Source of the DNA: a virus
DNA: 64,000 nucleotides
Reading direction: 5' to 3' (one strand)
Virus record (IMG/VR): IMGVR_UViG_3300045012_000181
Coordinates: 32,001-96,000 of that record
Numbering within the stretch: position 1 is the stretch's first letter; each line of letters begins with the position of its first letter. Shown here one piece after another: positions 1 through 64,000 of the stretch. The notes beneath the pieces are model-generated. The model ran no database searches, was not told the DNA's origin, and worked only from the letters and a program-made list of their open reading frames with translations. The translations under genes were made by a program, and so were the position numbers.

Positions 1-32
1 ATTCGGGACTTTGTGTTTCCATGTTCTCCTCT

Positions 33-1205
33 CTAGTCTTTGTAGGGATCTCTGATGTCCGGACCGGCCATCGCAACCCCGACCGGGACAAGTTGATGCA
101 GAATTTTGATGCTATCACCGTGTTCGGCCAGCACCTCAGGCAGCCTTTTGTAGCAATCCGGGCTCTCGTCCAACCCGGCTCCCCGCAGTTCCACATGGGC
201 CTTTTGGAGCCAACCGTCCATCATTTCCTTCGTGACCTTACCAGCACGCAGGACCGCACCGGTCTTCCGATGCACCTTGCCGGCGGCCTCCCGACGGCCC
301 ATAACACGTCCGGCGCCATGCACGGTGCTATAGAGCGAATACTGGGCCTCCTCGTTCTGCACGCCCTCCAAAATTACGCTGCGTTCGCCCATCGTGCCGC
401 CTACAAAGCCCCTCTGACCGGGAAAGGCCGGAGTGGCGCCTTTCCGTACAACCCACAGGTCCTCTCCGCCATGCGTCTCGCGCCAAGCGAAATTGTGGTG
501 GTTGTGTACCTCTTCCAAAATCTTGGCACCTAAAATCAAGGCGACTTTCTGACAGACCCAATCCCTGCCAGCGTAGGCATACTCTCCGGCCAGCTGCATG
601 CACTGCAAGTATTCCGCGCCCAGCGGACCCTCAACGGGTATCACACAGGGTTCCACGTCCATACCATCTTTGGCTCCGGCTTTGTTCAGAAACCAAGTTG
701 CGGTCTTGTGACCCAGCCCTCTAGAACCGAAGTGCACGCCCACCCAGACCCTATCCTGTTCATCCGTAAACAAGTCCACATAATGGTTGCCCGAGCCTAC
801 AGTTCCGAGCTGGTCGGATGCCATCTTCTTCAGGGGCGCGATGGCCTCACAGGACCAAGCCGGACTATCGAACAGCGCGTGGTCTACAGATTCAGCGTTC
901 TGGCGGCCAATGCCAAAGGCAATATTTTTCCACACATCATCCATGATTTGCCTGATGCCCGCTCGAAGCGCACTCCCGGGCATATCTGTTAAAACGGCCT
1001 TGTTACCGCAGGCGATATCGAAGCCCACGCCAGACGGCGAGATGCTGGCCTTGTAGGCCACCACGCCGCCGATTGGCACGGCATACCCAAAATGCCCATC
1101 CGCCATGAGGGCGGCTTTGTCGGCCGTTCGGGCACACGTGCGGATCTGCTTCAGGGTGTTTTCATCGTGCTTGCCCCAGATGGGAATGCCTTCAACGATG
1201 TTCAC
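33..1205 (-). CDS. rtcB: RtcB family RNA-splicing/repair ligase
   Basis: 390 aa. RtcB motifs MADGHxGYAVPIGGVVA, GFDIACGN, QLGTVGSGNHY, VHFGSRGLGH, HNHHNFAW, VRKGATPA, HGAGRVMGR, LDESPDCYK. Confidence 0.95.
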   Translation of the reverse strand: MNIVEGIPIWGKHDENTLKQIRTCARTADKAALMADGHFGYAVPIGGVVAYKASISPSGVGFDIACGNKAVLTDMPGSALRAGIRQIMDDVWKNIAFGIGRQNAESVDHALFDSPAWSCEAIAPLKKMASDQLGTVGSGNHYVDLFTDEQDRVWVGVHFGSRGLGHKTATWFLNKAGAKDGMDVEPCVIPVEGPLGAEYLQCMQLAGEYAYAGRDWVCQKVALILGAKILEEVHNHHNFAWRETHGGEDLWVVRKGATPAFPGQRGFVGGTMGERSVILEGVQNEEAQYSLYSTVHGAGRVMGRREAAGKVHRKTGAVLRAGKVTKEMMDGWLQKAHVELRGAGLDESPDCYKRLPEVLAEHGDSIKILHQLVPVGVAMAGPDIRDPYKD

Positions 1206-2071
1206 TGTTTCTCCAGCAGTTCGATATAGGTACTTAAAAGATGGTTTAGAATCAAATCTAGCCCAAAGGGCGCCTTCAGGCGCACCCGGTTGTTCACATG
1301 CGAGAAGGGCGGCGCCGTGGGCAGATTGGGAATCACATCCCAGGGGTTCTCGTACCGACGGGTAGTTGGGGCCGAGCCCAAATCATACCAGTGCGTCCAG
1401 TCGGCATCTCCAACTCGGGGACTGCCGAACGTAACGCTACTCAAATCAAAATCACTGAAAGCACTGTTTTGCGCCAAGAAGTCCAGATGGTCCACTAGGA
1501 TTGTTCCAAGTGCGCCTCCGAGACTGTGCCCCGCTACCACAACGGCATCCACCTGCTGGCTCTCCAAGAGACTGCGCACGTAATCCGCCAAGGTTACGGA
1601 TTTGGCCGCGGGGCTATTCTTGGCCAGTTGGAGGCTCTTGTAGACCTCCAAAAAGCCCGCATGCACCAGGCCATGCCCCCAAGGACACGGTACAGGAAGG
1701 GCTGTGGCGTCGTCCAGCCACTCCAGCAGCCTTCGGGGGTCCGTGCCCCTTAAGCACACGATGAGCGCTTTGTCCTGTTGGGCCAGGAATCCAAAGCTTA
1801 CCTCCAGAACATTTGGGGGCAAATCCGCTCCGCGAATCTCCTGCAGAAAATTACAGCCCAGGGTTTTGATGGCTGCGAATTGCTCAGGTCCGTATGCGCC
1901 AGGAATACCCGCTACTTGAACCAGACGGGCCAACGTCAGGTCATTGAGAGTGTTTGGCATTCTTGGCATTCCTACCGGCCCCTTACGAAGGCCCTGAAGG
2001 CCCTTATGCACGTGGCCAGCCCAACGAAGGCCAGCACCCAGACCACCCCACAGGCCGTCCACAGATACCAA
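1202..2071 (-). CDS. Class 3 lipase (alpha/beta hydrolase); true start probably ATG at 1960 or 1969
   Basis: Lid motif IVCLRGT, VHAGF, nucleophile elbow VVAGHSLGGALG, TFGSPRVGD, DVIPNLP and a C-terminal His (NHLLSTY). Confidence 0.85.
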   Translation of the reverse strand: MVSVDGLWGGLGAGLRWAGHVHKGLQGLRKGPVGMPRMPNTLNDLTLARLVQVAGIPGAYGPEQFAAIKTLGCNFLQEIRGADLPPNVLEVSFGFLAQQDKALIVCLRGTDPRRLLEWLDDATALPVPCPWGHGLVHAGFLEVYKSLQLAKNSPAAKSVTLADYVRSLLESQQVDAVVVAGHSLGGALGTILVDHLDFLAQNSAFSDFDLSSVTFGSPRVGDADWTHWYDLGSAPTTRRYENPWDVIPNLPTAPPFSHVNNRVRLKAPFGLDLILNHLLSTYIELLEKQ

Positions 2072-2109
2072 GGAATATAGATACCGCCAGCGTCCGACAT
2101 AAGAGCCTC

Positions 2110-2292
2110 CTATTGGTGGTACTTGTTGATTACGTTCTGAATGCGCTTCTTGAGGGCTTCCAGCTCAGTTGGTGATTTGGCCTCGAACAGCACCTTGCTG
2201 ACGTAGACCACGCCGTGCCTCTGAAGAAGCTGCAGAATTTCGTCCACGATTTCAACAGAGATGGCGGTCGATAATTTGTCGGATGCGCTCAA
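2110..2292 (-). CDS. Hypothetical protein
   Basis: 60-aa ORF (TTG start), co-oriented with its neighbours; no recognisable motif. Confidence 0.4.
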   Translation of the reverse strand: MSASDKLSTAISVEIVDEILQLLQRHGVVYVSKVLFEAKSPTELEALKKRIQNVINKYHQ

Positions 2293-2418
2293 GGATGGCC
2301 CCCCGGTCGTATTCGTCCATTAAATCACCGTTGTCTCGTGTCATGGACCACTCGTTCGTATCCGCGCCCAGACCAACGATGTGCTCAGCAATTTCCTGTG
2401 CGGCCTTCTGGGAATCCG

Positions 2419-2727
2419 TCATGGTCGTGTATTCTTAATCAAGCAGCCCAACATATAGATTGCCATTAATCCGGCTGGCAGCAAGATTGCCGGTACGAGG
2501 CCCATTAATATACAAATATACAAATCGCCTCGCGAATCCGGCCAATAACCTTCGGAAATCCTGTAAACCGGCGCTCCAATAAGGGCCAAGAGGGTTAGTG
2601 TAATTAAGATGACGCCCAATCCCAACAGGAAACAAATCACAGATCCTCCCAATCCCCGGAACCTCCAGAATTCGCCAGCCACAACGAACCCAAAAGGGCC
2701 CAACCTCAAATGAACAGCGAGCCACAA
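2419..2727 (-). CDS. Hypothetical membrane protein
   Basis: Two hydrophobic stretches; co-oriented with neighbours. Confidence 0.5.
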   Translation of the reverse strand: MWLAVHLRLGPFGFVVAGEFWRFRGLGGSVICFLLGLGVILITLTLLALIGAPVYRISEGYWPDSRGDLYICILMGLVPAILLPAGLMAIYMLGCLIKNTRP

Positions 2728-2755
2728 GTGAGAATCACGAAGCCCTCGGGCATGG

Positions 2756-3034
2756 CTAGGACACTCCTACAACGGTTAAATTCGTGGGTGGGGCCAATCC
2801 TCCAGTGGGCGTTCGTGTGATGGCCCCGGTTTGGATACTCACAACGGCGCCTAATGGGACCTCATGGCCCACGCTATCGAAGGCATACAGCTGGCCCGTG
2901 GAGGGGTTACAGCCGATGCCCTCAGGATACACACCGTCCACCCTGAAGCTCACATAGGCCAGCGTGGTGCCATCCGAGAGCTCCAGGGTGCAATCAAAGG
3001 AGCCATCCGCGTTGGGCACGTTGTTGCAGCCCAT
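2756..3034 (-). CDS. Hypothetical protein ending in an FN3-A-strand-like motif (LAPPTNLTVVGVS)
   Basis: 92-aa ORF, tightly packed in the operon; C-terminal motif shared with 29946-30236 and 36828-39452. Confidence 0.6.
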   Translation of the reverse strand: MGCNNVPNADGSFDCTLELSDGTTLAYVSFRVDGVYPEGIGCNPSTGQLYAFDSVGHEVPLGAVVSIQTGAITRTPTGGLAPPTNLTVVGVS

Positions 3035-3037
3035 GAT

Positions 3038-3478
3038 TTAGACTGAGGGCTGGACTGCTGGAGAGGCCTTCGTGGTCGATGGAACACAGGCCGGTGCGAC
3101 CAAGAGGCCCACACGCCTGCGAAAATTGGCCGAGCGCTCCTTGGGCCTTCGAACCTTCAGCCAGTAGGCCTTCCAAATGGCCTCTCGGGCCTCGCGGGGC
3201 ACCTGTTCCAGGGCTCTCGTGAGGGCCAGCCGGCTGGCCACGGACTTGACAAAATTGTCTTTCTTGCTGCACAGGGCTTCGCCCTTCAGGCCCGTGACGC
3301 AGTGCTTAGGCTCCGAAGTGCCCACGACGCAGATTCCCGTATGTACAAGTGCTCGCGTTACCACGTCCCAACTGCGACGTTTCCTACGGGACAGCTTGCT
3401 GTCATCCTCCAAAAACTCATGGTGGATATGGATGTACCAGTGTTGGGCCTTCTCGCCTTCACCTATTTCTAGGATCAT
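3038..3478 (-). CDS. Conserved-type phage protein with GxAxCxxxDxFxK...AxxRA motif; possible nucleotide-signal sponge (Acb4-like)
   Basis: Motif GEALCSKKDNFVKSVASRLALTRAL; AGGAG RBS upstream. The functional call rests on my recollection of the family motif only. Confidence 0.5.
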   Translation of the reverse strand: MILEIGEGEKAQHWYIHIHHEFLEDDSKLSRRKRRSWDVVTRALVHTGICVVGTSEPKHCVTGLKGEALCSKKDNFVKSVASRLALTRALEQVPREAREAIWKAYWLKVRRPKERSANFRRRVGLLVAPACVPSTTKASPAVQPSV

Positions 3479-3492
3479 GAATGGTCTCCTTT

Positions 3493-3849
3493 TTAGATTC
3501 CCAAGAGCCTACGTTCCTCTGGGGTAAGCTTTTTGAGGGCCTTCTTGCGCATGGAGAGCCTGTCGGCCTCCTCCCGCTCACGCTTGAGGCACTCGCGGTC
3601 CTTTAGTTCATGCTCTTTAATCCAATTCCGGGTCTCCTTGCTCAAATTATTAATAGGGTAAATGCGGCTGCCATCTATGTAACCAGACAATTCGCAGGCC
3701 ACCCGGGTTACACGCTCCAGTTCCACACGAAGACGGTCCGCGTCTTCGGCGTCGTAATCAGACCTACAAGGCATCTCAGCACCTCGAAAATAGCGTAAGG
3801 AATTCCAACTTAGTGCGAGCGTAATCGCCGGGGAAGGCATTCTCACCAT
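3493..3849 (-). CDS. Hypothetical protein (likely start ATG near 3771, MPCRSDY...)
   Basis: Charged coiled-coil-like C-terminus; operon position. Confidence 0.55.
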   Translation of the reverse strand: MVRMPSPAITLALSWNSLRYFRGAEMPCRSDYDAEDADRLRVELERVTRVACELSGYIDGSRIYPINNLSKETRNWIKEHELKDRECLKREREEADRLSMRKKALKKLTPEERRLLGI

Positions 3850-4006
3850 GCTTAGTTGCAGCGCTCTGTGTGGCTTCGTATAGACCTAAGGCATCAATGG
3901 GTTTCTGCGTCAACTCCCATTGTACACGGCTGTCGTTTACAATAGCGTCCGTTGTGTTTTGGTCGATGCCCGAGCCCGCAAGCCACAAAACCAGATTAGT
4001 TTTCAT
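3776..4006 (-). CDS. Hypothetical protein
   Basis: ATGA overlap with the stop of the upstream NAMPT-like gene. Confidence 0.6.
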   Translation of the reverse strand: MKTNLVLWLAGSGIDQNTTDAIVNDSRVQWELTQKPIDALGLYEATQSAATKHGENAFPGDYARTKLEFLTLFSRC

Positions 4007-5451
4007 GTTCGTACGCGCTTTCGAATGGTATCGAAGTCCTCTCGAATCAACAACTTACCGTTGCTAAAAATCTTCTGGAAGGCACAGTTGTTAAGGGCTG
4101 CGGGCAACTGTTCATCTACGACATAAAGACCATCGGCCTTGCTGCTGTAAACAGCCGGAATGCCCTTCAAGGAGGCCTTGCTAAAACCGCCTTCGGCCGT
4201 AACGGGCTTCTTGAAAATATCCAGAATTTTGCCCGAACGCCTGACCGCAGTGGCCTTCATGGCGAATCCGTAGGTATCACGGGTGACGTATTCATAGGTA
4301 TAGGAACCTATTCCGAATACGATGTTAAACGGGCTCAGGCCCATCTTCACACAGCCCTCTAGAATGGCATCCGCACGCTCCAATGAGATGCCGTCGCCGT
4401 AAATCAAACCGGCTTTGTTGATGTGTCCGGCGCCGTCCGTGCCCAGCGCCCGGCGTAGCAGCTCTAAGGCCCCATAAGCCGCAGGGTGCGTGCCATAGGG
4501 TGCGTCGGAGTCGCCCAGCATGATCTTAACAGGGTCTCCGCTGTCCGGACGGATTACAACCTTGCCGTCCCGTGCGAGGATTTCCTTGCGCAGGGCCGGA
4601 ATGTACTCCATGAGAACCTTCCAAAGGTCCCAAGTATCCGATACGATGCTAACAATTCCAGTGGGATAGGTCTCCGTTATGAGACGCCTGAAGGTCTCGA
4701 ATTCACCATCCATACCACCGGCGCACATCACAGAATGTTCAGTGGCAGGGACGCTCCCACCACAGCTCAAGGGGGCATCATAGAATTCCCTAGCGGCCAG
4801 AATCGCGGGTATGGTATCCGTGCCGTTGAAGCTCAATAGATGACCCATACCGGAGAACATGGCGTCCTCCAACCCACTCATACCCCGATAGGAGAAATCG
4901 TGGCCCTGCCAATCCACGAAACTCAGGTCCTTCTCGCCAAAATTCCGGGCGTGCTTGATGAACAGTTCCCGGAAGCGGGCTGCTGTAGTTGCGGAGGTGG
5001 TGGACTTCCAGAGCGCATTAGATAACGCGGTCTCAAGAAAATTCGGAAGCCAATAGGCGCTATCATTGGTATTGGTTATGACAAGCATGGGCACGCCCAG
5101 CGGAACACGGGAGCCCTCCGGCAAGGCCCAAATATCCAGCGGAAGGTAGCCCAGTTCCCAGAGCCTTCTTATGTGGTCCAGTTTGGGCTCTTTGAGGCCC
5201 AATGTGGCCAGCACGAATTCCCTGTATTGTTCCGCTATAAGACTCCAACTCTGTTCAAAAAATGCCGGCTTCCAGCGCATGAGATTGTTCTGGATGAAGG
5301 CCCTTGCACCGAACCAGCGCACGTCCTTCTCGCCGGGTATTCGCGAACTGCGGGCCGTCCAGTTGGACCAGACCTGTTGCGTATCGGTGGGATATTGCTC
5401 CCAATGGTGAAGCTTATAAAAATCCGCGTGGTAAAGCGGTGAAGGGTTCAT
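4003..5451 (-). CDS. Nicotinamide phosphoribosyltransferase-like protein (NadV/Nampt family; NARP1 Namat candidate)
   Basis: 482 aa. Motifs ADFYKLHH, HDFSYRGM, HLLSFNGTDT, SVPATEHSVM, VSIVSDTWD, VVIRPDSGDP, IYGDGI, VFGIGSYTY, RDTYGFAMK. Confidence 0.93.
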   Translation of the reverse strand: MNPSPLYHADFYKLHHWEQYPTDTQQVWSNWTARSSRIPGEKDVRWFGARAFIQNNLMRWKPAFFEQSWSLIAEQYREFVLATLGLKEPKLDHIRRLWELGYLPLDIWALPEGSRVPLGVPMLVITNTNDSAYWLPNFLETALSNALWKSTTSATTAARFRELFIKHARNFGEKDLSFVDWQGHDFSYRGMSGLEDAMFSGMGHLLSFNGTDTIPAILAAREFYDAPLSCGGSVPATEHSVMCAGGMDGEFETFRRLITETYPTGIVSIVSDTWDLWKVLMEYIPALRKEILARDGKVVIRPDSGDPVKIMLGDSDAPYGTHPAAYGALELLRRALGTDGAGHINKAGLIYGDGISLERADAILEGCVKMGLSPFNIVFGIGSYTYEYVTRDTYGFAMKATAVRRSGKILDIFKKPVTAEGGFSKASLKGIPAVYSSKADGLYVVDEQLPAALNNCAFQKIFSNGKLLIREDFDTIRKRVRT

Positions 5452-5454
5452 AGA

Positions 5455-6315
5455 CTAGTCTCTCCCACAGTTGTTGCACTCGCAATCGCACTCTTCGGAT
5501 TCGGGCATCTGGATACTGTATTCCGAGGTGAAGACCTGCTTGAAGTGCTTCAGCAACACGGCCCTGCCCTTGGAGAAAATTCCATGGCTCACGTACAAAT
5601 ACAGTTTCAAGTCGGGATTGATTTTTAAGAGCGCCTTAGCCAACCCAATAAAGGTTCCGCCGCCGTCGCAGATGTCGTCTATAATGAGGGCCTTCTTGGC
5701 GCGCTCCACTTGCGGCAGGTCCTCCCACCACACACTGAAGCCGCTGAGTTTGCCCGTCTTGGCATCCCGTTGCTTTCGACAGCAGGCCGTGGGCAAGCTA
5801 TAACGCAGGATGTCATAACGCTTATCTGAGCCTTCATCCGGCAAAATCAATACGAGGTCCCTACGACCCAGTTTCCTTATGATGGGCTGAATTTGGTCGC
5901 ATTGTCTATCCGTGGGATTGAGGTTGGCCAGATTTTCAAACAAATTGTGCGCCACGCCACTGTGCACATCAAAAGTCCAAACCACGCTGAAGTTCAAATT
6001 GTTAATCAACCGGGCCCAAACACCCAGGCCATGACTATCCCCGCCCACGAATCGACGGTCCGCACGGGCATAGGGCATGTAGGGCAGGAATAGACTGGAA
6101 CGCCAGAATCCGCCGGCGTGCTCAAGGGCGTCCTTGAGTTGGGCCAGTTCTATGATATCCGGGATGGGGTTGCAGATAATCTCAAACTCGTCTTTGCCCT
6201 TCACAGCGGCCAGCCCTTTGGCCGTTAGCCGGACTTGGATTTCGCCAGCTGGATAGTGGATTACGCTGTAGAGCACGCCCCGGTCTTGGGGGATTTTGAG
6301 GGTGAGTTTTTTCAC
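5455..6315 (-). CDS. Ribose-phosphate pyrophosphokinase-like protein (Prs family; NARP1 Adps candidate)
   Basis: YPAGE, LPYMPYARADRR, DVHS, PDEG, KQRD, PRPP-binding loop IIDDICDGGGTF, YVSHGIFSKG. Confidence 0.9.
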   Translation of the reverse strand: MKKLTLKIPQDRGVLYSVIHYPAGEIQVRLTAKGLAAVKGKDEFEIICNPIPDIIELAQLKDALEHAGGFWRSSLFLPYMPYARADRRFVGGDSHGLGVWARLINNLNFSVVWTFDVHSGVAHNLFENLANLNPTDRQCDQIQPIIRKLGRRDLVLILPDEGSDKRYDILRYSLPTACCRKQRDAKTGKLSGFSVWWEDLPQVERAKKALIIDDICDGGGTFIGLAKALLKINPDLKLYLYVSHGIFSKGRAVLLKHFKQVFTSEYSIQMPESEECDCECNNCGRD

Positions 6316-6968
6316 CAGCCAGCCTCCAACTTGTCATGTGGCACGTAGACTTGTACCTGCGAGCGCACTTCGTTTTTAGGTGGACGCTCGTTACCCAATG
6401 TTAGGCGTACGAAGGCTCTCCAACCATCCTTGGTCGCGGGCATACCTCTGTGAAATGTCATACTATCGAATTCGTAAAGACCCTCGGAATACGCAGTGGC
6501 CGCATGCCCTGAATATACATCCTTAGGAAGGTCGTTTATGAGAGTGTTATAGAAACCGTACACAGGACCGGACCCCTTTGGTTCGGGCATCTGCAAGGGG
6601 AAATCCAAAAATTCCGTGAGGCTGGCATCACCGTAGAGCACCATGAAATGTCGGGAGTTGTGTGCCGGCCAAAGATTAGCCAAATCCGGCTGTCCGCCAG
6701 TTGGTCGGTAGAAATCATCACAGTGCCAACCCGGTATGCAAGGATACCAGCCCTTCTTTAGCATGGTGACTTTCACATCCAGACTTTGGTACTTGAAGGA
6801 AAAGGGGTTCACGGGCAGGTGGCTTATGAAGTCCCATAGGAGCGGAGCCTTTTTTAGGGCGAAGGCCACATCTGCCCTATAAAGCATGGGCATGGTGCGA
6901 ATTTGCTCCTGTGTTAGGAAGAAGAGCTTGCGGTTGTGATAGGTGAATTTGTTGGAAAACTCAATCAT
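6312..6968 (-). CDS. Putative 2OG-Fe(II) oxygenase-fold protein (start reassigned to ATG 6968)
   Basis: HxD...H...R pattern: IPGWHCDD ... TFHRGMPA ... WRAFVR. ATG 6968 overlaps the TGA of the upstream small ORF. The longer 6312-7211 call probably fuses in a different-frame gene region. Confidence 0.6.
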   Translation of the reverse strand: MIEFSNKFTYHNRKLFFLTQEQIRTMPMLYRADVAFALKKAPLLWDFISHLPVNPFSFKYQSLDVKVTMLKKGWYPCIPGWHCDDFYRPTGGQPDLANLWPAHNSRHFMVLYGDASLTEFLDFPLQMPEPKGSGPVYGFYNTLINDLPKDVYSGHAATAYSEGLYEFDSMTFHRGMPATKDGWRAFVRLTLGNERPPKNEVRSQVQVYVPHDKLEAGW

Positions 6969-7198
6969 TGAAAGTTCACCGGCCCCCAAGGGCATCGAAT
7001 TTTGTCCTGAACCCATCCCAGTCCTATTACTGCATAGATGCCACCAAAGGCCAATAGAAAAAGTGGTCCCCACAGGGGCGAAAGCAGCGCAACCAATATC
7101 ACGCGCATCCAGTAACCGCAAGCAGAAGGCACACGGAAGGAGTTTGTGGTAAAATTCCGCCAAATCCAATAGTGCCAGCTTTGTTTGGAGATGTTCAT
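6965..7198 (-). CDS. Small membrane protein
   Basis: Hydrophobic second half (MRVILVALLSPLWGPLFLLAFGGIYAVIGLGW); ATGA coupling to the downstream gene. Confidence 0.4.
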   Translation of the reverse strand: MNISKQSWHYWIWRNFTTNSFRVPSACGYWMRVILVALLSPLWGPLFLLAFGGIYAVIGLGWVQDKIRCPWGPVNFQ

Positions 7199-7227
7199 TT
7201 TTGTGGCTCAACCGCTCAAGGAACTCC

Positions 7228-7584
7228 TTAGGATTTCCTAACCAACGTCGAAATCACCGCCACCAGAAACACTCCCACGGCCAGCACGCAGAAAATATCA
7301 CCCAGACTGTAGCGCGCCCAGTCATCGCCATAGACATCAGCCAGGAACTTTAGGTGCGTCTGCGGCGTCAGAACCACATGCAGATGGTCCGAAGGCGGTA
7401 TGAAGGGTCGAAATCCACGCATATCCACGGGCATGTGACCATCGTTGGCCGCGATTACCAGGCCGTTCATCAAACCAGCCAAAGCAGCCAGAGCCGTAGC
7501 CACGCCCGGGGCCCATCGGCGCTTACGCCACAGATACCAGGTGGCTCCGAGGGCCAGCAGGGTGGCCAATATTTCGCTAGTCAT
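7228..7584 (-). CDS. DUF5317-like membrane protein
   Basis: Motifs GLMNGLVIAANDGHMPV, HV...T.LKFLAD, YSLGDI; several TM segments. Confidence 0.65.
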   Translation of the reverse strand: MTSEILATLLALGATWYLWRKRRWAPGVATALAALAGLMNGLVIAANDGHMPVDMRGFRPFIPPSDHLHVVLTPQTHLKFLADVYGDDWARYSLGDIFCVLAVGVFLVAVISTLVRKS

Positions 7585-7686
7585 AATAAGAGGGCCGGGT
7601 TCCGAGGCCCGGCCCAGTAGAGACGGCCTTCTTAGGTACTGGCGGAGACTCTTGTTTTACGCCCAGTGGGCGAATTTTCCCACGCT

Positions 7687-9081
7687 TTAGTCGCGGGAAG
7701 CCTGCTTTTCTGTAGTCTGGATGTAGTTCAGCACGGCCTCAGACCAACCATCCACGTGGGTCCATGGGCCATATCCAATGCCGTTCTTGTACGACGCGAC
7801 ATTGATAAAATAACCCTGTTTGGGCATGCCATTGTAGGATGGGTTTCGGATGGCCTGGTGGCTCTGCTCATCCGTAATCACGACGATGCGGTCGTAGGAT
7901 TCCTTCTGCGCAAGCGCCAAGGCATCATCGGTGTGCGTGGCGTTGTGCGAGGTGGCGTTCTGGATGGCATCCCTCAGAGCAAAACCCCTCCGAGCCGGCA
8001 CCAACACGGGGTTCACGGAGTAGCTGATTACGAGGGCCTCCTCACAAATCTCTCGCAAAAGAATGGCTAGCGCACAGGCCGCGTCCGAGCGGTCCATGTC
8101 GGATTTCGCGGAGATTTTGGCGCCGTACATCGAGCCACTGTTGTCCACCACGATGCAGGTCTTACCGGGGAGCTTTTCGAAGCCCTCCAGAGAGCGCAAC
8201 ATGGCCTTCTCCAGCTCGGGTTCCCACTGCGGTACATATCGAGCGGCCGCCACGAACCTGAAGGGCAGGATGCGGTCGGTTTTCATTTCCAGCAAAGAGC
8301 CCCGGATGAGCTTCTCGGAGACACCGGCCTCTTTCATGTTGCGCAAATTGCGAATAAGGGCCAGTCCACCGAGCTTGTTCTCCGTAAGGAGGCGCTCCCA
8401 AGATTCCCGTTTGGCTTCGCCCTTACCGGCAGACAACTCAACCTCCCAAGTATCAGGAGTGGCCAGCTTGCCGTCAATCAGGCGCTTCCACAGTTGGGCC
8501 TGCGGCAGACCATCGCGTTCGGCCTTGGACATTCCCACACCCCAGCCCTCAGGTCGCGGATGCACAAGGAACAACACATCCCGTAGTTTGATGGCATTAT
8601 CGCGATTCCACTTCGCAAGCTGATATTCATTAAACTTCTGAAATGCCCTTTGGAGGCCCTTTTGGAGCTGGTGGGAAAGCCTGTTGAGTTTCTTGGTTCC
8701 GGTGCGCTCCCGACTGTAGATACTTAGAATCTCGGCCAGCTCGTCCGCACGCTGGATGATGCAGGCCACCAAATCCGCAACGACGTGCCTGTGCGTCTTG
8801 TGCTTGGCGCATTCCACAGCCAACAGCAGTGGAACATGGCGCAGATGCATGCGCTCACGGGCCTCGATGGCGATTTGCGCCACGGTCTCAGCGGGGACCT
8901 TAGGTACGAGCTCGCAGATGCGGGCCGCGATAGAGACGCCGCTTTCATAGAATTCGGATTCCCATAGCAGGCAGCTCATCACGCTTCGACGCAACTCCTG
9001 CTCAGGCGTGGCGTGCTGGTAGGCCGTTGCGCCTTCGAATGTGAGCTTCTTGGGACGCAGTTCCTTTTTATTTAGGTTCAT
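7687..9081 (-). CDS. rsr: Ro60/TROVE-domain RNA-binding protein (Rsr homolog) with C-terminal vWA domain
   Basis: TFEGA.AY, ELRRSVMSCLLWESEFYESG, IQRADEL, FNEYQLAKW, LRDVLFL.HP, TWEVELS, ALIRNLRN, LPFRFVAA, MIDAS motif VVDNSGSM, VITDEQ, INVASY. Confidence 0.95.
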   Translation of the reverse strand: MNLNKKELRPKKLTFEGATAYQHATPEQELRRSVMSCLLWESEFYESGVSIAARICELVPKVPAETVAQIAIEARERMHLRHVPLLLAVECAKHKTHRHVVADLVACIIQRADELAEILSIYSRERTGTKKLNRLSHQLQKGLQRAFQKFNEYQLAKWNRDNAIKLRDVLFLVHPRPEGWGVGMSKAERDGLPQAQLWKRLIDGKLATPDTWEVELSAGKGEAKRESWERLLTENKLGGLALIRNLRNMKEAGVSEKLIRGSLLEMKTDRILPFRFVAAARYVPQWEPELEKAMLRSLEGFEKLPGKTCIVVDNSGSMYGAKISAKSDMDRSDAACALAILLREICEEALVISYSVNPVLVPARRGFALRDAIQNATSHNATHTDDALALAQKESYDRIVVITDEQSHQAIRNPSYNGMPKQGYFINVASYKNGIGYGPWTHVDGWSEAVLNYIQTTEKQASRD

Positions 9082-9099
9082 GTGCTCTCCTTAAAAAAT

Positions 9100-9184
9100 G
9101 CCCGGGAATCAAGCGAATGCGGTTATGCCTGTTAGGGCATTCTCATTTTCAGTAAGAAGTAACCGCACTCTAACGTCACCGAGC
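9100..9184 (-). ncRNA. Y-RNA-like small RNA 1 (85 nt), immediately upstream of Ro60
   Basis: Terminal stem GCUCGG/CCGGGC; UGACGUUA opposite GCUUGAUU; 11-bp stem GAGUGCGGUUA/UAACCGCAUUC; UACUUC; two inner hairpins; 3' AUUUUUU followed by the Ro60 RBS. Confidence 0.8.
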
Positions 9185-9430
9185 CCTTACACGGTCTGGA
9201 ATATGCAACTGCAATAGCTTCACAACCTCTACAAGTTCGTAGTCACTAGTATGTGGGTAGTGTCCATGGCCGATGTCGCGAACGTATTCCACGGAGCGCA
9301 TCTGCGCCATTGTGGGATTGCGTTTTAACAGGTCCGTCAATGACAACTCTCTAACGTGTTCAGCTATACCGTAAACAAAATCTGTTTCGTTAGCCTCTCT
9401 GCCGCGCTTTACATACTCCTGAGGTGTCAC
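9176..9430 (-). CDS. Hypothetical protein embedded in the RNA array
   Basis: 84 aa, GGAGG RBS before a GTG start; its TGA lies inside the 5' strand of RNA 1. Confidence 0.5.
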   Translation of the reverse strand: MTPQEYVKRGREANETDFVYGIAEHVRELSLTDLLKRNPTMAQMRSVEYVRDIGHGHYPHTSDYELVEVVKLLQLHIPDRVRAR

Positions 9431-9445
9431 CGGGCCTCCAAAAAT

Positions 9446-9549
9446 ACACGGGCATCAGGCGAACTCAGAAATTGTGGGGTTTGAACCCACCACCGGCCCT
9501 TGCGGGCCAGTTCTTGACCAGAAGTATCTGAAGTTCTACGGCACCGTGT
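9446..9549 (-). ncRNA. Y-RNA-like small RNA 2 (104 nt) with a canonical T-arm
   Basis: ACACGG/CCGUGU terminal stem; UGCCGUA...UACUUC; GAACU(U)CAGA/UCUGAGUUC stem; GGCCC-GCAA-GGGCC hairpin; T-arm GUGGG-UUCAAAC-CCCAC; 3' CUGAUG; AUUUUU tail. Confidence 0.8.
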
Positions 9550-9559
9550 TCAAAATTAA

Positions 9560-9647
9560 AGCCGGAAGGGCAGCGACGTTTCTACGGCATTGGAGGATAC
9601 CACCTATTCGATGGTAGACGTTATTCACCCGCGCCACCCATCCGGTT
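9560..9647 (-). ncRNA. Unidentified structured RNA candidate (long branched hairpin)
   Basis: Nested stems CCGGA/UCCGG, GGG/CCC, UGGCG/CGCUG, ACGU/ACGU, UCUAC/GUAGA, followed by a U-rich tail; lacks the 5' Y motif. Confidence 0.45.
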
Positions 9648-9669
9648 GGTACTTTGTTGCAACAAAAAT

Positions 9670-9803
9670 CGAGGAGCATCAGACGATTGGGGTGTCTTTT
9701 TGACAGGCGCTCTCCCAACTGAGCTACGGTCTTGCGACCGACGGGGCTCGAACCCGCGACATCCTGTTTTACATGAAGTATCCCGCAATCTACGGCATCC
9801 TCG
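9670..9803 (-). ncRNA. yrlA: YrlA-like Y RNA (134 nt) with a circularly permuted tRNA-like domain
   Basis: CGAGGA/UCCUCG stem; UGCCGUA-GAUUG/CAAUC; ACAGG/CCUGU; T-arm GCGGG-UUCGAGC-CCCGU; capped acceptor CGGUC-GCAA-GACCG; UA; D-arm GCUC-AGUUGGGA-GAGC. This matches the published YrlA architecture. Confidence 0.88.
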
Positions 9804-9814
9804 TTGAACTCAAA

Positions 9815-9880
9815 GGTGGCGCAACAGGCACCCAAGGAGTTTTCATCCATTAGAAGTATCCATGGGTTACGGCAGCCACC
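9815..9880 (-). ncRNA. Minimal Y-RNA-like small RNA 4 (66 nt)
   Basis: GGUGGC/GCCACC; UGCCGUA opposite GCCUGUUGC; ACCCA/UGGGU; GGA/UCC; loop begins UACUUC. Confidence 0.75.
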
Positions 9881-10039
9881 CGGAGCGTAGCTCCGTTAAA
9901 ACCATCCGTCGCATAAAAATCATGGGCACAACGTCTCCCGATTAGTGCTCTCCCGCTTCGGAGCTGTCGGATGCGCCCTGCGGGCTGTGTTCTTTGACGC
10001 AGCCAACGACCTGTAGTACGGCCCCGGTCGCCTCGGAAT

Positions 10040-10330
10040 TTAACGCTGCACAACGACTTGCGAGGCCTTCTGAGTTTCCAGGGCCTTACGAATCTCAGTG
10101 CTCATATACTGCAGGGCCTTGGCTTCGGCCTCAAACTTAGCGGCCTTGACTTCAGAGGCCTGTTGGTCAGCGGTGCGTTGCTCGGCCAGTTTCTCGCGTT
10201 GCAACTCCACATTCAGGGCGTGTTCGGCCCGACGCATGACATTGCCGTGCAACGTACAGACCATGCTGGCCAGCGCAATGCTCGCTGTCATTCCAAATGC
10301 GCCCAGCATAATACAAGGTGTTATGTCCAT
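10040..10330 (-). CDS. Small membrane-anchored coiled-coil protein (start reassigned to ATG 10330)
   Basis: GAGGAG RBS upstream of ATG 10330; N-terminal hydrophobic helix, then a charged helix. Confidence 0.6.
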   Translation of the reverse strand: MDITPCIMLGAFGMTASIALASMVCTLHGNVMRRAEHALNVELQREKLAEQRTADQQASEVKAAKFEAEAKALQYMSTEIRKALETQKASQVVVQR

Positions 10331-10348
10331 GGTTTTCTCCTCAAAATC

Positions 10349-10417
10349 GAGCGCCTTTTGGTTCTCTGTTCTACATATCAACCCGGCCCGGCGCTTAACA
10401 GGCGCTTTCGGACGCTC
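10349..10417 (-). ncRNA. Mini tRNA-like RNA candidate with an Asn-type anticodon arm
   Basis: 7-bp closing stem GAGCGUC/GGCGCUC; inner GCGC-CUGUUAA-GCGC; GAUUUUG tail like the neighbouring Y RNAs. Confidence 0.4.
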
Positions 10418-10433
10418 TACCAACTCAAAATCA

Positions 10434-10520
10434 ACGCAGGGCATCAATCGTCTGGAGCGGTGCCTCCTTGACGGAGGCGCTTCTTAACGGGAAGTAGCTC
10501 CAGGCATACGGCACCTGCGC
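10434..10520 (-). ncRNA. Y-RNA-like small RNA 5 (87 nt), first of the array
   Basis: GCGCAGG/CCUGCGU; UGCCGUA opposite AUUGAUGC; CUGGAGC/GCUCCAG; UACUUC; GCCUCC-GUCAA-GGAGGC hairpin; GAUUUUG tail. Confidence 0.78.
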
Positions 10521-10530
10521 TTTAGAATCA
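10520..10530 (+). promoter_or_regulatory. CTTTAGAATCA motif (exact copies also at 22460-22470, and inverted at 14527-14537 and 20310-20320)
   Basis: Four exact 11-mers plus near copies, mostly intergenic; this one abuts the 5' end of Y RNA 5. Confidence 0.5.
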
Positions 10531-10643
10531 AAATTTGTTCCAGAACCAAGTCAAGGCACGCCTCACCAGCGTATAGAGGCCCCAGAGTGCCAGCAGTAGC
10601 AAGCCCGTGCAGAAACCAAGGGCTTTCACGCCTTCCTGAGACA

Positions 10644-11054
10644 TTAGTGCTTCACCGGACTGGGAACCGTATTCGCGGAGATGTCAAAGAGCACTTCATC
10701 CACTACGTATTCCCTGCCCCCGGGGCAAAGGGCCTTGGTCGCGGTCACCACAACATCCGGGCTGAGAATGGCCGCTTTTCGAATAACAGTGCATTGCAGC
10801 AGCCCAAGTGGGGGATTGTCCGAGCCTTTCAGGCGGCCCATGCCCAACGTTGGCGTCATGAGGGGCTTGAAGTATGCGTGCCCTTCGCGTTCGCGCTCCA
10901 TATTGAACCAAACTTTCCCGATAACAATTTCCTGGCCGGGGAAGTCCAGCACCTGTCCAACACGCCATTGTCCTCCTAGAGGCGCATCAGCACACAAGAT
11001 GGCGCTGCCGGTTAACAAGAGGGCCCCAGTCCAAAGTGCTCGCAGGTTGTGCAT
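10644..11054 (-). CDS. Hypothetical secreted/periplasmic protein
   Basis: N-terminal signal-peptide-like MHNLRALWTGALLLTGSAILCA; GGGAG RBS. Confidence 0.55.
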   Translation of the reverse strand: MHNLRALWTGALLLTGSAILCADAPLGGQWRVGQVLDFPGQEIVIGKVWFNMEREREGHAYFKPLMTPTLGMGRLKGSDNPPLGLLQCTVIRKAAILSPDVVVTATKALCPGGREYVVDEVLFDISANTVPSPVKH

Positions 11055-11184
11055 CTAATTTCTCCCTCAATAAAGTTCTACAACAGGCCTTACAGATAAT
11101 CCTTCCGTGCGTGGGCAAATGGCTTTCTTGGATGTCTTCGGTTGAGGTCCCTTGGCACAGCAGGCACTTGTAATGGAAAAGCAC
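10987..11184 (-). CDS. Small Zn-finger-like protein
   Basis: CxxC...CxxCC. It overlaps the downstream ORF, so one boundary is uncertain. Confidence 0.4.
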   Translation of the reverse strand: MLFHYKCLLCQGTSTEDIQESHLPTHGRIICKACCRTLLREKLDAQPASTLDWGPLVNRQRHLVC

Positions 11185-11185
11185 G

Positions 11186-11389
11186 CTAATTCAAGCCCCA
11201 AGTCAGTAGTAGTGTCAGGCAAATCGTAGTACCCAAAGTCAACAATCCTCCGCAGAAGCAAATAAATACGGTGCCTACAAAATCCTCCCGAATGTCACAG
11301 GCCGCGGCGAAGGTCCCAAGCGCACTAGCACCGAGGATTAGTGTTCCCAGAACCAGCCAAATCGTGCCCAGTACGTGCCAGAAGTTCAT
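11186..11389 (-). CDS. Small two-TM membrane protein
   Basis: Two hydrophobic helices. Confidence 0.55.
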   Translation of the reverse strand: MNFWHVLGTIWLVLGTLILGASALGTFAAACDIREDFVGTVFICFCGGLLTLGTTICLTLLLTWGLN

Positions 11390-11497
11390 AGCAGTCTCAC
11401 TGGTGTTTGGGCTTCAGATACGTAGCAATCTCACAGAGCTTCCAATAACAGACCGTCAGCATGCAGCAGAGGAAACCCAGACAGAATCGAATTATGT

Positions 11498-12037
11498 TCA
11501 TGGCAGCTCCAGAACATCCCTAGACGGAATGGAAACCCTTTGTCTATAAACCCAACGAATTCGCGGAACGCCAGCGGGTCTTCGGTGCAGGCAATGCAAA
11601 TTGTGAAAAATCACAATTTCGTAGGGCCTAGGCTGGTATATTTCGTCCTCGTGTTTCCTGAACGCTGCCACACCATGTTGGTTGGTCCACTTGATTTCCG
11701 TTGGGTGATTCGAGGCCCAGAGCACGATGGCGCAATCAGGCTTGGAGCCCTCTTGTAAATCGCCATCGTAATGAAATGACTCGGCCTGATTTGTTTTGAA
11801 CGTACGACGCCGCACCTCAGCGTGCAAGACCTTGCTGACCCAATTACGCCCCGTGAGTTCAAGCGGTCCATGAACTGGATCATAATGCGGAAGGAGCCCA
11901 AGCTCGCACGTCAGGTCCGTGAGCTCTCGCCCAACAGTGCTGGCTCGCCATTTGGAGGGCTTGTATGTGCCAAGAACCAAGTAGGGTTTCACTTGACCTC
12001 CAAATCCAACCTTTTCACTACAAGGAAATTCTTCCAC
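11498..12037 (-). CDS. Putative 2OG-Fe(II) oxygenase-fold protein
   Basis: SFHYDGD ... IVLWAS ... IFHN.HCLHRRP ... RWVYR, an HxD...H...R pattern. Confidence 0.55.
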   Translation of the reverse strand: MEEFPCSEKVGFGGQVKPYLVLGTYKPSKWRASTVGRELTDLTCELGLLPHYDPVHGPLELTGRNWVSKVLHAEVRRRTFKTNQAESFHYDGDLQEGSKPDCAIVLWASNHPTEIKWTNQHGVAAFRKHEDEIYQPRPYEIVIFHNLHCLHRRPAGVPRIRWVYRQRVSIPSRDVLELP

Positions 12038-12318
12038 GTGCCGGCCTCTTTGGAGGCGCTCTCGTAGACAAACTGCCCATGCAGGCCCTTCCAGACGGGC
12101 GGCACACCATCCATTAGATGCACCGTGAATAGTGCATGCTCCTCAGTCTCTATAATCACATAAGAGCCCTGTGAGCCGTCGCGCACGACGATTTCGCGCA
12201 CGTAGCCCTGCGTGCTGATCCAGTAGCCCATAGGGGCTGGAGGCTTGGGCTGACTCTGGGGCCCATCGTCACAGCCACCTAGAAGCAGGGCCCCTAGTGC
12301 TAACAGTGGAAATTTCAT
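11989..12318 (-). CDS. Lipoprotein
   Basis: Lipobox MKFPLLALGALLLGGC-DD. Confidence 0.65.
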   Translation of the reverse strand: MKFPLLALGALLLGGCDDGPQSQPKPPAPMGYWISTQGYVREIVVRDGSQGSYVIIETEEHALFTVHLMDGVPPVWKGLHGQFVYESASKEAGTWKNFLVVKRLDLEVK

Positions 12319-12375
12319 AGAACTGTTATCCCGCCTTCGCCATTGGCCATCAGGAACTCTGTGATGTCTTTGAGC

Positions 12376-12627
12376 CTATCCCGCGGCCTTCTGGCAAGTC
12401 AAGGCGGCCTCTGTTTCAAACCGCTTGGCCGAACTCAACTGGGATTCTTTGTTGATGCGACTCTGGACGGCGAATTGCAGACTTTGTTTCTCGTTGGCCA
12501 GCGTGCGCTTGGCCGAGTAGAACTCCGCAGCCAAAATGTCTCGAACGGTTTTGTTCATCTGCGTACCATTTGCCCCACAAGCCAGCGAATCGAGCGAAAC
12601 AGACCCGTCAGCGCGATACTGAGGCAC
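12376..12627 (-). CDS. Hypothetical protein
   Basis: Co-oriented ORF; no motif. Confidence 0.45.
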   Translation of the reverse strand: MPQYRADGSVSLDSLACGANGTQMNKTVRDILAAEFYSAKRTLANEKQSLQFAVQSRINKESQLSSAKRFETEAALTCQKAAG

Positions 12628-12759
12628 AACAGCAGGCCCAGTAGACTCAAGAAGAACACTAGGAGCGCTCCTTGGGATGATAAAGTCGGTAAATCAAACT
12701 GACGGCCAAGTAGTCCAAGCCTATGAAGGCCAGAACGCTCAGAACCACCGCGATGGCCT

Positions 12760-13122
12760 TCACAAGAGGCCCAGCTTGCGCTCACGGCGCTGGCGCTGCC
12801 AAATCTCATGGTAAAACATCAAGCCCTTCTGCGCCATGATGGCCTCGTTCATATCACAGCAAAGCATGCACACTTCACCAATACTGGAGGGCCATCCGCA
12901 CTGTGTGCAGACCTTGGGTTTGTAGGAGCGATTTCGGGCGGCTATCAAGAAGGCCTGTTCCTGCGTCAGGTGGTGCGAACGATGGTCCCTTAGCCAATGC
13001 AATGTAAGGGGCCAATCGTCCTTTACGACCTCGGAAGCACCGCAGCCCGAACAGTAGCTGCGCAGACCACTCACCACCACGAAGAAGTCCAGCTTGCGGC
13101 CGCAGGTGCAGGTGGTGCTCAA
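12760..13122 (-). CDS. Zn-finger-like hypothetical protein
   Basis: CTCG...CSGC and CTQC...CMLC; overlaps the stop of the macro-domain gene. Confidence 0.55.
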   Translation of the reverse strand: MSTTCTCGRKLDFFVVVSGLRSYCSGCGASEVVKDDWPLTLHWLRDHRSHHLTQEQAFLIAARNRSYKPKVCTQCGWPSSIGEVCMLCCDMNEAIMAQKGLMFYHEIWQRQRRERKLGLL

Positions 13123-13577
13123 TGGTGCACCACCACGTTATTCGGAAGCGGCTCCATCAAATGCGCCACTTGCAGGAGCCAACTCAGGCGGCCATTTCCA
13201 CAGCCCAATCTCGGAACATGGAATGTTACTTGGGGATGATTTTTGGATTCTTCCATGAGAAATCTAATACTCATAATCACCAAATCCACATCGGCCTTTT
13301 CGTACCAGTTGTGCTTCACAGGCAAGATTAGGAAGGTGTTTTGGAAGCCCAATATGCTAAGACTTTGCGTTGTCAATCGACCGGGCACGTTACCCTTGGC
13401 TTTCAGGTGCTGACCCAGCAACAACGGTAAATCCGGGTGCATCTGGGCCGCTGTCAGGGCACAACCCCGACCCATGACGCCTCGGCCATCGCGCTTTATG
13501 AAACCATTGGTACTGATTCCCACCAAGTGCCCCGGCTCGTTGAGTTGCGCAAACAAATCCTCGCAGCGTTCAATCAT
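13119..13577 (-). CDS. Macro-domain (ADP-ribose binding/processing) protein
   Basis: ISTNG......GVMGRGCA..AA..HP, LPVKHNW.EKAD..L...S, VPRLGCGNGRLSW. Confidence 0.8.
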   Translation of the reverse strand: MIERCEDLFAQLNEPGHLVGISTNGFIKRDGRGVMGRGCALTAAQMHPDLPLLLGQHLKAKGNVPGRLTTQSLSILGFQNTFLILPVKHNWYEKADVDLVIMSIRFLMEESKNHPQVTFHVPRLGCGNGRLSWLLQVAHLMEPLPNNVVVHH

Positions 13578-13801
13578 TCCTCGATACTCCCAGGTGTAAA
13601 ACGTTTATCGCCTTGGCCCCAGTTGCGGGTGCGGTAGCGTAGTTCCCAATAATCGGCATTGGGTCCCACACTCAACCAACTGTAGACTGTAGCCGCAAAA
13701 GCCAACAGGCCCCAAAACAGGTTAATCTCTGTCATTATGACGCCTGCGCACATCAAGGCGGCGAATATTCCCGGAGCGGCTCTTAGCATGTTGTGTGTCA
13801 T
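13574..13801 (-). CDS. Small membrane protein
   Basis: Two TM helices; ATGA-coupled on both sides. Confidence 0.6.
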   Translation of the reverse strand: MTHNMLRAAPGIFAALMCAGVIMTEINLFWGLLAFAATVYSWLSVGPNADYWELRYRTRNWGQGDKRFTPGSIEE

Positions 13802-14013
13802 GCCTCAATCGCCTTCGGGGCCCTCTTGGGCTTCAGGGCCTCCAGGCGTTGGAACTCCTCAGCTCGGCGCTTGTTGGCTCCATGCGTCGTTACGTGCCCA
13901 CAGTGTTGGCACTTGTTGGAGCCCTCAGGGAACACGTGCTTTCGACGCTGGGAGCTCAAACGGCCCTCTTGTCGGGATTTGCAAGCCACCTTACTGCACG
14001 ACTCGCTTTCCAA
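13798..14013 (-). CDS. Small hypothetical protein (CxHC)
   Basis: Coupled to the downstream gene; the start may be shorter. Confidence 0.45.
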   Translation of the reverse strand: MESESCSKVACKSRQEGRLSSQRRKHVFPEGSNKCQHCGHVTTHGANKRRAEEFQRLEALKPKRAPKAIEA

Positions 14014-14266
14014 AGTGTCTGTGTTGGCTCTCTATTAGAGGCTCAGCCGGAGTCAGGACGTGGTCTTGGCCATCGCGCTCGATGCTGTAGCGATAAGTGC
14101 CCCGCAGGCCCTGAATTTGCACCAGTTCACCTACTTTCAGACCGGCTTTTGCGAGCCATCCGCCGGATTTGGGATCCGTATTGAAATAGGGAATTGTTCT
14201 CATTTTACGACCTCTCCTACAAATTCTGCCATTATGCGCCGCAGTTTCTTCACACAGGCCGCGCAA
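13991..14266 (-). CDS. Hypothetical protein (likely start MRTIPYF near 14203)
   Basis: GGAG RBS before the internal ATG; operon position. Confidence 0.5.
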   Translation of the reverse strand: MRGLCEETAAHNGRICRRGRKMRTIPYFNTDPKSGGWLAKAGLKVGELVQIQGLRGTYRYSIERDGQDHVLTPAEPLIESQHRHFGKRVVQ

Positions 14267-14748
14267 AACAGGCGATAATTGCCCATGAAGGGCATGTAAT
14301 AGATTTGTTCGAAGCTGGTTTCTTTTATATCCTTATCCTGTACGGCTTGGCCCTTGTAGGGGATATGCGTAAATAGGGCACAATGTTCGCATGTCAATAG
14401 CACCTGCAATTTGCTCACAAATCCTCCAGGCGCTCTCGAATAGTCTGCCAGAGCACATACAGAATTACAAAGAGCGTTATCGAGAGCGGCGTCACTAGGA
14501 TCATGTTCAATAGCATGGATTCCTCCTGATTCTAAAGATGGCCCCTGTCGGGTTAAGTCAGAGGCCATCCGGGGTGACAACGTGGTGTACGGCACACGGA
14601 GGACTGGACTAAATTGTTCGGCGACCTTCAAAGCCGGGCTCATCCCATACGTCGATGTAGCAACCGATGCCCTTGTAATCGGCCACCAGAAAAGGGTCCG
14701 GTGCAGGCGGAGGCAGGTATTTTTCCGTTTGGAGTTCCTTTTTCTCAA
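14200..14748 (-). CDS. Hypothetical Zn-finger-like protein; only the C-terminal ~65 aa (LTCEHC...FCAAC) is likely real
   Basis: CxxC pairs near both ends of the C-terminal part; the 5' part overlaps other genes. Confidence 0.4.
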   Translation of the reverse strand: MRKRNSKRKNTCLRLHRTLFWWPITRASVATSTYGMSPALKVAEQFSPVLRVPYTTLSPRMASDLTRQGPSLESGGIHAIEHDPSDAALDNALCNSVCALADYSRAPGGFVSKLQVLLTCEHCALFTHIPYKGQAVQDKDIKETSFEQIYYMPFMGNYRLFCAACVKKLRRIMAEFVGEVVK

Positions 14749-15463
14749 CCGTCAACTCCTGCACGGAAAAGGTCACTTCAGGCAGGGCCTTCTTCAGGGA
14801 AACCATGCGCTGAATGGCAAAGGCCGGAATGGCGGCTTTGTAGCCATCGTTATAGTTCTCGCCTGTGTCGTGTACTTGATGTGATGTCCAACTGGCTTGA
14901 ATTTCTAGGGCCTTTTTGTACCGCAAAAACATCAGAACGCTCCAGATGGCCAAGGGAACCGCGGGCCAAGCCATTATGTGACTGGCCTGTGTTAGGCTCA
15001 TGTACTTGAAGAGCTCGACACTGTTATGGCCATTCCATCCCCAACCCGCGTGGTAACCCCCGAAATGCAGGACCGCGCAAACGGCTGACACGCCAACGGA
15101 GGCCAGCCAAGTAGGCCAACCCAAAACAGATACAGTATCGTGGCCGTCCCACTCACGTTTGTTGGAAGTGTGCATGAAGCGAGTTATGGTAAGGCTTTCG
15201 CCCCTGTGGGCCTTCTTGAGCATTTGGGCCTTATATTGCTCCACACTTTGAATTGTGAAGGGTTCGATATCCACCTCAGCCAGGGCCTTGGCCAGTACGG
15301 CCTCATTCAAAGAGCCTTTGCGGATTTGTTCGGCCTCTAGCAGGGCTTTGGGTCTGTAACCGATTAACTTGGCGGCCTCTTGCAAAAGCGCGGCATCCCA
15401 ACCTTCTTGCACTTGCAGGGGCCTGAAAGGCGCTCTTACGAGGGCCTGTGTTGCAGTACTCAT
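14609..15463 (-). CDS. Hypothetical membrane protein
   Basis: 284 aa, two TM segments; RBS (CAGGA) upstream. Confidence 0.75.
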   Translation of the reverse strand: MSTATQALVRAPFRPLQVQEGWDAALLQEAAKLIGYRPKALLEAEQIRKGSLNEAVLAKALAEVDIEPFTIQSVEQYKAQMLKKAHRGESLTITRFMHTSNKREWDGHDTVSVLGWPTWLASVGVSAVCAVLHFGGYHAGWGWNGHNSVELFKYMSLTQASHIMAWPAVPLAIWSVLMFLRYKKALEIQASWTSHQVHDTGENYNDGYKAAIPAFAIQRMVSLKKALPEVTFSVQELTVEKKELQTEKYLPPPAPDPFLVADYKGIGCYIDVWDEPGFEGRRTI

Positions 15464-15786
15464 GTTTTATTCCTGTTCTCCCAGACGTTTTGTACGCGCA
15501 CGTCTAAGACTTTAGAAGCACCTTGGGTGCTTTAGCCCATGCGCCTTCCCGGGGTACATGGGCCAAAGAATCCAACTGTGTGGAGTGCTTTTTCCGTTTT
15601 AGAGTTTTCTGCTCAAGCCCTTTGAACCTTTCTTTTGAATTTAACTACATCCCTTAGAACCGGGATTTCGTTTGGAGCCGCCAAGAGCCAGCCCCAGAAT
15701 GAATAAAAGGCCCGCTGCACCGATGCCCCAGATAATAAGGCCATGCCAGTAGAGCCACTGGATAGCCGGGGATTCCGGATGGGCGT

Positions 15787-16419
15787 TCATAACTTAATGC
15801 CCCATATGCTCTCCAAACGCAGGCGCACCTCAGCCGCAAGGGCCTCTATTTGGTCCTCCGGCACGGCATAGGCCCTCAAGTGACCCGCTATGTCGTTGAC
15901 CAATCGGCCATCTTCCTTGCCAATGCTCTCAGGCAACGTGAGGATGTCCTCATAATGCGGTCTAAAATCGGGTCCCCACTTCTCCTGCCCGGAGGCCTTG
16001 GGGAATATACCGCCCCTACGACCCACGGATTGTCCCCGGAAGCCCCGAACGTGTGTCTCGAAATTTCGGAGGATTTGTTTGACGGCCCAGCGGGCATGCT
16101 GTCTGTAGGCCTTCTCGCAGTGCAATTGTGAGATGCCTTCGTAGTACTCCGAAACCTGTCGTAGAAACTCCTCGTGGCCCAGTTCTTCGTACATGAAACC
16201 GGGATTCTGGAATAGTGGGGGTTCAATCCAGTGCAGGGGCGCTCGCCATCCCCTCAAGAAGGCCCCTCTGGAGGCCGTCAAGAGCTTTCCGGCGGCTTGC
16301 TTGGCCAAATCCCTCTTGGACAACTTTGGTGGCCGAATTATAAGGGCATCCATAGGCCAGTAGCCCTCTTTGTTGAAAAACTCCTGCCGTTCTTGCGGGG
16401 TCATGGGCGCACCCCCCAT
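15787..16419 (-). CDS. Hypothetical protein
   Basis: ~205-aa ORF; likely start MTPQERQ. Confidence 0.65.
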   Translation of the reverse strand: MGGAPMTPQERQEFFNKEGYWPMDALIIRPPKLSKRDLAKQAAGKLLTASRGAFLRGWRAPLHWIEPPLFQNPGFMYEELGHEEFLRQVSEYYEGISQLHCEKAYRQHARWAVKQILRNFETHVRGFRGQSVGRRGGIFPKASGQEKWGPDFRPHYEDILTLPESIGKEDGRLVNDIAGHLRAYAVPEDQIEALAAEVRLRLESIWGIKL

Positions 16420-16750
16420 ATGGATTGTTTGGACTGATTGGTCTTGCGGTTACCCGGACAGGGCCGCTGACCGCGCTTGCTGTATTCACGGATGGGACCA
16501 CCAAGCCGGGCCTCCTCCTTGTGCCCACCAAAGAAGGCCAGCAGTTGCACCTCGGCGTGCTTGAAGATGCGATGGATTCTATTGGCTTGGACATTTCCGG
16601 GGTTGGTTATGCCCCCGGCTCTTATCCAATCCACTACGATGCTCTTTAGCAGGCTCAGTCGAGCCAGCCCATATGTCACATCAACGGTGCCTTGCATTTG
16701 CGCTCTCCTTTCGCAAACTCTAGAATCGGGATTGTTTGTTCGGTGTCTCC

Positions 16751-17653
16751 TTAGGTCAGACCTGTGTAACCAGATTGTGTGGCCGGGATGTGCCTGTCGC
16801 GACGGATTTTACCGTTCGTACCGGCTAGGGCCTTGGTTGTGAATTCCAGTTCCTCGGCCTCATTTCGCAGGCGTTGAACTTCGTCCAGGTACTCCTTCTC
16901 GGTCAGTTCCTCTTCCTCTAGGAGCATGCGTAACCAGCCCCTATAGTCCGGTTGGACCTCATACCGGCGGGCATCCCTTTCGGTCCAAAGGTCTTGGGCC
17001 TTGTCACGTTGGAAGCGGGCTTCCCACTTGTTGAGAGGATTGGTTGTTATTGAGGTGCGACCAAAGGGGTCATCAACTCTTTGAAGAGTTTCCAACCCAG
17101 CTTGGCCTTGGCTCTCCGGGCTGTCGTCTGTGCGAACTTGACCACGGGCCGCTCGCTCCTCAATGTTGCGTTCCCCAGCCCACCAGACATCGGATTTGGC
17201 CTTCTTGTAGCCCTCTTCATGGTCCGCACAAGGCCTATCGGTGGTCTTGCCGCCAACACGGGCCGTCTCTTGATAGCACTTGGGACAGGCCTTGAAGATG
17301 GCCTCCCAAGCCTTTAGATTCGAGAGAAGCTGGCCCGTTCTAAGGAGCTTAAAACGCTCCTTTTGAATCTCATAGGGCCAAGTGTCCTTGCGGCGCATAT
17401 GCCGGCTGGGCCTCTTGTCGTCCACTTGGAAAACATTCTCGGTTTTGATTCTAAGTGCGGTTTCGTAGGTTATAACCTCGTCTAGAACGCTAGCAGGCAA
17501 ATGCCCGTTGGCAATCGCACGGTGCCATTGTTGCTCTTGTTGTTGCCAGTAGAGCGTGTTCCAGGCCAAATCCCTGCGGTCATAGAGTTTGCCCATTAGC
17601 CGCCTCCTTAGGGCAGGGTGGTATGGGCGTAGTGGAAACGGCTTCCCCGACAC
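16751..17653 (-). CDS. Hypothetical protein
   Basis: 300-aa charged ORF with a CxxC...CxxH cluster. Confidence 0.7.
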   Translation of the reverse strand: MSGKPFPLRPYHPALRRRLMGKLYDRRDLAWNTLYWQQQEQQWHRAIANGHLPASVLDEVITYETALRIKTENVFQVDDKRPSRHMRRKDTWPYEIQKERFKLLRTGQLLSNLKAWEAIFKACPKCYQETARVGGKTTDRPCADHEEGYKKAKSDVWWAGERNIEERAARGQVRTDDSPESQGQAGLETLQRVDDPFGRTSITTNPLNKWEARFQRDKAQDLWTERDARRYEVQPDYRGWLRMLLEEEELTEKEYLDEVQRLRNEAEELEFTTKALAGTNGKIRRDRHIPATQSGYTGLT

Positions 17654-17721
17654 TTTGGTGCGAGCATTTTTGACAGCGGGCCATATTGCGGCAGATGGGC
17701 TGTTTGCAGATGGGACAGCGT

Positions 17722-17982
17722 TTAGTCATTGGCCACCTCTGCTAGTATGTCGGCATGACAGGGTAGCGGAGCGCACCAACAACCAAGAATCTTGCCGCGT
17801 AGCTCTTTCTTGATTTGCGCCATCAGAACTATGTTTTTGTTGAGGTACTCTCGAAATTTGGCTATGACCTCACTTCGGGTGCCGTCTTTCCCGATGGAAA
17901 AGGGGTTCCCGAATTTGCTTGGACGGCCAACGTAGACATCAAATTTGGCTCGTTTACAGTGCACAACCCATTTGGAGGCCAT
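17722..17982 (-). CDS. DUF4326 domain protein
   Basis: VVHCK...DVYVGRPSKFGNPF..GKDGTR.EVI.KF..YL......LRGK.LGCWC.P.PCHAD.L. Confidence 0.9.
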   Translation of the reverse strand: MASKWVVHCKRAKFDVYVGRPSKFGNPFSIGKDGTRSEVIAKFREYLNKNIVLMAQIKKELRGKILGCWCAPLPCHADILAEVAND

Positions 17983-18233
17983 CAGAGCACCCCCGACAAA
18001 TTTCGCTCGCCGTAGAGTGTCGGCCTAAGGGGTTGGACTTCGATGGGATACTGCTTCTGTGATTGTTCCTTGGCTAGCAATGCGGCTTTACAGCGCGCGC
18101 ACTGGTCGATTTTAAGGCCGCAGACTTCCAGATGAAACTGGTCAGCGACCCAACGTATCTGTTGAAGTTCTTGTGTACTCATGGCCGACCTCCTAAGGGC
18201 GCGCTGGCCGACACTTTGTGCGAGCCATAGCAC
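17982..18233 (-). CDS. Hypothetical protein (likely start MSTQELQ)
   Basis: TGATG coupling to the DUF4326 gene. Confidence 0.55.
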   Translation of the reverse strand: MLWLAQSVGQRALRRSAMSTQELQQIRWVADQFHLEVCGLKIDQCARCKAALLAKEQSQKQYPIEVQPLRPTLYGERNLSGVL

Positions 18234-18430
18234 AGTTCGACCATACGCCTGTAGGCCATGTAGGCGGGCATACTCAAATCCGCCTCCAGCAGAATAACGC
18301 TCCAGGCCTCATAACGTGCTGCCCGTACGGCCCGTTCGGATTCCCAGTTGCTGGACCGGAAGCCCACAACCGTTTTCAGATAGGCCTTGGCGGCCTGCGT
18401 GTGCTCTCTGGCTGAGGCGGTGGCGCTCAT
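18179..18430 (-). CDS. Hypothetical protein
   Basis: Translationally coupled chain of small ORFs. Confidence 0.6.
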   Translation of the reverse strand: MSATASAREHTQAAKAYLKTVVGFRSSNWESERAVRAARYEAWSVILLEADLSMPAYMAYRRMVELCYGSHKVSASAPLGGRP

Positions 18431-18642
18431 TTGAACACCCCTACTTTTAGCGGCGGTACTTCTCGTCCAACTGCGGTCCAGCGCTCGGCCACCATACTCA
18501 CAGCAGACCGAGCATTTTTGCGGCTTTTAAACAGCAATCCGCGAATCGCACGCCAACGTCCATTAGGACGCTTGCGCAATACTGTGTAGCACTTCTTACT
18601 CCTTGACATGACATTTTCACCTCTCCCAGTGAAATGAGGCAA
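18427..18642 (-). CDS. Small basic hypothetical protein
   Basis: K/R-rich; likely start MSRSKK. Confidence 0.5.
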   Translation of the reverse strand: MPHFTGRGENVMSRSKKCYTVLRKRPNGRWRAIRGLLFKSRKNARSAVSMVAERWTAVGREVPPLKVGVFK

Positions 18643-18844
18643 TTCCTAGCGCCCCGCACAAGTGACACAGAGGAGAGTAACCGCGCTATTTAAAGCGCGC
18701 TGTGCCACCTGAGCATGGCGCTAGGCCATGCCTTAGAACCACCAAAAGCACTGGGTTGCCAGTTCAGGCTCGTATAAACGCCCAGTGCTCTTGGAGTCCA
18801 AGTGGCAGACATCCGGTCTGCCAGCGGGTGACGTGGAGTAAAAA

Positions 18845-19252
18845 CTAGCCGTTGTTTTCGGCGGGTTCCTTGATTTCCGTCTCCTGAGAAGCCGAACTTC
18901 CGGCCTGTTGAGTCGGTTCGGTCGTTGAAGCGGGATCGGCCATCACAGGAAGCGTTGCGGTATTGCCTTCCGTGAGGACCTCTTCTTCGGTGCCTTCCAA
19001 GTGTTCCTCGATTAGCTCCTCGCCTTCGACAGCGTCGGCGGCTTCAAGGGCCTGTTCTTCGCTAATTAGTTCGGAAGTGGCCTCCTGAGAGACGCCTTCC
19101 GCTGCCGTGGGGTTCGTTTCGTCCTTCATGCTTTTCGCTCCCAGAGAGGGCGGATGAATCGTTGCCAGAGCACCTTGGTGTCTCCGGGCCAGCTTGGCCG
19201 CATGCCGGAGCTTTTTGCCACTCCTCCGCGACTTCGTTGACGGTTGACTCAT
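18845..19252 (-). CDS. Hypothetical protein with basic N-terminus and acidic disordered C-terminus
   Basis: GAGGAGAGG RBS upstream. Confidence 0.7.
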   Translation of the reverse strand: MSQPSTKSRRSGKKLRHAAKLARRHQGALATIHPPSLGAKSMKDETNPTAAEGVSQEATSELISEEQALEAADAVEGEELIEEHLEGTEEEVLTEGNTATLPVMADPASTTEPTQQAGSSASQETEIKEPAENNG

Positions 19253-19538
19253 ATCACCTCTCCTCAGTGTGATTTAACTGCGTACCAAGCCCCCATTTCA
19301 CAGCACAGGAAGTCGGCCTAGTGGCTTGTCATCCGTGCTGCTCCTGTCTTACGCCGTTTCTCAGCACGAACGACTAGAGCCGAGGCGGACTGTGAACTGG
19401 AGTGCTTGCCTAGTGCGCTCTGAACGTCGGCGTGTACAGCAAGGGAGCACGGAGCGACAGTTTCCAGAGCGCCTAAGGAAAACTCTCAAGTTTTGCAGCG
19501 CCGCCGAAGCGTTAGCGAGAGGCGGCGTACTAGTAGAC

Positions 19539-19727
19539 CTAGGCGGCTTTTTCAGTCACAATTGAGATGCCCTGAGGAATCTCCGCAGGATAGAACAACT
19601 CCTCAATCGTGATTTTGGCGCTTTGATCCAGTTCGGTTGTGAGCCTATCAACCAATTCTTGGTCCGTGTCACTTGGGAATTCCACTACCGTAGTGATTTT
19701 CATGTGCTCTCCTTCACAACCAAACAC
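19539..19727 (-). CDS. Hypothetical protein (likely start MKITT)
   Basis: AAGGAG RBS before the internal ATG. Confidence 0.55.
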   Translation of the reverse strand: MFGCEGEHMKITTVVEFPSDTDQELVDRLTTELDQSAKITIEELFYPAEIPQGISIVTEKAA

Positions 19728-19804
19728 ACTTTAGAACGTTCCAGTGTGCTTGCCCAAGGACTCCAGTCAATTCGCAGGAGCCCTTAGGGGAAGCATACTA
19801 CAAC

Positions 19805-19963
19805 TCAATTGCTGGGATTCATCCAGATACTATGGCCCTCAGACAGCCAGAACTTGACCATCTTTCTATCACAGAGGATCCATTTGCCCTTCATTGTCTC
19901 CCAGTACTCTAACTGGTTTGTTTTGATGGTGTTAGCGGTCCAACGCACCTTGATTGTGGTCAT
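19805..19963 (-). CDS. 52-aa protein missed by the ORF track (MTTIKVRWTANT...WMNPSN)
   Basis: Own translation; TGATG overlap with the upstream ORF. Confidence 0.55.
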   Translation of the reverse strand: MTTIKVRWTANTIKTNQLEYWETMKGKWILCDRKMVKFWLSEGHSIWMNPSN

Positions 19964-20175
19964 CAGTTCCAAACCTGGCCTTCGGCCTCTGATAACGTGT
20001 CCAAACAGGCCTCCTGAACTTCAGCGGACCAATCCTCTTCCAAAACGTGCCAAATGGCCCGCTCAAGCATGGAAAACCGCTCCGGCGGACCCATAAGGGC
20101 CTCATCGAGGTTCATAGACAGGACACCAGTACGATAAGCGCCCAGAATGCCAGCCCAAACAAGAGCGCTCCACAA
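19963..20175 (-). CDS. Small hypothetical protein
   Basis: Coupled to the downstream ORF. Confidence 0.45.
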   Translation of the reverse strand: MWSALVWAGILGAYRTGVLSMNLDEALMGPPERFSMLERAIWHVLEEDWSAEVQEACLDTLSEAEGQVWN

Positions 20176-20515
20176 GCGCCCCTGAAGGCATCCAATTCAT
20201 CGTGGGGTATCTCTAAACGTCTCCTGACTCTAAGCATAACGGCTCTCCTTCCGTCTGAGCAGCCTTGAACGTGCTGGATGCTCAAGTAGGGCCTTCAGGA
20301 ACGCTCTATTGATTCTAAAGGACTTACTGGAGCACTCAAATTTATTTTCGATTATTTTTAGCGCGCAGGTTGCAAAAAGTCGTTTTCAAACGTACTCTTT
20401 ACGACTTTGAGTCTTCAAGAGCACTACGGACCACCACGGTTCCCAATAAAAATGGCCCCAGAAGCCCTCTTTCGAGAGCCTCCGGGGCGCAAGTGGTTGA
20501 CTGGAAGGTACTTGT

Positions 20516-21025
20516 CTAGAGTTCCGTGAGAGGCGCCTTGCCCTCTGAGGCCCTCCGGCGATTGACGGCATCCAACAGGGCGGTATTGGACATGGAATCG
20601 CCCTTCTTGATTTCCCGTGTGGCCGTTTGGACCTGGCGTTCCTTACGACGGGCTTCGGCCTGCGCCTGATGAGTCACATCAATGAGCGTGACTCGGAAGC
20701 CCAAGGCCATCGGCACGCCATGCAGCGTGTTGAGCTTGCGGCTCTGTACGGCGCTGAGGTCGATGCTTCGATAGAGCCCCGTTCCCGGTCCCAAATCGAA
20801 GGCGCCCCAAGTCGTTGAAGTGGTCGTCTTGCCTGTCCCAGAGGTTTTGACCTCAAGGGGAATGGCATTGCGCCGGACCAACTCCTGAGCAACCCGCACA
20901 CAGAAGTCCTCAATCGACAAGTCCTCAACGGCCTTCAAGAAGCCATCTTCGGGCATTGCAATCGAGGGCGCGGCAATTACTGGGGCCTTTGTTGCTGGAA
21001 CAGCGTGTTGTGTAACTGGGTCCAT
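20516..21025 (-). CDS. Hypothetical protein
   Basis: 169 aa; strong AGGAGG RBS. Confidence 0.75.
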   Translation of the reverse strand: MDPVTQHAVPATKAPVIAAPSIAMPEDGFLKAVEDLSIEDFCVRVAQELVRRNAIPLEVKTSGTGKTTTSTTWGAFDLGPGTGLYRSIDLSAVQSRKLNTLHGVPMALGFRVTLIDVTHQAQAEARRKERQVQTATREIKKGDSMSNTALLDAVNRRRASEGKAPLTEL

Positions 21026-21163
21026 AACTACCTCCTAGTATTTAACGTCCTTCGGACGGGACAGCGCATTCCCCTTTAGAACCACGTGGCGTTCTGGAAG
21101 GGTTTACAGGCGCTCCCTTAGAACCACCCTTAGAATCAGATGGTTCTACAGTAACGTCTGGAA

Positions 21164-21409
21164 TTATTGGGCTTGTTCCAACTCGGTTACAGAAGGCTTC
21201 AAAACGACAGCCTCTGGTTCAAATGTTACAGGATCTTCAGACGTACCGTCCCAAACATGAATGCGTAGTTTCTTTGCACCACCATCGGCAGCGTAATACT
21301 CAACGAATATCTGAGAGGGCTGCCAACCGGGGTCGCCTTTGAACCCCGAAACGCTGATTTCTAAACCGCCGTCTTCAACTAGGTCTTGTGGACACAGACT
21401 GAGTTTCAT
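21164..21409 (-). CDS. Hypothetical protein
   Basis: ATGA coupling to the upstream gene. Confidence 0.65.
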   Translation of the reverse strand: MKLSLCPQDLVEDGGLEISVSGFKGDPGWQPSQIFVEYYAADGGAKKLRIHVWDGTSEDPVTFEPEAVVLKPSVTELEQAQ

Positions 21410-21744
21410 GCCTGCACCGCCCTCATCCTTTGAACAAGCTCCTGGCCCTTCGGGGTGATGAAGTACTGATTGTTGGAATGGCGCAACCAGCCTGATTCTG
21501 CAAGGTTGGCCATCATGGTTGTGTAGGCACTCAGAGTGCCGCCCTGTGTCATCCAGAACATATAGAGCATTCCGGAGGGCACACCATTAGGCTCTTCGGA
21601 GATTGTCTCCAAGAGGGCCTTAATAAGCAAGATGGCCTTCTGAGTTTGAATTTTGTTACTGGGTGGACAAACCACATGCGTTGTAACTGGTTGACCTTGT
21701 CTGTGTCCCTCAGGGACGGGTTGACCACAGATAGTGCAATTCAT
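21406..21744 (-). CDS. Hypothetical protein, possible winged-helix C-terminus
   Basis: CxxC N-terminus; ...GWLRHSNNQYFITPKG; AAGGAG RBS. Confidence 0.65.
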   Translation of the reverse strand: MNCTICGQPVPEGHRQGQPVTTHVVCPPSNKIQTQKAILLIKALLETISEEPNGVPSGMLYMFWMTQGGTLSAYTTMMANLAESGWLRHSNNQYFITPKGQELVQRMRAVQA

Positions 21745-21874
21745 AACAGGCTCTCCTTCCTGTATTTTAGCAGTCAGGCCAACGCTCGGAGCACGCTAGG
21801 TGCGAGTCTCGTAGGGCACACTGAAACTTCCAAGTCCCAAGGAGCTTTTACTGGAACGTTGGCCTGCTAACACC

Positions 21875-21924
21875 AAAAGGCCCCTCATAGCCACCCTCTT
21901 GTTAGAGGATGACTACAAGAGGCC
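21875..21924 (-). terminator. Rho-independent terminator-like long hairpin
   Basis: Minus strand GGCCUCUUGUAGUCAUCCUCU-AACA-AGAGGGUGGCUAUGAGGGGCC-UUUU, just after the stop of 21952-22242. Confidence 0.65.
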
Positions 21925-21951
21925 AGTTGGTGCGGTAGACCCCAGGTAAAC

Positions 21952-22242
21952 TTAGGCGGCTTTGGCAGCCAGAGCGGTTAGCTCGGCAATCTTCGCCTCA
22001 AGCTCGACCTTAGACATCTCCGAGGCGGGCTTCGCAAGGGGTTCGGGTATGGTAATCACCAGCTTGATTTTGGTACCGGGCTTACTAGTACCGGCCAATT
22101 TTCTCAGATGCGTTACGGCCTGTTCGAACGTTTCCGGGCCGCCAGTGACTTGCCGGTAGGCATCATTGTCAACCATCTGGCCCTTGTTGAATCCGCGTTC
22201 TGCGACGTGTTTATTGGCAGCAGCGATGGCAAGGTAATACAT
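21952..22242 (-). CDS. Hypothetical protein, first gene of the left arm
   Basis: GAGGTG RBS; 96 aa. Confidence 0.7.
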   Translation of the reverse strand: MYYLAIAAANKHVAERGFNKGQMVDNDAYRQVTGGPETFEQAVTHLRKLAGTSKPGTKIKLVITIPEPLAKPASEMSKVELEAKIAELTALAAKAA

Positions 22243-22540
22243 AATTCACCTCATATGTTACGGGCTGTAGCATGCTATGTTCCTTTGATGCTATCAGTTA
22301 CCGGAAACTGTTTGGACAGAATTTCCGGCACCCTTGCAAAGTGCCTCGCGCGCACCACTCGACGGCGTGTAAGAACATTGGTTTCTAAGAGTTAGGGAGG
22401 GTGTAAATAATTCTTTCCCCCTGCCAAGTTGTTGAAAATCACAGTTTTAGCCCTAAATCCTTTAGAATCAGCGTTTCTTAGTTTCGTCTGTGTTAGTTCT
22501 GTAACAGCTGGGGGTTTTGCTAGAGTTTCGAGGGAGTTTG
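22243..22540. promoter_or_regulatory. Divergent intergenic control region between the two arms
   Basis: Gene orientation flips here; locally AT-richer; contains CTTTAGAATCA at 22460-22470. Confidence 0.5.
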
Positions 22541-22795
22541 ATGGCCGACTACAACACATTTATAGCAGGCTCTGGGGACTTCGAGCTCTCCAAGAGCTTC
22601 TCAGACTACAAGGTCTCCACAGAGACCAAGCCCTCCGGCGGACTGTCTTACAAAATAGCGGCCCGATTTACCTTCGACACCCCAATTGGCGAGGTGATTC
22701 CTTGGTTAGAGGCCGGCGGAACGATTAGTTTCACCCGAGATGGTCAGCCAAAGCGCATAGTACTGGAGACAATAGATGGGACTCAGGGGGCCTAA
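22541..22795 (+). CDS. Hypothetical protein
   Basis: GGGAG RBS before ATG 22541. Confidence 0.6.
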   Translation: MADYNTFIAGSGDFELSKSFSDYKVSTETKPSGGLSYKIAARFTFDTPIGEVIPWLEAGGTISFTRDGQPKRIVLETIDGTQGA

Positions 22796-23252
22796 GGCCC
22801 GAAATCAACAGGACTGGATGGTTCCAGTAGCGGAATTGATGATACAGGAGTTCATGAGCTTCAGTGCGGCGGCCCTGGCACTGGGCGTCAAGTTCGAAAA
22901 CACCGCAGATGAGCGCGGCATCCAGCACTCTGAGGCCTTCCAGAACATTCTGGATGCCCTGAGTTATAGGTTCTATGCCCGAATTGGTGACAATCCGCTT
23001 TTAACTAAGGGCGTACTGGCCGGCACACTGATGACAGCCATACGCCGGCTGGGCGAAATGGATCAGTGGGACAAGGTGGCCATGCCCGGCAAGCTCCTAG
23101 CTGACCTTATGGGCTGGACAGAGAAGGCCCCTGAGAATGAGAAGGTCATTGGGAACTTGACCCAAAGCGATATAGACAAGATTCGGGCCGACCTTAAAGC
23201 TCAAGAGGAACAGGCCAAGACCGTAGTCGTAGTGGATGGCACACCCAATTGA
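22776..23252 (+). CDS. Putative terminase small subunit
   Basis: Position upstream of TerL and helical composition; no diagnostic motif. Confidence 0.4.
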   Translation: MGLRGPKARNQQDWMVPVAELMIQEFMSFSAAALALGVKFENTADERGIQHSEAFQNILDALSYRFYARIGDNPLLTKGVLAGTLMTAIRRLGEMDQWDKVAMPGKLLADLMGWTEKAPENEKVIGNLTQSDIDKIRADLKAQEEQAKTVVVVDGTPN

Positions 23253-23449
23253 CAGACGAGGACCAAGAACTGTTAAAGATGGCTCAATTGCCTCTATGGT
23301 CTTGCAAAGGGTCTGCAGAGGAATGCGAAGATAGTTGGATGGCCTTCCTGGGTGCTACTCGTTGGAAGGGCAAATGGATTGGGGTGAATAGCCTACTCAA
23401 CTATGAGTGTAGCGTTTGTGGAGAACTTGGGCATACGTGGTGCATATAG
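23249..23449 (+). CDS. Small Cys-rich hypothetical protein
   Basis: Coupled ORF containing CSVCG. Confidence 0.45.
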   Translation: MTDEDQELLKMAQLPLWSCKGSAEECEDSWMAFLGATRWKGKWIGVNSLLNYECSVCGELGHTWCI

Positions 23450-23661
23450 ATCTGAAGCACTGTGATGTCTGTGGGAAACCGTGGTTGGGTTATGGCAACG
23501 ATATCTGGGTTGTGTCTAGTAATTCAAACCCCAGACAGTATAGTGGGCACAAACGTTGTATACATCCTGAAGAGCCTGTGAGGGGCTGGAATGTTTTTAA
23601 TACTGATAGCAGCAGTGATTCTGATACGGGCCTTCCTGTTGGAGCCGGCCCCGAGAAGTAG
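23416..23661 (+). CDS. Small Cys-rich hypothetical protein
   Basis: CDVCG...C.H. Confidence 0.45.
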   Translation: MWRTWAYVVHIDLKHCDVCGKPWLGYGNDIWVVSSNSNPRQYSGHKRCIHPEEPVRGWNVFNTDSSSDSDTGLPVGAGPEK

Positions 23662-23671
23662 GGGTTAGCCC

Positions 23672-25138
23672 GTGAAACTACCTGACGACCCCAAGCTGGC
23701 CTCGGCCATTCTCGACAGTATGGAGAAGAAGCGCCGGGATGAACGCTTTATATCCTACTGGCAGCCCTTCCCCTACCAAAAGAAGGCCTTTGACAAATTC
23801 CGTCCCGGTATCAAGATTCTAGTAGTGGCTGGTGGTAACCGTTCGGGCAAGACCGAGGTGGGCGCCGCCCTGACAATGGCCTTCGCCGAGGGCAAGGAGT
23901 ACTTCCGTGGCGATCCTGCATGGGATTGGGTCAAGGACCTGCCCATCCCAGACAAGCCCCGCCGAAATATCTGGATAGTCGGACTGGACTTCAAACTCCT
24001 CAAGGATGTCATCTGGCGGGAGAAGCTCCTGTCCGGGGCCAACCATCCGGGTTTCTTGCCCAAAGACGACTCCGTTGTCAATGTCCTCGAACGGGACATG
24101 CAAATCGAGTTTACAGACAATACAGCCATCACGGCCAAATCGGCGGATTCCGGTCGAGAGAAGTTTCAGAGCGCCTCGGTTGACCTCATTTGGATAGATG
24201 AGGAGTGCGATGCGGAAATTTTTGATGAATGCTATCAACGCACTGTTGATTGTGGTGGGGTCATTATTGTTACTGTCACACCTCTTATTGACATCAATAG
24301 CGGCGTCAAGACACCGTGGATCTACAACCTCTGGGAGGATATGAAGAATGGCCGGAAAGATATTGCCTTCGTCAACCTCTCAGTCCTCGATAATCCAATC
24401 GTCCCAGAAGCCGAAAAACAGAAACTCCTCGACAAGTGGAAGGGCCATCCGGAAGAGCGGGCCCGTCTTTTCGGTGAGTTCGTCCGACGCGCTGGACTCG
24501 TTTATCCTAACTTCGACCGGAAGGTGCATCTCAAGCGCACCAACCCACCTCCCGATTGGTATACTATCGTTAGCATTGATCCAGCGGCAACTGGACCGAC
24601 GGCTGCGCTGTGGGGACGTGTGGACCCCTCCGGCAACATCCACCTCTATAGAGAATACCTAGAGGCTGATTTACCCGTCTCCGAGCATGTGGCCAACATC
24701 AAGCTTAAGAACCGTGGTGACAAAGTCGACCTCTGGCTACTGGACCCCACATGGGGCTCTCAGCGAACGGCCGAGGCCCACAAAACGGGCCAGCAGCTTT
24801 ATAGAGATGCCGGATTGCCTGTAAGATTGGCCTGTGTAGATAGAGATTTTGGCCGATTAAATCTCTGGGAATATCTTCAGGGTACTGTTTTAGGTCCCGA
24901 GGGCCGGCAGCCCAAACTCTGGATTGACCCCTCTTTGCATGAATTCGTAGAAGAGATAGAACACTACATAGTGGATAGTTACCATTCCGGCCCGCTCAAG
25001 GGTCTGTCTAAGGATAGGCCTCGTAAGCGGGCCGACGATTTGATTAATGCCGCACAGTATATGGCGGCACAAAAGCCCCGGGGCCGTCTAAGAAGCGATC
25101 CCGATCAGGCCCCGCCTTCTGGTGGGAGTTATTTCTAA
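23672..25138 (+). CDS. terL: Terminase large subunit
   Basis: Walker A AGGNRSGKT, Walker B LIWIDEE, coupling motif TVTP, RLFGEF, nuclease SIDPA...LDP...DDLINA.QY. Confidence 0.93.
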   Translation: MKLPDDPKLASAILDSMEKKRRDERFISYWQPFPYQKKAFDKFRPGIKILVVAGGNRSGKTEVGAALTMAFAEGKEYFRGDPAWDWVKDLPIPDKPRRNIWIVGLDFKLLKDVIWREKLLSGANHPGFLPKDDSVVNVLERDMQIEFTDNTAITAKSADSGREKFQSASVDLIWIDEECDAEIFDECYQRTVDCGGVIIVTVTPLIDINSGVKTPWIYNLWEDMKNGRKDIAFVNLSVLDNPIVPEAEKQKLLDKWKGHPEERARLFGEFVRRAGLVYPNFDRKVHLKRTNPPPDWYTIVSIDPAATGPTAALWGRVDPSGNIHLYREYLEADLPVSEHVANIKLKNRGDKVDLWLLDPTWGSQRTAEAHKTGQQLYRDAGLPVRLACVDRDFGRLNLWEYLQGTVLGPEGRQPKLWIDPSLHEFVEEIEHYIVDSYHSGPLKGLSKDRPRKRADDLINAAQYMAAQKPRGRLRSDPDQAPPSGGSYF

Positions 25139-25293
25139 ATAAAATTTTAAAGCGAGGGGACGTGAGGGACTCACGAGTTTAGGCCACTTTTTAGAAAGTC
25201 CCTCCAATGGCCTAAAAGAAAGCAGCCCTCTATTACACGAACACTTCTGTCGCTAGATAAGCTGACAACAATGGGAAGAAAGCACATCAATAC

Positions 25294-26736
25294 TTGTCAC
25301 ACGAAATCACGATTCAATGGGACCCCTCCCCGGGAACCATCTCCGGATATAACGTTTATCGCGGAACCGTAAGTGGAAATGAAAGTAAGATTCCTCTTAA
25401 TGGTGGAACCCTTGTACCGCCAAGCCCTGCTCCGACTTTTGTAGATGTTACAGTTGCAGCGGGCGTCGTATACTATTACGAAATAACCGCAGTTCTTAAT
25501 GGCGTAGAAAGTCTGGATTCGGTGCAGGTAAAGTCTGTGCCCGTCCCGTTTTCTCCCTCCCCTAAGGCCATCACCTTGGGTATCGCTAGTAGCTTTGGCG
25601 TCTTGGCTGGCTCCACAGTCACCAATACTGGTCCTACTAGCGTCATTGGAGATGTGGGCGTCAGTCCTGGAACGAGTATTACAGGCTTCGGTGCACCGGC
25701 CTCTATTACTGGCGTTTTTCATGCCGGCGATTTTGTGGCTGCTGCTGCACAACAGGATCTTACAACGGCCTATAACGCCGCCGCTAGTGCTTTAAATCCC
25801 TCTGGCCTGTTTCCGGGAGTAACCACAAATTACGGGGTTACCTCGGTGGCCACAAGTACTGCGGGCGGAACGGCCCTCTATACAGGGACATTTCCTACTG
25901 GGGGCCTAAACGGCCAAAGCATCACTTTTTCAGGTTTTACGAATGCCTCTAATAATGGCACCTTCTTGGTTTCAGCCAGCACCATCACAACGGTCACGGT
26001 CAATAATAGTTTGGCTACTGCCGAGACCGCTACAGTCGTAGGCGCAGTTACTTCGGGTGGTGGCACAACGGCCGTTACATTGCCCGCGGATATCGGAGGT
26101 ATGACTCTAACGCCCGGTGTCTACAATGTGGCCTCAAGTCTGGCAATCACGGGAAATGCTATCTTGGATGCTCAAGGCAATCAGGATGCTGTTTTCATCT
26201 TTCAGATTGGTTCCACTTTAACAACGGCTGCTGGTAATAGCGGCGTCAGCTTGGCCGGTGGAGCTAGTGCCTCTAACATCTACTGGCAAGTCGGTTCAAG
26301 TGCCACACTGGGTGTGAATACGTCCTTCTCGGGTATCATTATGGCACAGGCCTCGATCACGGCCGGTCATGGTGCAACCATCAATGGCCAGTTACTGGCC
26401 CGAGTGGGTGCCGTCACACTGGACAGCAACGATGTTAGTTTGTTTATTCCAGGTGTCCTCAGGCTCTATGCCAGTAACACCCGATATGATGTTGGTAACA
26501 TCATCTTCGATTGTCCCACACATACCTTCCAAGAAGCCATCATAGGCGGCGTCACGTGTCCATCTTCACCAAGCTTTAATCCCACCATCGGTGGAACAAC
26601 GGCCGATTGCGGAGTGACTTGGTTGACACTGAATCCGCCAGTCGGGACACTCCTTCCACTTCCGCCTTCTCCGCCTAACGTCCCGCCCGTACCACCGGCG
26701 GCTCCTCTCAATCCTCGGATCACTTCCGAGGCCTGA
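25294..26736 (+). CDS. FN3 + DUF3494 (ice-binding-like beta-solenoid) protein with an inserted domain
   Basis: SFGVLAGSTVTNTG.T...GDVGVSPGTSITGF; AQQDLTTAYN; LTPGVY; LDAQGN..AVFIFQIGSTLTTA; NIYWQVGSSATLG; G.LLA..GAVTLDSN. N-terminal FN3 ITIQWDPS...GYNVYRG...YYY.ITAV. Confidence 0.88.
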   Translation: MSHEITIQWDPSPGTISGYNVYRGTVSGNESKIPLNGGTLVPPSPAPTFVDVTVAAGVVYYYEITAVLNGVESLDSVQVKSVPVPFSPSPKAITLGIASSFGVLAGSTVTNTGPTSVIGDVGVSPGTSITGFGAPASITGVFHAGDFVAAAAQQDLTTAYNAAASALNPSGLFPGVTTNYGVTSVATSTAGGTALYTGTFPTGGLNGQSITFSGFTNASNNGTFLVSASTITTVTVNNSLATAETATVVGAVTSGGGTTAVTLPADIGGMTLTPGVYNVASSLAITGNAILDAQGNQDAVFIFQIGSTLTTAAGNSGVSLAGGASASNIYWQVGSSATLGVNTSFSGIIMAQASITAGHGATINGQLLARVGAVTLDSNDVSLFIPGVLRLYASNTRYDVGNIIFDCPTHTFQEAIIGGVTCPSSPSFNPTIGGTTADCGVTWLTLNPPVGTLLPLPPSPPNVPPVPPAAPLNPRITSEA

Positions 26737-26905
26737 ATACCCGACGCTCTCGGTAGCGCCAAAAGCGCGACCGGCGTTCTCATAAGTAATCCCTAGAATA
26801 TAGAGGCTTAACAGTATGAGGGCTCTGGAGCACTTCTGGTGCAGGTGGCGGCGTCTTAAACGGCACCGCCACCGGCATCACAGACGTTCGGCAAAAGGAG
26901 AATTA

Positions 26906-27202
26906 ATGCCAGCAACAATTCAAGTAGGTGGTCATGGTGCAACCTTCGTGTTCACGGAGTTCACTGGACCCAATGGCACGGGTTCCATAATTAATCCCGT
27001 TGGCGTAGTGGCCTACACTAGTTCAAATACCGGGGTAGGTACGGTAGATACTTCAGGCAATGTAAGTGCAGTGGCTCCTGGTACTTGTAATATCGTAGGA
27101 ACGGATCCGGGAAATGGCCTCACGGCCTCGGATGTTTTGACGGTTACGGCTTCGAGCATCGTGGCTCAAAGTGCTACTGGTGTCCTGACGGCTAATGCCT
27201 AG
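26906..27202 (+). CDS. Ig-like (Big_2) domain protein
   Basis: AAGGAG RBS; VAYTSSNTGVGTVDTSGNVSAVAPGTCNI. Confidence 0.75.
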   Translation: MPATIQVGGHGATFVFTEFTGPNGTGSIINPVGVVAYTSSNTGVGTVDTSGNVSAVAPGTCNIVGTDPGNGLTASDVLTVTASSIVAQSATGVLTANA

Positions 27203-27276
27203 TTTTTAGTCATAGAACGCAAAAGGTGGGGGCCTCTAAACAGGCTCCCCTCTTAATGAAGCTAAGTGGAGGAAAG

Positions 27277-27462
27277 ATGTTCGAATTCGCAATTTTGTTT
27301 AGTCTCAAAAGCTACGCCATCGTCATCGCAGCCAGTGCTGTGGGTGGGGGCGTGTTGGGTTTTCTATTCGGGAATAAGGTGGAAGCAAAGGCCCAGGCTG
27401 AAGTTGCCAAGGCATCATCTGCTGTTAGTGGTATCACCGCAAGCGTTGCAAAAAAGCTGTGA
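27277..27462 (+). CDS. Small membrane protein
   Basis: GGAGG RBS; a TM helix, then an amphipathic Ala/Lys tail. Confidence 0.6.
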   Translation: MFEFAILFSLKSYAIVIAASAVGGGVLGFLFGNKVEAKAQAEVAKASSAVSGITASVAKKL

Positions 27463-27764
27463 AAGTCTCAAACCAAAAGGCACTGGAACTACTGGAGAGC
27501 CTCCCGATGGACAAGGTTTCTAATGAGGCCAACTTCCTTGCGCCCCTGCACATCCGGGGGCGCTCAGTTAGCACGGAATACACCGATCCTGGCAACGTCA
27601 AACTTGAGCAGGCCAAGCGCCGGATTGCTGATGCCCTGGGCGCCGTCGGTCCCACGGACAACAACAATGTCTGGTACGAGGTTCAGTATGATAACAATAC
27701 GGGCGTGCACAAAATCAAGGGCACCCTCTTAAACGATAGCGTGCCCATCAAAGTGGTGAGTTAG
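27459..27764 (+). CDS. Hypothetical protein
   Basis: GTGA coupling. Confidence 0.6.
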   Translation: MKVSNQKALELLESLPMDKVSNEANFLAPLHIRGRSVSTEYTDPGNVKLEQAKRRIADALGAVGPTDNNNVWYEVQYDNNTGVHKIKGTLLNDSVPIKVVS

Positions 27765-27788
27765 TGGAAAGTCCCGGGGGGATGCACG

Positions 27789-28052
27789 ATGGCGGAGTCG
27801 GAATTGAACCCTGGCAAATCCCCAAGTTCGGCGGTTCAGTCGGGGGCTCGGGCCGAGGAATTGGCCAAGGCGCTGGAGGTACTACTGCCGGTACTACCCA
27901 GGGAATTGGCTCTACAGGTGTTGGCGGAGTTTTCGCTACTGGAGATTGGCCCGGAGAAATGGCGCCTATGTGGCACCGGGGTCTCTACGGTGGATTTGGT
28001 GACAGAACAGGAAGCGCAACCTAATGGACCCCACAAACAATCCCAGTCTTAG
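27789..28052 (+). CDS. Hypothetical protein
   Basis: Co-oriented ORF. Confidence 0.45.
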   Translation: MAESELNPGKSPSSAVQSGARAEELAKALEVLLPVLPRELALQVLAEFSLLEIGPEKWRLCGTGVSTVDLVTEQEAQPNGPHKQSQS

Positions 28053-28333
28053 TATCCGACCCACGCGTTCGGAGATTCGCAAGAGCCAACTGGAAGACCT
28101 AAAGAAGCCCGGCTGGGTTGTAATCCTGCACACCGGTGAAATTATAACAAAGCCCGTAGACCCACAAGTGGAAGAGCCCTCTAAGTGAAAACCATCGTGG
28201 CCTTGCAAATTGGGGGCTTTGTGGCCAGTCTGGCTTGTTTGGCCATTCCGCACATACCGCACTGGGCCTTCATAGCGTGCTTTGGTATTCACGTCTTGGG
28301 TGATGTATTGTTTATTCGCAGAGAGGGCCTCCT

Positions 28334-28501
28334 ATGAGTTTGCTTAGTGCATTCGAACAGAACGTCAAGCTAGCGCCCTGGTTGCAGTTCGTGGGCTACA
28401 TGCTGGCCTTTGGCGGGTTGGTTACTCGACATCCCATACTGGCCTATGTGGGCCTAGGCGTGAGCATGGCCGGTTGGTTGTACAAGAAAATCTATCCATG
28501 A
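28334..28501 (+). CDS. 55-aa two-TM protein missed by the ORF track
   Basis: Own translation MSLLSAFEQNVKLAPWLQFVGYMLAFGGLVTRHPILAYVGLGVSMAGWLYKKIYP. Confidence 0.55.
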   Translation: MSLLSAFEQNVKLAPWLQFVGYMLAFGGLVTRHPILAYVGLGVSMAGWLYKKIYP

Positions 28502-28689
28502 GCGTCGAAATCAGTTTGGAAAATCGTATCGACCCCTTCGCCCCGAAATTTGAGGCCTGTAGCAAATGTGGCGGGAGATTGGCCCTTCGAGTAGAGAATA
28601 TGAGCAACGGCTCCCAGCACACAAGTCAAGTGTGCCGTAAGTGTGGCCATAAGGTTCTGACAGCGCGTGTAAACGTGATAAGGATTTGA
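28474..28689 (+). CDS. Small Zn-ribbon protein
   Basis: CSKCGG...CRKCG. Confidence 0.55.
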   Translation: MVVQENLSMSVEISLENRIDPFAPKFEACSKCGGRLALRVENMSNGSQHTSQVCRKCGHKVLTARVNVIRI

Positions 28690-28690
28690 G

Positions 28691-28891
28691 ATGCGTGCCT
28701 CTAAAATTCCTGTTGTAAAGGTCTCCCGGGGTGGTGCCGTAGGAACGCCCGAGGACTTTGAAGCCCGGTATGACAAGCTCCGAAAGAAGGGCTCTGGACA
28801 AGTCAATCGGCCGGCGCCGCAGCCCAAACTCAAGCCCTTGGAGAATCCCTCTATGGGAGATCGGATGGCCGACTTTGGCATCGAGGAATAA
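28691..28891 (+). CDS. Hypothetical protein
   Basis: Starts 1 nt after the previous stop. Confidence 0.55.
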   Translation: MRASKIPVVKVSRGGAVGTPEDFEARYDKLRKKGSGQVNRPAPQPKLKPLENPSMGDRMADFGIEE

Positions 28892-29115
28892 CAGATTCAA
28901 GAAGGCCCAGGAGCAGGCCTATGGCAGTGCGCAGGTCAATGAGCAGGGTGGTCCGGAGAACCCCTCTCAGATTCCCGTAGAGGAACTGCACAGCCGTTAT
29001 AGGGGCTTCAATGGCCGGGTCTCCACGGATGCCGCTTTCCATGGCGTGCGACGTAAAAACAATAGTCAGAATCCCAGCGTGGCCAAGTCCGAGACCCCTG
29101 AGACCGAGATGAAAA

Positions 29116-29352
29116 ATGGCGAACGGTAAGAACAATCCCAACAACCCGGCCGTGGCCAAACAACAACCCGCCCCAGCGGACCAACCTTGGAACCGTAGCA
29201 CCATGGAAATTGAGCCCTCGCCCGAAATGGATTCCCAGATCACACCGCAGGGCCGCTACAATGATAGGATTAAAATTTCGCCCATGAACGAACAGGGCGC
29301 CGCCACTAAGAGGGCTGTTAGGGGCTGGCCCGTGGGCCAGAAGAAGGCCTAA
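29116..29352 (+). CDS. Hypothetical protein
   Basis: Low-complexity N/P-rich ORF in the operon. Confidence 0.55.
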   Translation: MANGKNNPNNPAVAKQQPAPADQPWNRSTMEIEPSPEMDSQITPQGRYNDRIKISPMNEQGAATKRAVRGWPVGQKKA

Positions 29353-29365
29353 TGGAGGGTGTGTT

Positions 29366-29557
29366 ATGAAAGATTTTACAGCGTTGGAACTCACAGAGAT
29401 ATACACAAAAATTATCGACAGTTCCAGGTTCGCCATGCGTGAAACCACTATCGCGGCTGTATTGGAAGAGCTTTCCAACCGGGGCACCACCCCTGAAGAG
29501 CTTAGTGGACTGGACCGGGCCATTCGCGCCCGAGTACCTCTAGATGCCCGCGCATAA
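29366..29557 (+). CDS. Hypothetical protein
   Basis: GGAGG RBS. Confidence 0.6.
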   Translation: MKDFTALELTEIYTKIIDSSRFAMRETTIAAVLEELSNRGTTPEELSGLDRAIRARVPLDARA

Positions 29558-29786
29558 GCTTCCAGTTTATCCCAAGGACCATGCAGTCGGGAGCGTCGTG
29601 GCCGAAGGCGGTTCGATGTGCGCCAACTGCGAATACCTACGGGCCAATAATGTCTGCGCCCAGAAACTCTTTGTGCAGTGGAACGGCTCTTCCAAGATTC
29701 CAGCGCCCATCAAAAATTACTGCTGTGACTTTTGGGAAGTCAACCCACGAGTGTTGGATGTCAAGCTTGAGGATGTAGGCCTATGA
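29544..29786 (+). CDS. Cys-rich small protein
   Basis: CANCEY...C....CCDFW. Confidence 0.6.
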   Translation: MPAHKLPVYPKDHAVGSVVAEGGSMCANCEYLRANNVCAQKLFVQWNGSSKIPAPIKNYCCDFWEVNPRVLDVKLEDVGL

Positions 29787-29945
29787 AGAAACTCCGGCCC
29801 CTGAATTTGCAGGAATGGCACGACAAAATCACAAAAGTTTTGGCCCAAAAAGCCAAGCGCCGGCTCTTAAGCCGGACCCCGAAGTAACACTGTGGACGAA
29901 GTCCACTTACTCAATAATCGAATAATCGTTATCGAAAGGAATTTA

Positions 29946-30236
29946 ATGTCCCATCAAGTAAATCTAGCTTGGACAGCCAGTACAGACCCCGTCACAGGCT
30001 ATAACGTTCTTCGAGGCACCACGGCTACCGGTCCATTTACCGTCGTGAATAGCACGCCCTTGGCCTCCACTGCAACGACCTACACCGACGTGGGGCCCTT
30101 TCCTAACTTGGGGCCTTTCTTCTATACGGCTCAGTCCCTGAATGGCTCTGAGACTTCGGTCGATAGCAACGTTACCGCTGCGGTGTTTCTTCCCCCCTTG
30201 CCACCGACGAATTTGCAAGTGGCTTCCGTTTCTTAA
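29946..30236 (+). CDS. FN3-domain protein
   Basis: AAGGA RBS; VNLAWTAS...GYNVLRG...GPF......Y.D......Y.AQ.....S..SN; C-terminal LPPTNLQV. Confidence 0.75.
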   Translation: MSHQVNLAWTASTDPVTGYNVLRGTTATGPFTVVNSTPLASTATTYTDVGPFPNLGPFFYTAQSLNGSETSVDSNVTAAVFLPPLPPTNLQVASVS

Positions 30237-30320
30237 TAGCATGCTCAGTAGCTGGTGTTATTGTAGGTAAATCGGGAGGGCCTCTAAATGGGGCCCTTCT
30301 CATCTAAAGCGTGAGGGCTT

Positions 30321-30515
30321 ATGTCAAGAGAAGTTTATGATAATCCGTGTGATGCCGGAATGCATCGCTACTTTGTTATTACGGATGGCACAGTTGAGGG
30401 TCTGGAGACCATTAAGGTTTATTCCGTTATCGCCTGTACTGTATGTGCTGATAGCAGGCTTTTGGAGCACATCATGGTCAAGGATGCGGACAAGTTAACA
30501 CAAAAAGGAAAATAA
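30321..30515 (+). CDS. Hypothetical protein
   Basis: GAGGG RBS; CxxC. Confidence 0.55.
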   Translation: MSREVYDNPCDAGMHRYFVITDGTVEGLETIKVYSVIACTVCADSRLLEHIMVKDADKLTQKGK

Positions 30516-30521
30516 AACTCC

Positions 30522-31190
30522 ATGAGTTCTCGTCAATCCACAGTTGCCACCAGCGTCAGCCAGAATGCCCTGCAGTATCAGGCGCCTAATGGCTTCGCCG
30601 TTGTTCAAAATGATATCGCTCTGTCTAACCAATCCGGAAATCCGGCTCTTAAAGGCATCGTTAGCGGTTTGGGTACTACGGCGGCCGCCACACAAACCCT
30701 ACCCATCCTTACTTCTTCGGGTGCCAATCATGGCCTCACTAGTTCGGGCACCACGGCCACTTGTACCTTGGGCTCGCCGCATGGCTATGCCATAGGCGCC
30801 GGCAGCATCACGGCTACTGTAAGTGCCAGCAATGCGGCCTATAACGTAACGGGTGCCACCGTGGCCTTCATAAGCCCTTATGCCTTCACCTATACGACTT
30901 CCGGTTCAAATTTGGCCGTCTCGGATGGCGGCACGGTTGTCATCACCACCCCGGCTTGGAGCACCACGCAGAGCGCCAATCAGGGCTTTAGCCCCCTGCC
31001 CGCCGGTACGGCCGTGGGAACCACGGGCCAGCCCTTCTATGGGGGCATCACGGGTACGACCTTTAATAGTGCCACCACGGGCACGATTGAAACTTGGGGC
31101 GATGGTACCTTCTGGGATCTGACCAACAACCGAGCCGTCAGTGTAAATGCCCTGGGTTTTGATCCGGCCTTCCAAGGGCACTCGGCCTAG
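30522..31190 (+). CDS. Putative virion protein, W-x-D-G family member 1
   Basis: S/T/G-rich; C-terminal TIETWGDGTFWDLTNNR...FDP. Confidence 0.75.
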   Translation: MSSRQSTVATSVSQNALQYQAPNGFAVVQNDIALSNQSGNPALKGIVSGLGTTAAATQTLPILTSSGANHGLTSSGTTATCTLGSPHGYAIGAGSITATVSASNAAYNVTGATVAFISPYAFTYTTSGSNLAVSDGGTVVITTPAWSTTQSANQGFSPLPAGTAVGTTGQPFYGGITGTTFNSATTGTIETWGDGTFWDLTNNRAVSVNALGFDPAFQGHSA

Positions 31191-31220
31191 TTCTAAGTCC
31201 AATAAAAAGGAAAATCAAAT

Positions 31221-31508
31221 ATGGCTTCGCGTCTTACAGCAGTTTCAACAAGTGTTAGTCAGAACGGCAACCAGTATGGTGCCGGTCAGGCCGGGGCTTC
31301 TCAGGTGGATATTTTCCTGAGCCCCGTGCCGGCGCTCAATTTGGGTTCGGCCCTTTCAAACGCCATCCTCGGAACAACCATTCGTGGTAATCTTGTCAGT
31401 ACCATCGAGTGCTGGTCTGATGGCGTTGTCTGGGACGTTACAAACACCCGTGCGCTTATTCCCAATTTGGATTACGATCCCAGTTTGCGGATGCGTTCCG
31501 GACTTTAA
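31221..31508 (+). CDS. Putative virion protein, W-x-D-G family member 2
   Basis: N-terminus paralogous to 30522; TIECWSDGVVWDVTNTR...YDP. Confidence 0.75.
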   Translation: MASRLTAVSTSVSQNGNQYGAGQAGASQVDIFLSPVPALNLGSALSNAILGTTIRGNLVSTIECWSDGVVWDVTNTRALIPNLDYDPSLRMRSGL

Positions 31509-31534
31509 AAATCTAACAATCCTGTGAGGGGAAT

Positions 31535-32272
31535 ATGTCAGAAGAAAGTAAAGCACCAGAATTTATCGGTGAAAGCCTTGAAAGTCTTTCTCCAGTAAAG
31601 AATAAAGTTGGTCTAATACTGGGTTTGCCTTTGGGTCGACAGGTGGTTCGTAGGGAATGGGCGCATGCCATGATGACAATTGGCTGGCCGCTTAACATAA
31701 CCATAATGCATAGCGTGGTTACGGATATGGCCATCTCGGATGCCCGGAACCTAATCTGTAAACAGGCACAAGAGGTTGGCGCCAAGTTTATTTGGTTCGT
31801 TGATGATGATACCGTTGTGCCCTCGGCCAGCATTCGAATGCTCATGTATCAGTTGGAACAGCATCCTGATGTATTGGCCATTGGCGGTATTTATTGTTGC
31901 AAGACCGAACCCACCCAGCCCATGGTCTTTGCGGACTTCGGTGCGGGTTCATACTGGGATTGGACCCTGGGCGAGACCTTCGAGTGCGCGGCCGTTGGAA
32001 CGGGCTGCATGTTAATTCGTACGGAACATCTAGAAAAACTACCCCAGCCTTGGTTTAAAACCATCGATGTGGTAGTGCACGGTGACCACCCCGACAGGGC
32101 CATTCAATGCACGGATGATGTGTATTTCTGTAAGCTGGCCAAACAGGCCGGCCTTAAAATTTTAGCACATGGCGGGGTTCTGTGCCATCACTGGGATATG
32201 GAGACCGGCAAGGTCTACAAACTTCCCGAGGATAGCCTGCCCTACCTAAATAAACAAAAAAAGGAAAAATAA
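31535..32272 (+). CDS. Glycosyltransferase family 2-like protein
   Basis: ARNLIC..A......IWFVDDD (DxD), GGIY, AVGTGCMLI, TDDVYFC..A..AG.KI.AHGGVLCHH. Confidence 0.85.
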   Translation: MSEESKAPEFIGESLESLSPVKNKVGLILGLPLGRQVVRREWAHAMMTIGWPLNITIMHSVVTDMAISDARNLICKQAQEVGAKFIWFVDDDTVVPSASIRMLMYQLEQHPDVLAIGGIYCCKTEPTQPMVFADFGAGSYWDWTLGETFECAAVGTGCMLIRTEHLEKLPQPWFKTIDVVVHGDHPDRAIQCTDDVYFCKLAKQAGLKILAHGGVLCHHWDMETGKVYKLPEDSLPYLNKQKKEK

Positions 32273-32275
32273 AGT

Positions 32276-32662
32276 ATGGCTATTACAGGACAGACTCTTA
32301 CTATTCAGCCTGCTGGCGCGCCCTCATTGACGCCTGCTGGACAGATTGTTTACGGGCCCGGTGACGTACAGGAACCGGCTTTTGTAGCAACTTTTACTTT
32401 TATTGGAGATGGTACTATCACCACCGTGCCAGTCAACTGGATTGACGGCACGCAAACCCTGCCCTTTACCCCAAAGGCCGTTTTGGCCTTCGCAATTCCG
32501 GTACTTTCAGGAAGCGCATCCACCACAGGCGTGTTGCAGGCTGAAGGTTCTTATGCGGCTCCTCGTGTAACCGCCATTTCTAATACCAGTGCCAGCATCG
32601 TATATTCTACGGTTGTGGCCAACAACTCTTCGGCGAGCGTTCTTCTCGTAGTGTATCGTTAA
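32276..32662 (+). CDS. Hypothetical beta-rich protein
   Basis: AAGGA RBS; T/V-rich. Confidence 0.7.
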   Translation: MAITGQTLTIQPAGAPSLTPAGQIVYGPGDVQEPAFVATFTFIGDGTITTVPVNWIDGTQTLPFTPKAVLAFAIPVLSGSASTTGVLQAEGSYAAPRVTAISNTSASIVYSTVVANNSSASVLLVVYR

Positions 32663-32686
32663 AGTCTAGGCTAAAGGAGAAAAAAC

Positions 32687-33073
32687 TTGAGCCAAAACTT
32701 TAAAGATGCGCAGCTTACTTATTTCAACCAAGATCTCCAGCTGCCTAGCAAGGTATATGGAATCTTTCTCACTACGGCCTCGTTGACCTACACCTCGATT
32801 GCCACGGGCGCCACTCAGACCCAAACAACGTCCCTCAGGGGTGTTCGAGCCGTTAGCGGTAGCGGTACACCGCCCAACATCGAACCCGGCGACTTTGTGA
32901 TTGCCGTCCCAACAAGCACCTTGGGCACGGGTATCGCACAGGCCGGCTCCTATATCAGTGCGGCCAATACGCTCACTGTGGCCTTAACCGCGGCCGCTAC
33001 GGCCACGCCTGGCGCCATCACCTTCCAGATTTTCATCGTGAAGATGGGCCAGAACGACGCCATCAACAGTTAA
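32687..33073 (+). CDS. Hypothetical beta-rich protein
   Basis: AAGGAG RBS, TTG start; PGD.VIA......Y.SAANT.TV. Confidence 0.7.
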   Translation: MSQNFKDAQLTYFNQDLQLPSKVYGIFLTTASLTYTSIATGATQTQTTSLRGVRAVSGSGTPPNIEPGDFVIAVPTSTLGTGIAQAGSYISAANTLTVALTAAATATPGAITFQIFIVKMGQNDAINS

Positions 33074-33074
33074 C

Positions 33075-33347
33075 ATGGGCAGCCGACAAAATCAGGACCC
33101 AAAAACCAAAGGCACACAGTTCGCTGCGCCTTTGGATAATACTGGAGCCATGATTCAGCAAAATGTCTACTGCAATACCGTGGGGGCCGTTAATAGCGGC
33201 CTCCGCGCTTTGCAAGGCACCACCATCAAGGGCCTTGTTGTCGGTCCCATCGAGAAGTGGGCCGACGGTGCAATCTTCGACACTGCAAACAATCGCTATC
33301 TATATGCCGGAAGTGATTTCGACCCGGCTATTCTAAACAGGGCCTAA
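33075..33347 (+). CDS. W-x-D-G family member 3
   Basis: PIEKWADGAIFDTANNRYLY....FDP. Confidence 0.7.
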   Translation: MGSRQNQDPKTKGTQFAAPLDNTGAMIQQNVYCNTVGAVNSGLRALQGTTIKGLVVGPIEKWADGAIFDTANNRYLYAGSDFDPAILNRA

Positions 33348-33349
33348 CT

Positions 33350-33553
33350 ATGTCAAACCGCACAACGCCCACAGATGTCAATTTGACTTTCTATGCCACC
33401 AGTACATTGCCCGCAGTGGCACCCGGAACCTTCTTGGTGGGAACTTCAGGACAATACCAGGTTTGGTCCGATAGAGCCGTCTGGGACACCACCAACAACG
33501 TTTATCTTTATCCCGGGGTGAATTTCAGCCCCTATGCGCTTTTTGGAGATTAG
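33350..33553 (+). CDS. W-x-D family member 4
   Basis: YQVWSDRAVWDTTNNVYLY...NFSP. Confidence 0.65.
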   Translation: MSNRTTPTDVNLTFYATSTLPAVAPGTFLVGTSGQYQVWSDRAVWDTTNNVYLYPGVNFSPYALFGD

Positions 33554-33561
33554 CAACGACC

Positions 33562-33771
33562 ATGGCACAAGAAATCATAGGTAAACCTACTTCCGGTACG
33601 CAAACCAACGATAACAACAAGGCTGTGCCTAAACCCTCAGCTGCGGACTCGGACAAAAATCAAGCCCTTCCAAAAACTGATATGCAAAACGCCTTCCCTA
33701 AGGGGCCTTTTGGTATTAATAGGCCTGACAAGTCTGGAATAGGGCGCAGTATTTTCGACAAGGAAAGTTAA
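33562..33771 (+). CDS. Hypothetical protein
   Basis: Operon position. Confidence 0.55.
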   Translation: MAQEIIGKPTSGTQTNDNNKAVPKPSAADSDKNQALPKTDMQNAFPKGPFGINRPDKSGIGRSIFDKES

Positions 33772-33773
33772 AC

Positions 33774-34508
33774 ATGCCCAAAGAACTTGAAGACAAACTA
33801 AAAAAACAAGCGGGCAAGCACGGCAATTGGACCGATGAGCACAAGGACGCATATGTATACGGCGCCATGCGCAAGACCGGTTGGAAACCCAAACGGGAAC
33901 AGCACGGCTCACTGAACGATATCGTCTTTCATGAAGAGGCCGACGCCAAAATGGGCGATAGGCTCTGTGATGCCTACACACATCCTGTACACAAGGGCTA
34001 TGAGGCCTTCACGCCCGGGGAACTAGACCCCCCGGCTATGGACGAGACCGGGGTCTTTACCAAGGGCTCCCAGAGTTGCAACCGAGATGCCGGACAGGGC
34101 GTACACTTTGGCGCACCAATTGATTTCTTCGGCCCCGATACGGATTACCGGGCCGAAGAAATCGACCCCTCGCAATATGGGCGTTCCTATGAACCCACGC
34201 CTTTTCGCGACTACTTTAAAACAGACGATAAGATGGCCGAACGTTCCTATAGACTTAGGGAACAAGATAAGTATGATACCTCTCCCACACCGGGTGTGGT
34301 AACGGATAAACAACCAATGTCTGAGGCCTATGGTGCAGTCAATTATCAGGGCGCAGGTCCAGATGGTTGCGACGGGCACAAAGCCGGCGATTGTGACTAT
34401 CGCAGTTTTGACAACCAGATAAAATACCTTCGTGCAAACAAGGATGCTCCGGAGTATGACGCCGCCACTTCTGGACTGGACACCAAAATGGGCGAAGATA
34501 TTGAGTAA
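33774..34508 (+). CDS. Hypothetical phage protein
   Basis: N-terminal MPK.LE.KLK..A......AYVYG.MRKTGWKP, a motif type I recall from phage proteins; D/Y-rich remainder. Confidence 0.75.
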   Translation: MPKELEDKLKKQAGKHGNWTDEHKDAYVYGAMRKTGWKPKREQHGSLNDIVFHEEADAKMGDRLCDAYTHPVHKGYEAFTPGELDPPAMDETGVFTKGSQSCNRDAGQGVHFGAPIDFFGPDTDYRAEEIDPSQYGRSYEPTPFRDYFKTDDKMAERSYRLREQDKYDTSPTPGVVTDKQPMSEAYGAVNYQGAGPDGCDGHKAGDCDYRSFDNQIKYLRANKDAPEYDAATSGLDTKMGEDIE

Positions 34509-34674
34509 AAGTTCCCCTTAACGGGGTTCCCTCTAATGAGGGTATATAGAGGGCAATTTTCCGTCCGGCCAAGCCAAGACCCCCTCACCTTGGCGCCACT
34601 GAAGTGGTCAAACCGGCGGATATCCGGGCGCGGCACTCGGGGTACAAAAATGCCGCAAATTTTCGAGGTTAAAA

Positions 34675-34950
34675 ATGACCGCTAGTCTATCAGCACCCTA
34701 TGCCTTGGTTGGAGAGAAGACGCCCAGCCAGCCGGCCCACCAAAAGAGTCTCCCACCTGGTCCACCGCATGCCTCTATACAGGTCCCTGTTGCTATAGAA
34801 ACCAAGCCTGTGACCAAGGCTTCTGTATCCGTCGTAAAGGCCAAGCCCTTAGCTAGTGCGCCTTTGGTGGTGACCAATGTTCCGGCCCTTCCGGCTGAAC
34901 CCGTGGTAATCAAGAGTAATCTGCCCGATGTTCCGACAGCGGGCAACTGA
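34675..34950 (+). CDS. Pro/Val-rich hypothetical protein
   Basis: Coupled to the downstream gene. Confidence 0.5.
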   Translation: MTASLSAPYALVGEKTPSQPAHQKSLPPGPPHASIQVPVAIETKPVTKASVSVVKAKPLASAPLVVTNVPALPAEPVVIKSNLPDVPTAGN

Positions 34951-35351
34951 TGAATCCCACTCTTAAAGCCCAGCGGGATATCCTAGGCGAAATTGCCAGC
35001 GAGAAGGTCATGCTGGTTTGCGGCAAGCACAACTACACGGCTACTCGCAAGCGCGTCAACGGTACGGTTTGCGTTCCGCCCAATACTCGGGGTTGTAAAG
35101 AGTGCTGGAAGGTTTACTATTTTTCGGATTTGGCCCTAACACCGCCTAACAAACGCCAAGAGCGCCTAGACGAACTGGAAGAAGTAATCCACCATGCCGT
35201 GGAATATGAAACCAAGGGACAGTTCGGTAAGGACTTTGACCTATTCGAGCCCGGTGATTCCCGGTTTGGCGTGGAAGTCGAGAAAGATGCGGCCGACGAC
35301 CTCACGGGTGAGGATAAGGTCGCGAATAATAACGAGGAGAAATTGAACTAA
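34950..35351 (+). CDS. Hypothetical protein (Cys/His cluster)
   Basis: CGKH...C...CKEC. Confidence 0.65.
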   Translation: MNPTLKAQRDILGEIASEKVMLVCGKHNYTATRKRVNGTVCVPPNTRGCKECWKVYYFSDLALTPPNKRQERLDELEEVIHHAVEYETKGQFGKDFDLFEPGDSRFGVEVEKDAADDLTGEDKVANNNEEKLN

Positions 35352-35668
35352 TGGCAAACCTAAACCCTGGCAACCGTGATGGGCTGCCTGTAGCCGAGAA
35401 CCGGGCCCTTCTAGATATCGCAAATAAAGAGGGCTCATTTAACAACGAGAAGGACTTCCGTAATAAGTTGGAGGCCTTTCAGAACCGCTTTAGAGAAAGC
35501 AAGCCCTCCGTTGTGGATGTTAGTTCGGATGCCTCTAAGCTCTTTAGGGCTGACTTGGAGAGTATTCATGCCTTGGCCAGCCTTACGGTGGACCGTGAGG
35601 TTAGCCGTTTGTGTATGGCCATGCTCAGGTGCTTGCAGTATCTGGCACATCGTCAGAACATCGAGTAG
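35351..35668 (+). CDS. Hypothetical protein
   Basis: TAATG coupling. Confidence 0.65.
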   Translation: MANLNPGNRDGLPVAENRALLDIANKEGSFNNEKDFRNKLEAFQNRFRESKPSVVDVSSDASKLFRADLESIHALASLTVDREVSRLCMAMLRCLQYLAHRQNIE

Positions 35669-35671
35669 GCC

Positions 35672-36025
35672 ATGAGCACTATAGACCTCTTGCCAGATTG
35701 CCGTACCCGTGAGCCCAAAGTGGACTGGAATATAAGCAGTCCTGGTTGGGAATGGGAATTCCTCTTCTGTGGCTCCTGTGGCCGCGATGGCGGAAGGGTC
35801 CTAAAGACCTATTTGCCTAAGGAATTCGCCTACTACATTTGTGAAGACTGCCTTCAAAAGCATGGTCATGTTGTAGGCACCTGGGTCGAACCCGATGAGG
35901 TTTTCCGTCAGAAGGTTGTTCAGGCCATGCAAGAAGAGTACGGTCACACCCTGACCGAGTTGGAAATTCTGGATGAGTTGAAAGACCCCTCCAGCACCAT
36001 TAGTAAACTAGAAAAGGAAAAGTAA
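35672..36025 (+). CDS. Zn-finger-like hypothetical protein
   Basis: FCGSCG...ICEDC. Confidence 0.65.
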   Translation: MSTIDLLPDCRTREPKVDWNISSPGWEWEFLFCGSCGRDGGRVLKTYLPKEFAYYICEDCLQKHGHVVGTWVEPDEVFRQKVVQAMQEEYGHTLTELEILDELKDPSSTISKLEKEK

Positions 36026-36029
36026 AAAT

Positions 36030-36518
36030 ATGCCAATGGTATACACTAGCTCACTTGCCACTCCTGGCGTGAGCACAACGTCTGGTACGGGTAACACCGA
36101 AACAGACGCAATTTATCTGAAACCCGCTAGCGCTGTTCCGGCTCGTAACGTGGCCTTCCAAGCGGCCTACGTAATCGGACGTGCTAGCGCCCTCACCACG
36201 ATTAGTGGTATCGTGTTTCGTATCATGCGGGCCACTACGGCCTCTACGGCGGGAACGGCCACTACACCTTCCCCTAAAGATGCGGGCATGCAGGCCGCTA
36301 CCGCTGTGGCCTCCACAGGTGGGACGGCCTCTTCGACAGGTCGTACTAACCACGTCATTTTCGGTTGTGGTGCGGCCGGTCCAGGTGGATGGGTTGCGCC
36401 CAATCCTGATAGCGTCGTCATGGTTACCTCTGCGGCCACCCAGCCCTCCGTTGACCTATTGGCAGCTTCAGCGACGGCCTCATTGACCTATGAGTTCAGC
36501 GTCGAGCACGTCGAATAA
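36030..36518 (+). CDS. Putative virion protein
   Basis: AAGGA RBS; A/T/S-rich beta protein. Confidence 0.7.
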   Translation: MPMVYTSSLATPGVSTTSGTGNTETDAIYLKPASAVPARNVAFQAAYVIGRASALTTISGIVFRIMRATTASTAGTATTPSPKDAGMQAATAVASTGGTASSTGRTNHVIFGCGAAGPGGWVAPNPDSVVMVTSAATQPSVDLLAASATASLTYEFSVEHVE

Positions 36519-36521
36519 TAA

Positions 36522-36827
36522 ATGGCGTATACGGTCCAACTCGTATACGCAGTGCCCGGGGCCTTTTTGCCCCGGCAGTACTTCTTGCAATTAACGTGGA
36601 CGGACTCCGTTGACCCCAATGCGGCCAGTAATAATATATACCGCGCAACGGTCAGCGGAGGTCCGTACACCCTTATTGCCAATGTTCCTGACGGTATCCA
36701 GCTCTATAACGACTATGCCGTGACCCCAGAGGTCACCTATTTCTATGTTCTTACCGAAGTTAACAATGTTGGTGCCGAGAGTGCGCAGAGTTCTGAACAA
36801 TCTGGCACACCAGGATGGATTCCATAA
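36522..36827 (+). CDS. FN3-domain protein
   Basis: LTWTDS......NIYRA..SGGPY..IA.......YND..V....TYFYV.T.V...G.ES..S. Confidence 0.75.
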   Translation: MAYTVQLVYAVPGAFLPRQYFLQLTWTDSVDPNAASNNIYRATVSGGPYTLIANVPDGIQLYNDYAVTPEVTYFYVLTEVNNVGAESAQSSEQSGTPGWIP

Positions 36828-39452
36828 ATGAAACGTTTCACGCTTGTTATAGGGCTTTTGCTCTCTTTGGTACTACCGGCAACTGCACAGGTCCCAGACC
36901 CGTCAAAATGGGTTGTACTAAATCGTCTTGGCGATACAAGTAACAGTGAACTGGAATGCTATAAACCCTCTCAAATCACCACGGCCAGTAATGTTGCTAC
37001 TGTGGCTGTTATTAGCCAAAGTACACCAACCTGTCACGATACAAATATGGACGGTTCCACTCGCACCACGCAATCCACAAGTTGGACTAGTGGTGCGATG
37101 CAGTCTATTGGCACGTTTACTTTTGGGGACTTCCAATTTAATGCGCAGTTAAGCGGCGCTGGAACATGGCCGGGATTTCTGTGGTTGCTAGGTGCAAACT
37201 GCCAAGCCTCAAATATTCATAGTGCCGACAACATCGGCTCGTGTAACTGGCCCTTCGACACGTCCGATTCGGCGGAAATAGATATTGCAGAGGGCAAACC
37301 CGCTAATCTTGGCAACAACGCCGTGGGACAGAACATTTGCTCGGGAGCCCCGGCGTGCGGAACCTTCACGGGGCAGGCGACCGTAAATAGCTATGCCTCT
37401 GGTAATCACACCTACGAACTTATCTGGACATCCAGTTCCGTGACGTGGAAGGTGGATGGCGCTACGACGAACACCTATTCCGGGTCGAATATTCCACAGA
37501 ACGCAATGTTTATGATTGCCAATGTTGCGTTAGCGACTGCCGTTGGCGGCAGTCCACAGGCTGCGACTGCGAAACTAAACTGGGTGAAGGTCTGTTCCAC
37601 GGCCTGTGCTAATGGCACAACGGGCGCACCGGCTTCAAATGGCGTGTTCTTCGACAATTTCCCTCAGCTAACACCGCCCTCTTTGTTCTTTAGTGATTTA
37701 GATAGCGGTGTGAATAGCGGTGGCGAAAATGTGGGGGGTTTTGCAGGTTCGTACGTTACGCTTTATGGGAAGAATTTAGGGGTTTCGCAAGGCACTAGTA
37801 CAGTAACTTGGAATGGGCTAAACTGTCTTCGTGTTCTTCCGTCAACTGGGGCCTATACCGGTTGGGGCATGGCCCATCTTTGGTATCAAGAGCTCATCGT
37901 TCAAATAGGCTCCGGTTGCACCGCCGGCACCGGAAATTTCATTGTTACCACTCCTACCGGTACTTCAAATGCGGTGTCCTTTACCGTTCGTGCCGGCGGT
38001 CATATTTATTTCGTGGCGACCACAGGCAATGATTCCACAGGTACTGGTAGTATTGGCGCACCTTGGCTGACGCCGAAGAATGCCTTCAGTCATATGGGCG
38101 CGGGCGACACGACCTACTGGGAAGGCGGCGTCATCGTTTCGAGCGGAGGCAGCGTTTCTGCTATGGATTGGGGTGCTAGCGGCACGGCCGGCAACCCCGT
38201 AGCAATGGTCGCCTATCCAGGTGCGACGCCCCAACCGGGAGTGCAATGTACCGGTTGCACCAATGGTATCGCTGTTCGGTGCTCCGCCGGGTTCCCGTCC
38301 AGTTGCCAGTATTTCACGATGGCGGGACTATCAATCGCCGGAAACATCCAAGCATATTTCGACCAGTATAGCGGGAACAATGAACGCTTCGTCGGAAACT
38401 CCTATACCTGCACGGGCAGTCCTGGTCAGGTCGGTTGTGTCCAAATCAGTGTGCATACGAACGTCAAGTTGTTTGGAAACGAAATCTCGAACATCGTGGG
38501 CAGCGCGCGTCAATATCACTCGCTTTATTTCTCGACGGACGCGAATCACATGGAGGCCGGATGGAACAGCCTCCACAACAACAACACTTGCCGGGATATC
38601 GTGTTCCATTCTTCGCCATTGGGTTCCGGGGGACCGACCGATCCAACAGGGCACCAGCAATACGATCTCTCTGTTCACGACAATTTGATCCACGACAACA
38701 AATGCGATGGGATTGACTTCGCTAGCATCGATCCTTCGCAGGGAAAGGTCGAGGCTTACAACAATGTCATCTACAACGTTGGCAATGGCCCCGACCCGCC
38801 AGACGGAACCGGCAGTTACAGTGGTATCTATTTCGCGGATGCGTGTGAGGCTGGAAATGTTGGGTCAGGCGTAGCCGAAGTCTACAACAATACTTTCTAT
38901 AATGTGGGCGGGCAAACGAGTATAGGCTTCGATAGTGCCATCACGAAATACGGCAACGGGCCCGGAGCGGCCTGCGGTGGCGGGAACAGTGCCATTACCA
39001 TCAACGTCCGCAACAACATTATCCAGCAAACGAATGCCAACCAGGCCTATCTGGCGCAAGCCATAGCAGGAGGGCTGTCACAGATCCACGGCTCCAACAA
39101 CGTCTGGTTCGGCAACGGCACAGGCCCGACTGCGGGTGCAGGAACATTCACAAGCAACATAAACTCCAACCCGGGTTTTATTAGCACTTCTACACCGGAT
39201 TTTCATTTAGTCGTTGTAAGCAGTCCGGCCAATGCTGCCGGAGTTGCAGTTACTGCAGGAAACACCTATAATAGCTATCCCCCGTGGCAAGGCAATGTTG
39301 CCACGGATCATGACGGATTAGTCCGTCCAGCACCTCCGGCCATAGGCGCCTATGAGTTTTCGGCTGGCGTGGCCAGTACTTTAGCCCCGCCAACAAATTT
39401 ACATGTTGTTCCACAAGTTCAACCCGCATTTGGTTTGTGGTTCCTTTTCTAA
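36828..39452 (+). CDS. Signal-peptide-bearing multidomain protein: GH16-like + IPT/TIG + right-handed beta-helix
   Basis: Signal MKRFTLVIGLLLSLVLPATA; GH16 WPGF.W and EIDIAE; HTY...WT...V.W.VDG; YVTLYGKNLG (TIG); IYFVATTGND..G.GS..APW.T; many N-x-I-x-N repeats; C-terminal D.DG..RP....IGAYE. Confidence 0.8.
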   Translation: MKRFTLVIGLLLSLVLPATAQVPDPSKWVVLNRLGDTSNSELECYKPSQITTASNVATVAVISQSTPTCHDTNMDGSTRTTQSTSWTSGAMQSIGTFTFGDFQFNAQLSGAGTWPGFLWLLGANCQASNIHSADNIGSCNWPFDTSDSAEIDIAEGKPANLGNNAVGQNICSGAPACGTFTGQATVNSYASGNHTYELIWTSSSVTWKVDGATTNTYSGSNIPQNAMFMIANVALATAVGGSPQAATAKLNWVKVCSTACANGTTGAPASNGVFFDNFPQLTPPSLFFSDLDSGVNSGGENVGGFAGSYVTLYGKNLGVSQGTSTVTWNGLNCLRVLPSTGAYTGWGMAHLWYQELIVQIGSGCTAGTGNFIVTTPTGTSNAVSFTVRAGGHIYFVATTGNDSTGTGSIGAPWLTPKNAFSHMGAGDTTYWEGGVIVSSGGSVSAMDWGASGTAGNPVAMVAYPGATPQPGVQCTGCTNGIAVRCSAGFPSSCQYFTMAGLSIAGNIQAYFDQYSGNNERFVGNSYTCTGSPGQVGCVQISVHTNVKLFGNEISNIVGSARQYHSLYFSTDANHMEAGWNSLHNNNTCRDIVFHSSPLGSGGPTDPTGHQQYDLSVHDNLIHDNKCDGIDFASIDPSQGKVEAYNNVIYNVGNGPDPPDGTGSYSGIYFADACEAGNVGSGVAEVYNNTFYNVGGQTSIGFDSAITKYGNGPGAACGGGNSAITINVRNNIIQQTNANQAYLAQAIAGGLSQIHGSNNVWFGNGTGPTAGAGTFTSNINSNPGFISTSTPDFHLVVVSSPANAAGVAVTAGNTYNSYPPWQGNVATDHDGLVRPAPPAIGAYEFSAGVASTLAPPTNLHVVPQVQPAFGLWFLF

Positions 39453-40196
39453 ATGGCTGCTCCAACAATACAGCAACATAAGGCTAATTTTACTAGTACA
39501 ACTACGTCAACGAGTATTACCCTTACTAGTAACATAACCGCTGGTAACATGATTCTGTGTTGGATTGGAGCCGCTTCTGCGGCAGCGGGCAGCGGGCAGG
39601 TTATTGTAGGCACTCCAACAATGACCGGTGAAACCTTTGTAAAGGTGACCGGGGCATCCAATGCCGGAACTTCGGGCCATGGTCAAGTAGCCTGTTACGC
39701 CGTCAATAGCGCAAACGGTGGACACAATGTTGTCAACGTCTCTACTAGCGGCGCGGGTGGTGCCAACGATGTCCACATTCATGTTCAGGAAATAACCGGG
39801 CAAATTGCCTCTCCTCAGGATGCCACAGGCAATACGGAATCAACTACGATTTCGGTTAGTACATCCGGCAGCACTTCAACAGCCAATGACTTAATCATTG
39901 CGTTCTTTTATGATGACATCAACAATCGCACGTATGTGGCAGAGAGCAGTCCTCTTGTTTATGCCCAAATCGATCAAACCAATAACGTAAGTGGTGGCGA
40001 TGCGGCGTTCTCGGAATCGCTAACAGTTTCCTCCACGGGCATCAAAACAGCCACGGCTACCGGCACCTCTGGTGATACCATTGAGCAAGGCATCATTGCA
40101 ATAGCCGGAACCGCCAGTGCAAACTTAACTTTTGAAGACGACAGCTACAACACAAATTTGGCTTGGCCTGTCGAACCACAAATCAGCGTTTGGTAG
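39453..40196 (+). CDS. Putative virion surface protein (S/T-rich)
   Basis: Beta-rich; AGNMIL motif; resembles the C-terminal module of 58344-60920. Confidence 0.7.
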   Translation: MAAPTIQQHKANFTSTTTSTSITLTSNITAGNMILCWIGAASAAAGSGQVIVGTPTMTGETFVKVTGASNAGTSGHGQVACYAVNSANGGHNVVNVSTSGAGGANDVHIHVQEITGQIASPQDATGNTESTTISVSTSGSTSTANDLIIAFFYDDINNRTYVAESSPLVYAQIDQTNNVSGGDAAFSESLTVSSTGIKTATATGTSGDTIEQGIIAIAGTASANLTFEDDSYNTNLAWPVEPQISVW

Positions 40197-40199
40197 AAA

Positions 40200-41687
40200 A
40201 TGCTACGATACTTTTGGCCCAGTGACGATGAGCAGCTAGCCGGTCAATGGCAAGATAGCCATTTCGACGAGGATGCCGGTTGGTGGGTAAGTATTCAACA
40301 GGCCGGCGCTGTAGTAGCCTTGGCTGTCGGGCTAAGTATAGTCTCCACCAACACGCTGGCAGCCCAGCAGGTTTTTAGCCAGTCTCAAGACGATCCCGTT
40401 ACTTTCTTTTCCAATGTTATTCCTATACAGGAAGAATACTGGCAGAATCCCGTACCGCCATTCAACTGGCCCCAAACTGCTGTCATAACAGATGACGATG
40501 TTCATCCCACGTATGCCCCGGTTTATCAACCGGATGAGGATCGTTGGGACCCCCAGATTCCGTCTGTCCCGGCAAGCAATTTTGTTCAGCTGCCTTTTGT
40601 TGATAGCGAAAACACGCCGACTTTCGTTGCGGCCGTTCCTGTCACTGACGAACAAAGTCCTTGGGTCCCGCAACCACCGCCTTACGATACACCCTGGACG
40701 CTCATGTTGTTCTTGGACGACGGCAGCACCGTGCCGGTCTTCCAATATGATGAGGATTTCTGGGCCAATCCCGTTTCGCCTCAAAACTGGCCTCAGCCTC
40801 AACAGCCTTTTTCAGCCTCTGACGAGGATACACAAGTAATCCAGTTCGTGGCCGGTGAGGATCCAATTTGGCTACAATTGGTCCAACCTCTTCAGGCCAT
40901 CTTGAACTGGCCTCAACAGTGGCCTTTCGAACAGAACGAATCCACTAATCTTATTGCGTTCACGTCCGAGGATTCTTGGCAGAACCCCACTCCGCCAGTT
41001 CCTGCTAGCATATATCGTGTAGACCAGTGGGCTTTCGAACAAACTGACGCCACTGGTGCCTTATATTTGGATTTGGATGAAGGCCTGTCAGGCCCTCTTC
41101 CGGCCCCGGTTCCGGCCAGTTTGGCCCTGCTACAACAGTGGCCTTTCGAAATGCACGAACCGGCTTTCTTCCTCACGGTCATTCATGAGGAGGATTTGTG
41201 GGCCAACCCTGTAGCGCCTGTAGCCAGCTATCCCGTTCCGGCTATCTATGGTTATATTCAGGCCGGGGATTTTGATGAGATAATTGGCCCCTTTCCCACA
41301 TCCACTTTGGATGAATTGTATGCCAGCGGGCAGTTTATGGCCCCAACGGTTGCACCAGTTATAGACCGTAACTTTCTGCTATTACCTTATGAACCCGAAC
41401 CCGAGGAAATACCGGCCGGCAGTTTGGTGCCCTTCATACCACCTCCGCCGCCTTTCTGTCCTTTGCCGCCAGCTGGTCCGGATGCCGATATTAGTATCAG
41501 CACCTTTTCGAATTTTAAGGGCGGTCCCGTTCTGGCGCTATTCTGTCGAATCTGTATGAGCAAGAATCCCCTCGTGGTCCGCGGGGATTATGCCATCTGG
41601 TGTCAGGATTGTTGTGCCTTTGTTTCAAAGCAGGATACCTACATGGGCACTACACAGGCCCCGGGGCAGTTTAAGGCGAGGTTCTAG
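40200..41687 (+). CDS. Acidic Pro/Trp/Gln-rich repeat protein with C-terminal Zn finger
   Basis: Repeated EDxW(x)NP / QQWPFE units; C-terminal CRIC...CQDC. Confidence 0.75.
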   Translation: MLRYFWPSDDEQLAGQWQDSHFDEDAGWWVSIQQAGAVVALAVGLSIVSTNTLAAQQVFSQSQDDPVTFFSNVIPIQEEYWQNPVPPFNWPQTAVITDDDVHPTYAPVYQPDEDRWDPQIPSVPASNFVQLPFVDSENTPTFVAAVPVTDEQSPWVPQPPPYDTPWTLMLFLDDGSTVPVFQYDEDFWANPVSPQNWPQPQQPFSASDEDTQVIQFVAGEDPIWLQLVQPLQAILNWPQQWPFEQNESTNLIAFTSEDSWQNPTPPVPASIYRVDQWAFEQTDATGALYLDLDEGLSGPLPAPVPASLALLQQWPFEMHEPAFFLTVIHEEDLWANPVAPVASYPVPAIYGYIQAGDFDEIIGPFPTSTLDELYASGQFMAPTVAPVIDRNFLLLPYEPEPEEIPAGSLVPFIPPPPPFCPLPPAGPDADISISTFSNFKGGPVLALFCRICMSKNPLVVRGDYAIWCQDCCAFVSKQDTYMGTTQAPGQFKARF

Positions 41688-41688
41688 A

Positions 41689-42051
41689 ATGCAAGTTGCG
41701 GATTCTGCGGTAAATTTGACGGGCCAAACCACTTCAATACCCGTCACACAGGCCTTTGCCAATCCCGTTTGTTCGGGTATGTATGCCGTTTGGGTCGATG
41801 TCATGGTTACTTCCCCCGGGACGGCTGGCACAGTGGTGGTTACGGTGGAATGGTCTAATGGGCAGGCCGCCGTTGGGGCTAGCACCGTTAGTAGTGCGCC
41901 TGTAAGTTTGGCCAGTATAGGCGAAACGGGGCTCTTATTGGGTTGTTTTTGGGCTGTGGCCAATGAACCCATCAGTTATAGCACCACCGTAACGGGCTCA
42001 ACGGGCAATCCCGTCTATGTGCTCAGGTTGCGTTTCGAGTTCTTGGGCTAA
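41689..42051 (+). CDS. Hypothetical beta-rich protein
   Basis: ATG 1 nt after the previous stop; S/T/V-rich. Confidence 0.65.
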   Translation: MQVADSAVNLTGQTTSIPVTQAFANPVCSGMYAVWVDVMVTSPGTAGTVVVTVEWSNGQAAVGASTVSSAPVSLASIGETGLLLGCFWAVANEPISYSTTVTGSTGNPVYVLRLRFEFLG

Positions 42052-42178
42052 TGAATATCGCCGTCATGGAATTTGCTTTTAATCCCGGCAGTCCGCCGCC
42101 TCCAGGGCAGCCCATTGTGACGGCCGGCGGAAATTTTTTGAATGGTCTGCAACACTTGGAAAGACCCCTTAAACATCT

Positions 42179-42394
42179 ATGCTTGCTCATGTTCTTGAAT
42201 ATGCCGCTGGTCTTACGTTGGCTCTTTACATAGGTGTTGGGCTCTTGAATAGGTTAGTTGTGGAGCTCACCCGGGCCCGTTTGATTACAGTGCCGCTTAT
42301 TATTTGCAGTAATTGTGCTATTACCACGGCCTCCTGGTTGCATCCCCGGTGCGGTGGCGCGTTGTGTCCTAGGTGTTCAATTTGGAAATGGTAG
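42179..42394 (+). CDS. Small membrane/Zn-finger protein (alternative frame 42051-42233)
   Basis: TM helix plus CxxC...C; the frame choice is uncertain. Confidence 0.35.
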   Translation: MLAHVLEYAAGLTLALYIGVGLLNRLVVELTRARLITVPLIICSNCAITTASWLHPRCGGALCPRCSIWKW

Positions 42395-42406
42395 AGGGTT
42401 AGTAAA

Positions 42407-44308
42407 ATTTCAGACCAATTCATCCAAGTTCCACCGCAATCAACGGGCCTCAAAATAGACTGCACCGAGTTGGTCGTCGGGGCTAACACCGTGGAACGCG
42501 AGCGGCAAAACATCGCCGACCCCTCGAATGCCGCAGGTCTGGCCGGAGTCGTGAATTCCGCGCCCGGTGGCAGCACTTATGGCCTCGTAACATGGAACCA
42601 GCCCAGTGGTACACAGGCCGTTTCCGGTAGTATAACGGCCACACAGGCCACGGGTTCAAATTTGCACGTTGTTGTGGACACCGCGCCCACTACCACGGTT
42701 ACGGGAACGGTTGGGGCCACGCAGAGCACGAGCCCTTGGGTAGACAACCTTACACAGGTTGCGGGCACGGCCCTAGGCGCCACGGCTGTCGTGAATTATG
42801 GTTCAACACCGGCTGCGGTTGTGGTGCCGGCTGTAAATGCCTTCGTCACGAATACCGTTCCGGTTACAGGGACCTTTTTTCAGGGCACGCAACCCGTCTC
42901 TGGAACCGTAACCGCCAACCAAGGCACGGCCAACAGTTTGGCCAATGCCTGGCCCACGGAACTTACGGATGGCACCAATGGTCCAGCTGCCGTTAAGGCC
43001 GCCAGTACTGCGGCCGTTGTTGCAGACAAGGCCCTTGTAGTAGCCGTTAGCCCCAATAATAGCGTGGCCGTAACGGGCACATTTTTTCAAGGCACCCAGC
43101 CCGTTAGTGGTACGGTCACGGCCAATCAGGGCACGGCCAATACCGCAGCCAATAGTTGGCAAGTTGAAGTCACAGACGGCACCAACGTTCTGGGCGTCTC
43201 AGCGCATCCACTTCGCGTGGACCCCACGGGCACCACCACGCAGCCCGTTTCAGGCACAGTTACAGTAGGCAATGCCAGTCTGGCCGTTACACAAAGTACA
43301 AGTCCGTGGGTTGATAATATCACCCAGGTGGCCAGTACTGCACTGGGCGTACCGCAGACCTTTGGGACGGCGCCGACGGGCGTAGTAATCGGGACCAGTT
43401 CGGACATGTATATCGCGGGTACGAGGGCCCGCTCAAATCAAACCACGACGGCGGCCGGTGTTCAGGATGTAAACCTTGTGGGCACACTGGGCGTAACCAA
43501 CTCCGTGACTAATGGCTCCTTCATGGCCATCACGGACAACACCACCAAGGCCGGCGTCATAGCCGCTACGACGGCCCTCAAGACCGATTTGAGTTCCGTG
43601 GCTGGTACGGCCACCAGTACGGCCGCTTCGGGCGTGCAAAAAGTCGGCATCACTGGAAACGCCAACGCCACTTTAGATAGCACAATCGGGGCGGCCACAG
43701 CACCGACGAATGCCTTGGCCACGTCAGCGGTATATCAGACCACGGTTCCGGCCCTTACGGCTGGACAAGCTGTAGCTGTACAAGCCGACTCCACTGGTAG
43801 CACCTTCGTTAACATAGAAGGGCGTCGAGCAACTTATGCCTCGGGAAATTCCGGTCTAACATCGGTAGCGGGCGTTGGTGCTTTTCTTCAGGGTTCCTCA
43901 ACCAAAACAGTTCGAATTGTCAAGGTGGGTCTTAACTATATTGCCACGAGCACCACGCTGGCCTATCATACCATAAAGTTAAATCGTTACAGTGCACTAT
44001 CAGGTGGCACAAACGTAGCGGACACCATTACAAAATTGGACACAAACAACGGTACGGCCACCGCAGTTTGCGACCATGTAACGGCCGTAAACACAACTCA
44101 AACTCTAGTGGGGACTGCAGTTTTAGACCAAGGTCTTGCACTTTCCACGACGGTAGTGGCCACTTGTCCAGTCTACAGTAAGGAATGGACGTTCGGCGGC
44201 TTGCCAGCCCAGGCTTTTGTTCTGAGGGGAACCACGGATTTTCTTGGAGTTTTGTTTGATGCCGCAACCCTAACCTATGGGTATTGGATAGAATGGACGG
44301 AAGAGTAA
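42407..44308 (+). CDS. Thr/Ala/Val-rich fibre-like protein with internal repeats; proposed ATT start
   Basis: In-frame extension SDQFIQVPPQSTGLKIDCTELVVG upstream of the called TTG. Repeats VTGTFFQGTQPVSGTVTANQGTAN (x2) and TQSTSPWVDN.TQVA.TALG (x2). Confidence 0.75.
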   Translation: MSDQFIQVPPQSTGLKIDCTELVVGANTVERERQNIADPSNAAGLAGVVNSAPGGSTYGLVTWNQPSGTQAVSGSITATQATGSNLHVVVDTAPTTTVTGTVGATQSTSPWVDNLTQVAGTALGATAVVNYGSTPAAVVVPAVNAFVTNTVPVTGTFFQGTQPVSGTVTANQGTANSLANAWPTELTDGTNGPAAVKAASTAAVVADKALVVAVSPNNSVAVTGTFFQGTQPVSGTVTANQGTANTAANSWQVEVTDGTNVLGVSAHPLRVDPTGTTTQPVSGTVTVGNASLAVTQSTSPWVDNITQVASTALGVPQTFGTAPTGVVIGTSSDMYIAGTRARSNQTTTAAGVQDVNLVGTLGVTNSVTNGSFMAITDNTTKAGVIAATTALKTDLSSVAGTATSTAASGVQKVGITGNANATLDSTIGAATAPTNALATSAVYQTTVPALTAGQAVAVQADSTGSTFVNIEGRRATYASGNSGLTSVAGVGAFLQGSSTKTVRIVKVGLNYIATSTTLAYHTIKLNRYSALSGGTNVADTITKLDTNNGTATAVCDHVTAVNTTQTLVGTAVLDQGLALSTTVVATCPVYSKEWTFGGLPAQAFVLRGTTDFLGVLFDAATLTYGYWIEWTEE

Positions 44309-44309
44309 A

Positions 44310-44612
44310 ATGGCTCTTAAAACCTATATAGGCTTTCTGGGACAGGTGAAGGGTGACGGTGTTTCTACCACTTGCTCTGTTAATTTGCTTACAGACCCTG
44401 TTGGCTATCAGTTGCCCAGCAGTGGTGTGGCGCTGCCTTTTACAATAACAGCCACAATCTTGCCTACAACTATTACCGATCCATTCTCCTCGGATGGACA
44501 AACACCCACCATGGCTTTTGGGCTCACGCACAATATTGTAAATGTAACCTGGCCCTTAGCACCTGGTAATGGGGCCTTTTTGAGCTTTGGTGGAAATCTC
44601 TATTTTTCTTAG
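44310..44612 (+). CDS. Hypothetical protein, paralog of 44624-44908
   Basis: MALKTYIGFLGQVKGDGVST...DP vs MAIKTEFNITGNVQGDNVST...DP. Confidence 0.7.
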   Translation: MALKTYIGFLGQVKGDGVSTTCSVNLLTDPVGYQLPSSGVALPFTITATILPTTITDPFSSDGQTPTMAFGLTHNIVNVTWPLAPGNGAFLSFGGNLYFS

Positions 44613-44623
44613 AAGGAGTTTTA

Positions 44624-44908
44624 GTGGCGATTAAAACGGAATTTAACATTACTGGGAATGTGCAAGGAGACAATGTCTCAACGGTGTTTGTTCTCGACCT
44701 AGAGCGGGATCCATACACTATTGCGATAGGTACTCCAGTTATTAACTGGTTCGCCGTGGATGGAAAGTCCACCAAGGCATCGGGAATTGTAGGGTTAGAT
44801 GGAAATTCTTACAGTCTGCTGGATACTAAGGTTACTATAACCTTTCCTACTGCACCCGCCAATACGCCTACTAGTGCTGGTTTTACCTTTTTCTTACTTT
44901 TTGATTAA
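44624..44908 (+). CDS. Hypothetical protein, paralog of 44310-44612
   Basis: AAGGAG RBS, GTG start. Confidence 0.7.
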   Translation: MAIKTEFNITGNVQGDNVSTVFVLDLERDPYTIAIGTPVINWFAVDGKSTKASGIVGLDGNSYSLLDTKVTITFPTAPANTPTSAGFTFFLLFD

Positions 44909-44918
44909 AGGGGGTCCT

Positions 44919-45341
44919 TTGGCCACACTGGAATGGGCTGCAGGCTTTATAGACGGCGAGGGATGTGTGGATATTTGGACTACCAAGAAAGGACAGCAAT
45001 GTGTTCGCCTGTCCGTTACTAATACACACTTACCAGCCCTGAAAGAACTACAAAGCCTTTTTGGCGGCGGACGAATTTGGTTAAGAAAAGGTTCAAAATA
45101 TCCCAATGCGTTGCCATGTTACCAAATTACATGGCATGGTAAAAAAGGTGTGGAACCGATTTTACAAGCTATTCTTCTGTATTCAGTTGTCAAACGAGAA
45201 CAGATTAAGTTCGTACTGGACTCTTGGATGCCACGAATCAAGAAATCTGGTACGGGCAAGTTAACAGAAGAAGAAATTAAAATGCGTGGCGAACTAAAAG
45301 AGATGCTCTCCAAAATGAAGCATCAAGCCTATACACAATAA
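44919..45341 (+). CDS. Free-standing LAGLIDADG homing endonuclease
   Basis: LEWAAGFIDGEGCV, L.VTNT....L..LQ..FGG.I, Y.VVKREQ; GGGG RBS before TTG 44919. Confidence 0.88.
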   Translation: MATLEWAAGFIDGEGCVDIWTTKKGQQCVRLSVTNTHLPALKELQSLFGGGRIWLRKGSKYPNALPCYQITWHGKKGVEPILQAILLYSVVKREQIKFVLDSWMPRIKKSGTGKLTEEEIKMRGELKEMLSKMKHQAYTQ

Positions 45342-45353
45342 GGGAGAACTTCA

Positions 45354-45707
45354 ATCGCCACATTTGCAGCAGTGTTTTCACCCAGCTCGGCCTCAGGCGG
45401 AGTGGAATCTGTAACTAAACAGACAATCGCACCAGCGGCCTCCGGTGCAGAAATTGTCTTGGGTACCAACCAACTATTCGCCATCTGTGGAATTGCCGTT
45501 GGAACGCCCGGCGCCACTACGGGCGCCAATATCAATCTGGAGTTTGGTCCGCCGGGCCTTGGAGCCGCCTCAGCTGCTGACATGGGCCTTCCAGTCAATC
45601 AAGTCTTCACATTCGATATGAGTGACGAGTTTAGGAGTATTAGGGTCTTCAACAACTGCACCACAACCAACGTAGATGTATACGTAATGAAGCTCAAGCG
45701 CACTTAG
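45354..45707 (+). CDS. Hypothetical protein; proposed ATC start
   Basis: GGAG lies 7 nt before the in-frame ATC 45354 and 25 nt before the called GTG 45372. Confidence 0.65.
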   Translation: MATFAAVFSPSSASGGVESVTKQTIAPAASGAEIVLGTNQLFAICGIAVGTPGATTGANINLEFGPPGLGAASAADMGLPVNQVFTFDMSDEFRSIRVFNNCTTTNVDVYVMKLKRT

Positions 45708-45732
45708 CAGTACAGTGAGGGAACTTTAGAAA

Positions 45733-48132
45733 ATGGCTAATGCACTTCCAACGATGGCCTCATCGGACCGCAATCCCCGCAGGGCGCTAGGTACACACTA
45801 CACCACGCCCGTAGGTGGGATGCTCAACGATAATGCCAACCTAGATGATGATGTATCGGGAGCTGTTGATAATGCCGAACGAGCACGCCGAAATAAAAAG
45901 CTCCAGTTTGTCTCGGCTGAACTCAAAAGAATGAGGTATTTTAGGCGCCAATATGATCTACGGAGGGCGCACTACTATCGCCAGTACTTAGGCCAGCGGG
46001 ACGATAAATACTATCCCGACAATCTAACCAAGCGTTCTAATACCTTTGTTCCATACCCGTTCTCCACGGTAGAAAATATTGTGGCGCGTACCATGGACGC
46101 CTTCTTCAGTATGGAGGATTGGTTCGAGACCAAGCCCAAACCGCCCTATAGCCAAGACGATCAGGCCGATCAGATGCAAGTGGCCCTACAGGATAAACTT
46201 CACAAGGCCGATTTAATCAGCGCCGTCGAACAGTTGGTTCGAAATTTGGTCATCTATGGTCAAAACGCCGTTAAGGTCGATTGGAATTTTGGCTATACCA
46301 CCGTCGTAAGCAAAGAACCCATTTATTATCAGCAGCCCGTAATGCAACCCCTCGTGGACCCCGCCACGGGACAGCCCGCTATAGGGCCGGATGGTCAGCC
46401 CATGCAACAGCCCGTGGTAGACCCCCAAACGGGCCAGCCGGCCATGCAACCCGTTATGGGACCCGACGGTCAGCCCATCATTCAGGGCTACAGGGCCAAG
46501 CAAGAGGAAGTGCCCAAGGCCTGCCCGCGCTTTACGGTCATAGACGTTTATGATTATCTATACGATCCGGATGGCGCCTATGAGGCCCATCTGACCGAGC
46601 GAACATGGCGTGAGCTCAAGGAAGAGCAAACAGCCAGCCTGCAGGCCATGGACAATGATCCCAATAGGCAACCGGCCTACTTTCAAGAAGGCCTGGATAC
46701 TCTGGGTCAGCGTCTAAGTAACGAGGAAAACGCCGACGAGATTGTTATAAGGCTGGCTGAGTTTTGGAACAAGAACGATAACACCTGGACCATCATGACC
46801 TTTGGTGAGGATCCCGAGGGAATCTCTTTCAAGGACCTACGGGCCAGCTTTAGGGCCACGGCCTATAGTCCCTACAAGCGCCGGATTTACGGGGGCGAGA
46901 CCATCCTTTTGTTCGATGGTGACAACCCCTTCTTCCACAAGCGCTCGCCCATTCTGCACACGGATTTCATTAAATTACCCAACGAGGCCTTTGGCCTAGG
47001 CGCCATCGAAATCATTTCGGATTTGTCTGAGAGCCTAAACCGCTTCGTCAACATGATTGCCGACAACTGGAATATTGGTATCAACCACCGATATGCCTAT
47101 GATATCAATGCCGAAATCGACCACGAAAGCCTGCAGCGTTTTAACATACCTGGGGGTTTTGTTGGAACCGTTGGGGACCCTTCTAAGGTTATTTTCCCTT
47201 TGCCGCAGTTTACACCGGCCGCTGGGGATTATGCCATCCTAGATGTCTATAGGCCCATGATTGAGCAGGCCTCTGGAATAAGCGACTTTTATAGTAAGGG
47301 CGTTGGAAGCGGTGGTGGTAACAAGACCGCCACGGGCATCCAGCAAATCATTGGCGAGAGCAACTACCGTCTGAAGATGTTCATTCGCAATCTGGAAGTG
47401 GACATTTTGCAGCCCCTGTTGGAGATGTGCGCCAGCATGATTCAGCAGTTCGTGGATAGACCGTGGGATGCCGCCAACCCCAAGGCCGACGTGCCGGGCC
47501 AACCGCCCACAGTAACAGTGGACCCCAAGAGTCTAATTGGCACCTACCAGTTCAACATCGTTGCGGCTAACTATGCCACTTCCAAGATTGTTCGACAGCG
47601 TAATCTGATGGCCTTGGCCCAGATTATGAAAGATAATCCCTATATCAATGTGCAAGTTGCCACGAGGGAAATGCTCAAGACATTTGAGATTAAGCACATT
47701 GACCAAATCATGAAGACCGATCAGCAAGTGCAGCAAGAGCAGCAACAGAACATGCAACAGCAGCTCATGATGCAGCAGATGCAACACCAGCAGGAGATGG
47801 AAAAAATTCAAGCCAAAGGTCAAGCCGATGCCCTGGTTGCTGCTAACAGTCCCAGCCCCATTGCTCCTAGTGGTGAGTCTATTGGTGGTCAGCACGAGTC
47901 TAACGATAATGCTGGCAAGTCTGCTGACAAGAAGGCTGAGAAATCTGCCAAACCGGGAGGTCCTCCAGGTGCTAAAGGCGCTCGAAGCCCAAAGACGGGC
48001 CGACCCACCAAGTCCCAGCACGAGGGCCGAATTCCGGGATCTAATATAGATACTATGGCCAAAAAGCTAGGCGGGGCGGGCGGCACGAGTGCTCTGGGCC
48101 TCAGTCAGCTGGGCAACATGCCCCCGGAGTAA
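45733..48132 (+). CDS. Portal protein (podovirus/P22-like) with Q/M-rich tail
   Basis: 799 aa, placed before scaffold and capsid; motifs DVYDYLYDP, GLGAIE...DL...LNR..N...DN, EQASG, TATG; DP.TGQP insert repeats. Confidence 0.85.
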   Translation: MANALPTMASSDRNPRRALGTHYTTPVGGMLNDNANLDDDVSGAVDNAERARRNKKLQFVSAELKRMRYFRRQYDLRRAHYYRQYLGQRDDKYYPDNLTKRSNTFVPYPFSTVENIVARTMDAFFSMEDWFETKPKPPYSQDDQADQMQVALQDKLHKADLISAVEQLVRNLVIYGQNAVKVDWNFGYTTVVSKEPIYYQQPVMQPLVDPATGQPAIGPDGQPMQQPVVDPQTGQPAMQPVMGPDGQPIIQGYRAKQEEVPKACPRFTVIDVYDYLYDPDGAYEAHLTERTWRELKEEQTASLQAMDNDPNRQPAYFQEGLDTLGQRLSNEENADEIVIRLAEFWNKNDNTWTIMTFGEDPEGISFKDLRASFRATAYSPYKRRIYGGETILLFDGDNPFFHKRSPILHTDFIKLPNEAFGLGAIEIISDLSESLNRFVNMIADNWNIGINHRYAYDINAEIDHESLQRFNIPGGFVGTVGDPSKVIFPLPQFTPAAGDYAILDVYRPMIEQASGISDFYSKGVGSGGGNKTATGIQQIIGESNYRLKMFIRNLEVDILQPLLEMCASMIQQFVDRPWDAANPKADVPGQPPTVTVDPKSLIGTYQFNIVAANYATSKIVRQRNLMALAQIMKDNPYINVQVATREMLKTFEIKHIDQIMKTDQQVQQEQQQNMQQQLMMQQMQHQQEMEKIQAKGQADALVAANSPSPIAPSGESIGGQHESNDNAGKSADKKAEKSAKPGGPPGAKGARSPKTGRPTKSQHEGRIPGSNIDTMAKKLGGAGGTSALGLSQLGNMPPE

Positions 48133-48135
48133 ACG

Positions 48136-48291
48136 ATGGTCAAGTGTGAAATCTGTGAGGCCCAGCCTTCAAGCTACATCGACCCCGTGGACTTCCAGCA
48201 AGTCTGCCGGGATTGTTTCTTTAACGTCGTGTTCCACATGCTAGACCCTGAAATTTCGGAGGAAGACCTTGCCCAGCAAAACCAAAACTAA
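48136..48291 (+). CDS. 51-aa Zn-finger protein missed by the ORF track
   Basis: Own translation MVKCEICEAQ...VCRDCF. Confidence 0.5.
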   Translation: MVKCEICEAQPSSYIDPVDFQQVCRDCFFNVVFHMLDPEISEEDLAQQNQN

Positions 48292-48646
48292 TGCCTTGTT
48301 ATTTGTGGAAGTAGACAAAGAGGATGTCAGACCCCTTGGTACTGGCAAGGAACTTAGCGGTGCTATTCTCTCTCTTGGAGGACAGTTGGGCTTTCAAGAA
48401 CTACTCCGGCGCTTCAGAGTCACTAGGGCGTTACTTAGAAGCCGGCTGGAACAGCCCACCGAAGACGAAAACCGCCACCAACTACGTGCATTGATAGAGG
48501 CCTATGGCTTTGTGGAGCGGCAGCTACGGCAGGAAAGCGGCCGACCAACCGAAGAGGCCCGCGAGGCCTATCAGGAGGAGCGGCAGGAGTTTGAAAGACT
48601 GGCGAAGTACGTGGAAATTATAGGCAGAAGTGGGGAAGCCAACTAG
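48269..48646 (+). CDS. Hypothetical protein between portal and scaffold
   Basis: GGAGG RBS, TTG start; helical. Confidence 0.7.
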   Translation: MPSKTKTNALLFVEVDKEDVRPLGTGKELSGAILSLGGQLGFQELLRRFRVTRALLRSRLEQPTEDENRHQLRALIEAYGFVERQLRQESGRPTEEAREAYQEERQEFERLAKYVEIIGRSGEAN

Positions 48647-48862
48647 ATGGCCATAGGCGGTCCCGTACGCTACTACAGCCTTAAGAGCGGTTGTTGCCAT
48701 GGCCTTAACATAACCCTGTGCGATGCCCATTTGGCGGCCCGAATTAATTCCGGGTGGAAGCTTGGTCAGGATAGAGGGCCTGATAACCAAGTTTGCCACG
48801 ATTGTCCAAAAAGTTTACCCGCTACCACAAGTAGCGGAAATCCAAATACGCCACAAGCGTAG
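48647..48862 (+). CDS. Small Cys-rich protein
   Basis: Directly follows the previous stop. Confidence 0.45.
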   Translation: MAIGGPVRYYSLKSGCCHGLNITLCDAHLAARINSGWKLGQDRGPDNQVCHDCPKSLPATTSSGNPNTPQA

Positions 48863-48870
48863 GAGAATAA

Positions 48871-49902
48871 ATGCAAGAACAGCAACAGGCCCTTCCAAAC
48901 GAAGGCGAGACACAGGCCCTTGCGCCCGTTCCGCCCCCACTGGAACAGCCAGCAGTCGAGCCACAAGCCGGCTGGAACCCCCCGACGGGAGACGAAGATT
49001 TTGATTCGCTCTTTCAGCGGGTTGGTGTTGATGGTGAGAATCTCACCAATAGCAACACCGTTCCCACGGAACTGACAACAGCTGCCGAGGAACCTGCACC
49101 TCAAACACCCGCAGTGACACCTACGGAACCCACGAAGTGGTCTGAACTTAAGACCAAGACTGGTACGGTTTACAAGACCGCCGAGGATGCCATACAGGGT
49201 ATTGAGACCAAAGATCGTACCATCGAACAATTGCGTTCGATGATTGCGGCCGTCACAGGCGAAGACCCACTTAGCAAATCGGGTATTAAACCCGGCACTA
49301 CAAATGCCCCGCAGAAGCCCGTTAGCTATTTACAAGATCGTCGACGGTTTGCGCAAGACCTTACCAAAGCCGCAGAACTTGGACAAAAAGAAGACCAATG
49401 GGACCCCTATGGAAACGTACTGGGTCAATATGTCTATGAGATTGTTCAGAGTGCGGTCGGGCCCTATATGCCCGTGGTCCAGAATGTCGGAAAGCAGCAG
49501 GCCCTGGAGAACGTTTCCAAGGACGTGCCGGATTTCCGAAACTTCTATGGTTCACAGGAATATCAAAAGGTCTTGGAACAGAGGCCCAAACTGGCTGGCT
49601 ATATTAAAACCCTGGAAGGCAATCCCACCATGCAAGAGGATCTTGCGGAACAATATCGCGATGTTTGGAATGAGCACCAGGTTAAGAAGCTGGCCGAGCT
49701 GGCGTCTAGACCGACTCCAGTAGCCCAAAACCCCACACCTAGAACACCCCTACAGCCCCGAACTTCGGACTTTAAGCAAGAACCCAACGATGGTATGCGG
49801 CGTAATCAACCGCAGACCAAACCCACTTTGGCAACCAAAGAAGGTCGTAGGATGCTTATTGAGGAACTGGAGAAACGCGGGCTGGCGGACGTGAATTTCT
49901 AG
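48871..49902 (+). CDS. Capsid scaffolding protein
   Basis: Acidic P/Q/E-rich N-terminus and helical core; immediately upstream of MCP. Confidence 0.7.
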   Translation: MQEQQQALPNEGETQALAPVPPPLEQPAVEPQAGWNPPTGDEDFDSLFQRVGVDGENLTNSNTVPTELTTAAEEPAPQTPAVTPTEPTKWSELKTKTGTVYKTAEDAIQGIETKDRTIEQLRSMIAAVTGEDPLSKSGIKPGTTNAPQKPVSYLQDRRRFAQDLTKAAELGQKEDQWDPYGNVLGQYVYEIVQSAVGPYMPVVQNVGKQQALENVSKDVPDFRNFYGSQEYQKVLEQRPKLAGYIKTLEGNPTMQEDLAEQYRDVWNEHQVKKLAELASRPTPVAQNPTPRTPLQPRTSDFKQEPNDGMRRNQPQTKPTLATKEGRRMLIEELEKRGLADVNF

Positions 49903-49930
49903 GTCGGTAATTCCTTAAAGGAGAATTACT

Positions 49931-50896
49931 TTGGCAGACGTTATTACAGTAACTGCGGGGAGTGCGGGACAAGCAGGTTCTACAGCAGCCGAATTGATTA
50001 CCTACATGAGTGCGCGGCTCCTCGAAGTTGCGGAGCTTAACACCATCCTGGATCAGTTCGGTGACAAACACCCGTTGCCGGCGAATTCGTCCAAAACGAT
50101 TCGCTTCACGAGGGAAGAGAAGCTGTCTGTTGCTGCTACTCCTACTCAGTTGACAGAAGGTGTGCCGCCCGATGCTTCGGCGCTCACTATTAACCAGTTT
50201 GAAGCAATCACCGAACAGTACGGCGCTCTCGTTCGTTTGTCGGACCTTGCAGAATTGACCGCGAGACATAATCTCGTCGAACGTACAATTTACGTTCTTG
50301 GCTTGCAGGCCGCAGAAACCTACGATCAGCTTATCTATAACGTACTGAATTCCGGTACCACGGTCTATCGGCCCAACAACAAGAGTTCGGATACAGCCCT
50401 TGTGGGCTCGGATGTCGTGACTGCTGTGGACCTCGTTGAGGTTGAGGCCACACTTAACGGCAACGGCGCCCGTCCATACGAGAGCGGTTATTACGCCTTC
50501 GTTACGAGCCCCCAGCCCTATGCCGCATTGCTCAAGGACCCGGATTTTAAGGCCGCCGCTCAGTTTCGAGCGCCCGAGAAAATCTGGCGTGGTGAAGTCG
50601 GTGAGCTTTATGGCTTCCGAGTCATTCGGAGCAATTCTCCGGCCTTCGCCGCAACCTCGCAGGTCACTGCGGGTCAGTCCAGCTTGGTTTACACCAGTCT
50701 GGCCATTGGGCGATTTGCCTACCAGATCTCGGACCTCCAGAACCTCCGTGTCTACGTTGTGGCTCCCGGTGGACAGGCCGACCCCTTGCAGCAAAGCCGC
50801 AAGATTGGTTGGAAGTTCGCTTTCAAGTCGCTCATAACCAACCAGAACTGGGTAATCGTGGTTCGCAGTTCGGGTCTCAATAGCAAAACCAACTAA
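49931..50896 (+). CDS. Major capsid protein (N4-gp56-like family)
   Basis: AAGGAG RBS, TTG start; QFG.K..LP.NS.KTIRF, LTEGV.P, QYG..V..SD, GEVG.LYGFR.I.S, DPL.Q...IGWK. Confidence 0.9.
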   Translation: MADVITVTAGSAGQAGSTAAELITYMSARLLEVAELNTILDQFGDKHPLPANSSKTIRFTREEKLSVAATPTQLTEGVPPDASALTINQFEAITEQYGALVRLSDLAELTARHNLVERTIYVLGLQAAETYDQLIYNVLNSGTTVYRPNNKSSDTALVGSDVVTAVDLVEVEATLNGNGARPYESGYYAFVTSPQPYAALLKDPDFKAAAQFRAPEKIWRGEVGELYGFRVIRSNSPAFAATSQVTAGQSSLVYTSLAIGRFAYQISDLQNLRVYVVAPGGQADPLQQSRKIGWKFAFKSLITNQNWVIVVRSSGLNSKTN

Positions 50897-50953
50897 CAAT
50901 TTTCTGGCTAGGGGCCTCTTCATGGAGGTCCCTGTGGCCACAAAGGAAAAAGA

Positions 50954-51298
50954 ATGGGAAACTGGAAACCAAATCCGCTGGGCTTGCTTGAAGGCGAGAT
51001 CGTGTGGAACGGTATTAATGAGAAGGGCACTAGCAACGCCGAAATTGACGTTGATACTGCGCCTTCCTTCCGTGCACAGGTCCCCGTCAAGGAAGGCCTC
51101 GCGGCTCAGGATACGTTCAAAATGGACGCCTCTCAGCCCTCCAGCCGAGCTCCCGTGGAACTCCGCCGCATGCACCTTGCGGGCGGGGAAGACGTGGGTG
51201 AAGGCTCCGAGGTCCTCAAGGGCTCCAACATGTTTAACGAATTCGGTGGTGGGACTGGAAAGTCCGCCGGCGAATTCACAGCTAATGAGAATAAGTAA
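50954..51298 (+). CDS. Hypothetical protein
   Basis: AAGGA RBS; follows MCP. Confidence 0.65.
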   Translation: MGNWKPNPLGLLEGEIVWNGINEKGTSNAEIDVDTAPSFRAQVPVKEGLAAQDTFKMDASQPSSRAPVELRRMHLAGGEDVGEGSEVLKGSNMFNEFGGGTGKSAGEFTANENK

Positions 51299-51317
51299 GA
51301 AAGAAGGGTGACCAAAA

Positions 51318-52001
51318 ATGGCAGTTAAGAAAACGGTAGCAGCGCCTCACACAGAGGCGACTATTCCGGAAACTGCTTCGACGGATGGCGAACTTCAAGC
51401 CGCCGAAGAGGTCACGGCAACCACAGGGGCCGCTGAACAGGCGGCCCTTGATGCAGCTGTGGCGCAGTCCAAATTAGTGGCGTTGGCCAAGGCCCGGGCG
51501 GCCAAGGCTGCCAAGGCCCAACAGGCTAAAATCGAAATCCAGGCCAAAGAACTGGCCCGGCGGGAGGCCGCTGAAAGCATTAGCAGCATTCAGAGCCTTC
51601 TGGCGGCCGAACAAACCAACGATAGACACAGTTTTGGCGATATCAGAGAAGTTGCCAAGACCATGCCCACGCGAGAGGAATACGTGAAGGTTGAAATTCC
51701 CTTGGCCGATCTTTTCGATCACAGCCATCCGGGCGTACAACTCAATCGACACAAGTTCGAACCCGGAAAGACCTATTTGCTTAGGGGTGACGTTGCCCTG
51801 GAAGTCAAACGTCGATTGGCCATGTTTCACGATGAGCAGGTACGCTTGCTGAGGCCCAATGCCGACCGTAAGGCCCTGAATGACGTGAACCGTGGGAGTC
51901 AGTGGACCTCTAGAGGCGGAAATTCCGTCGTCCCATTGGGACGATTGGAAGACATCCCTACAGCTGCAGACGAGCGTATCTATACCGTTGACTTCGATTA
52001 G
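51318..52001 (+). CDS. Hypothetical protein
   Basis: Ala-rich coiled coil followed by a globular part. Confidence 0.7.
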   Translation: MAVKKTVAAPHTEATIPETASTDGELQAAEEVTATTGAAEQAALDAAVAQSKLVALAKARAAKAAKAQQAKIEIQAKELARREAAESISSIQSLLAAEQTNDRHSFGDIREVAKTMPTREEYVKVEIPLADLFDHSHPGVQLNRHKFEPGKTYLLRGDVALEVKRRLAMFHDEQVRLLRPNADRKALNDVNRGSQWTSRGGNSVVPLGRLEDIPTAADERIYTVDFD

Positions 52002-52111
52002 AAACTAACAAGAGATGCACGCGAAGCGCACCCTAGGGTGGACAGCTGAGTGCGTGAAGGCAGTCTTGGAGGCCTATATCCTGCTACAACAAAGAAGGCC
52101 CAAACTTTAAT

Positions 52112-52438
52112 ATGCCAAATCAAGACAAGAAACAACTCAATTCCTATACAAGTGGCCCGGGTAAGCTGAGTGGACCGCCGCCTAAAGTCGCAACAACCGA
52201 TCCCATAGGTCCTGGACAGTTAAGCAAGCCTGCCAAAGAGTATCAACCCATCAAGGAAAAGGAACGTCCCTATATGGACACCCTACGCCCTGGAGACAAA
52301 GGCTCTTTGGTGGGACCCAAAGGCCGTTCAGTCAACGTGACGGCCACTGTGCCCGAAGAGGAACAAAGCTCCTCGGTCTTTACCCCGGATAAATCCGAAA
52401 ACTACAGTATCCGGCAGCCCGCCCCCCAGGACAGGTAA
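52112..52438 (+). CDS. Pro/Lys-rich hypothetical protein
   Basis: Operon position before the lysin. Confidence 0.6.
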   Translation: MPNQDKKQLNSYTSGPGKLSGPPPKVATTDPIGPGQLSKPAKEYQPIKEKERPYMDTLRPGDKGSLVGPKGRSVNVTATVPEEEQSSSVFTPDKSENYSIRQPAPQDR

Positions 52439-52439
52439 G

Positions 52440-52838
52440 ATGGCAGATTTCCAAGTGGCCGTGAACTTAGTAATGAACCACGAGGGCGGCTTAGTGGACA
52501 ATCCCTCTGACCCCGGAGGACTCACCAATTGGGGTATTAGTCTTAGATGGCATCCCGAACTGGGCGCCGACGGTATCCGAAACCTAACTAAGGCACAGGC
52601 CTCGGACATCTACCTAAAGAAGTATTGGACCCCGGCCATGGACCAAGAACCAGACCAGCGCATGGCCAATGCCATGTTAGACACTGCGGCCAACCAAGGC
52701 CCGCCGGTTGCCGTTCAGCTTTACCAACAATTTGGACACAGTATCAAGGAGTTTCAGTTGGCCCGTCTATTGCGCTACGCCGCCTTGGGAAAGCCCCAGA
52801 ACAATCATAGTTGGTTTGAACGCGTTTTGGATGTGTGA
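52440..52838 (+). CDS. Endolysin, glycoside hydrolase family 108
   Basis: HEGG.VD.PSDPGG.TNWGIS, I..LT...A..IY...YW, D.A.N.G. Confidence 0.9.
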   Translation: MADFQVAVNLVMNHEGGLVDNPSDPGGLTNWGISLRWHPELGADGIRNLTKAQASDIYLKKYWTPAMDQEPDQRMANAMLDTAANQGPPVAVQLYQQFGHSIKEFQLARLLRYAALGKPQNNHSWFERVLDV

Positions 52839-52851
52839 GGCCTAAAAACAT

Positions 52852-53442
52852 TTGTGTATTTACTTCTATCGCCATGGCCAGACCAACGAGGATCTACCAG
52901 ACAACGATTTGGTTAGTGGCTGGAATGATATTCCCTTGAATGCCGAAGGCCGTCTAAATGCCTCACGAGCGGCCCGGCGTCTAAAGGAACTTGGCATCAC
53001 GAGCATAACAAGCTCGGATACCAAGAGGGCCCTTCAGACCTCGGAAATAATTAGCCGATATGTGGGTATCCCGATTGTTACGACGGAGCGTCTTAGAAGC
53101 TGGAACATGGGCTCGCTACAGGGCATGGACCACAAGGCCGCGGACCCCTTCTTGGAATTCTTTGAGCGCCATCCAGATGTCCGGGTGCCTGGTGGAGAGG
53201 CCTTCAGGACCTTCTACAACCGCTTCAAAACCGTATTCTTCTATTTTGTGGGCTATGTTAGAAAGTTTCCCAATGCCCGGCCAGCCTTGGGCACGCACAG
53301 CCAAGACTTGGATCTTATATCCTGGCTAATTGAGGGCATCGAGCCGGGCAAGCAACTTGAGTTTGGCAAGGGCATCAAGCCAGGCGGCATACTAGAAGTT
53401 TCTGTGGACGACAAAATTACTGTACGAAAGCTGAGGGTCTGA
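52852..53442 (+). CDS. Histidine phosphatase (phosphoglycerate-mutase superfamily)
   Basis: FYRHGQT, GW.D.PL..EG...A, SSD..RA.QT, LRSW.MG.LQG, PGGE.F, THS. Confidence 0.9.
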   Translation: MCIYFYRHGQTNEDLPDNDLVSGWNDIPLNAEGRLNASRAARRLKELGITSITSSDTKRALQTSEIISRYVGIPIVTTERLRSWNMGSLQGMDHKAADPFLEFFERHPDVRVPGGEAFRTFYNRFKTVFFYFVGYVRKFPNARPALGTHSQDLDLISWLIEGIEPGKQLEFGKGIKPGGILEVSVDDKITVRKLRV

Positions 53443-53445
53443 TCT

Positions 53446-53877
53446 ATGGCTGTGGACTGGACAAGTTTGGTTGGGGGTTCTGTGGCCGATGCCGTGGCCA
53501 AGATTGTTTCCCTGTTTAAAATCGATCCCACGGTGGCCCTACAAAATCGGACCGAGATAGAAAGAATTCAACTGGGCATGCAGTCCCAGCTTATCGCGCA
53601 GGTCTCGGCGCAGATTGCCGTAGACCAGCAAGAAGCCGCCAGCCCAAGTATGTTTGTGGCGGGTTGGCGACCGGCCATCGGATGGATTTGCGGCCTGGGC
53701 CTCTTCACGCAGTTTATAATCAATCCCTTGGCCACTTGGTTGGCGGCACTGTTCCATCATCCAATTGCGTTTCCCTCGCTGGACCTAGGAACCTTAATGA
53801 CCCTCTTGTTCGGTATGCTTGGATTGGCTGCCGGTGAGCATTACGAAAACGTTCAAACCGCTGTAAACGGAAAGTAA
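53446..53877 (+). CDS. Holin (3TM/GTA-type)
   Basis: S.FVAGWRPAIGWICG.GL......NP ...LMTLLFGMLGL. Confidence 0.8.
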   Translation: MAVDWTSLVGGSVADAVAKIVSLFKIDPTVALQNRTEIERIQLGMQSQLIAQVSAQIAVDQQEAASPSMFVAGWRPAIGWICGLGLFTQFIINPLATWLAALFHHPIAFPSLDLGTLMTLLFGMLGLAAGEHYENVQTAVNGK

Positions 53878-54567
53878 ATGGCCCTTACGGTTTCCAGTAT
53901 CGCCTCGGACAGTTCAATCGACATCCGTCAGGTTCTTGTGGCCACGGACACCAAGTTTATCGGTTGGATTGATCGCATACACAAGGACTGTATGCACAGT
54001 TCGGTTTACAGCCCGTTTATTGTGGCCCGACAGAGTCTTATAACGATTGCCGGGCAATCCAACTATACACTGGCACCTACAGCGGGTGTTACGGGAGCCG
54101 GACCGGGCATCCGTCGAATTTTGGGCGTTTTCGACAGCACTCGGAATCGTATACTCTTCCCGATTGAACGTGCAACATCACCTATTTCGCAGGTTGATAA
54201 ACAAGAGCCTAGTCCGGGCCAGCAGGGCAGTCCGCAAATAGAGTTTGGTCAACCCTTGGCTTCGCCTATCTCCCTACAAGCCGGACAGCCGGGTTATTTC
54301 AGATACTTCCCTAATGCCGCCCTGAATCCACCGGCCATCTCGCTTATTCCCACACCGGCCGCACCACTCACCATCAGCGTCACCTATGAACTACAGGTCG
54401 TTACACTTGTGAATCCCACCGATACGCTCTTGGTACCTGAAGATGGCCGGGATATGGTTGTGGCGGGTGTGAACTATTTGGCCAATATTTTCCTTAAGCG
54501 CATGGACGAGGCCCAGATTTGGGCCCAGATTTACTCGGCTCTCAAAAAAGGAGAAAGTCTTGTTTAG
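53878..54567 (+). CDS. Head-tail adaptor-like protein, paralog 1
   Basis: T..GQ.NY.L ... LLVPED..D.VVAGVNY; paralogous to 61144-62367. Confidence 0.6.
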   Translation: MALTVSSIASDSSIDIRQVLVATDTKFIGWIDRIHKDCMHSSVYSPFIVARQSLITIAGQSNYTLAPTAGVTGAGPGIRRILGVFDSTRNRILFPIERATSPISQVDKQEPSPGQQGSPQIEFGQPLASPISLQAGQPGYFRYFPNAALNPPAISLIPTPAAPLTISVTYELQVVTLVNPTDTLLVPEDGRDMVVAGVNYLANIFLKRMDEAQIWAQIYSALKKGESLV

Positions 54568-55003
54568 GCGGCTTATTGTTTTGGTGGGAGCTTTATTGCT
54601 TAGTCTACCCGCACAGGGCGGCCCCCGGGATTGGCTAAAGCACAATTGGAAACCGCTCCTGATAACGGGAATCAGTTTAGGAAGTTCTTTGGCCATGACA
54701 CATGAGGCCCATACCTGCCGAGTGCAGTTTGGGCCGGCGCCCTGTGCCGGCGGTTACGGCGAATTCGGGGCCCGGGAGGGTCTTAGGTTCGGCACCTCCG
54801 CGCTTATGAGTGGTCTCTCGTGGTACGGCTACAAGCAAGGCTACAAGGATTGGTTCTTGCCTGCTGTGGGATTCGCTACTTATAACGGCATATCGGCATA
54901 TCGTCAAACCCTTGTGGGTTGTCCCTCGGGTGAGCACTTCCTATATGGCACCAAATTCACCTGTGTAGACAATTATAGCGAGAACAGCTGGAGCAGCCAT
55001 TAA
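54560..55003 (+). CDS. Signal-peptide/membrane hypothetical protein
   Basis: MFRRLIVLVGALLLSLPAQG plus further hydrophobic helices. Confidence 0.65.
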   Translation: MFRRLIVLVGALLLSLPAQGGPRDWLKHNWKPLLITGISLGSSLAMTHEAHTCRVQFGPAPCAGGYGEFGAREGLRFGTSALMSGLSWYGYKQGYKDWFLPAVGFATYNGISAYRQTLVGCPSGEHFLYGTKFTCVDNYSENSWSSH

Positions 55004-58000
55004 ACACGTCTTCGACACCGTAGCCAATCAGGCCAACGTATTGGTGGCCAATGCCACTGTTACTGTTTACGTGACGGGTACACTTACGCTTGCGCCCTTG
55101 TTTGTGGACGATGGCATCACGCCCGGAAGTAACCCCGTCTTTACCAATAACCTGGGTGTCTTTAACTTCTACGTGGCCGACGGGCGTTATGACATTCAGG
55201 TCTCCGGCCCTAACATTAGTACCTTCGTGCAGAAGAATGTGGAAATTTCGGATGTTACCGAGGCCGGACCGGGAACGGGCGATTTGCCTTGGCAAACGGA
55301 TCTTATCGATTTTGTTAATCAAAGCGCCGTGCCGCCGGTTCCGCCAGCTGGAACCGTGGACCTCTACACACTGGCCAGCAATCGGCATATTTACATTCAG
55401 GACAGCACCGGTACTATAACAGACCTCACGGCCACTGGAGGTGGTGGCGGTGTAAGTAGTTTGAATGGTTTGACCGGTGCGCTTAATATTGTAGGCGGAA
55501 GCGGGATTGCCATTTCGACCGGTGGCAGCAGTGTCCAAGTGTCCGCCACCGGCGGGGGTGGAGGGGGCTCACCAGCGGGTCCTGTTGGAACCGTTCAGGT
55601 CACAAACAGTTCACTCAATGGCTTCGCGGCCAGCTCGATTAATGATAATGGCACCGTTGTCAGTATCGCGGAAGAAGTAGAATTTAGGGGCCCCGACCCC
55701 TATACAGACGTTCGTCAATTTGGTGTGCGCGCCACTGCTTCAAATACCGTTCCCGCCATCCCTGGTATTACGGCCACAATTAACGCGGGTTCGTCTTTGG
55801 CCAGTCTCTCCTCAGCCAGTAGTTTTCAAAACGGCGATGGCGTGGTTATCTACGGGGCGGGTTCGGCCCTTGTAATCACCCCGCCCGCTGGGACGGCTAT
55901 TACACCCAGTTTGGCCGCCGCAGGAACCGGTACGGGATTGGTTGTACCGGCAAATACCGGTGCAACAACGTATAACTACCAAATCGTGGCGCGAGATGTG
56001 GTTGGGGGCCTAACGGCGGCCTCTGCTGTGGCCTCAATAGGCAATGGCATACCCTTGGGAAAGAATTCCATTGGCATCACGGGCTTTAGTCGGAGCGGCA
56101 CCACGGTTACTGTGAATACCTCCAGCGCGCATAGCCTGGTAGCCGGGGCTATGGTTTATATCAGCGGCTCCAGCGACAATTTGAACTTTGGCGGTTGGTA
56201 TGTTGTGGGTACCGTTCCGGATGCCTTGCATTTTACCTATATTACGGGAATGGATGTCGCCAACGGCGCCAGTACTTCGGGTACGGGCGGCACGGCTGTA
56301 TGGTTTAGTTGCAATCACGTAACTTGGACGCCCGTGCCTGGGGCCTTCACCTATTATATTTACGGGCGCACCGGAGGCAGCCTTACGCTACTGGGGGCCA
56401 GCAGGCCCCAAAATCCCGGACAAGGCCTCATTGACGCCACTTGGGATGACTTTGGCTCGCCCATGATGGACGGCATTACGCAGCCCTTTTTTGTGCCGAG
56501 TACGCCTCCAGTAAGCACCCTTAACGATCCCTTGGTGGCTATTATAGTTTCTGGAGCTGGAACGCCTACATTGACACTGAGTGCAACTGCGAGTACGGCC
56601 GTAGCCGGGGCTCCGATTTTGTTTGATAATACCCCCAATATTCAAACAGCCGCGGCCCGTACAGTACAAAGTGGCTTGCTTTACTTTCCTGGAGGGACGT
56701 ACGTTACAAATTCTTTCCTTACAATACCCGGTGGTGTGGCCGTTTCGTTGGCCGGAGCCAGCCTAGTGCTTAATGACACCATGCAAATAGGTAATGGTGA
56801 TAGATTCTATGGCAATCTGGGGGCACAAGGCAACAGCGGTCCACAGTTTAGTTGGCCTCAGGGCGGTATCATAATCGCTGCCAAGGCCAACCCCGGTGTC
56901 TGGGCTATTAATGGCGGGGGCGTAATTTTAGACGGTATAAACCTCCAAGGCTCTGCAAACGGACAGCTTTTAATGGCCTTGGATGGCGGGGGTGGGAGCA
57001 GCCAGAATCAGTTCAAAAACACCAATTTCAGTGACGGTGGCAGTGGGGACTATATGGGTGTCAACCTATTGGCCCGAGGGGGTTTTTGGAATAAGTTTGA
57101 TACCGTCACATTCGCCACTGGTCCGGGCCAGCAGGGCGGGGGCTTCACGGGTTCTACTTGCACACCAGCAGCCCTCTTTAATAGTGGCAGCACGACGTTT
57201 AGAAACATGTCCGTACAGGATCGCGGGATATTCTTTATTCCGGGAGCTGCCGGCGCCAACGTCGAATTTACTGGTACTTCCAGGGCTCAGGGCATCATCA
57301 CGCCTTTCTTTATGACCTATGGTCTTAATGCCGGGGGCTATTTCAGTTTTTCCGATGTTGAGTTGGATACAACTTTTCAGGCCCTATTTGCTAACCTTTC
57401 CCCCAACACCACGGGTTTGTCATTCCCAACTGTGGCCATTGTGCCAGGTATAAACGGTGGAACTGGAGGGGGATTTGGTACGCTTACAGGCAAGCCCATT
57501 GGGAGCAGCCCAGGTACAGGCCTTGTACTAGGACCCGTATCGGGTCAAAATGTTAACCTGGTCTATGGCTTTAATTTTAGTAACAATCCCGCAAATGTCA
57601 CTGGTACAGGGGCTTTTCAGTATCCCGTATCGGTCTCAGGCGCACCCGGTGCGATTGTAAGTGCCGGTGGAAATGTTGGTATAGGCAATCTTAGCTATAT
57701 TGTAACCTATATTGATATCAACGGGCGCGAAAGCACGGCCAGTGCTTTCACTAACGTTAGCACGACACCCGGCAATCAAACGGTTACAATTACTCCCCCA
57801 CCGGCTCCACCGGGAGCGGTGGCCTGGAGGCCTTGGCGTTGTAATCCCAATGGCCTAAACTGTAACGAAGTAAACCTGGGTCCATGCCATCAGGCCTCGT
57901 TGACCTTTGCGCAAAACTATGTGGATAGCTTTTCTTTCGTGTGCGATAGTCTTAATCCGCCCGTTGTAAACTACGCCGGGGCCTCGTCCATTTCACAATT

Positions 58001-58253
58001 TGGCGTCACGGGAACGAACTTTAACGTTGTGGGCGGCGGTTTCTTTAGTCAAATGACCGGGACTTTCACAGGCAACCGAACCATAATGCTACCAGATAGC
58101 AATGCCATTCTAGTGGGTCTTAGCACGTTTGCCACCCTAAATCCGGCCATTCCACTCAGTCTGTGCGCGGATTGCACCATTGCAAATCCCTGTGCCGGTG
58201 GCGGTACGGGCGCGTTGGCCAAGCGCCTAGGCGGAACGTGGGTGTGCAATTGA
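54999..58253 (+). CDS. Tailspike/tail fibre with pectate-lyase-like beta-helix; proposed ATT start
   Basis: N-terminal ~95 aa nearly identical to 58344; DVRQFG; LYFPGGTYV; Gly-rich beta-helix repeats. Confidence 0.8.
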   Translation: MKHVFDTVANQANVLVANATVTVYVTGTLTLAPLFVDDGITPGSNPVFTNNLGVFNFYVADGRYDIQVSGPNISTFVQKNVEISDVTEAGPGTGDLPWQTDLIDFVNQSAVPPVPPAGTVDLYTLASNRHIYIQDSTGTITDLTATGGGGGVSSLNGLTGALNIVGGSGIAISTGGSSVQVSATGGGGGGSPAGPVGTVQVTNSSLNGFAASSINDNGTVVSIAEEVEFRGPDPYTDVRQFGVRATASNTVPAIPGITATINAGSSLASLSSASSFQNGDGVVIYGAGSALVITPPAGTAITPSLAAAGTGTGLVVPANTGATTYNYQIVARDVVGGLTAASAVASIGNGIPLGKNSIGITGFSRSGTTVTVNTSSAHSLVAGAMVYISGSSDNLNFGGWYVVGTVPDALHFTYITGMDVANGASTSGTGGTAVWFSCNHVTWTPVPGAFTYYIYGRTGGSLTLLGASRPQNPGQGLIDATWDDFGSPMMDGITQPFFVPSTPPVSTLNDPLVAIIVSGAGTPTLTLSATASTAVAGAPILFDNTPNIQTAAARTVQSGLLYFPGGTYVTNSFLTIPGGVAVSLAGASLVLNDTMQIGNGDRFYGNLGAQGNSGPQFSWPQGGIIIAAKANPGVWAINGGGVILDGINLQGSANGQLLMALDGGGGSSQNQFKNTNFSDGGSGDYMGVNLLARGGFWNKFDTVTFATGPGQQGGGFTGSTCTPAALFNSGSTTFRNMSVQDRGIFFIPGAAGANVEFTGTSRAQGIITPFFMTYGLNAGGYFSFSDVELDTTFQALFANLSPNTTGLSFPTVAIVPGINGGTGGGFGTLTGKPIGSSPGTGLVLGPVSGQNVNLVYGFNFSNNPANVTGTGAFQYPVSVSGAPGAIVSAGGNVGIGNLSYIVTYIDINGRESTASAFTNVSTTPGNQTVTITPPPAPPGAVAWRPWRCNPNGLNCNEVNLGPCHQASLTFAQNYVDSFSFVCDSLNPPVVNYAGASSISQFGVTGTNFNVVGGGFFSQMTGTFTGNRTIMLPDSNAILVGLSTFATLNPAIPLSLCADCTIANPCAGGGTGALAKRLGGTWVCN
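55014..55300 (+). repeat. Copy 1 of a diverged ~290-bp duplication (tailspike N-terminal module); copy 2 at ~58359-58650
   Basis: Codon-aligned; differences are mostly synonymous. Confidence 0.85.
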
Positions 58254-58343
58254 GACAGGTTAAACATCCTTATAAGCAAAAATGGGACCAAGCCCGTCGT
58301 TCTGAAGAAAACGAAAATTTTAGCGCAGAAACCTTAAACTAAC

Positions 58344-60920
58344 TTGTTTCATTACTACGACACTGTCGCCAATCAAGCCAACGTCCTAATACCCAATGCC
58401 ACTGTAACTATCTACGTGGCTGGTACTCTGACGCTGGCCCCATTGTTCATTGACGATGGTCTGACGGCCGGTCCTAATCCCGTCTTCACAAACAATTTGG
58501 GGGTCTTTAATTTCTTCATTGCGGACGGGCGTTATGATATCGCCGTCACGGGCCCAAATATTTCCTCGTTCACTCAGCAGAACGTCGAAATCTCTGATGT
58601 AACACAGGCCGGTCCTGGAACGGGAGATTTGCCCTGGCAAACCGATAACTTCGAGGTGGCCGAATTGGCCTTGGCCAATGTACCCGGAACGCCCCCTTCG
58701 GGCTTCATGAGCGTCTATAGCAAACTAAGCCCCAAGCACCTGTTTGTGAAGGATGATACTGGGCTGGAGACGGATTTATTTACGGCTGTGGGCTCGGGTG
58801 CCCAACCCCCGCTTAACAGCCTACAATATGATAGCGCCGGCAGCCTAGCGGGCTCGCAGTTCATTTACAACCCCACTGATAATAGCGATGTAACCTGTGC
58901 GGCGCCCTGTGTGAGCCTTACGGTTTCGGGCCGTAATTCTGGAATTCTGCTGGAAAGCCCTAGTGGGAATAATTTTGTAAATATTGCTGCCGAGGACACC
59001 GAAGACGGGGCCAATCTGGTTGTACAGAGCAGCGTCACAAGCCCGGCCTTCATAACCACCGGGCAGGCAAGCTTCTCCTATATTGGAGGTAACACCCCCG
59101 GGGGTTCTTGTTTCGATACCACGGGCTCCTTGGGCTCTTCGAATCCCTGTGCTCAGGGCTACGTGTCCTACCCCTCGGATATCGGCACGGAAACCCTTAA
59201 TGGACAGGATTTACTGGGCTTTCTATCTTCGCCACTGCTCAGCAAGGGCCCTGGTCAAACCATTGGTACGTTGGCCAACTTCGTCGTCAACAAACCCGTG
59301 GCGCAGACGGCCCTGGGGGCCTATGTACCGGCCGTCGAAAATACCACTAATAGTTATGGCCTGCTGGTGCAGGATCAGGGTGGTTTTAGTACTGTCGAGA
59401 CTGCAGCGGTTAAGATACTTCCACAAACCCTGCCCAGTGCTGGAACGCTCTACGGTATCGAAGCCCTACCAGGCTCGGGCATCAACCTTCTCAGCGACGG
59501 CATAGATTTAAGCAATGAGCCCTTCCCCCCGCTGCCGCCCTTGGGGCGTATACGAGTCTACAGCAATAGCACAACAGGCAATCTTAGTTGTGTGACCTCG
59601 ACGGGCGCCAATTGCCTCCCAGTGCCCAGCGGTGGGACCGGTACCGTAACCAGTGTGGGCCTCAATATGCCCCCGCAGTTTCTGGTGAGCAATTCACCCG
59701 TGACTACGGCCGGCGTCCTGACGGCCACGCTTACAAATGAAGTTCCTAATACGGTATTTGCCGGACCGGGCCTCAATACCATAGGAGGTATTTTTGACGG
59801 CGTGGTGGCTGGAGTTTCGTCAGCCGTGGCCACAAGTATATCCCTGACAAACACGCCCACTACGGCGCACGACTGGGCCTTTTTCCTCTCCATGGCGGAT
59901 AACAATATCGGCGAGAGTTCGGCCACTACGGTAACCGGAACGGGAACTTGGAATCCGGTCTTTCTTAATAATAACCAGGGCGTGCTCTATAATCAGATTC
60001 TGAGCTCTGCGGCGCCCCTGACGGCTACGGCTACCTTGCCTACAGCCACCAACTGGGCCGCGCAAATGTTTTTCCTGGCCCTGCCACCGGCCGTTACGCC
60101 TACAATTGTACAGCAGCATGCCGTCACAGGCGCCGTTACACCCGGTAGCAGTGTAACCTTTCTATCGCCCACCACACCAGGTAATTCCATTCTTGTGGTG
60201 TTACTGGGTGCGCCTAGTAACCCCGCTAATACCATCAGCAGTCTTGTAACAGACTCCCAAGGCAATGCCTACACGCCCATCGCCGTGGAACAAAACACCT
60301 TTGGGGCCGGTGAGGTGGTGCAGTCCTGGCTAAGTGCCGGTACGCATGGCGGCACATCGGCAACAATCACTTGGGGTAAGGGCTCCGGCAATGGCGTTAG
60401 TGGCTCGTTGCTCATAATGGAGTTGAACAATCTGGCCATACCCACCGGTCAGCCTTCGTTTCGCTTCCTACAGAAGGGCGATGTTAGCAGTGCGGGCCTG
60501 TTGCCCATCCAGAGTTTTAGTAACGCCGTTTTGCCCATCAATGTAAACGTGCTGGCCAATACTCTAACCACCGTGGCCACACAGAATATTACAATGCCCC
60601 CTGTGGGGGGTCCGTGGCGGGCCTTTGTTAGCTATTCCATGTCTGTTAGTACGGGTAGTAGCGGGGTGGGCTATGCCTTTTGGGTTAATGATGGCGGCAC
60701 GAGTTTTGCCGGTGTGGTGACGGGTCAGAGCAATGGCTCTTCAGGCGGGCTGACATCGGCCTCTTATGGCGGCTATAGCACAGTCACCTATAGTAATGGC
60801 GCCAATATTACTTTTACTTTGGCCACCCAAGGCGATCATGGCTATGTGGTTCAGGCCGTGCCTTTTATCGGTAGTGGCCCCAATAGTAGTTTCCAAATTG
60901 TCATAGTGAGCAGCAACTGA
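58344..60920 (+). CDS. Tail fibre/spike paralog 2
   Basis: Shared N-terminal anchor; GTVTSVGL linker; S/T-rich distal modules. Confidence 0.8.
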   Translation: MFHYYDTVANQANVLIPNATVTIYVAGTLTLAPLFIDDGLTAGPNPVFTNNLGVFNFFIADGRYDIAVTGPNISSFTQQNVEISDVTQAGPGTGDLPWQTDNFEVAELALANVPGTPPSGFMSVYSKLSPKHLFVKDDTGLETDLFTAVGSGAQPPLNSLQYDSAGSLAGSQFIYNPTDNSDVTCAAPCVSLTVSGRNSGILLESPSGNNFVNIAAEDTEDGANLVVQSSVTSPAFITTGQASFSYIGGNTPGGSCFDTTGSLGSSNPCAQGYVSYPSDIGTETLNGQDLLGFLSSPLLSKGPGQTIGTLANFVVNKPVAQTALGAYVPAVENTTNSYGLLVQDQGGFSTVETAAVKILPQTLPSAGTLYGIEALPGSGINLLSDGIDLSNEPFPPLPPLGRIRVYSNSTTGNLSCVTSTGANCLPVPSGGTGTVTSVGLNMPPQFLVSNSPVTTAGVLTATLTNEVPNTVFAGPGLNTIGGIFDGVVAGVSSAVATSISLTNTPTTAHDWAFFLSMADNNIGESSATTVTGTGTWNPVFLNNNQGVLYNQILSSAAPLTATATLPTATNWAAQMFFLALPPAVTPTIVQQHAVTGAVTPGSSVTFLSPTTPGNSILVVLLGAPSNPANTISSLVTDSQGNAYTPIAVEQNTFGAGEVVQSWLSAGTHGGTSATITWGKGSGNGVSGSLLIMELNNLAIPTGQPSFRFLQKGDVSSAGLLPIQSFSNAVLPINVNVLANTLTTVATQNITMPPVGGPWRAFVSYSMSVSTGSSGVGYAFWVNDGGTSFAGVVTGQSNGSSGGLTSASYGGYSTVTYSNGANITFTLATQGDHGYVVQAVPFIGSGPNSSFQIVIVSSN

Positions 60921-61153
60921 TGATTAAGGTGCAAACTACGCCCTTGGTGGTATGCGATGTGTGCCGAATTTTAGAGAGCGATTTGACGCTCAAATACTGC
61001 GACTATTGCGGTCTTTGCGATTCGTGGATTTGCAAACAAGACCAAGAGGCCTGGTGGCGCCGAACCAAGGCCTTCTGGAAGCGTCGAGTGGAACCCAATT
61101 TCAGGGGCGATCCCAACTATATTAAGTCCGAAGGAGAACCGCCATCCCCATAA
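60920..61153 (+). CDS. Small Zn-finger protein
   Basis: CDVC...C.YC.LC..W.C. Confidence 0.55.
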   Translation: MIKVQTTPLVVCDVCRILESDLTLKYCDYCGLCDSWICKQDQEAWWRRTKAFWKRRVEPNFRGDPNYIKSEGEPPSP

Positions 61154-62367
61154 TCGTTACAACTGGAACAAGTACCGGAATGGTTGCGGGTTGCGTAGGC
61201 GTCTATCCTACGGCCCAGCAGGTTGTAAATAGCGTTTCAACGGACCTCCTACAACGCATCGCGCCCGAAGACCCGGTATTGTTGGACTACATAAATCGTG
61301 TGCAATTACAGCTTCTACGGGTGAGCCGCTGGAAGTTTCTCAAGAGCCCCTTACAGAGCTTCGTCACCAGGATTGGTCGGAGTGATTACTGGATTGGACC
61401 GGCGGGCTCGGGGCCCCTGGACGTTGTGGATACTGGGCTCAACATCAGCAATTTGGGGCCCATCGACAGCGATAGCTTCTATGACCGCACCAATTACCGT
61501 TTGCTGAAGCGTATTAATGAACAGATTCTAAGCGCCACGTTTGCCTACAGGGATAGCTCCAGCCGATTGGGACCGCCCAGGGAATTTCGAGTAGACCCCT
61601 CCACGCCCTGTACGATTAATCTTTATCCCGCACCGGACAACCAGAACAACTATCAGCCCGTTCCGGAGAATCCGGCCGTTAGTGCCATTGCCGGCGGGGC
61701 CTTGCCGGCGCGCATCTACTGGGTGCGTACAACTTTCGTGGATAGCCTGGGCAACGAGTCCAGTGCCTCTTCGGAGGCCTATCAGTTTATGCCCGCAGGC
61801 AGTTTACTAGTGGTACAGCCCCCACAAGAAATCCCAAGCGCGGATAGCGGTGTGCAGTACAACCGATATAACGTGTATGTTTTTAGTGCCGGCACAAACG
61901 AAACGGCCACCAACGGCAACGAAACCCTGGCCACTCAGGGCGGCCCACTCTCGACTGCAACGGCCTACCAGGAGCCTCCAACGGGCTTCCTAACGGGCGG
62001 ACTGAGTTTTCCCACGGCCAATAACGTGGCACAAATGGGCGGCTATTTGATTCAATTTCGCTACTACCAGGCCAAGCCCCAGATAATCAATCTTAACAAT
62101 ATCCTGTTGATTCCTTCGGATTATTTTGACGTGCTGGTCGCCGGGGTTAATTACTTTACGGCACAATTCCTAAAGGACGAGGGCGCGCAGGCCTATTGGA
62201 AGAGCGAATATGATTCAGGTATCGTAGGAATGATTCGCGATAAGAATCTATTCCCCAAGGGCCCGGCCTTCATCAGTCCGGATCCCACATCCCAGAGCCT
62301 TGGAAACTACTTCGGCTATGAAACGGAACTTCTTGGTGGGTTTACCGGTGGAACGGGTAACGGATAA
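61144..62367 (+). CDS. Head-tail adaptor-like protein, paralog 2 (with inserted FN3-like segment); ATC 61144 or ATG 61180 start
   Basis: DY.NR.Q...R...WKF, INLYPAPD, LLIPSDY.DVLVAGVNY; insert YWVRTTFVD..GNES.AS. Confidence 0.65.
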   Translation: MPIIVTTGTSTGMVAGCVGVYPTAQQVVNSVSTDLLQRIAPEDPVLLDYINRVQLQLLRVSRWKFLKSPLQSFVTRIGRSDYWIGPAGSGPLDVVDTGLNISNLGPIDSDSFYDRTNYRLLKRINEQILSATFAYRDSSSRLGPPREFRVDPSTPCTINLYPAPDNQNNYQPVPENPAVSAIAGGALPARIYWVRTTFVDSLGNESSASSEAYQFMPAGSLLVVQPPQEIPSADSGVQYNRYNVYVFSAGTNETATNGNETLATQGGPLSTATAYQEPPTGFLTGGLSFPTANNVAQMGGYLIQFRYYQAKPQIINLNNILLIPSDYFDVLVAGVNYFTAQFLKDEGAQAYWKSEYDSGIVGMIRDKNLFPKGPAFISPDPTSQSLGNYFGYETELLGGFTGGTGNG

Positions 62368-63014
62368 TGAAAACTAAGACTTGTTCTAAGTGCGGAATCG
62401 AAAAACCCCTAGACGGATTCTATCTCAATCACGGGAAGCCTCGTTCTTCGTGCAAAAAGTGTTGCAGTAAAGCTGGATATCGCGCTAAAGGTCTAAACAA
62501 ACAGTACGGGCGCACTTCAATCATTGACGGCGTAAAGGAATGCAACCACTGTCATGAAATCAAACTTGTATCTGAGTTTATGGTCTCCGCTACTGGAACT
62601 CGTGTTAATCCTTGCACTACATGCAACAACAGGCGTTGTAAGGATTACAAAAGAAGTTTTTCAGAGAATGAAAGACTTGTGGAAAATGCACGTACAAGGG
62701 TCTATCGAATTGCTCTTCGCAACCAAGCCCTTGAACTTTACGGAAAAACATGTGCATGCTGTGGCGAACACAGATATGAATTCCTTGACATCCACCACGT
62801 CGAGGGCGGTGGTAATAAACATCGGAAATCGATATCTGGAAACAAGAATTTCGGAGGATACCTTTTTTTGCTTTGGCTAAAAAGAAACAACTGGCCTTCT
62901 GGCTTTCAGGTGCTGTGCAGCAACTGTAATGGTGCTGATGGGTTTCATGGCGAATGTCCGCATCAAAAGGAATTTCGTGAGCTTAGTGTGCTGTCTTTAG
63001 TTGGGGCTTGTTAA
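62367..63014 (+). CDS. HNH endonuclease
   Basis: N-terminal K.C..C...K...F...C..C repeats; CACCGE....L..HH..GG...HR ... QVLC.NCN. Confidence 0.85.
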   Translation: MKTKTCSKCGIEKPLDGFYLNHGKPRSSCKKCCSKAGYRAKGLNKQYGRTSIIDGVKECNHCHEIKLVSEFMVSATGTRVNPCTTCNNRRCKDYKRSFSENERLVENARTRVYRIALRNQALELYGKTCACCGEHRYEFLDIHHVEGGGNKHRKSISGNKNFGGYLFLLWLKRNNWPSGFQVLCSNCNGADGFHGECPHQKEFRELSVLSLVGAC

Positions 63015-64000
63015 ATGGCCGAGACAAGCATAGTTGCAGGTAGAGAGGCTGAGCGCTATTACCCTTATAGCGGAATGTTTTATGCCAATCGGCACTCTTT
63101 TTGGTCCGCCGGTCAGGATTCCTGGACCCTACCACCGGCCCAAGAGCAGGATAGTTTTTTGCAGCTCATCAACGTGGAGCCCGTTCTTCAGGGCGTATTA
63201 CAACGCCGGAGGGGCTATCAGGTATTTGGGCCCTTTGCCGGCAGTAGCACACCGGCCTTCACACACAGTTACGCCTTCAGGAATGATGATTTGGGCCTGC
63301 GCAGGGTCATATGGTGTTCGCCCGTTAAGGGCCCCATGGCCACAGATGAACAGGGCAACATAGTGGCGAATCCCATCTACAATCCCATTGTAACTGGGAT
63401 AAATACACCCAGCCCTCGGATGGTTCTTAGCCGGGATTATGCCTATTTTTCCGATGGCCTACAGGGCGACAGTGTCAAGTGGGATGGCGTGAATCGCTCG
63501 CCGGCCAGTAACGTAACAAATTGGGGCATCCAGATTGGCTCCACGCCCATTGCGGCCTTTGGGCCCAATCCGGCCGGTACGGGTACGGATGTTATAGTCG
63601 GGGCTGGCACGGTGGCTTGGTCAAATCCCGGCAACGTCACGGGACCACCGGATGGCAATTTCGCCACGTTAGCTCTGGCCGCGGGCCAGACGGGCGATTT
63701 CCTGCAGGCCAGCAATTATGGCTTCTCTTTTACGGCCGCAGCCGGACCCGTAGTGGGTATCACTGTGACCTTCACGGGCTTCCAGAGTACGGGCATTTCA
63801 GGTATCAACAGCCACGTGGTTTTGCTTAAGAATGGTATCGCCAGCGGAATTGGCAAAACTCTGACTATGAACCCCGTTGTGGGGCCCATTACGCTTGGTG
63901 GGAACAACGACCTGTGGGGCAATACCTTCCTGGCTTCGGATATCAGCGCCAACACATCTTTTGGTGTGCAGATTTTTTATAGCAACGGCACGGCCTCCAC
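63015..64000 (+). CDS. Tail/head-closure (nozzle-like) protein, 5' part, truncated by the window end
   Basis: Own translation from ATG 63015 is open as far as I read; L.NV.P...G.L.RR.GY and YF.DG......WDG motifs. Confidence 0.6.
   Translation, partial: MAETSIVAGREAERYYPYSGMFYANRHSFWSAGQDSWTLPPAQEQDSFLQLINVEPVLQGVLQRRRGYQVFGPFAGSSTPAFTHSYAFRNDDLGLRRVIWCSPVKGPMATDEQGNIVANPIYNPIVTGINTPSPRMVLSRDYAYFSDGLQGDSVKWDGVNRSPASNVTNWGIQIGSTPIAAFGPNPAGTGTDVIVGAGTVAWSNPGNVTGPPDGNFATLALAAGQTGDFLQASNYGFSFTAAAGPVVGITVTFTGFQSTGISGINSHVVLLKNGIASGIGKTLTMNPVVGPITLGGNNDLWGNTFLASDISANTSFGVQIFYSNGTAS

What the first reader, a model, noticed from the sequence alone, without database searches (positions are those of the whole stretch)
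9100..10520. Phage Ro60 preceded by an array of at least five distinct Y-RNA-like RNAs sharing one scaffold
Seen: five units on the minus strand (10434-10520, 9815-9880, 9670-9803, 9446-9549, 9100-9184). Each folds so its ends pair. Each has 5' UGCCGUA-N9-10-UACUUC (UGACGUUA in unit 1) opposite 3' YUGWUKC and ends in a U-rich tail. The flanking stems differ in sequence but keep pairing (natural covariation), and the apical cargo differs in each. Established: bacterial and phage Ro60 genes lie next to Y RNAs (YrlA/YrlB; Salmonella rsr-yrlBA-rtcBA), typically one or two per locus as far as I know. Inference: this phage builds several alternative Ro60 RNPs from a diversified RNA library (66-134 nt), each recruiting or decoying a different partner. 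This is my best candidate for the undescribed system in the window.
Basis: partly seen in the sequence, partly recalled or inferred. Interest (0 to 1): 0.92.

Follow-up and report, generated by a model that had tools for sequence, protein, structure and literature searches.

The report
Five Y RNAs beside phage Ro60
A soil phage carries five small RNA genes with one shared Ro60-binding "handle" and different tips just upstream of its Ro60 gene; this is the known Ro60/Y-RNA system, and similar arrays of 2-8 RNAs turn out to be common in other phages and in soil Acidobacteria.

Summary
Five minus-strand units (10521-10427, 9882-9810, 9805-9662, 9551-9438, 9186-9092) share one scaffold: closing stem, bulged U, GC, CGUA, second stem, UACUUC, variable tip, YUGWUKC, closing stem, U-rich tail. 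A covariance model built from four units found the fifth (E 1.8e-9) and nothing else in the 125.6-kb virus record. The stems covary.

The gene at 7687-9081 is a true Ro60 (TROVE plus vWA; the model matches solved Ro60 structures). Unit C carries a YrlA-type permuted tRNA-like tip. Unit D has a T-arm.

The array is not exceptional. The same handle occurs only on the Ro60 strand next to Ro60:
- Caulobacter phage CcrColossus: 8 units.
- Brevundimonas phage Bambus and Xanthomonas phage MET23-P3: 5 each.
- 77 uncultured viral loci: mostly 2-3, and 5 in five loci.
- 60 chromosomal Terriglobia loci: about half have 5 or more.

An RtcB RNA ligase lies 6.5 kb downstream on the same strand, as in Salmonella rsr-yrlBA-rtcBA.

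Verdict: a real, ordinary member of the Ro60/Y-RNA kind. The multi-RNA, modular-tip layout was not described in the papers I could search. This scan has already noted such arrays many times on other DNA. Different partners for each RNA remain untested inference.

The parts
10427..10521 (-). Y-RNA-like unit A: handle plus two tip hairpins (CUUC-CCGUUAA-GAAG and GCCUCC-GUCAA-GGAGGC)
   Evidence: Fold z -4.2. R1 87 bits. R2 51 bits, E 2.9e-14.
10040..10330 (-). Probable small protein gene (96 aa, N-terminal hydrophobic segment) interrupting the array; not part of the conserved module
   Evidence: SD-led ATG. Best codon-usage score of the six frames. No PHROG family and no homolog in other Ro60 loci.
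9810..9882 (-). Y-RNA-like unit B: minimal unit, handle plus UACUUC-loop-GAAAAC
   Evidence: Found as a held-out sequence by R1 at 38.2 bits, E 1.8e-9. R2 53 bits. Belongs to the commonest ('short') class in the family.
9662..9805 (-). Y-RNA-like unit C: YrlA-type, tip is a permuted tRNA-like module (T-arm, GCAA hairpin, D-arm)
   Evidence: Rfam RF02553 YrlA 33 bits, E 7.7e-5, below the gathering score of 69. R2 60 bits.
9552..9661 (-). Spacer hairpin with paired ends and U tail; possibly a degenerate sixth unit. It repeats 11 of 12 bases of unit D's UGCCGUAGAAC.
   Evidence: Fold z -1.8. No hit with R1 or R2 even with filters off.
9438..9551 (-). Y-RNA-like unit D: tip has three hairpins, the last a T-arm (GUGGG-UUCAAAC-CCCAC)
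   Evidence: Fold z -3.4. R2 62 bits, E 1.2e-17. T-arm motif.
9176..9430 (-). Probable small ORF (84 aa, GTG start). Its stop codon lies inside unit E's UGACGUUA.
   Evidence: Best of six frames but with a weak codon score. No homologs.
9092..9186 (-). Y-RNA-like unit E: variant handle (GA:UC pair, CGUUA) and two tip hairpins. It ends about 8 nt before the Ro60 Shine-Dalgarno sequence.
   Evidence: Fold z -3.6. R2 56 bits. Sequence read directly.
7687..9081 (-). Ro60 (TROVE ring plus vWA domain with DxSxS MIDAS motif)
   Evidence: Pfam TROVE 1.1e-18, vWA_Ro60 and VWA_2. phmmer to phiLo Ro60 9KOP at 7.5e-22 over residues 13-458. AF2 model pLDDT 83; best PDB folds are all Ro60 (9KOP TM 0.70, 1YVP 0.69, 2NVO 0.59). 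D313, S315 and S317 are invariant.
33..1205 (-). RtcB RNA ligase on the same strand, 6.5 kb downstream (context, possible functional partner)
   Evidence: PF01139 216.7 bits. RtcB also lies beside or inside the arrays of about nine Terriglobia Ro60 loci.

Best explanation
These are five Y RNA genes of a phage Ro60/Y-RNA module.

Shown here:
- Each RNA closes on itself through a covarying terminal helix.
- Each carries a conserved handle: bulged U, G-C/C-G pairs, GCCGUA opposite YUGAUGC, a second helix, then the junction UACUUC.
- The handle is a variant of the published Ro60-binding element of YrlA-type Y RNAs.
- The handle is found only next to Ro60 genes.

Inferred:
- Ro60 (7687-9081) binds every unit through this handle.
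- The differing tips give each RNP a different property. The tips are: none (B), YrlA-type tRNA mimic (C), T-arm (D), and plain hairpins (A, E).
- By analogy with Deinococcus Yrn1 and Thermus phage phiLo, the T-arm-bearing units would tether Ro60 to the host's PNPase. The phage encodes none.
- Minimal units would mainly gate or occupy the Ro60 ring.
- Together with the phage RtcB ligase, the module would reshape host RNA decay and repair during infection.

The units have no recognisable promoters of their own. They are interleaved with small ORFs on the Ro60 strand, so they are probably cut out of a long transcript. Units within this genome share lineage-specific handle letters (C-G instead of the family's G-C; UGAU instead of UGUU). 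That points to local duplication and co-evolution with the cognate Ro60.
For: - Scaffold and covariation in the window.
- Family-wide covariation in 138 distinct viral units: 93.7% paired, all 17 pairs with compensatory changes, score 0.858 against 0.216 in shuffles and at most 0.15 when slid.
- Ro60 identity.
- YrlA match of unit C. Sub-threshold YrlA matches of one or more units in relatives.
- Linkage: all 194 viral hits and all 245 Terriglobia hits at E<=1e-4 are on the Ro60 strand within 3.5 kb.
- Specificity: in the complete genomes of CcrColossus, Bambus and MET23-P3, the only hits (8, 5, 5) are in the array beside Ro60.
- Published basis: the GNCGAAN0-1G motif and same-strand YrlA within 4 kb of Ro60 (PMC4201824). 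phiLo Ro60 binds two phage Y-like RNAs and host PNPase (PMC12135203).
- RtcB in the same gene block, and beside Terriglobia arrays.
- No PNPase/RNase PH domain and no tRNA in the record.
- Lineage-specific pair: C-G at the inner handle pair occurs in only 6 of 138 family members, but in four of the five window units.
Against: - There is no expression or binding data for this phage.
- No unit reaches an Rfam gathering score. The metazoan Y_RNA model gives no hit at all.
- The motif differs from the published GNCGAA at one base.
- The experimentally bound phiLo Yrl1 and Yrl2 are not matched by my family model. The link from 'this handle' to 'binds Ro60' therefore rests on co-occurrence and resemblance.
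- The tips have no sequence relatives, so partner assignment is analogy only.
- Alignments A5 and A7 were fitted to the model structure, which inflates pair counts somewhat.
Confidence: 0.8

Rival explanations
1. The RNAs are the effectors and Ro60 is only their chaperone. The tips would be tRNA or anticodon-loop look-alikes that soak up host tRNA-targeting defence nucleases or tRNA enzymes, and RtcB would repair what is still cut.
For: - Unit C is a tRNA mimic and unit D has a T-arm.
- Unit E's first hairpin has the loop CUGAAAA, identical in pattern to a tRNA-Phe anticodon loop.
- RtcB lies in the same block.
- The phage has no tRNA genes of its own.
Against: - YrlA-type mimics lack an anticodon arm (PMC4201824).
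- Only one of about eight tip hairpins fits the anticodon-loop rule YU-NNN-RN, which is about what chance gives.
- The family-wide conserved loop positions after UACUUC do not fit that rule.
- The commonest unit class has no cargo at all (45% short units).
Confidence: 0.1
2. The units are cis-acting mRNA elements of the operon (processing sites, stabilisers, terminators, or Ro60 operators that autoregulate translation) rather than free small RNAs.
For: - The units lie in one transcription direction between ORFs, with no promoter-like sites above chance.
- Each ends in a stem followed by a U run.
- Unit E overlaps the stop codon of the upstream ORF and ends about 8 nt before the Ro60 ribosome-binding site.
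Against: - In relatives the units stand back to back, up to eight in 1.2 kb, with no ORFs between them.
- Some arrays lie downstream of Ro60.
- Published YrlA, YrlB and Yrn1 accumulate as free RNAs (PMC4201824).
- A regulatory role for unit E could coexist with the main explanation.
Confidence: 0.07
3. The units are decayed repeats (tRNA-gene remnants or a small mobile repeat) with no function.
For: - Two units contain tRNA-like arms.
- A partial duplicate of unit D's 5' handle sits in the spacer 9552-9661.
Against: - Compensatory changes keep both helices paired in the window and across 138 distinct relatives.
- The association with Ro60 is strict in place and strand.
- No copies occur elsewhere in the record.
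Confidence: 0.03

Closest known systems
Bacterial Rsr (Ro60) with YrlA/YrlB Y RNAs, e.g. Salmonella rsr-yrlBA-rtcBA (Chen et al. 2014, PMC4201824; Rfam RF02553)
   Same: - Y RNAs on the Ro60 strand within a few kb.
- Terminal helix with a GNCGAA-like element.
- One RNA with a permuted T-arm/D-arm tRNA mimic (unit C), and another with only a T-arm (unit D, like YrlB).
- An RtcB ligase in the neighbourhood.
   Different: - Five RNAs instead of two.
- Motif GCCGUA, not GNCGAA.
- An invariant UACUUC junction that I do not see in the Rfam YrlA consensus.
- Three units (A, B, E) have no tRNA-like part.
- No unit passes the Rfam threshold.
- RtcB is 6.5 kb away, with NAD-salvage genes in between.
- No RtcR or RtcA was seen.
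Thermus phage phiLo Ro60 with Yrl1 and Yrl2 (PMC12135203; PDB 9KOP, 9L5Y)
   Same: - A phage-encoded Ro60 of the same fold (TM 0.70) with several Y-like RNAs beside it.
- No phage PNPase, so a host partner is expected.
   Different: - 27% protein identity.
- Two published RNAs against five here.
- The published Yrl1/2 region is not matched by the handle model. A different, unpublished candidate downstream of the phiLo gene is matched.
Deinococcus radiodurans Rsr-Yrn1-PNPase (RYPER) and the four small RNAs upstream of rsr
   Same: - Several small RNAs encoded upstream of rsr.
- A T-arm-like module is used as the tether.
- It supplies the working model for how tips could recruit an exonuclease.
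   Different: - Yrn1 is evolutionarily distant from YrlA-type RNAs (PMC4201824).
- It is a cellular stress system, not a viral one.
- No PNPase contact has been tested here.
Arrays of the same handle family found here in cultured phages (CcrColossus 8, Bambus 5, MET23-P3 5, Rhizobium RHph_TM21B 4-6) and in Terriglobia chromosomes (up to 7 in 3.5 kb)
   Same: - The same handle, including UACUUC.
- The same strand and position relative to Ro60.
- The same mix of short, T-arm, T+D and other tips.
   Different: - In those phages the units stand back to back. In the window the array is broken up by two small ORFs and two spacers.
- The window's handle letters (GC/GC, UGAU) are lineage-specific.

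Membership tests
Ro60 / Rsr protein (TROVE) | TROVE HEAT-repeat ring followed by a vWA domain with a MIDAS motif | tested here: met
   Pfam TROVE 68 bits. vWA_Ro60 at 25.3 bits and VWA_2 at 26.8 bits fall just under their cut-offs. Full-length match to PDB 9KOP. AF2 model has pTM 0.81 and its 13 best PDB folds are all Ro60. DxSxS is invariant.
Y RNA (general definition) | RNA of about 70-130 nt whose 5' and 3' ends pair into a long stem with a conserved bulged helix, plus a large internal loop | tested here: met
   Units are 73-144 nt. Folds. Covariation.
Y RNA (general definition) | Bound by Ro60 | not testable with these tools
   Only genomic linkage is available: all 439 further hits are on the Ro60 strand beside Ro60, and hits in whole genomes occur nowhere else.
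YrlA (Rfam RF02553; Chen et al. 2014) | Encoded within about 4 kb of Ro60 on the same strand | tested here: met
   The units lie 11-1440 nt upstream of the Ro60 start on the minus strand.
YrlA (Rfam RF02553; Chen et al. 2014) | GNCGAAN0-1G motif in the terminal stem | tested here: inconclusive
   Units A-D read GCCGUA(N)G-like, with U in place of the first A. Unit E reads GACGUUAG. Relatives range over GGCGUAG, GGUGAAG and GACGAAG.
YrlA (Rfam RF02553; Chen et al. 2014) | tRNA-like domain with T-arm and D-arm | tested here: met
   Met for unit C only. Unit D has a T-arm only. Units A, B and E have neither. Only C can be filed as YrlA-type.
YrlA (Rfam RF02553; Chen et al. 2014) | Score at or above Rfam's gathering threshold (69 bits) | tested here: not met
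   33 bits for unit C. No family reaches its gathering score anywhere in the window.
Metazoan Y_RNA (Rfam RF00019) | Match to the covariance model | tested here: not met
   No hit up to E = 10 in 8900-10800.
rsr-Y RNA-rtcB RNA repair operon | RtcB ligase linked to rsr and the Y RNAs | tested here: inconclusive
   RtcB is present on the same strand but 6.5 kb away, behind NAD-salvage genes. Tight linkage is seen in several Terriglobia loci. RtcA and RtcR were not sought.

The most novel reading that the evidence does not exclude
The UACUUC-handle RNAs form a distinct, undescribed branch of Y RNAs that works as an exchangeable adaptor set. One Ro60 ring is programmed by 2-8 RNAs whose tips each address a different host factor (PNPase, tRNA enzymes, anticodon nucleases). 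The conserved UAC/A-rich junction would be a second protein-contact site. In phages the set acts with RtcB as a counter-defence against RNA-targeting immunity.
Probability: 0.12. Interest if true: 0.8.

Novelty: new variant of a known kind. Interest (0 to 1): 0.48.

Why it matters
Ro60/Y-RNA particles are understood from a few species with one to four Y RNAs. This locus and its many relatives show that, in phages and in soil Acidobacteria, one Ro60 gene commonly comes with a row of Y RNAs. These keep a strict handle and swap tips. If each tip addresses a different partner, that would be a natural system for asking how Y RNAs specify Ro60 function. It is directly testable in culturable relatives found here: CcrColossus on Caulobacter, MET23-P3/Usme-type phages on Xanthomonas, and the Brevundimonas jumbo phages. 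The locus also flags likely mis-annotations, for example a 'tRNA-Gln' inside a CcrColossus unit. For this particular window the result is mostly confirmatory.

Tried and rejected
- Rfam at gathering thresholds: nothing in the window. At E<=10, only YrlA on unit C and no metazoan Y_RNA.
- ARAGORN and Rfam tRNA: no tRNA in the window or the record.
- Promoter and terminator scan: nothing above shuffles on the minus strand except a spurious small hairpin at unit E's end.
- Spacers 9883-10039 and 9552-9661 as extra units: no hit with R1 or R2 with filters off. Fold z-scores are -0.1 and -1.8.
- MAFFT alone misaligned unit B, so B was kept as a held-out test instead.
- blastn-short of each unit against about 170 related loci: only unit C's generic D-arm matches, so no orthologous tips were found.
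- tblastn of all neighbouring ORFs against those loci: none is conserved beside Ro60 except RtcB in some Terriglobia loci. PHROGs gave nothing for the small ORFs.
- A simple regex for the handle was both leaky and incomplete and was dropped.
- The IQ-TREE run did not finish. FastTree was used instead.
- Sequencing runs: no RNA holder listed. The only full holder is a soil metagenome that may be the source.
- Metagenome scan: no Ro60 closer than about 61% identity, so no close relatives for unit-by-unit conservation.
- The published phiLo Yrl1/2 region is not recognised by R2.
- The review PMC10870794 is not held. The supplement tables of PMC4201824 are not held. I therefore could not see how many RNAs per phage were listed there.
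Full report
**What is there.** On the minus strand upstream of ORF 7687-9081 lie five units:
- A: 10521-10427
- B: 9882-9810
- C: 9805-9662
- D: 9551-9438
- E: 9186-9092

Read directly, each has this order of parts:
- a 6-8 bp closing stem
- a bulged U
- two pairs (G-C and C-G; G-C and A-U in unit E)
- CGUA (CGUUA in unit E)
- a second stem of about 8 bp
- the hexamer UACUUC
- a variable tip
- the return strand of stem 2
- GYYUGAU (AUUGAU in A, GCCUGUU in B)
- the return of the two pairs and of the closing stem
- a U-rich tail

RNAfold gives the same layout for all five. The z-scores are -4.2, -3.2, -1.4, -3.4 and -3.6.

**Is it more than chance?** I built a covariance model (R1) from A, C, D and E.
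- It found the held-out unit B at 38.2 bits (E 1.8e-9) and nothing else in the window up to E = 10.
- With filters off it found nothing further above 6.1 bits, E 1.9 or worse.
- It found no unit outside this locus in the 125,606-bp IMG/VR virus record that holds the window.
- Among the five units the closing helix is 100% paired, with changes on both sides at 6 of 8 pairs.
- The whole scaffold is 90.5% paired. Shuffles give 58.6% (0 of 500 as high) and slid partners give 33-45%.

A broader model (R2) again finds exactly five.

The 110-nt spacer 9552-9661 folds with paired ends and a U tail. It repeats 11 of 12 bases of unit D's UGCCGUAGAAC. It lacks CGUAG and UACUUC and scores nothing.

**The protein.** ORF 7687-9081 is Ro60.
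- Pfam gives TROVE at 1.1e-18 plus vWA.
- It aligns over its full length to Thermus phage phiLo Ro60, PDB 9KOP (E 7.5e-22).
- The AlphaFold model has pLDDT 83 and pTM 0.81.
- Its 13 best PDB matches are all Ro60 structures: 9KOP TM 0.70, Xenopus 1YVP 0.69, Deinococcus 2NVO 0.59.
- The MIDAS DxSxS motif is invariant in the family alignments.

**What the RNAs are.** Unit C's tip matches Rfam YrlA positions 23-85, which cover the T-arm, the 'AS' hairpin and the D-arm. The score is 33 bits (E 7.7e-5), below the gathering score of 69.

Chen et al. 2014 (PMC4201824) defined YrlA-type Y RNAs by three features:
- a GNCGAAN0-1G element in the terminal stem
- a tRNA-like domain
- a position within 4 kb of Ro60 on the same strand

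The window's GCCGUA differs from that motif by one base. In the wider family the 5' GGCGUAG and 3' UUGUUCC can be written as one helix with a C-U mismatch and wobble pairs beside the bulged U (this is my reading). That is the kind of bulged conserved helix that Ro60 recognises in other Y RNAs.

Unit D carries a T-arm only, as described for YrlB. Unit B is a minimal unit. Units A and E carry plain hairpins.

**Relatives.** R1 was made from this window alone. It already found same-strand arrays beside Ro60 in other phages. R2 gives these counts:

| Locus | Units |
|---|---|
| Caulobacter phage CcrColossus | 8 |
| Uncultured viral contig L008 | 7 |
| Uncultured viral contig L009 | 7 |
| Brevundimonas phage Bambus | 5 |
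| Xanthomonas phage MET23-P3 (43 kb) | 5 |
| Rhizobium phage RHph_TM21B | 4-6 |
| Microcystis phage Mvi-JY20 | 2 |
| A crAss-like phage | 1 |
| Ralstonia phage RsoM2USA | 0 |

In the complete genomes of CcrColossus, Bambus and MET23-P3, every hit lies in the array beside Ro60.

In 77 further IMG/VR Ro60 loci there are 194 hits at E<=1e-4, all on the Ro60 strand. By my hand tally most loci have 2-3 units, eight loci have 4 and five loci have 5.

In 60 chromosomal Ro60 loci of Acidobacteriota (Terriglobia) there are 245 hits, all on the Ro60 strand. About half of these loci hold 5-7 units within the 3.5 kb fetched. These proteins are 55-59% identical to the window's and are flanked by housekeeping genes.

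Across 138 distinct viral units both helices are 93.7% paired, and all 17 pairs show compensatory changes. That alignment was fitted to the model, which flatters the figure somewhat.

The family consensus is ggUgGnGnAg-(stem)-cgGuUACUUC ... Ccg-(stem)-cGnuugUUCccc. By a rough motif classification the tips fall into four main classes:
- short: 45%
- T plus D arms: 23%
- T-arm only: 11%
- other: 19%

The window holds one short unit, one T+D unit, one T-arm unit and two 'other' units.

In short units the tip reads UACUUC, then 5-9 nt, then GAAAA. That suggests a UUC/GAA mini-helix under a conserved UAC/A-rich internal loop. Cargo is inserted 3' of this hairpin. What the UACUUC junction does is unexplained.

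**Origin and context.**
- In a FastTree of 62 Ro60 proteins the window falls in a clade of viral sequences (support 99). That clade is sister, with weak support (84), to the Terriglobia chromosomal clade.
- The DNA comes from soil metagenomes. An acidobacterial host is therefore plausible but not shown.
- Four of the five window units carry C-G at the inner handle pair, against 6 of 138 in the family. They also carry UGAU rather than UGUU. This indicates duplication within this lineage and co-evolution with its Ro60.
- No tip has a sequence relative elsewhere.
- Unlike the back-to-back arrays of relatives, this array is interrupted by two probable small genes, 10040-10330 and 9176-9430. Both are best of six frames by codon usage, and neither has homologs.
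- No promoter-like sites stand out, so co-transcription and processing is the simplest reading.
- Unit E overlaps the stop codon of the upstream ORF and ends about 8 nt before the Ro60 ribosome-binding site. Feedback on Ro60 translation is therefore conceivable.
- On the same strand downstream lie a DUF5317 protein, a phrog_1843 protein, a ribose-phosphate-pyrophosphokinase-like gene, a NAMPT-family gene, a lipase_3 protein and an RtcB RNA ligase at 33-1205.
- RtcB also sits beside or inside the arrays of about nine Terriglobia loci. This echoes Salmonella rsr-yrlBA-rtcBA.
- The record has no PNPase/RNase PH domain and no tRNA.

**How it most likely works.**

Shown:
- a conserved, covarying handle
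- strict linkage of that handle to Ro60
- one YrlA-type tRNA mimic

Inferred:
- Ro60 binds all five RNAs through the handle.
- The tips set what each particle does.
- By analogy with Deinococcus RYPER and with phiLo, the T-arm units may tether host PNPase. In phiLo, Ro60 plus Yrl RNAs bind host PNPase and slow it (PMC12135203).
- Minimal units may gate the ring.

The decoy reading (tRNA or anticodon-loop mimicry working with RtcB) is not excluded, but the family-wide pattern does not support it.

**Known or new.**
- Ro60 with Y RNAs in bacteria and phages is established: 22 phages in PMC4201824, and phiLo with two RNAs.
- I found no paper in the held library describing arrays of five to eight phage or acidobacterial Y RNAs, or the UACUUC junction.
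- I could not read the supplement tables of Chen et al. 2014 or the 2020 review.
- This scan has noted similar arrays many times on other DNA.
- The window's locus is thus a regular member of a widespread but poorly described multi-RNA variant of a known system. It is not a new system.

Noticed in passing
window 33-1205 (-): RtcB RNA ligase (PF01139, 217 bits) in the same leftward gene block as Ro60. RtcB is also embedded in or next to the Y-RNA arrays of several Terriglobia Ro60 loci (e.g. L168:2211-3272).
   Followed up: partly
window 4003-6315 (-): An adjacent pair: a NAMPT-family phosphoribosyltransferase (phrog_448) and a ribose-phosphate-pyrophosphokinase-like protein (phrog_619). From my own knowledge this resembles phage NAD-reconstitution (NARP1-type) counter-defence genes. 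It sits between Ro60 and RtcB.
   Followed up: no
window 9552-9661 (-): A hairpin RNA candidate with paired ends and a U tail between units C and D. It keeps the outer handle (stem, U bulge, GG:CC) and repeats 11 of 12 bases of unit D's UGCCGUAGAAC, but lacks CGUAG and UACUUC. Possibly a decayed unit.
   Followed up: partly
L012:3128-3195 (Caulobacter phage CcrColossus, JX100810.1): The annotated 'tRNA-Gln' lies inside Y-RNA unit 3122-3296 and does not reach the Rfam tRNA threshold. It is probably the tRNA-like tip of a Y RNA, not a tRNA gene. The 1.4-kb 'intergenic' gap upstream of the TROVE gene holds eight units.
   Followed up: partly
L177:4479-4552 (Thermus phage phiLo, MH673673.1): The handle model hits one candidate just downstream of phiLo Ro60 (E 2e-5, with UACUUC), overlapping the annotated CDS phiLo_25. 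The published Yrl1/Yrl2 region upstream is not matched.
   Followed up: no
L097-L176 (Acidobacteriota MAG contigs): Chromosomal Ro60 genes of Terriglobia are preceded by arrays of up to seven handle-bearing RNAs within 3.5 kb, flanked by housekeeping genes. This appears to be the richest reservoir of the family.
   Followed up: partly
window 9140-9165 (-), inside unit E: The first tip hairpin has a 6-bp stem and the 7-nt loop CUGAAAA, the pattern of a tRNA-Phe anticodon loop. This is probably chance: one of about eight tip hairpins fits the rule.
   Followed up: partly
L013:7783-8040 (Brevundimonas phage Bambus): A permuted tmRNA (Rfam RF04321, 57.9 bits) a few kb from the Ro60/Y-RNA array, among tRNA genes.
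   Followed up: no

What the first reader, a model, noticed from the sequence alone, without database searches (positions are those of the whole stretch)
9136..10496. Anticodon-loop mimics inside the array: possible decoys for anticodon nucleases
Seen: RNA 1 has UCUUA-CUGAAAA-UGAGA, a 5-bp stem with a perfect tRNA-Phe-type loop (CU GAA AA). RNA 5 has CUUC-CCGUUAA-GAAG (GUU, Asn-like). RNA 2 has UUC-UGGUCAA-GAA (GUC, Asp-like). The 10349-10417 element has GCGC-CUGUUAA-GCGC (perfect Asn loop). All are 7-nt loops with a central GNN triplet followed by AA. Established: many defence toxins cut tRNA anticodon loops, and RtcB reseals 2',3'-cyclic-phosphate/5'-OH breaks. Inference: Ro-held anticodon arms could titrate such nucleases or act as RtcB substrates or guides. 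Short stems make chance matches possible, especially for RNAs 2 and 5.
Basis: partly seen in the sequence, partly recalled or inferred. Interest (0 to 1): 0.7.

Follow-up and report, generated by a model that had tools for sequence, protein, structure and literature searches.

The report
Anticodon-arm mimics in phage Y RNAs
Three of the four hairpins are genuine, evolutionarily conserved copies of a tRNA anticodon stem-loop built into the small Y RNAs next to a phage Ro60 gene; this was not described in the Y RNA papers I could read, and its proposed role as a nuclease decoy remains untested.

Summary
The window is part of a 125.6-kb soil phage. On the minus strand, a Ro60/TROVE gene (9081-7687) follows an array of Y-RNA-like units. 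Each unit has a 5' GCCGUAGA motif, a helix, UACUUC, a variable module and a 3' UGAUGCCC strand.

All four hairpins exist as described.
- **RNA 1** (9140-9158, loop CUGAAAA) and the **10391-10405 hairpin** (CUGUUAA) carry textbook anticodon loops.
- **RNA 5** (10480-10494, CCGUUAA) belongs to a family that keeps CUUC-CUGUUAA-GAAG in three distant phages. The window copy has C at position 33.
- **RNA 2** is not anticodon-like. Its relatives conserve GG, as in a tRNA D loop.

I compared 171 phage and 193 Acidobacteriota units.
- The hairpin after UACUUC most often has a 7-nt loop.
- In those loops C32, U33, purine 37 and A38 are conserved, and the middle triplet is free.
- CUNNNAA occurs 19 times, against 0.035 in shuffles.
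- In full tRNA-like units a 4-6-nt linker joins this hairpin to the T arm. ARAGORN such units tRNAs.

Anticodon-arm mimicry is therefore real and widespread. The literature calls this hairpin a "V" stem-loop and says Salmonella YrlA lacks an anticodon loop. The decoy and RtcB ideas remain untested. RtcB is rarely near Ro60 in relatives.

The parts
7687..9081 (-). Ro60/TROVE gene (464 aa)
   Evidence: Pfam TROVE 1.1e-18 plus a weaker VWA_2 match (26.8 bits) just under its Pfam cut-off of 27. It is 48-70% identical to Ro60 of many phage contigs.
9092..9183 (-).
   Evidence: MFE fold -28.7 kcal/mol. Same architecture as L005:1184 and L004:3495, which share UGCC/GGCA or another GC-rich second hairpin.
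9140..9158 (-). Anticodon-arm mimic of unit G: UUCUUA-CUGAAAA-UGAGAA. The loop (9146-9152) equals the tRNA-Phe loops of two phage tRNA-Phe genes, on L132 and L196
   Evidence: The same loop recurs in L139, L236 and L240 on different stems. tRNA-Phe genes on L132 and L196 carry CUGAAAA.
9126..9139 (-). Second hairpin of unit G: UGCC-CUAACA-GGCA
   Evidence: L005 has UGCC-GUAA-GGCA at the same place.
9438..9548 (-).
   Evidence: Fold. Acidobacteriota arrays hold the same class, UACUUC-U..GGY..GAA + capped hairpin + T arm.
9511..9523 (-). D-arm-like, not anticodon-like
   Evidence: It follows UA, as tRNA positions 8 and 9 do. G at 'position 33' violates U33. Relatives conserve GG in this loop: 12 phage and 18 bacterial units, against 1-2 in shuffles.
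9662..9803 (-). Y-RNA unit D: YrlA-type, permuted tRNA-like core at 9705-9765 (T arm, capped acceptor-like stem, UA, D arm), with no anticodon hairpin
   Evidence: Rfam YrlA 33 bits, E 1e-4, below the gathering score of 69. Fold.
9803..9882 (-). Y-RNA unit C: single hairpin UUC-UAAUGGAU-GAA (9842-9855) with a D-loop-like GG
   Evidence: It shares the AUACUUC motif.
9912..10032 (-). Divergent Y-RNA-like unit B (GGGGCCGUA ... GUUGUGCCC + U run; UACUAC instead of UACUUC)
   Evidence: Not analysed further.
10338..10436 (-). Element A2: decayed tRNA-like element with no Ro-binding 5' strand. It has a D-loop remnant AGUUGGUAGAGC (10414-10425), an extended arm (10387-10412) and a degenerate T region
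   Evidence: Homologous in layout to L216:34 and L217:1759, which read UACUUC-AGUYGGUAGAGC-capped arm-AGGUC-T arm. Neither ARAGORN nor Rfam calls a tRNA here.
10391..10405 (-). Anticodon arm of A2: GCGC-CUGUUAA-GCGC. The loop equals the tRNA-Asn loops of three phage tRNA-Asn genes (L128, L149, L176)
   Evidence: It sits where the anticodon arm follows the D stem. tRNA-Asn genes on L128, L149 and L176 carry CUGUUAA. It is absent from the MFE fold of the element alone.
10432..10520 (-).
   Evidence: MFE -39.1 kcal/mol. L171, L195 and L197 are orthologous in layout.
10480..10494 (-). Anticodon-arm mimic of unit A: CUUC-CCGUUAA-GAAG (loop 10484-10490), an Asn-type loop with C33
   Evidence: L171, L195 and L197 all keep CUUC-CUGUUAA-GAAG while their flanking helices differ.
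33..1205 (-). RtcB RNA ligase gene, same strand, 6.5 kb downstream of Ro60
   Evidence: Pfam RtcB 8.8e-64. Linkage to Ro60 is not conserved in relatives.

Best explanation
The hairpins in RNA 1 (unit G), RNA 5 (unit A) and the 10391-10405 element are copies of the tRNA anticodon arm. They form part of the effector module of Ro60-bound Y RNAs. RNA 2's hairpin, and that of unit C, is instead the D-arm counterpart of a non-permuted tRNA-like module.

Shown here: in this Y RNA lineage, found in Acidobacteriota (Terriglobia) and their phages, a conserved UACUUC motif follows the Ro-proximal helix. A short stem starts inside that motif and very often closes a 7-nt loop. The loop keeps C32, U33, purine 37 and A38. 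The three middle bases vary between RNA families but are kept within a family. In full YrlA-type units a 4-6-nt linker, often AGGUC, joins this hairpin to the T arm, which reproduces tRNA positions 27-65.

Inferred: the loop adopts the U-turn shape of a real anticodon loop while Ro60 holds the other end of the RNA. It is read by a protein that recognises anticodon arms. The Y RNA then either tethers that protein to Ro60, as Y RNAs tether PNPase, or occupies it in competition with tRNA. Candidate readers are anticodon nucleases, enzymes that modify positions 34 and 37, and aminoacyl-tRNA synthetases. An array of units with different triplets would address several tRNA specificities at once.
For: 1. 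Every complete unit has the Y RNA scaffold and lies upstream of Ro60 on its strand.
2. Loop size: 37 of 175 phage units have a 7-nt loop, against 6.8 in shuffles. Nineteen read CUNNNAA, against 0.035.
3. Base use in 7-nt loops: position 32 is C in 29 of 37 phage and 32 of 38 bacterial loops. Position 33 is U in 31 of 37 and 33 of 38. Position 37 is a purine in 35 of 37 and 33 of 38. Position 38 is A in 30 of 37 and 26 of 38. Positions 34-36 use all bases.
4. In 17 YrlA-type units U33 has 0 bits of entropy and positions 34-36 have 1.6-1.9 bits. Every other position from 27 to 65 has at most 1.3 bits.
5. Where a T arm follows a 7-nt-loop hairpin, the linker is 4-6 nt in all 12 phage units and 3-5 nt in 19 of 23 bacterial units, with a mode of 5.
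6. ARAGORN units that contain the UAC[UA]UC motif tRNAs. In the YrlA-type calls the anticodon it reports falls in the hairpin-1 loop, for example Asn GUU 12 times.
7. The stem covaries: pair 31:39 is AU 27, CG 25, UA 4, GC 4. Swapping partners between units drops pairing at that pair to 45%.
8. Triplets are conserved within families across diverged phages. CUUC-CUGUUAA-GAAG occurs in L171, L195 and L197. UUCA-CUGCUAA-UGAA occurs in L126, L131, L154 and L163 with different helices.
9. The window loops CUGAAAA and CUGUUAA are identical to the loops of real phage tRNA-Phe and tRNA-Asn genes found next to other Ro60 genes.
10. Published context: YrlA is a tRNA mimic and a substrate of tRNA-modifying enzymes (PMC4201824). 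Y RNAs tether PNPase, including in a phage (PMC12135203). A phage Ro60-like protein counters a defence system (PMC11482910).
Against: - There is no expression or probing data for this phage.
- Units G and A have no T or D arm, so their tRNA likeness rests on the hairpin alone.
- Unit A has C33. The stems are 4-6 bp rather than always 5.
- The A2 hairpin is not in the MFE fold of that element, and A2 lacks a Ro-binding strand.
- The triplets include A34 anticodons and stop anticodons (AUU, AAU, CUA), which real bacterial tRNA sets avoid. The set is therefore not a faithful copy of a tRNA repertoire.
- Many compared loci are related, so the counts are not independent events.
- The stem statistics come from hairpins that were selected for pairing.
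- No partner protein is identified.
Confidence: 0.55

Rival explanations
1. Specific decoy. The Ro60-held anticodon arms bind and titrate host anticodon nucleases, or are cut in place of tRNA, and so protect the tRNA pool during infection.
For: - The loops have the features anticodon nucleases read, and triplets are family-specific.
- The phage record holds no tRNA gene of its own. It carries other counter-defence-like genes nearby: an RtcB and a Prs-like/NAMPT-like pair.
- Hughes et al. proposed competitive inhibition of an anticodon nuclease by YrlA (PMC7790460).
- A paper title cited says phage tRNAs evade such nucleases through anticodon-loop mutations. The C33 in unit A could be read the same way.
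Against: - No nuclease is identified.
- A stoichiometric decoy must compete with a very large tRNA pool.
- In Salmonella, YrlA was not a substrate of the anticodon nuclease.
- The same hairpins occur in bacterial chromosomal arrays, where a phage decoy role does not apply.
Confidence: 0.2
2. Evolutionary relic. The units descend from tRNA genes, and the anticodon-arm features persist through descent and the stability of a U-turn loop. No partner reads the loop. The hairpin is only a structural strut, the 'V' stem-loop of Chen et al.
For: - Y RNA arrays often sit beside real tRNA clusters in phages.
- Units such as L217:1759 look like fused tRNA parts, which fits the dimeric-tRNA origin model quoted.
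- Chen et al. call this stem-loop less conserved.
- A34 and stop triplets occur.
Against: - Positions 34-36 are close to randomised between families, while U33, R37 and the loop length are kept in the same loops. That pattern needs selection on the flanks.
- Whole loops, triplet included, are identical across phages whose neighbouring helices have diverged.
Confidence: 0.15
3. Base-pairing guide. The exposed triplet and its flanks pair with a complementary loop or single strand, for example another tRNA's anticodon, and so select substrates for Ro60 and its nuclease partner.
For: The triplet is the only freely variable part and is family-specific. Anticodon loops are pre-organised for pairing, which is established tRNA knowledge.
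Against: Three to five base pairs give little specificity. No complementary target was sought or found here. Several triplets would pair with anticodons that bacteria rarely use.
Confidence: 0.07
4. Chance hairpins in a structured, repeat-rich region.
For: The stems are short (3-6 bp). RNA 2's 'anticodon' reading is indeed a coincidence of frame.
Against: Window background of 0.078 per kb per strand, against 2 in 1.44 kb. The enrichment and conservation in 140 other loci are very large.
Confidence: 0.03

Closest known systems
YrlA 'V' stem-loop (Chen et al. 2014, RNA 20:1715; Rfam RF02553)
   Same: Same place in the RNA: directly after the conserved YUAY motif (here UUAC/AUAC of UACUUC) and 5' of the T arm, in Y RNAs encoded next to Ro60 on the same strand.
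   Different: It was described as a less conserved stem-loop equivalent to the tRNA variable arm. Here it has anticodon-arm dimensions (4-6 bp, 7-nt loop), the C32/U33/R37/A38 signature and a 4-6-nt linker to the T arm. It also occurs alone in minimal units that have no T or D arm.
S. Typhimurium YrlA tRNA-like domain (PDB 6CU1; Wang et al. 2018)
   Same: L-shaped tRNA mimic on a Ro-binding stem. Unit D of the window is of this type.
   Different: That RNA 'lacks the anticodon loop', and its anticodon stem is made by the 5' and 3' strands that lead to the Ro site. Units G and A, and many relatives, carry a closed anticodon-like hairpin instead.
D. radiodurans Yrn1
   Same: Non-permuted order D-like, anticodon-like arm, T arm on the Ro stem, as in window unit F.
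   Different: Yrn1's 'anticodon loop' has 6 nt. Unit F caps that arm with GCAA. The anticodon-like loops discussed here sit in a different hairpin.
tRNA-like structures with anticodon-domain mimics (TYMV TLS, tmRNA-SmpB)
   Same: tRNA mimicry that includes an anticodon-domain substitute.
   Different: Those have a free CCA end and are aminoacylated. The Y RNA units have a capped acceptor-like stem or none, and are tied to Ro60.
Phage-encoded tRNAs beside Ro60 genes
   Same: Identical loop sequences (CUGAAAA, CUGUUAA) and the same genomic neighbourhood in several phages. Bas63's Ro60-like gene also sits upstream of its tRNA genes.
   Different: The window units are not tRNAs. ARAGORN and Rfam tRNA find none in the window or in the whole phage record.

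Membership tests
Bacterial/phage Y RNA (YrlA/YrlB class) | Encoded within a few kb of a Ro60 orthologue on the same strand | tested here: met
   The array at 9092-10520 lies directly upstream of TROVE gene 9081-7687, minus strand.
Bacterial/phage Y RNA (YrlA/YrlB class) | 5'-proximal Ro-binding motif GNCGAAN0-1G in a bulged helix formed by the 5' and 3' ends | tested here: met
   Variant GCCGUAGA (also GACGUUAGA and GCCGUAUG) with a 3' strand ..UGAUGCCC. Relatives have GGCGUAGA or GGUGAAGA with UCGCUUGUUCC. Binding itself was not tested.
Bacterial/phage Y RNA (YrlA/YrlB class) | Conserved YUAY after the Ro-proximal helix | tested here: met
   UACUUC preceded by U, A or C in units A, C, D, F and G and in hundreds of related units.
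YrlA (Rfam RF02553) | Permuted tRNA-like core: T arm, capped acceptor-like stem, UA, D arm. Score at or above the gathering cut-off | tested here: inconclusive
   Only unit D matches, at 33 bits against a cut-off of 69, E 1e-4, model positions 23-85. Units A, C and G lack T and D arms. Unit F has a T arm and a D-arm-like hairpin, but in non-permuted order.
tRNA anticodon arm (positions 27-43) | Stem of about 5 bp closing a 7-nt loop | tested here: met
   G has 6 bp, A has 4 bp, A2 has 4 bp plus a 4-bp extension, all with 7-nt loops. 7 nt is the modal loop size in the family. F folds better with a 5-nt loop.
tRNA anticodon arm (positions 27-43) | Pyrimidine 32, invariant U33, purine 37 | tested here: met
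   Met in G (CU GAA AA) and A2 (CU GUU AA). A has C33 and F has G33. Across the family U33 is 84-87% and R37 is 87-95%.
tRNA anticodon arm (positions 27-43) | Joined to the T arm by a 4-5-nt variable loop | tested here: not met
   Not met for the window units G and A, which have no T arm. In A2 the T region is degenerate. It is met in related YrlA-type units, with a linker mode of 5, often AGGUC.
tRNA gene | Full cloverleaf detected by ARAGORN or Rfam RF00005 | tested here: not met
   0 tRNAs in the window and 0 in the 125.6-kb record.
Anticodon-nuclease decoy or inhibitor | Binds or is cut by an anticodon nuclease and protects tRNA | not testable with these tools
   No experiment was possible. 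There is only the published suggestion for YrlA.

The most novel reading that the evidence does not exclude
Ro60-bound Y RNA arrays are panels of sequence-specific anticodon stem-loop mimics. Each family keeps its own triplet (Asn-, Ser-, Phe-, Leu- or Pro-type) in an invariant U-turn frame. The panel lets a bacterium or phage sense, sequester or redirect the enzymes that attack or modify particular tRNA anticodon loops. The minimal one- and two-hairpin units, like RNA 1 and RNA 5 here, would be stand-alone anticodon-arm baits on a Ro60 handle.
Probability: 0.2. Interest if true: 0.85.

Novelty: new variant of a known kind. Interest (0 to 1): 0.65.

Why it matters
Y RNAs are known tRNA mimics, but the partner of the YrlA class is unknown. 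The papers I could read treat this class as lacking an anticodon loop.

Many Y RNAs carry a canonical anticodon arm, including minimal units made of little else. The triplet is kept within a family and differs between families. This narrows the search for partners to proteins that read anticodon loops. It also gives concrete loop mutants to test.

For phages, it links Ro60 loci to the conflict over tRNA cleavage. These loci often sit in tRNA islands, and one phage Ro60-like protein has been shown to counter a defence system.

Tried and rejected
- The Rfam gathering scan of the window found no match. Only a sub-threshold YrlA hit appeared in unit D.
- A DNA search of the locus against 50,697 phage records found no match.
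- No RNA holder is listed for this stretch. Two soil DNA runs hold it, and one may be the source.
- Local MFE folding of 30-nt pieces missed most weak hairpins (111 of 175 gave 'none'). I replaced it with stem enumeration plus a shuffle control.
- The MAFFT alignment A2 aligned on UACUUC, not on the loops, so stems were out of register. The count of structure pairs was therefore not run, and pair tables were computed in scripts.
- The pattern scan TGGCGTAGAN{6,9}TACTTC returns many chance hits by my estimate. Final statistics use only Ro60-anchored loci.
- RtcB linkage: 0 of about 83 phage loci and 2 of 80 bacterial loci have RtcB within 2.5 kb of Ro60, so the RtcB-substrate idea gains nothing from synteny.
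- The promoter and terminator scan gave no excess over shuffles.
- The two Wolin-lab reviews (PMC10870794, PMC6047535) are not held, so I could not check whether they mention anticodon-like loops.
- Reading unit D's UACUUCAUGUAAAACAGGAU as a weak anticodon arm (3 of 5 pairs) was rejected. The Rfam-supported CAGG/CCUG closing helix is preferred.
Full report
**Context.** The window is bases 32001-96000 of a 125.6-kb IMG/VR virus record. Soil metagenomes hold the stretch. All relevant features lie on the minus strand.
- ORF 9081-7687 is a Ro60 orthologue. It matches Pfam TROVE (1.1e-18) and, just under the Pfam cut-off, VWA_2. It is 48-70% identical to Ro60 of many phage contigs. It is 55-59% identical to Ro60 of Acidobacteriota (Terriglobia) genomes, which suggests that host clade.
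- Downstream on the same strand lie a DUF5317 protein, a Prs-like/NAMPT-like pair and, 6.5 kb away, RtcB.
- ARAGORN and Rfam find no tRNA in the window or in the whole record.

**The array.** Upstream of Ro60 (9092-10520) the sequence is a chain of Y-RNA-like units.
- Each unit has a closing stem, a 5' motif GCCGUAGA and a 7-11-bp helix. GCCGUAGA is the local form of the published Ro-binding motif GNCGAAN0-1G.
- The helix is followed by the hexamer UACUUC, a variable module and the returning helix strand. The unit ends with ..UGAUGCCC and usually a U run.
- I call the complete units A (10520-10432), C (9882-9803), D (9803-9662), F (9548-9438) and G (9183-9092).
- B (10032-9912) is divergent. 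A2 (10436-10338) and 9662-9546 look like remnants.
- Two small ORFs are interleaved (10331-10040 and 9430-9176).
- Unit D is the only Rfam hit: YrlA at 33 bits, below the cut-off of 69.

**The observation.** All four hairpins are present as written.
- Inside the window alone, two strict CUNNNAA hairpins in 1.44 kb compare with 0.11 expected from the window's own density.

**Comparative test.** I collected Ro60-anchored loci: 83 phage contigs and 80 bacterial contigs, almost all Terriglobia. Nearly all carry arrays with the same scaffold, GGYGWAGA-helix-UACUUC ... UCGYUUGUUCC. I enumerated the best stem starting in or just after CUUC in each unit.
- Among 175 non-redundant phage units, a 7-nt loop is the modal outcome: 37, against 6.8 in 200 shuffles with a maximum of 16.
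- Nineteen loops read CUNNNAA, against 0.035 in shuffles with a maximum of 1.
- A second pass allowed two G-U pairs, on 171 phage and 193 bacterial units. It gave 37 and 38 seven-nt loops.

| Loop position | Phage loops | Bacterial loops |
|---|---|---|
| 32 = C | 29/37 | 32/38 |
| 33 = U | 31/37 | 33/38 |
| 37 = purine | 35/37 | 33/38 |
| 38 = A | 30/37 | 26/38 |
| 34-36 | all bases | all bases |

- The stem covaries. Pair 31:39 is AU 27, CG 25, UA 4, GC 4. Pair 30:40 is GC 32, CG 21, UA 6, AU 2. Exchanging 3' strands between units drops pairing to 45%. The hairpins were selected for pairing, so this shows diversity of pair types, not an independent test.

**Why 'anticodon arm' and not only 'V stem-loop'.** Chen et al. 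[quoted passage not shown] They equated it with the variable arm and noted that the conserved YUAY begins it. Wang et al. state that Salmonella YrlA lacks the anticodon loop. Four results here argue for an anticodon arm.
- Where a T arm follows a 7-nt-loop hairpin, the linker is 4-6 nt in all 12 phage units and 3-5 nt in 19 of 23 bacterial units. The mode is 5 and the sequence is often AGGUC.
- In 17 units of the form UAC-UUCGC-loop-GCGGG-AGGUC-T arm, the per-position entropy follows the tRNA pattern. U33 has 0 bits and positions 34-36 have 1.9, 1.6 and 1.6 bits. G45, G46, G53, U54, U55, C56 and A58 have 0 bits, and everything else has at most 1.3 bits.
- G37 appears mostly after G36, with the triplets CAG, UGG and UAG.
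- ARAGORN, which knows nothing of Y RNAs, units carrying the UAC[UA]UC motif tRNAs. In the YrlA-type calls the anticodon it reports falls in this loop. Examples are Asn GUU 12 times, Ser UGA, Leu CAG and UAG, Pro UGG, Lys UUU, Ile GAU, Thr UGU and Gln CUG.

These hairpins therefore occupy tRNA positions 27-43, with the Ro-binding stem entering at the 26/27 junction. Whether the hairpin or the Ro-proximal helix stacks under the D stem in three dimensions cannot be decided here.

**The window's hairpins one by one.**
- **Unit G (RNA 1).** It has the loop CUGAAAA on a 6-bp stem, followed by UGCC-CUAACA-GGCA. Two-hairpin units of the same layout occur in L005 (CUUAAAA, with UGCC-GUAA-GGCA), L004 (CUCUAAA), L252 (CUUAGAA) and L248. 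The loop CUGAAAA recurs on other stems in L139, L236 and L240. It equals the loop of phage tRNA-Phe genes on L132 and L196.
- **Unit A (RNA 5).** It belongs to a family (L171, L195, L197) that keeps CUUC-CUGUUAA-GAAG identical, followed by a GNRA-capped GC hairpin. The flanking helices differ in those phages. Their Ro60 proteins are only about 50% identical to the window's. The window copy differs by U33 to C.
- **Element A2.** It has a D-loop and D-stem remnant AGUUGGUAGAGC, one base, then an arm UCCG-AAA-GCGC-CUGUUAA-GCGC-CGGG, then a degenerate T region. Its layout matches L216:34 and L217:1759, where the arm is tetraloop-capped. It has no Ro-binding 5' strand. Its hairpin is a true anticodon-arm position of a decayed tRNA-like element, but its function is doubtful.
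- **Unit F (RNA 2).** This one is different. After UA comes UUCU-GGUCA-AGAA, then a GCAA-capped 7-bp hairpin, then the T arm GUGGG-UUCAAAC-CCCAC. That is the non-permuted order D arm, anticodon arm, T arm, as described for D. radiodurans Yrn1. Terriglobia arrays contain a conserved class UACUUC-U..GGY..GAA + capped hairpin + T arm. It is found in 18 bacterial and 12 phage units, against 1-2 in shuffles. The conserved feature is GG, as in D-loop G18-G19, not an anticodon frame. The 'GUC' is a coincidence. Unit C (UUC-UAAUGGAU-GAA) is of the same GG type.
- Units such as L216:34 read UA-CUUC-AGUUGGUA-GAGC. By inference, this suggests that UACUUC itself derives from U8, A9 and the D-stem 5' strand.

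**Triplets.** Between families the triplet is nearly random. Within families it is kept across diverged phages: GUU in the A-type family, and GCU in UUCA-CUGCUAA-UGAA of L126, L131, L154 and L163 with different helices. Arrays usually combine different triplets. A34 and stop-type triplets occur (AUU, AAU, CUA), so the set does not copy a real tRNA repertoire.

**Function.**
- Established: Y RNAs tether Ro60 to PNPase, also in a Thermus phage. YrlA is modified by tRNA enzymes, and its effector is unknown.
- Established: the Salmonella rsr-yrlBA-rtcBA operon is induced by cleaved tRNAs. Its authors suggested YrlA might competitively inhibit the anticodon nuclease, although YrlA is not a substrate.
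- Established: the Ro60-like gp130 of phage Bas63 counters the ppl defence and sits upstream of tRNA genes.
- New here: many phage Ro60 genes lie in or beside large tRNA clusters, for example L128, L196, L193 and L201.
- Inference: the conserved U-turn frame with a family-specific triplet is a ligand for proteins that read anticodon loops, held on a Ro60 handle. It acts either as a tether or as a competitor.
- The decoy version is plausible but unproven.
- The RtcB version gets no support from synteny: 0 of about 83 phage and 2 of 80 bacterial loci have RtcB within 2.5 kb.
- The same hairpins in bacterial chromosomal arrays argue for a function wider than phage counter-defence.

**A lead outside this lineage.** The M. 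smegmatis YrlA 5' probe printed in Chen et al. implies the RNA segment UUAC-CCA-CUUCUAA-UGG. That is again YUAY followed by a 7-nt CU...AA loop. I did not verify this on the genome.

**Verdict.** 'Anticodon-loop mimic' is supported as a structural statement. 'Decoy for anticodon nucleases' and 'RtcB substrate' remain hypotheses. Relative to the literature I could read, this is a new variant of a known kind: a YrlA-type tRNA mimic that includes a canonical anticodon arm, and minimal Y RNAs that consist of little else.

Noticed in passing
window 4003-6315 (-): A Prs-like (Pribosyltran) gene sits directly upstream of a NAPRTase/NAMPT-family gene on the Ro60 strand.
   Followed up: no
window 10040-10331 (-) and 9176-9430 (-): Two small ORFs with good ribosome-binding sites (GAGGAG, GGAGG) are interleaved between Y RNA units. 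The first looks like a membrane-anchored coiled-coil protein. Neither has a Pfam match.
   Followed up: partly
L206-L285 (bacterial loci): The closest cellular Ro60 homologues (55-59% identity) are almost all from Acidobacteriota/Terriglobia. They carry arrays of up to five or more Y RNA units with the same UACUUC scaffold, which points to that clade as the phage's host range.
   Followed up: partly
L128, L196, L193, L201, L137, L155, L188: Many phage Ro60 genes lie inside or next to large tRNA gene clusters (up to 27 tRNAs within 6 kb). L176 and L185 have a single true tRNA (Asn, Glu) between the Y RNA array and Ro60.
   Followed up: partly
L222, L251, L254 at about 3840-5090 (complementary strand): In several Terriglobia genomes, Ro60 is followed by a cluster made only of long-variable-arm tRNAs (Leu, Tyr, Ser, Ser, Leu).
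   Followed up: no
L001:3312-3440: A tRNA-like RNA with an open acceptor stem (GUGGU/ACCAC), a D arm and a T arm. Its anticodon region appears to be replaced by a loop-closed Ro-binding stem. This is the circular permutation of the usual YrlA layout.
   Followed up: partly
L216:34, L217:1759, L255:2195: Units reading UA-CUUC-AGUYGGUA-GAGC + capped arm + AGGUC + T arm + acceptor-like hairpin + a second D arm. They look like fused parts of two tRNAs, as in the published dimeric-tRNA origin model. They suggest that UACUUC descends from U8, A9 and the D-stem 5' strand.
   Followed up: partly
window 9546-9662 (-): Fragments of Y RNA units: a GCCGUAGAAACG 5' motif abutting a 3'-strand-like UCGCUGCCCUUCC, and a degenerate T-arm-like GGGUGGCGCGGGU. 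They are probably decay products of duplications.
   Followed up: no
window 1202-2071 (-): A class 3 lipase domain protein (Pfam 1.9e-19) lies next to RtcB in a phage genome.
   Followed up: no
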